Shown piece by piece: positions 1 to 17,974 of a stretch of DNA of 17,974 bases; position 1 is the first letter of the stretch; every line of letters starts with the position of its first letter. Origin of the DNA: Tubiluchus corallicola (lineage: Eukaryota > Animalia > Priapulida); assembly GCA_030141605.1 (NCBI GenBank), contig JAQGDQ010001197.1, positions 38,072 through 56,045 of the forward strand, given 5' to 3'. The position numbers and the translations under genes were made by a program. Below the pieces are notes generated by a model. That model was given only the letters and a program-made list of their open reading frames with translations. It ran no database searches and had not been told where the DNA came from.

Positions 1-143
1 TACAACGGGCAATTGCTAGAACTAGTACTAGACATCCATACACACAAACCTTTTGTACTTTGTCATACTATTATTTCATTGCCCAGTGTGGATTGCGCAG
101 TTTGTAAAATCTCATGAGGCATCAGTCGAACAATCTGCATTTA

Positions 144-586
144 CCGTATTTTCCCGTGTATAAGAGACCCTTGTGTATAAGAGACCCCTTCAATTTTTAG
201 GCAAAAATTCTGGAAAAAAGTTTTTTCAGACGGACATTTTTAGAGGGTAAAGTACAACTTTTTTCAACTCAGTGCGGTACTGAAAACAAAATAAAACCAG
301 TTAATGTGTTGTAGAAAAAGAGTACTGGTATATATTAAAGTGCGTACCTGCAAACCTGTAACAGGAAAGGAGATAATGTCTGTGTCACGATGCTTGTATT
401 GCTTACAACCGCTTCATAGTCGAACGCGACACGCAAAACAGTTGTAGAGCACTTATTTCTTTAAAATCATTAGTGTCACAATTTATGCATCTTATTGAAA
501 AGACTTACTCCCATGTATAAGAGACCCCCTATTTTTAAAGTGAAAATTCTGAGCAAAAAAGGGTCTCTTATACACGGGAAAATACT
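144..586. mobile_element. Non-autonomous Tc1/mariner-superfamily MITE (Tc2/pogo-like CCGTA terminus)
   Basis: Perfect 27-bp inverted repeat GTATTTTCCCGTGTATAAGAGACCCTT at 146-172 and 559-585. Left end reads TA|CCGTA (TA at 142-143); right end is degenerate and followed by TA at 587-588. The motif TGTATAAGAGACCC occurs at 157, 174, 514 and, reversed, at 561. No transposase ORF. Confidence 0.85.
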
Positions 587-714
587 TAGTCAAGCGGGAT
601 CCTGCAATTTCCCAGTAAGTAGTGGGATTAATCAAGGGCTATTCTTCAATCACACACATCATAAAATACTTACACATAATGAAGTTACACATCACCACAC
701 AAATGTACACATAA

Positions 715-900
715 GACGCGAAGGTCAATGGTAGCATGCTCGCTTCCCACTCGGGAAGGTCGTGGGTTCAACTGCTTACGGAGTGACATCAAAGACTTAA
801 AAAAGGGTACCGCTGGTGCCAGTTTATTGAAGAACATGCGGATTATTACAGGACCGTCTAGAAACAGGATGTCCAATACGCAATTATTATTGTTATTAAT
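715..900 (+). mobile_element. Decayed tRNA(Gly-CCC-like)-derived SINE
   Basis: A-box-like GGTCAATGGTAG (723-) and B-box-like GGTTCAACTGC (765-775). The intervening CTCGCTTCCCACTCGGGA resembles the tRNA-Gly(CCC) anticodon arm. No intact acceptor stem. It is followed by CAAAGACTTAAAAAAGGGTACC and a degenerate TTA tail near 882-900. The 3' limit is uncertain. Confidence 0.55.
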
Positions 901-1018
901 GTACGCCATATTTCCATGAATATCTGTCGCAAGCCAAGTCTTTAGACTTTAGGTAATTGTACCATAGTGATTGTATAATTAAATAAATAATGTCTATTGT
1001 AATACTCGTAAAACAGGC

Positions 1019-1386
1019 AAAAAAGTCCAAAACCTGCTGCGCTGATGGCCGAAGTTACAAAAAGATCTTTTTCTTTTTTGCGCATTTATCGTGAATATAA
1101 TAGATTCAAACAATGGCCACTCATTAAGTTCTATCTACTTTGAATTTGAAAAAATTAATCTTTGTATTTTTCTTACACACCATAATAACACAACAACTTA
1201 TTTCATATTCTGTGTGATTTTGTATAATTCCTGTTTGCCACTACTCAAAATTATAGCCTCATATTAATGAATGATAGTTGAAAAAAGTACAAAACCTGGT
1301 GTACTGAAGGCTGACGCAACAAATTCCATTTTTCTTGTGTGGATTTGCGTATATATGACAGATTTAAACAAAGACTACTCATAAAG
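1019..1386. repeat. Diverged ~110-bp direct repeat pair (1019-1128 and 1281-1386)
   Basis: AAAAAAGTCCAAAACCTGCTGCGCTGATGGCCGA...AGATTCAAACAATGGCCACTCATTAAG versus AAAAAAGTACAAAACCTGGTGTACTGAAGGCTGA...AGATTTAAACAAAGACTACTCATAAAG; roughly 70% identity by eye. Confidence 0.7.
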
Positions 1387-1555
1387 GACCCTTTCCTAAT
1401 CATCATTTCATAATTAAAAGAAAATACAAACCTACGTATAGCTATGGTAAAACTGTTAGCAGATATAAGCCGAAACTTATTAATGTGTTTGTGAAATTTA
1501 AGTGCATTTTTTAAACTTAATGACGTATGAACAATTTACACTTATGCAAAGTTTT

Positions 1556-3853
1556 TTAATCGCCATATCTTACGAGAGATTTAGATGATTTAGATCTTGC
1601 ATTTATGGGTGTAACAGACAAAGTAGACACTGGTGCATTGGCATCAGTTGATCTCGGTTCATTGGTTGACACCGTGGCAATAGCTTCACCTTCATTATTC
1701 CTTTCACGTCTGCGTTGCTTGTACAAGAGGTACCCCGTAATTATGTTACTGATAGTAAAAAGCAATAGCATAATTACAAGTGCTAGTAACTTTTTGTTGA
1801 GTTGTAGTGATCCTTTCGCCCTGATCTGATAGATAACACTTGAACAAACGCCACTGCATCCTGTCACAGGGCAACACTCTGAATCTGCGCCACAATCGCT
1901 GTCCAGCTTGCAAGCAGGTGTAGGACATTCTTGGTTCACAAATGCATCCTTTTCAGGGCACTTGAGCTTTGCAGTGCCTTCTTCACAATTCTCACCACTG
2001 GTTCCAGGCAGGCATTTGCACTCAAACGAGTTTAGCTGATCTACACACGTGCCACCTTTCTTGCATGGTTCTGATGCGCACTCGTTCACATTCATTTCGC
2101 ACTTGTTTCCAGTGTAACCACCTTTGCAGTCGCACGCAATTTCAATGGCATCAAAGGATCCTGTTTTCTTTAAAAAACAAGTTGCTCCATTTTCGCAGGG
2201 ATTCGGCTCGCACACGTTTTCCTCGCAGTTTGTCCCTTGAAACGTTCCAATGCAATCGCAACTGTATTCCTTTTCTTCAAGAATGCAAATGCCGCCATTT
2301 TTGCAAGGATTTGGTTCACACACGTTAACGATCTGCTCGCATTCTTCTCCAGTATATTCTGGCGGGCAGTCACATCGAAAGTAATGGCCGTAGTCCTGAC
2401 ATGTGCCACCATTGCGACACGGGTTTGGTTTGCATGCTTCGAATTTGTTGCAATGAACTCCAGTGCGTAGAGGAGGACAGACACATCTGTAACTATTAGT
2501 CTCGTCGATGCACGTGGCATTTTCAAAGCAGGGATGGGTATCACACTCATTTATGTCAATCGTGCATTGAGGTCCTGTAAAACCAGCCCGACACGAGCAT
2601 GTGTATTTGTTAATCAGGTTAACGCACGTGGCATTATTCTGACACGGGTTGGAGGTACACTCATCGTTGTCTTTTTGACAAAATGTCCCTGTGTATGCAG
2701 GAAGACAACTACATTGGAAATAATTACCATAGTCAATGCAGGTGCCACCATTGTAGCATGGATCCGGTTTACACTTATTAATTGACTTACAATAATCTCC
2801 ATAGTAAGGGTCAACACACTGGCAGAACCAATCGTTAACCAAGTCCACGCATGTGCCGTTATTAAAACAGAAATTGTCCTGACAATCGTTGATGTTAATT
2901 TCACAATTGGTTCCGTTAAAACCACTTTGGCAATCGCAATCATATGTACCTATACCATCTAAGCACGTGCCATTATTGTGGCAAACAACGTTTGCGCAAT
3001 CGTCTATACTTTCTGCGCAGAATTCACCCGTGTATCCTGGTGTGCATATGCAATCGAAGGAATTGTGCCCATCAACGCATTGTGCATTGTTTCGACACGG
3101 AATAGCTAAACACTCGTCTATTCCTACATCGCAGTACATACCAGTAAATCCTGTCGGGCACGAACAACCGAACGAATCACCATAATCTGTGCAAACCTGG
3201 GAATACTGACACGGTCGTGAAAAGCAATCATCAAATTCATTCTCACAGTGGAGTCCGTGGTACTTTGGTGGACAGTTGCATATGGCATAGTTTTCCAAAA
3301 TGCCACTTCCAAGTTTGGAGCACGTGCCAGACTGGCATATCACATTTTGGCATTCTGCAGGAATATACACGTCCTGTATGGTTAACTCGAAGCCTGAATG
3401 GATGGAACGCTTACCATCAGTAATTAAACTGATATTAATAGTGTTGTACTCCATTTCAGGTACCAAATAGCGCAAACCTATGGAGGATTCGTTGCATATC
3501 GGGTCCCAATTGCTGACTGTTCCATCAGCATGCCCCACTACAATCTGAAGGTGGTCCTTCGGGCAATCCAGAAAGACATTTCTAACACCGATAGCAATTG
3601 TCAGGTTAGGGTTAGATGGTTGAATGATGACCATCATTGGGCCTGAAATTAAGGTGCCTTTTGTATTATCATAATCCTCAGGGTAACTGACTATGGAGTA
3701 GTTTGTGTTAGTTCGCAAGTTATAACCCCAACCAGAAGAGTTGCTGGACAATAACTGTATGTCGCTGAAAGCAGTTTTTCTACCACTGGTGATCTGCCAG
3801 CAATGCATGTAGAAGAAGAAAACTTGCAGAAGGAGATCGTAAATAGATGGCAT
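1556..3853 (-). CDS. Type-I membrane protein, 765 aa: signal peptide, degenerate CUB, 12 EGF/cbEGF repeats, WAP four-disulfide core, TM, short cytoplasmic tail (fibropellin/Notch-like EGF array)
   Basis: Uninterrupted ORF from ATG at 3853 (MPSIYDLLLQVFFFYMHCWQITSG). CUB-like region ~3370-3700 (DCPKDHLQI, IC, LITDG..IHSGFEL). Twelve 6-Cys EGF repeats at 1985-3352. Eight-Cys WAP motif CP..C..C..DSDC..ECC..GC..C at 1844-1960. TM LLALVIMLLLFTISNIITGYLLY at 1721-1789, followed by the basic KQRRRER. Confidence 0.93.
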   Translation of the reverse strand: MPSIYDLLLQVFFFYMHCWQITSGRKTAFSDIQLLSSNSSGWGYNLRTNTNYSIVSYPEDYDNTKGTLISGPMMVIIQPSNPNLTIAIGVRNVFLDCPKDHLQIVVGHADGTVSNWDPICNESSIGLRYLVPEMEYNTINISLITDGKRSIHSGFELTIQDVYIPAECQNVICQSGTCSKLGSGILENYAICNCPPKYHGLHCENEFDDCFSRPCQYSQVCTDYGDSFGCSCPTGFTGMYCDVGIDECLAIPCRNNAQCVDGHNSFDCICTPGYTGEFCAESIDDCANVVCHNNGTCLDGIGTYDCDCQSGFNGTNCEININDCQDNFCFNNGTCVDLVNDWFCQCVDPYYGDYCKSINKCKPDPCYNGGTCIDYGNYFQCSCLPAYTGTFCQKDNDECTSNPCQNNATCVNLINKYTCSCRAGFTGPQCTIDINECDTHPCFENATCIDETNSYRCVCPPLRTGVHCNKFEACKPNPCRNGGTCQDYGHYFRCDCPPEYTGEECEQIVNVCEPNPCKNGGICILEEKEYSCDCIGTFQGTNCEENVCEPNPCENGATCFLKKTGSFDAIEIACDCKGGYTGNKCEMNVNECASEPCKKGGTCVDQLNSFECKCLPGTSGENCEEGTAKLKCPEKDAFVNQECPTPACKLDSDCGADSECCPVTGCSGVCSSVIYQIRAKGSLQLNKKLLALVIMLLLFTISNIITGYLLYKQRRRERNNEGEAIATVSTNEPRSTDANAPVSTLSVTPINARSKSSKSLVRYGD

Positions 3854-4025
3854 TGCCTTCAAAAGTTGCTTTTGGGTTTTTTAGACTTAGGTTTTTAGAC
3901 TTAGAATATTTTTAATATTGTCGTGTGTTATTTTTTTCTTTTTGACGTGTAATTTGACAGCGTCACACACCTTTTTTGTGGCATAACGGAAAGGCGATTT
4001 CCAACCACATCTCTCTGATTGTTTT

Positions 4026-4474
4026 CTGAAAACAGACAACAGTTTACCAAATTGCGTCAACAATTACAAAATGATGACATATTATGTTGACCAGCTAGAC
4101 CTGTAGGCTACAGAAACCTACGAAAGTAGTACTTTTTAATGCAGAAAAACAAACACACCATTGAAAGGAACAACTTAGAAAAGGAACTTTCTCGGTTACA
4201 TTGAAACTGACTATTTCTAGTGATCTGCGTTTTCTTTTGACTGCTCTTCTAGTAACGTACCAAAAACCACAATGCTATTTAGTTGTTTGGAGCCGGACTG
4301 ATATGTAATTAGTTGTACCTAATTAGGCCTTCGTTAAATAATAATAATTGCGGTTTCTTTACTGTTAGCGCGTTACTGGAACAAAATTTCAATTATCGTG
4401 TTCTTTGAAAAAAAGTAGGTCTACTAGCACCGAAGAACGCTAATGAATTACAGCTGTAAGATTGCAAAGCTTAC
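4026..4474 (-). other. Predicted 5'UTR intron of the CUB-EGF-WAP gene
   Basis: Minus-strand donor AAG|GTAAGC at 4474 and acceptor GTTGTCTGTTTTCAG| at 4026. Motif-based prediction only. Confidence 0.45.
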
Positions 4475-4503
4475 CTTCCTTTTTGATAAAGTCGTTCAGC
4501 ACT

Positions 4504-4574
4504 AACTAAATTTGCGTCTTATTGCCACGGTAATTAAGATAGCCACGTGACGCCAATTGCTGTATGGATGACGT
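4504..4574 (-). promoter_or_regulatory. Candidate promoter of the CUB-EGF-WAP gene
   Basis: Inr-like TTAGTT (minus, 4504-4509), USF/TFE-type E-box GTCACGTGG (minus, 4543-4551), CCAAT (4553-4557) and CRE-like TGACGT (4569-4574), clustered just upstream of the predicted donor. Confidence 0.4.
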
Positions 4575-5356
4575 TACCATTCCTGTGATGCCGTTTTCCT
4601 TACAACGCAGTTCGTAATTGACTTGTTTTGTGTAGGAGCAGTGAGTTATGTATGACTAAAAAGCAATTTCTTATAAAGAAAAAGTAAGTTATGAAATTTG
4701 TGGTTATCTCAGTTTTAAAGAAGGTTGCTAATTTCCCGAACTACAACAGAAAATACACGTCTTTTATAGGTAACATTTCTGCTGTGAGGTTAAATTTTTG
4801 AATTATAAGGTTTCTTTTACCGTGATGGAAAAATGTACTTCGCTAAAGACAGCTAGTGAATTTATAAAGAAAATACATCTAAAACGAAAGACCAGTGTAA
4901 GTTGATATCTCTTTATAATATAAAACTATGCAGATAGCAATACTGACAGTTTATAGCCATTATAAACAAGAAAATATAGTATATAATCTACTGTAATAAC
5001 CAGAAGGCTGGTATATAAGCGTATGTAACTGAATGTAGACCTACATTTATTTACAAAATATGTCCTTTATCGTTTATAATAATCTACTTTTTATATAACC
5101 TTATTTTTCCTTTTGTTTGAATTTTGCATTATATACTGTTGTAGATATAGGCCTATACTTTTTTCTAGATTGAAGGTTTTCAAGTGTTGTAAGCTACCAG
5201 TTGAAATTAGAACTTGTATTTAAGGTAAAGGTTATAAGTGTTTTATAGATTTTCTTCGTGATTTGTAGACAGTTTCAGTGCTTTTGTGTGAATTTTGCAC
5301 AGTGGCATTGGAAAAAATTAACTAAACAGCAATTAATAATAAATAGGGGTCTGTTT

Positions 5357-5577
<221 letters not shown>

Positions 5578-6559
5578 TGTGACGCTCAGGCTTATTTTAG
5601 GCCAGGTTATGTAACTAGTTCCTACTATTATAATTCTACCATTTATTATTTTCAATTTTTTATAAAAGAAGTTTAGTTAAACTGTTTAATGATATAATGA
5701 CAGAAGCCAACCTGTTCTGAAATCAGATTTCACCTGTACATTCAATGATACTGTTTATGCATTACTACTATATCATGTGATTGAAGCCACATAGACGAAA
5801 TTTTGGCTGTTCAGTTCGCCCAGGTATTCCGCTTTAAGTTGTCGAGTTAAGCGGACGTTCACATGTCATAAAATGATGGGTTAGTAGTAATAGTGCTTGC
5901 TTGTAGAAAAGCGATCTGTCTACCTGGTTACGACAGAGACGATAGTTGCATTCTAGCGATGATACTTACCTATTGCTGATTATATTTTCCTGACGCTGAT
6001 GATACATCACTTACCAGTTGTCGATGATATCTGCTGCTGATGATACTTACTCGTATTTACCTGACGTTGATGATACTGTCGTTGGTGCGGGATGCTGTGA
6101 TTACAAAATTGGTAATCCTTACCTTGCGACGAGTGCAGGAGCTTGGATGCTACCCCATTTTGGCGTCGTATTAGTGGAGGCGTGTACATCAGGAGTCGTC
6201 AAAGTTTGGAGACGTCGTTCACGTAGTGTAGTCAACCGTTCTATGGTGCACCATTCCTCGATCAAGCCCCTGGTGAGGAGATGACGCGGAATGGGAGCAG
6301 GAGAATGGTCGCTTGATGATGCCAAGACTGCACTGGTGAAAAGCATTACGTTGTTCTTTCTCTTCTTAGCCGGCTTAATCTTTATTATTAACATTTGTCT
6401 TGTAATGTATTTTGGGATATTAATTAAATTGTATTATTTTATTAATTCAGTGGTTTCTTCTCAGTGTTTTCGACTAAGTACTTTATTCTTTACCTAAGGG
6501 TTACACTTAAGTCACGAACCACATATTTACAATAACGGAACTTAGACTACATCGTCACA
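5578..6559 (+). repeat. 5' LTR (982 bp)
   Basis: TG...CA ends with a 7-bp terminal inverted repeat; direct repeat of 11854-12854. Candidate TATAAAAG at 5661 and ATTAAA at 6423. Confidence 0.97.
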
Positions 6560-6562
6560 TTA

Positions 6563-6580
6563 TGGTGTCAGAAGTGGGAT
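6563..6580 (+). promoter_or_regulatory. Primer binding site complementary to the tRNA-Leu 3' end
   Basis: TGGTGTCAGAAGTGGGAT, 3 nt after the LTR, is the reverse complement of ATCCCACTTCTGACACCA, the 3' 18 nt of metazoan tRNA-Leu (CAA/CAG type). Confidence 0.92.
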
Positions 6581-7118
6581 TTTTGACTTTATTTGGTGTA
6601 ACTCGGTAGGAATAAAATTCTTTGTCAGCATTTTGAGAATTTAATGATATTTACTTTCAGGTAATTAGTTACATAGCTAATTTTCTGGGGGAATCTTTGG
6701 GCAAAGGCATATCGAAAGAACATAGCATCTTCCGTTGAGTGACTTTATTGATTACTCAGTTGAATGTGTTTTGTCTATTATTTAAATAGGTTTCCTGCAG
6801 ATTTCGTAAACGCTATAATTCCAGGTGTATGCCGACTTGAATGCCGATTTGTCCTTGATTACACTGTAAACGTTTTAAGTGCTAGTGAAACCGTTATTTC
6901 GTTGCAGGCTAGTCAAAAGTCTTGGCCTAGATTTTGTATATTCCTAGTTTGCTACTTTGTTTGATTTGCACGTACATTACCCTACTATACAGTATTTTTG
7001 TATGTTTGTATGCGTTGAGCCAGTGTGTGTCAGGTGAACGATAGATCTATAAATATTCTGCAAGCATAAAGTTTTTTCACTGTAACTACTATTTGTCCTA
7101 TATTATCCTGTGATTAGA

Positions 7119-10100
7119 ATGTCACGCGTTTACGTGGAGAGTGAATTGCAGCAACTAACTGTACCTGTCTTAAAGCAGATAACTGTTGAACGTAGGCTAA
7201 CTTTACCACAGGGTACAAATAAGGCCGGAATAATTGATATAATCATGAATGCACAGGGTAACCCTGTGACGACAGGTGAACCTAGTGTTAGACCGAAAGA
7301 AGTTGGAGGTGTGTCAAGTACACCGAGTGTGTCTGTTGCGCAGATGAGTGGGCGCAGACGTGTGTCTGATCAACTGTTAGCAACTCCCCCTCCTGCCGAC
7401 CTTACCTTGCATTCTGCTATTAATAGTAAACCTGCGAATGATGAGATGACAGAACGTTCAGTACCCCTTTACAACATTGAAAAGTTAAAGTTAGTAGAGC
7501 GCGAGAAAGAGCGTGAATGGGAACGGGAACGAGAAGAAAGGCGTGAACGTATGCAACGTGAAGAGAGAGAATGGGAACGTGAGCGTGAGGAACGCAGAGA
7601 ACGAATGCAGAAAGAGCAGTATCAGTTTGAGTTGAAGCTTCGTGAGCTGGGTGCCTCATCTTCAGGTCACGTGACACAGGTTCCTTCTCAATCATCTGAT
7701 GGCATACTTACTACAACCGCATCTCGAATACCCCGTGTAAAGTTATCACGTGTTTTTACAGAGGGAACCGATGATCTGCATACTTTCTTACAGTGGTTTG
7801 AAGCAGTAGCCAAAGCTAATGGCCTTGAAGAGAAACACTTTGCTGCATCGCTGGGCCCAGCTTTATCCGGAAAAGCAGCCCAGGCTTTTCAACAAGTACC
7901 ACTTGACAGCATGCAAGATTACAATGTTGTAAAGAAGACTTTGTTAGCTGCCTATGTCCTCTCCAATGACATGTATCTTGAGCGTTTCCGCAAGATTACT
8001 CGGAGACCGGATGAAACATTCCGTCAACTTTTTGTACGGCTTGATCGTGCCCTGCAAGAATGGCTGAAAGCCGAAGAAGCGTCCACCTTTGAGAACGTTT
8101 CTGAACTGTTATGTATTGAGCAGGCCCTTACGTTGATGCCCCGTGAAATGAGCATTTGGGTCAGGCAGCAAGGGCAGAAGACAATGGAAAAGGTGGCAGA
8201 GAAAGCTGATTTGTACATTGCTTCTAATGCATTAGGTACAGCTTCAAAACTTAAACCAATGCAACAACAGCGTGGAAATTCCAGGCCGGCAGCTTTTTCA
8301 AATGGTTTTGGAAAAAAGATGAATAATGACGTCATGAAGAAGATACGCTGTTATACTTGTGGAGAACTTGGACACAAAAGGACCCAGTGCCCGAAACGCC
8401 CTAATTATGGTGAAACTAGTGGCAAGAGTAGAAATCCTAGTCGTCAATTCTTGGCCAAGACAGGAAATACTGGTCACCGATCCAGTCACTCTACCAGTTC
8501 ACCTGCGGCTATGCCTGAGTGTGTGCCTGAGTCTGATGAGTTTAGCTTTAAAGCTAAAATTAATGGTATCTGGATCGATGGTATAAGAGATTCTGGTGCT
8601 AGCGTGAGTTTGATCCAACCACGTTATGTCCGTCCAGAACAGTTTCTACAAAGTGAAAATTGTACCAAAATTTGGTGTGTGCATGGTGATGCTAAAAATA
8701 CACGTATAGCTGTCGTTGAGGTGGAATGTATGCTAGTTAATGGTAGATTGAGAGTGGCAGTGTCTGATAGTCTTCCTGTGCCCTTTTTGCTAGGTAATGA
8801 TTACCGAACTGCTGTGACACCATTTAACATTAAACAGAGTTTTAGTACACCACCTAGGTCAGTTGATTTAGAATGTATCACACCTGAAAATTCAGATACG
8901 TCACATTATTCTGATGAACTTGTGAGTGGAAATACAAAAGTCGCGAAACAAGCTGATAATTCGAAAAAAGCTTTTGCAGTAACCCGATCAAAAGCAAAGC
9001 AGCTACAAGCAGAAGCTAACAGTGAGAAAAAATTACTAAGTAGTTTAAACGCTGATCAAGAAGCGGAAAAAAATATTGCATCTGGCGTAGATACTAAAGC
9101 ACAGCAACAGCAGCTGTTACAGCTTAGTAAAGAACAATTGCAGCAAGAACAGCGCGATGATGTTAGTTTGCGCAATTTACGTGATCACGCAGTTACAGAA
9201 ACAGCAGCTCGAGCCCAAAGAAAGGGTTACTTCATTAAAGATGGGATTTTATATTACCTGACACGTGAAAAGCGCGATGCTGAACCCCGCGAACTTTTGG
9301 TTGTACCCAAGTCTAGACGTTTGGCAGTCTTATCTTTGGCACATGATGCGCACATGGCTGGTCACCTGGGCATACGAAAAACTACCCAACGTGTTTTACA
9401 AGAATGTATCTGGCCTAGAGTTAAACGTTCAGTGATACAATATTGCCGCTCGTGTGTCCCATGTCAGAAAACGGCGAGAATTAAACGTTCTGATAAAGCA
9501 AAATTAAAGCCATTGTCCATACCTTCGATTGCATTTCGAACTATAGCCATGGATATTATCGGGCCTATGAAGAGAACACCCTCGGGGAATAAGTACGCGT
9601 TAATAATAATAGATCATGCTACGAGGTACCCCGATTGCTACCCGCTGCCAAATATTGAAACCACTACTGTTGTTAAAGCTTTACTGCAATACATATGTCG
9701 ACATGGCATCCCGTGTGAGATTTTAACCGACAGAGGTACTCAATTCACATCACAGTTAATCCATGATTTAGAACAGGCCTTGGGTGTAAAGGGAATTTTC
9801 ACTTCCCCATACAACCCACAGGGGAATGGGTTAACTGAGAGATTTAATGGCTCATTAAAATCCTGCATTTTAAAAGTCATGCAAAATGAGAAACATTTAC
9901 CCTGGGATGAAACTATTCCGTTTATTTTATTTGCTTTCCGGGAAGTACCCCAAGAATCCACTGGGTATGCTCCATTTCAGCTAGTTTACGGTTTTCCCGT
10001 GCGTGGGCCTTTGGCTGCCCTAAAAGAACGTTGGGGCTCTGTAGAAGCTCCTAAGTGGGAGGAAATTGATGATTACGTGACTCGCATAATTAACACTGTA

Positions 10101-11252
10101 GAAGAGGCAACTACTGATGCCCATGAAGCTTTGCAAAAAGCTAAAATATCACAGAAAAATTGGTATGATAAAACCACTTCAGAACGCTCGCTTGAAATAG
10201 GGCAAAAAGTTCTTGTTTTAATGCCTGAAGGAAAAAGCAAAATGCAAAAGCGCTATCGTGGCCCCTTTACAGTTGTTGATAAATTGTCTGATTGGACATA
10301 TAAAATACATTTAGAAGGCAAAAGTGCACGCAAACGTGATACAAGAACATATCATATCAACATGTTGAAACCATTTGTTGAAAGCGACGAGCACATGGTT
10401 TTGTTTGCAAAGTGTGAGGAATTTAGTACAACGTCACTAGACAGTGTTTTGTCTGAAGTTGGTAATGGTGATGTGAAGGTGGATGAGCAGGAGGAAAATG
10501 AGTGTTCATTGAAACTTCCTGAATATGCATTCCCGCCTTCTGCCTCACCCACGCAGTCCCTCAATGATGTAGCATATGACTCTCATCTCAATGATGAACA
10601 GATTAGTCAGTTGGCAGCAGTACTTGCAGAATTTTCAGAGATGTTCACTAATCTTCCCGGGTGCACTGAATTAGTCCAACATCGTATTACTCTAACAAAT
10701 CCTACGCCAGTTGTAGGACATGTCGAAACGATGTTTAGTCCTATTGCGGTACCCTTGTATGCACTGCTTGAGAAAAATGCACCTGTACACGTTGACTGGA
10801 ATGAAGAGTGTGAACGCAGCTTTATAGAACTGCGCACTGCACTGAACTCAGACACGGTGCTTCACTCACCTGATTTTTCGCAGAAATTTGTTCTAACAAC
10901 TGATGCTTCATTTAGTGGTATTGGTGGAGTGCTGACACAAGTACAGAGTGAGTTAGGTGAGGTGCCAATTACACATGTGAGCAGAAAGTTAACTACGTGT
11001 GAACGAAATTATAGTGTTGTGGAAATTGAGTTGTTGGCAGTAGTGTATTCTGTAACTAAGTTACGTTACTACTTAGAAGGTCATGAGTTCATAGTACGAA
11101 CTGACCAACGTAGTTTGCTAGCACTTCCACGCATGAAGAGAAATAATCGCCGCCTTTGTACATGGGCGCTTATTTTGCAAGAATTCCACTTTACTGTAGA
11201 GAATATTGCTGGAAAAGATAATATTGTAGCAGATTCTCTTTCACGTCTATGA
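7119..11252 (+). CDS. gag-pol: Gag-Pol polyprotein, 1377 aa: HeH/SAP-like N-terminus, E/R coiled coil, capsid with SCAN-like domain, CCHC knuckle, aspartic protease, integrase, RT remnants, RNase H
   Basis: CYTCGELGHKRTQC at 8349-8390. Protease DSG at 8589-8597. Integrase HHCC at 9342-9464, D (9552), D (9729), 35 residues, E (9837), and GPF at 10260. RT N-terminal PGCTELVQHRI is joined to the thumb motif FSPIAVPL. RNase H has TDAS (D at 10902), EIELLAV, RTDQ and ADSLSR. No YxDD. Confidence 0.96.
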   Translation: MSRVYVESELQQLTVPVLKQITVERRLTLPQGTNKAGIIDIIMNAQGNPVTTGEPSVRPKEVGGVSSTPSVSVAQMSGRRRVSDQLLATPPPADLTLHSAINSKPANDEMTERSVPLYNIEKLKLVEREKEREWEREREERRERMQREEREWEREREERRERMQKEQYQFELKLRELGASSSGHVTQVPSQSSDGILTTTASRIPRVKLSRVFTEGTDDLHTFLQWFEAVAKANGLEEKHFAASLGPALSGKAAQAFQQVPLDSMQDYNVVKKTLLAAYVLSNDMYLERFRKITRRPDETFRQLFVRLDRALQEWLKAEEASTFENVSELLCIEQALTLMPREMSIWVRQQGQKTMEKVAEKADLYIASNALGTASKLKPMQQQRGNSRPAAFSNGFGKKMNNDVMKKIRCYTCGELGHKRTQCPKRPNYGETSGKSRNPSRQFLAKTGNTGHRSSHSTSSPAAMPECVPESDEFSFKAKINGIWIDGIRDSGASVSLIQPRYVRPEQFLQSENCTKIWCVHGDAKNTRIAVVEVECMLVNGRLRVAVSDSLPVPFLLGNDYRTAVTPFNIKQSFSTPPRSVDLECITPENSDTSHYSDELVSGNTKVAKQADNSKKAFAVTRSKAKQLQAEANSEKKLLSSLNADQEAEKNIASGVDTKAQQQQLLQLSKEQLQQEQRDDVSLRNLRDHAVTETAARAQRKGYFIKDGILYYLTREKRDAEPRELLVVPKSRRLAVLSLAHDAHMAGHLGIRKTTQRVLQECIWPRVKRSVIQYCRSCVPCQKTARIKRSDKAKLKPLSIPSIAFRTIAMDIIGPMKRTPSGNKYALIIIDHATRYPDCYPLPNIETTTVVKALLQYICRHGIPCEILTDRGTQFTSQLIHDLEQALGVKGIFTSPYNPQGNGLTERFNGSLKSCILKVMQNEKHLPWDETIPFILFAFREVPQESTGYAPFQLVYGFPVRGPLAALKERWGSVEAPKWEEIDDYVTRIINTVEEATTDAHEALQKAKISQKNWYDKTTSERSLEIGQKVLVLMPEGKSKMQKRYRGPFTVVDKLSDWTYKIHLEGKSARKRDTRTYHINMLKPFVESDEHMVLFAKCEEFSTTSLDSVLSEVGNGDVKVDEQEENECSLKLPEYAFPPSASPTQSLNDVAYDSHLNDEQISQLAAVLAEFSEMFTNLPGCTELVQHRITLTNPTPVVGHVETMFSPIAVPLYALLEKNAPVHVDWNEECERSFIELRTALNSDTVLHSPDFSQKFVLTTDASFSGIGGVLTQVQSELGEVPITHVSRKLTTCERNYSVVEIELLAVVYSVTKLRYYLEGHEFIVRTDQRSLLALPRMKRNNRRLCTWALILQEFHFTVENIAGKDNIVADSLSRL

Positions 11253-11838
11253 ATGGGTAATTCCAACCACTAAAGCCCAAGTTAGGTGATTAAAGATCAC
11301 CTCTGACCAGTTTGAAACATTTTCTTTTACATTATATGAAGCTAATTCATTAGAAATGAATTACAAATAATAAAATTTTGTTGCAAAATTAGTTTAATAT
11401 ATTCGCAATGCCATCTATGAGTGGTAATAGAAAACATGGGCCGTGGTGTGTTGTTGTATTGTATTATTTTAATCTTGTTAGGCTGATAAATAGTAAAAGT
11501 ATTTCTCCTTTGTTTAAGACAAAACAGTGTTTTATTTTTAGTTTATTCATTTATGTTGAAACCAAGATTTGAACCTTGCGTTGTATGCTTAAGAGTAAAT
11601 AAATACTGTCTTACCTAATATGTAATTATTTCATGAGCGAAGGAATTCACAAAGATTTGTTGATGAAGACTGTGATTGAGTATTGCATTTTTTGTCATTG
11701 ACATTAGTTATTTTTGTTCTATTATTGTGATGAATATGTATCATGATTTTTTGTGTAACTAGTTTATTGCCCTGACCTATTGTGTTAAAAGTCTTGATAT
11801 CACATTTTAGTAAAAAAATTTGATGGATCAAGCTTTTG

Positions 11839-11853
11839 TAACGGAGGATGCTA
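11839..11853 (+). promoter_or_regulatory. Weak polypurine tract candidate
   Basis: AACGGAGGA lies just before the 3' LTR. It is short and imperfect, and is called mainly on position. Confidence 0.4.
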
Positions 11854-12852
11854 TGTGACGCTCAGGCTTATTTTAGGCCAGGTTATGTAACTAGTTCCTA
11901 CTGTTATAATTCCACCATTAATTATTGTCACTCTTTATAAAAGAAGTTTAGTTAAACTGTTTAATGATATAAGGCTAGAAGCCAACTTGTTCTGAAATCA
12001 GATTTCACCTGTACATTCAATGATACTGTTTATGCATTACTACTATATCATGTGACTGAAGCCACGTAGACGAAATTTTGGCTGTTCAGTTCGCCCAGGT
12101 ATTCCGCTTTAAGTTGGCGAGTTAAGCGGACGTTCTCATGTCATGAAATGATGGTTTAGTAGTAATAGTGCTTGCTTGTAGAAAAGCGATCTGTCTACCT
12201 GGTTACGACAGAGACGATAGTTGCATTCTAGCGATGATACTTACCTATTGCTGATTATATTTTCCTGACGCTGATGATACATCACTTACCAGTTGTCGAT
12301 GATATCTGCTGCTGATGATACTTACTCGTATTTACCTGACGTTGATGATACTGTCGTTGGTGCGGGATGCTGTGATTACAAAATTGGTAATCCTTACCTT
12401 GCGACGAGTGCAGGAGCTTGGATGCTACCCCATTTTGGCGTCGTATTAGTGGAGGCGTGTACATCAGGAGTCGTCAAAGTTTGGAGACGTCGTTCACGTA
12501 ATCAGATCCATGAAGAGGTCGTGTAGTCAACCGTTCTATGGTGCACCATTCCTCGATCAAGCCCCTGGTGAGGAGATGACGCGGAATGGGAGCAGGAGAA
12601 TGGTCGCTTGATGATGCCAAGACTGCACTGGTGAAAAGCATTACGTTGTTCTTTCTCTTCTTAGCCGGCTTAATCTTTATTATTAACATTTGTCTTGTAA
12701 TGTATTTTGGGATATTAATTAAATTGTATTATTTTATTAATTCAGTGGTTTCTTCTCAGTGTTTTCGACTAAGTACTTTATTCTTTACCTAAGGGTTACA
12801 CTTAAGTCACGAACCACATATTTACAATAACGGAACTTAGACTACATCGTCA

Positions 12853-12854
<2 letters not shown>
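11854..12854 (+). repeat. 3' LTR (1001 bp)
   Basis: Matches the 5' LTR; carries an extra 20 nt ATCAGATCCATGAAGAGGTC at 12501-12520. Confidence 0.97.

Positions 12855-12937
<83 letters not shown>
12855..12937. repeat. (TTA)~27 microsatellite, right flank of the LTR element
   Basis: Read directly from the sequence. Confidence 0.99.
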
Positions 12938-13680
12938 GGCCTTGAATAAGATTACAACGTTACTGTGAAATAATACTAAGGGTAATGTGGGGCAACAACT
13001 CCTTTAATTTTTTGCTACTGTCCGGTCATTATTTTGTTGTGTAGACTTGCAATTTTCCCAAAAATGTTATTTATGTACTGTTAATGAACAAGATATTATC
13101 TTTGCTAACTACTTTGTTCCGATTTAGTGTTAAAAATTGTTAAATTTACTGAAACGGACTTTTCGCCACTAATACAATTTTGTATAATGTAAGACATGTA
13201 TGTCAAAAATGTGACATACAATTCCAATTAAGTAGAAGACGAAATTCACTTTTTGTTTTATTTCTCCTCCTGCAACCGGTTAAGACAATTTTTTATTCTG
13301 ATATAATAAGCATCAATAGCAATTTCATTAACTTGAACGACAGCAAAAAGCTAAAATTCGTGATGGGGGGGGGGCGATATAACCAAAATAGTCGCTGACT
13401 ACATTTTTAAGCGTTTAAAAAAGGAGTAAATAGTACTAAAATGTAAACATTGATAACATTATTTATTATTTTTTCATCATCCGCAACTGTATCTACACTA
13501 AAATTATATAAATATGTTATTTGTTATGTGTTTATTTTAGACTTTGGAGCTATAACGTAATCGCTCTGTTTTGTACATTTGTATATTCTTGTTGCTTCGT
13601 TGTATGTTCTGTATGTCAGTGTATCATAATGTAAATGCCAATAATAAATTTTTCCATAAAATGCCATACATTTTTTCTAA

Positions 13681-13756
13681 CATCTCATCATCATCGTCGT
13701 CGTTGTCGTCGTCGTCATCATCATCATCATCATCATCATCATCTCATCATCACCAT
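13681..13756. repeat. (TCA)n/(TCG)n trinucleotide microsatellite
   Basis: Read directly from the sequence. Confidence 0.95.
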
Positions 13757-14082
13757 CTGCACCAATTACGTTTATCGTACACTTTTGGAGACAGAATTTT
13801 AAAATAACAGATAACACGTAAACACTGGAGTAACCCAGCAAAAAGCTAGACACTGCTACCCTTATCAGTACAAGTTTCTTCCAGTTTTTTGACATTTAGC
13901 ATATGTCTGATGCCTTTGCTGTTTTGTTTCCGCTTCGTGGTTTCCAACTTGCTCAATGCAAAACTCGCTTTATCATTGTCCTGTTGTAACTCGAGTTGAT
14001 TTTACTGTAAAACTAATCAAGGTTCCATACAAACAATTTTTGAAGTATTTTCAGATCGATATGCCATTTTACTTCAATAAAT

Positions 14083-14088
14083 ACACAG

Positions 14089-14141
<53 letters not shown>
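14083..14141. repeat. (CA)n(TA)n microsatellite
   Basis: Read directly from the sequence. Confidence 0.97.
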
Positions 14142-14142
<1 letters not shown>

Positions 14143-14290
14143 CGCTGTGAAACATATACTACGTTAGTAACAACCCAACAGTTACAAGTTATATTGAATA
14201 ATTTAAACTAAAGACAAAGCATCAAACTTTGATGTATAAACCCAATTGTATAACATAAAAATGTAAACGCAAATTTAAGGTAGTTACATT

Positions 14291-14472
<182 letters not shown>

Positions 14473-14784
14473 GTTCGTTTTCTAAGTTTATAATAATTAC
14501 TTGTTGGAACTGAAACATAGCTAAAACAAAATTGGAAGCAATTTCAAAATCGTTTGAGCCTAATAACAATTTTAGTTTACATCATAGTAAAGTATAAAGG
14601 GTGTTCTTAGCTGTTGATATCTATTACAAAGCAAGAGCATGTATGTACAGTTTTATTTAAAGAAAGAAATCCCACAATCCTCTGGACATGTAACAGAATC
14701 CATGCGCCCATAATGCAGTAAAGACTCTGGCAGAAAGTTATATTGGTCGTCGTCTAGGTGCTTCTACGTTCTAAAACATGGTAC

Positions 14785-15165
14785 GTCTCACCTGTTGCTG
14801 GCACCCATTCTTGTCCATCGCCACTGCCCACGATGCGAAATCTTCTTGCAGTATACTTATATACATCAGTGTCTGACCCCTTTTCGGGTTTTTTTTTGTA
14901 GTTTCAAGAGTTTTACGCATTGCCGGAAGAAGAAGAGACTTTTAGGTAGTCTTAGAGCGTGCGCAATCCAATGTAAATTTCTTACTTGTTTACTCCAAGG
15001 ATTCTTCTTTACCACATCACACAGATCATGATTGGATATTCAGTGAGGCCATTTAGTATCTAAAAATTTTCTGTAGAGAAGTATTTGAAAAGCGTCAATT
15101 TCCTTTAGTTGTTTGACTTTTATTGTCCATACTTCAGCATTGCTATCTGACGAAACAATAGTTGT
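14785..15165 (-). mobile_element. Decayed RTE-clade LINE 3' coding fragment
   Basis: Manual translation gives NAEVWTIKVKQLKEIDAFQILLYRKFLDTKWPH*ISNHDLCDVVKKNPWSKQVRNLHWIAHALRLP, a frameshift near 14930, then KRGQTLMYISILQEDF..AMDKNG. This follows the RTE post-RT pattern (ETWT..IDAF..LRKIL..W..ISN..L.W.GH.LR). Stop at 15040-15042. Confidence 0.75.
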
Positions 15166-15371
15166 TATTGTCAGCTACTTAAGCACCATAGCAACACGTT
15201 TATACAAACCTGAAGCTAAAAGACGAGGGTAGTTGGTGTGAGAAACAAGGCACTGAATTATCGGAATTGAAGTGGCTTTGACGAGAACTACACAAATCAT
15301 CGTAAAGCATTTAAAAGCAAATTAGTGTTTATGGTAAGTTACCATAAGCGTAGTTTTACCGCAGACATTAA

Positions 15372-15800
15372 ATATATATATATATATATAATAATCTTTA
15401 TTTGCCATTAAAAACATTGATAATCACTGATAAAAACTTTATAGAGATAATCAATCAGTGTTAGTTAATAAAAACTTACACTGCTGAAGGCAAATGCGTC
15501 AGTGCAATCTAAACTACTGTGCAGTAATGACGAATAAAATCAAACATATTTACAACCATATACAAAAAAAATAAAATAAAAAAAACAAAAAAAACTATGA
15601 TTTAATTAATATGGCCGTGGGTATATGAATTCTGAATTAGTGTGTATGTTGTCGTACTGGTGTGATGGCATTTCATATCTGGTTAATATTAGTGATTTTA
15701 ATTTTGTTTTAAATGCTGATAGGGACTTGATTTGTTTAACCTGTAATGGTAGAGAATTCCAAAGTAAAATTGCTTGTTTGATTACAGAGTTCGTTCCATA
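15372..15800 (-). mobile_element. 5'-truncated CR1/L2-group LINE 3' end
   Basis: 15800-15606 translates YGTNSVIKQAILLWNSLPLQVKQIKSLSAFKTKLKSLILTRY...*, containing the WNSLP..SL..FK.KLK ORF2 C-terminal motif. It is followed by a 3'UTR, AATAAA (minus, 15397-15402) and a (TA)n tail at 15372-15390. Confidence 0.85.
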
Positions 15801-16550
15801 TTATTATTACATTATTATTATATGTTTTAATGCATTATACTCTGTATGGCTTCTACCATAAAATATGTTAAAAGCAGTATTTTCTTGAAACCGACGACAA
15901 TATTTGACTTTGTAATCTACTTGGATCCGTGGGAAACAGACACTCTTTACAGAAATGTGCAAAAAGTCATTACATTACATTACTATATTGAGCTATATCC
16001 AAAAAAGTGAATTAAAACGTCATTATAATACTAATACAAACGTTGTTTCATTTAACACAGCTACCTAAAACACAATTGAATAACTTAAACCAGGCTTGAG
16101 TAAGTCTACTGGAAGACTTCACTATATATTTTTGTTTTACCGTTTTTCCTACAATGTGATCATTTTAGTGAAATGATTTTTTATAAAACGTATTGTTGGA
16201 ACGCGGTGAGTGTGTGATTTATGATCCATTTATGATTTATAATCCTTCAAACTTTAGTCAGGAGTGGGGGTTCTCATGGAGATATGTGTTTTCTGTCGGT
16301 AACTTAAAGACGCTTTCAGTACCTCGTACGTCATTCTCGCTCACTCGCGCCAAAGATGCGAAACATGGCGATCTTCACGGCGAAGCACGCGTTTGAAATT
16401 CGGCAGAAGAATGTAAGCTATTTAATTTATCAGTTACTTTTATCAAAAAGTAATTATAAATTCTTTGTGTAATCATAATAATACGTTGGAAAATCTCAGT
16501 GTCTGTTGGGGTGATTTTGTTGAGATCGCTGGCATCTATTAGAATTAAAT

Positions 16551-16611
16551 AGAACATTGTACAATGTTCTGGAAAGGAACTTCTAGAAGCTTCTCGGGCA
16601 CGCTATATAAG
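16551..16611 (+). promoter_or_regulatory. Heat-shock element array plus TATA box
   Basis: Perfect 3-unit HSE cTTCt-aGAAg-cTTCt at 16580-16594. Phased imperfect array aGAAc-aTTGt-aCAAt-gTTCt-gGAAa at 16551-16575, whose first 20 bp are a perfect palindrome. TATATAAG at 16604-16611 in a locally CpG-rich context. Confidence 0.7.
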
Positions 16612-16750
16612 GCGAAGCAGGCCGCTGAGACGGGAGCACACAGGTTCACACAGACGCCACTTACACATTCTCTTGTATACTTGCATTTTCAGATACACTC
16701 AAACGTTTTTCAGATTTCCACGTTTAGTGTAATCATTTCGCGTTCCTTCA

Positions 16751-17527
16751 TACTTTTGTGTTGTAGAATTCTCGCTTAATAAACTAGTTTAATTTGACGA
16801 CGTGTTTTCTGGTTTTCTCTACGAGCCTTCCGAGAGAAACAAAACACAACAGTTATATAGGCCTTTAAGTCACATATTGTGAAGATGGGAAGGTAGTTGG
16901 AAAAACCTGTTAATATGCACCCTGAAATGAGCCTATGATCGATTATATTGGTAAATATATTGTCAAAAAGTGTAGCCGATAGGTCAGTAATTCTTTTTGA
17001 ACGGGTAATGAGAAGAAAATTTGCGAGTATGCTGTTTAGAAACAGTTTTATACATTTATGGATAGAAAAGTTTAATAAGTTGAGATTGTAGTTACCAAGA
17101 AGAAAAATATGTTTAGGATGTCGGCACTGATTATAGAATAGAATATAGAACAGAATTTATTTTTACATACAAATTATATACACAATGTTTCTATAATGAA
17201 CCAATGGCATGTTAGTATTAATTAACATTTAAAATGGAACAGAATACCTTAAAATTAAATAAAACTAAAAAACGACCAAGTACTAAAACAGATAAGACAT
17301 AAAATACTTTGTAAAATTAATAACGGGCTGAAAGCAAAAGTTAGATAAGAGTACTTTTGTGTTGTAGAATTCTCGCTTAATAAATAGTTTAATAATTTGA
17401 CGACGTGTTTTCTGGTTTTCTCTACGAGCCTCAAGAGAAACAAAACACAACAGTTATATAGGCCTTTAAGTCACATATTGTAGAAGATGGGAAGGTAGTT
17501 GGAAAAACCTGTTAATATGCACCCTGA
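16751..17527. repeat. ~175-bp direct duplication (16751-16925 and 17352-17527)
   Basis: Near-identical copies TACTTTTGTGTTGTAGAATTCTCGC...TAATATGCACCCTGA, differing by a few small indels. Confidence 0.95.
16777..17132 (-). pseudogene. CR1/L2-group LINE APE endonuclease, C-terminal half (inactive)
   Basis: Stop-free frame KHIFLLGNYNLNLL...RITDLSATLFDNIFTN...SGCILTGFSNYLPIF. GDFN is changed to GNYN (17085-17096), DNIFTN is at 16947-16964, and SDH is changed to SNY (SNYLPIF at 16881-16901). Confidence 0.8.
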
Positions 17528-17974
17528 TCGGAGCAAAAACATCATTGTAGGTGTAACTTATCCACATCCTGGGATCAATCCAACTAATTTCATCGATACA
17601 TTTTCTAAATCTTTTGCATATGTATTATAAACGTTTTTACACACGTTTATTGACTGAAGTTTTAGAAACTGATGTTTGTTTTATTTCTTATTTTACGAAG
17701 TCCTTTAAAATTTGTCTAATTTAGTACTTGTGCCTAATTTTGGTTAGTTTTTTGTTTTTATTAGGATTAATTTTGCAAGGAACTTTAACCTGTTTAATTA
17801 GTACTTTTATCTAACTTTTGCTTTCAGTCCGCATCTAATTTTACAAAGTATTTTGTGATTTATCTGTTTTAGTACTTTAGTCGGTTTTTAGTTTTTTTAA
17901 TTTTAAGGTATTCTGTTCTATTTTATATTTTATAATAATAACATGCCATTGGTTCATTATAGAAACATTGTGTA
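17179..17974. repeat. ~175-bp inverted repeat (17179-17354 and 17801-17974, running to the window end); retroposon 3'UTR-like
   Basis: TACACAATGTTTCTATAATGAACCAATGGCATGTTA...AAGCAAAAGTTAGATAAGAGTAC is the reverse complement of the window end, roughly 85-90% identical by eye. The left arm continues on the minus strand into AATAAA plus a (TTCTA)n tail at ~17134-17161. Confidence 0.92.
17535..17610 (+). pseudogene. CR1/L2-group LINE endonuclease fragment (IIVGxxYRHP motif)
   Basis: Translates KNIIVGVTYPHPGINPTNFIDTFSK, resembling the KNIIVGVIYRHP..F..F motif that precedes GDFN in these endonucleases. The match is short. Confidence 0.6.

What the first reader, a model, noticed from the sequence alone, without database searches (positions are those of the whole stretch)
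10701..10745. Clean in-frame loss of the whole RT catalytic core in an otherwise intact element: candidate RT-less parasite lineage
Seen: the RT N-terminal lead-in (PGCTELVQHRITLTNPTPV) joins via VGHVETM to the thumb (FSPIAVPL). SPW, DYR.LN, MPFGL, YxDD and YLGH are all absent; I estimate ~240-260 codons missing from typical Gypsy RT. Yet the 1377-codon frame has no stop, and the protease DSG, integrase HHCC/DDE, RNase H acidic residues, PBS, LTR ends and TSD remain. VGH may be a remnant of LGLVG[YH]YR, implying two nearby deletions. Inference: either a recent single-copy deletion that happened to keep frame, or a semi-autonomous subfamily that builds its own particle and integrase but borrows RT (possibly a dominant-negative interfering element). 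The chimeric LTR favours co-packaging with a helper. The junction contains CCAG and GTAG|G, so removal by splicing before retrotransposition is also testable.
Basis: partly seen in the sequence, partly recalled or inferred. Interest (0 to 1): 0.8.

Follow-up and report, generated by a model that had tools for sequence, protein, structure and literature searches.

The report
Retrotransposon subfamily missing its reverse transcriptase
This jumping gene lost only its copying enzyme in one clean in-frame cut, and the same cut form sits beside complete relatives in two other samples, so it is likely a small parasitic subfamily that borrows the enzyme from them, a new variant of a known kind of genomic freeloader.

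Summary
The deletion is real. About 244 codons of RT core are replaced by 16 nt (10713-10728), and the 1377-codon frame stays open. The exact junction is an 88-nt contig with no differences in 4 of 4 runs laid (2 samples, 2 studies), none holding the window's own copy. All four also hold RT-bearing siblings. In one sample the junction has about 4-7 times the depth of single-locus-like contigs and makes up about a third of the family. This supports a trans-mobilised RT-less subfamily; flanks were not seen. Splicing is not supported (no GT..AG in register). Selection on the retained frame is not shown (7 synonymous, 12 replacement differences; p=0.42), so 'semi-autonomous builder' and 'dominant-negative' remain untested. 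Closest known: mouse IAP 1Δ1 and wheat Sabrina_SA/WHAM/Quinta; the wheat elements lack both RT and integrase. The scan has noted other deleted gypsy copies on other DNA, but those also lost integrase. Verdict: new variant of a known kind, interest 0.42.

The parts
5359..5577 (.). (TTG)n/(ATT)n microsatellite, left flank; last 5 nt TTATT = possible TSD
5578..6559 (+). 5' LTR, 982 nt, TGTGAC..GTCACA; differs from the 3' LTR by 16 substitutions and a 1-nt indel, all in the first 303 nt, plus one 20-nt indel at offset 648
6563..6580 (+). Primer binding site, 18 nt beginning TGG, 3 nt after the LTR; tRNA-Leu type by recall, not tested
   Evidence: sequence
7119..11252 (+). Single stop-free polyprotein ORF, 1377 aa: gag(SCAN, CCHC)-PR-IN-[RT remnant]-RNase H
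7968..8396 (+). Gag: SCAN-like capsid domain (aa 284-364) and CCHC zinc knuckle (aa 410-426)
8550..8801 (+). Aspartic protease (aa 478-561, DSG at 491; Pfam hit below the curated cut-off)
9303..10376 (+). Integrase: HHCC, D-D(35)-E, SH3-like C-terminus (aa 729-1086), upstream of RT
10656..10712 (+). RT N-terminal lead-in up to the left joint (10712|10713, between codons)
10713..10728 (+). 16-nt island (reads VGHVE) belonging to neither flank; likely a retained scrap of the RT primer-grip region, or else filler; replaces about 733 nt (inferred)
10729..11252 (+). C-terminal thumb remnant and complete RNase H (D-E-D-D present)
11840..11853 (+). Weak purine-rich tract before the 3' LTR (candidate PPT, atypical)
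   Evidence: sequence
11854..12854 (+). 3' LTR, 1001 nt
12855..12938 (.). (TTA)n microsatellite, right flank; first 5 nt TTATT

Best explanation
This is a copy of a Gmr1-like LTR retrotransposon that lacks the RT polymerase core but keeps an open gag-protease-integrase-RNase H frame, and it likely belongs to a small non-autonomous subfamily copied by the RT of its intact siblings. Shown: the in-frame loss; the same junction in two other samples; RT-bearing siblings in the same runs; LTRs, PBS and catalytic residues. Inferred: (1) the junction arose once, likely by two RT template jumps (or break repair with a templated scrap) that left the 16-nt island; (2) the deleted RNA is transcribed from the LTR and packaged into particles that also hold full-length polyprotein; (3) helper RT copies it, and integrase from either source inserts it; (4) co-packaging lets the junction recombine onto different backbones, which would explain the several upstream haplotypes and the chimeric LTR. 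The open frame may help in cis, as reported for IAP 1Δ1, but no selection on it is detectable, so youth and chance are a sufficient account.
For:: junction contig 10683-10770, 88 nt, 0 differences, in 4 of 4 runs (depth X1 1201.7, X2 27.6, X3 11, X4 67.2). RT-side contigs at the right joint: X1 2300.8, X3 39.8, X4 87.7, X2 about 50 (by subtraction of bin depths). The deleted form is 34, 35, 22 and 43% of the two. Against hand-picked single-locus-like contigs (X1: 12 values, median 179, range 97-233) the junction is 6.7x in X1, 3.8x in X2 and 6.0x in X4, three libraries of one sample. The window's copy is not in these runs: word share 0.53-0.59, about 2% divergence on long contigs. So three sources carry one junction. 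The listed RT-side contigs of X1, X3 and X4 each differ from the junction contig at one linked site just right of the joint. At 10676 the window's letter has depth only 355.7 in X1, against 1201.7 for the junction, so junction copies sit on at least two upstream haplotypes. In gag 7578-7801 the X1 contig (depth 3040) differs from the window at 5 sites. LTR mismatches cluster in the first 303 nt, p about 7e-9. Precedent: IAP 1Δ1 (PMC6466679, PMC7411935; passages).
Against: No flank of any other deleted copy was seen, so separate insertions are inferred from depth and haplotypes. The tool states that contig depth is no copy number. No single-copy host gene was laid, and the baseline was chosen by hand from truncated tables. 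Against the highest baseline value the ratio falls to 5.2 (X1), 2.0 (X2) and 2.1 (X4). In X3, the second sample (kind and organism unrecorded), the junction is only 0.7x baseline, i.e. about one locus. The junction contig has 30 letters left of the left joint, one short of the tool's 31-letter bridging rule (46 and 42 letters at the right joint). A filter may hide records, so a window-type haplotype missing from a run is not proof of absence. The LTR chimerism could be gene conversion after insertion. The PPT is atypical.
Confidence: 0.62

Rival explanations
1. One deletion at one genomic copy, later multiplied by tandem or segmental duplication or seen at inflated depth (pooled animals, library bias); not mobile on its own.
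For: No flanks seen. X3 shows about single-locus depth. The family does suffer ordinary one-off deletions: a second one (10366 to 11190, 6-nt filler) lies at single-locus-like depth in X1, X2 and X4. No selection signal.
Against: Three libraries of sample S1 agree on several-fold depth while the other deletion stays at baseline. The junction is identical across sources whose backbones differ by about 2%. Junction copies have at least two upstream haplotypes. The window copy's LTRs have no substitution over about 680 nt and share alleles that the runs lack at 6343, 6480 and 6481, which points to an insertion after this sub-lineage diverged.
Confidence: 0.18
2. A selected semi-autonomous or defective-interfering partner: it supplies Gag, protease, integrase and perhaps RNase H to mixed particles and dilutes RT, restraining the family while riding on it.
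For: The frame is open over 1377 codons at about 2% divergence; a neutral copy would stay stop-free with probability 0.07 (70 changes) to 0.02 (100 changes). All catalytic residues are present. The deleted form is about a third of the family. In Ty3 RT, polymerase and RNase H activities come from different subunits (PMC5371799, passages).
Against: Listed ORF differences: 7 synonymous of 19, neutral expectation 0.32, p=0.42. Of the 9 sites at which every X1, X3 and X4 contig differs from the window, 7 are replacements. The sample is small (40 of 426 differences were listed, 19 in the ORF). Some of the divergence may predate the deletion, when the frame was constrained anyway. The remnant lacks fingers and palm, so acting as an RT subunit is doubtful (inference).
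Confidence: 0.15
3. The junction is a spliced RNA that was retrotransposed.
For: In mantis shrimp a Gmr1-like family is annotated with an RT-skipping isoform whose 3' joint is near the same thumb position: RT-bearing and RT-less isoforms at the same LOC, 202 aa skipped between a V and a Q codon, compatible with GT..AG. A GT lies 3 nt left of the left joint in the window.
Against: In the siblings the removed stretch neither begins with GT nor ends with AG, nor fits CT..AC. The nearest AG lies 9-10 nt inside the retained right flank. Using the upstream GT would need V two residues before GH, seen in 0 of 62 relatives. A 16-nt island would need two introns.
Confidence: 0.04
4. Assembly error in the window.
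For: None found; no single listed contig spans the whole element.
Against: The same 88 nt, with 0 differences, were assembled in 4 of 4 runs from 2 studies.
Confidence: 0.01

Closest known systems
Gmr1 clade of Ty3/gypsy LTR retrotransposons (PMC8220671, PMC4131045; passages)
   Same: Integrase upstream of RT; SCAN domain in gag; single ORF; integrase groups with IN-first elements.
   Different: RT core absent. My searches for Gmr1 with non-autonomous or SCAN (listings, plus passages of 2 papers) showed no RT-less Gmr1 subfamily.
Mouse IAP 1Δ1 (PMC6466679, PMC7411935; passages; the primary paper PMC2413153 was not held)
   Same: Internal deletion that leaves an open fusion ORF; non-autonomous; needs proteins in trans from full-length copies; spreads as a subfamily.
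   Different: 1Δ1 loses 1.9 kb across gag and pol and needs both Gag and Pol in trans. Here gag, protease, integrase and RNase H are whole and only about 0.73 kb of RT is lost. The cis benefit is shown for 1Δ1 and untested here.
Wheat RLG_Sabrina_SA, RLG_WHAM, RLG_Quinta; TR-GAG (PMC9744471, PMC11302176, PMC13570524; passages)
   Same: 'Semi-autonomous' gypsy derivatives with an intact gag(-protease) ORF, cross-mobilised by an autonomous partner.
   Different: They lack both RT and integrase, number hundreds to thousands of copies and are millions of years old. This one keeps integrase and RNase H, has an estimated handful of copies and is about 98% identical to its helper.
RT-skipping isoforms of a Gmr1-like family in Oratosquilla oratoria (RefSeq models, e.g. 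XP_076039591.1 / XP_076039592.1)
   Same: Same protein outcome: SCAN-gag, PR, IN, RT lead-in joined in frame to thumb and RNase H.
   Different: At 4 loci seen with both forms (3 of the 8 LOCs of the P0151 cluster, plus LOC143020322) it is an annotated splice isoform of an RT-bearing copy, not a genomic deletion. DNA was not inspected.

Membership tests
Gmr1-like Ty3/gypsy | Integrase upstream of RT/RNase H | tested here: met
   definition from PMC8220671 passage
Gmr1-like Ty3/gypsy | SCAN domain in gag (over half of frog Gmr elements) | tested here: met
   PF02023 E=1.6e-13; PMC4131045 passage
Gmr1-like Ty3/gypsy | Integrase phylogeny with IN-first elements | tested here: met
   FastTree, 92 rows: window plus all 36 IN-first rows form a clade (0.87 IN alone; 1.0 IN+RH). 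No named Gmr1 reference was included.
Gmr1-like Ty3/gypsy | RNase H phylogeny with IN-first elements | tested here: inconclusive
   The RH tree placed the window among IN-last rows, but an AU test did not reject grouping with IN-first rows, p=0.73
Gmr1-like Ty3/gypsy | RT phylogeny | not testable with these tools
   RT core is absent from the window and the siblings' RT interior was not retrieved
Autonomous LTR retrotransposon | RT polymerase domain with YxDD | tested here: not met
Non-autonomous trans-mobilised LTR subfamily | Cis signals kept (LTR ends, PBS, PPT) | tested here: met
   PPT weak
Non-autonomous trans-mobilised LTR subfamily | Same deletion in several copies | tested here: met
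   4 of 4 runs, 2 samples; 4-7x baseline depth in one sample; at least 2 haplotypes
Non-autonomous trans-mobilised LTR subfamily | Independent insertion sites, each with its own TSD | not testable with these tools
   No genome held; contigs break inside the repeat
Non-autonomous trans-mobilised LTR subfamily | Autonomous partner in the same genomes | tested here: met
   RT-side loose ends at both joints in 4 of 4 runs, including a 781-nt contig in X3; full coding integrity of the partner not seen
Semi-autonomous (Sabrina_SA / Quinta / TR-GAG type) | Lacks both RT and integrase | tested here: not met
   Integrase is intact
Semi-autonomous (Sabrina_SA / Quinta / TR-GAG type) | Retained ORF conserved by selection | tested here: inconclusive
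   7 synonymous/12 replacement, p=0.42, n=19
Spliced-then-retroposed derivative | GT..AG at the ends of the removed stretch | tested here: not met

The most novel reading that the evidence does not exclude
A young defective-interfering or cooperative partner of a Gmr1 retrotransposon that has shed only the polymerase core, is kept in frame by selection, builds mixed particles with its own capsid, protease, integrase and RNase H, and sets the RT dose of the family; the RT-skipping isoform in mantis shrimp would be the same product reached by splicing, i.e. a recurrent RT-less polyprotein in this clade.
Probability: 0.15. Interest if true: 0.72.

Novelty: new variant of a known kind. Interest (0 to 1): 0.42.

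Why it matters
Known coding non-autonomous LTR elements mostly keep gag and drop both RT and integrase. Here only the polymerase core is gone, the helper is about 98% identical and sits in the same genomes, and a single 16-nt tag marks every deleted copy. That makes it a clean natural case of a parasite lineage near its birth. Copy number, flanks, expression and dN/dS of the two forms can be read from existing kinds of data, which tests whether an open frame is a selected cis advantage (as for IAP 1Δ1) or a lag before decay. RT-based annotation would miss such elements.

Tried and rejected
No genome is held for the window, so loci could not be counted directly. An exact 20-nt scan of metagenome contigs gave 1 hit, L001, an unrelated prokaryote-type contig with no BLASTN match to the window: chance. 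Viral contigs: 1 pattern hit, no confirmed relative. Protein searches found no close relative (best 51% for the RH part, 44% for IN-RH), and the window protein is not in the collection. No RNA holder was listed, which is no evidence on expression. Other RT-less Gmr1-like proteins as genomic parallels: among the 150 best representatives plus the window, 148 IN..RH units were scored: 125 with RT, 13 partial, 10 without (one is the window), and 7 proteins had no such unit; the query favours such hits. I looked at 6 of them. P0151 proved to be a splice isoform, P0233 a fusion of two elements, and P0099, P0140, P0176 and P0199 are singletons with different joints, unchecked at DNA level. None counts as support. 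An apparent RNase H/integrase tree conflict did not survive an AU test. The island has no exact source longer than 8 nt elsewhere in the element. Its primer-grip origin is only suggestive: null 467 of 3000 for the 5-mer, 61 of 2000 for the best 4- or 5-mer, a test chosen afterwards. No structure prediction or complex job was run. PMC2413153 was not held; no supplements were read, and family tables in the plant papers' supplements might list RT-only losses.

Full report
Observation. The window holds an LTR element at 5578-12854, inserted in an (ATT)n microsatellite, with one stop-free frame of 1377 codons. Pfam gives SCAN (E 1.6e-13), a zinc knuckle, a weak protease hit, integrase (H2C2, rve, C-terminal SH3) and RNase H, and no RVT_1 at E<=1. 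The PDB search matches only the thumb end and RNase H of Ty3 and related RTs. Protease, integrase (D-D35-E) and RNase H catalytic residues are in place. Integrase lies upstream of the RT remnant, the hallmark of Gmr1 elements (PMC8220671, passages). SCAN is common in them (PMC4131045, passages). Integrase and IN+RH trees group the window with all 36 IN-first rows used (36 of 113 usable IN-first rows, with all 55 IN-last rows). An RNase H-only conflict was not significant.

The junction. Laying four public runs on the element and then on the junction alone placed the joints. Siblings leave the window's sequence after 10712 and rejoin it at 10729, in 4 of 4 runs, with loose ends that continue as RT. 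The 16 nt between (VGHVE) belong to neither side. In 62 intact relatives (of 152 screened) the removed stretch is 240-248 residues. If the 781-nt RT-side contig of X3 abuts the left contigs by the usual 30-nt overlap, 733 nt were removed. That fits both the codon phase and the relatives; it is an inference. Net loss would be 239 codons. The island scores best exactly at the xGHx primer-grip column, but chance is not excluded (p 0.16, or 0.03 with a test chosen afterwards). The removed stretch does not begin GT or end AG, so splicing is not supported.

Is it one copy or a lineage? An 88-nt contig (10683-10770) with no difference from the window occurs in all four runs, from 2 samples and 2 studies. 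It has 30 letters left of the left joint, one short of the tool's bridging rule, and 46/42 at the right joint. These runs do not hold the window's own copy: they share 53-59% of its words and long contigs differ by about 2% (125 of 6094 nt in 17 listed pieces). Depths are 1201.7, 27.6, 11 and 67.2, against 2300.8, about 50, 39.8 and 87.7 for the RT-bearing side, so the deleted form is 22-43% of the two. As a single-locus yardstick I took the low-depth variant contigs listed (tables 5, 5c, 8): 12 values in X1 (median 179, 11 of them 157-233), 5 in X2, 5 in X3, 8 in X4. I left out duplicates, one LTR variant at 273/62/129 and contigs that looked multi-copy. The junction is 6.7x, 3.8x and 6.0x that yardstick in the three libraries of sample S1 (2.0-5.2x against the highest value), but 0.7x in X3. 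A second, unrelated deletion (10366 to 11190) stays at yardstick depth in the same libraries, a useful internal contrast. The tool warns that depth is no copy number, and no host gene was laid, so this is an estimate. Independent of the yardstick, the window's letter at 10676 has depth 355.7 in X1 while the junction has 1201.7, so junction copies lie on more than one upstream haplotype. The window's LTRs have no substitution over their last 680 nt or so, but differ at 16 sites in the first 303 nt (p about 7e-9). That fits recombination between co-packaged genomes or later gene conversion; I cannot separate the two. No flank of another deleted copy was seen.

Is the retained frame used? Of the 40 differences listed (386 more not shown), 19 fall in the ORF: 7 synonymous and 12 replacement, against a neutral expectation of 0.32 synonymous (p=0.42). 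Of the 9 sites where every X1, X3 and X4 contig differs from the window, 7 are replacements. Against this, a neutral copy with 70-100 changes would be stop-free only 2-7% of the time, though part of the divergence may predate the deletion. Selection is therefore neither shown nor excluded. No RNA holder was listed.

Mechanism. Most likely (0.62) the junction arose once, by two RT template jumps or by repair with a templated scrap. The deleted RNA has since been packaged with full-length polyprotein from siblings, copied by their RT and integrated, recombining with them on the way. Shown: the deletion, its recurrence, the siblings, the cis signals and the mixed haplotypes. Inferred: transcription, co-packaging, trans-copying and separate insertions. 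With integrase upstream of RT, one internal loss removes RT and spares integrase, so the architecture needs no special selection. Rivals: one locus multiplied by duplication or depth bias (0.18); a selected cooperative or interfering partner (0.15); splicing (0.04); assembly error (0.01).

Comparison. It works like IAP 1Δ1: an internal deletion, an open fusion frame, and mobilisation in trans (PMC6466679, PMC7411935; passages). It also resembles the wheat semi-autonomous families, which however lack both RT and integrase (PMC9744471, PMC11302176; passages). A sugar beet survey lists 15 families with partly decayed pol remnants (PMC13570524; passages). Nine full-text searches (listings, with passages read in 9 papers, no supplements) showed no subfamily with an RT-only in-frame loss and intact integrase and RNase H. 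The library lacks most subscription journals and Repbase-style annotation, so this is weak evidence of novelty. A search for parallels turned up 11 RT-less models at 8 LOCs in Oratosquilla oratoria with one shared joint. RT-bearing isoforms exist at 3 of those 8 LOCs and at one further LOC, so these are annotated splice forms, not a genomic parallel. The scan's earlier notes hold nothing by sequence and, by words, deleted gypsy copies in other genomes that also lost integrase (unchecked).

Verdict. Observation confirmed; lineage reading likely; splicing and the proposed motif origin not supported; functional use of the retained proteins open. New variant of a known kind, interest 0.42; the boldest reading (probability 0.15) would merit about 0.72.

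Noticed in passing
window 1556-3850 (-): Intronless-looking ORF of about 765 aa from the first ATG with 11 EGF repeats, an N-terminal hydrophobic stretch, a CUB-like and a WAP-like cysteine pattern (by eye) and a C-terminal hydrophobic segment; starts 1.7 kb from the 5' LTR, divergently.
   Followed up: partly
window 10366-11190 (runs X1, X2, X4): A second deletion derivative of the family removes all of RT and most of RNase H, with a 6-nt filler, at single-locus-like depth.
   Followed up: partly
P0151 cluster, P0254, P0280 (Oratosquilla oratoria RefSeq models): A Gmr1-like family annotated with in-frame isoforms that skip the RT core (202 aa), and others that skip integrase too using the same acceptor: possible regulated splicing of a single-ORF retrotransposon.
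   Followed up: partly
window 5578-6559 and 11854-12854, run X3: Summed contig depth jumps about 10-35-fold near LTR offset 250-300 in X3 only, close to where the LTR mismatches end (offset 303). X3's kind is unrecorded and contigs cannot show an RNA start, so this is unexplained.
   Followed up: no
window 146-585: Perfect 27-nt terminal inverted repeats around 386 nt: MITE-like.
   Followed up: no
window 16751-17974: Nested long inverted repeats (17130-17974) and a roughly 600-nt-spaced direct duplication (16751-16932 / 17352-17534): likely a palindromic MITE or fold-back element.
   Followed up: no
window 5359-5577 and 12855-12938: The element sits inside an (ATT)n microsatellite; loose ends at LTR termini in X1 are AT-rich but varied, so strict microsatellite targeting is not evident.
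   Followed up: no
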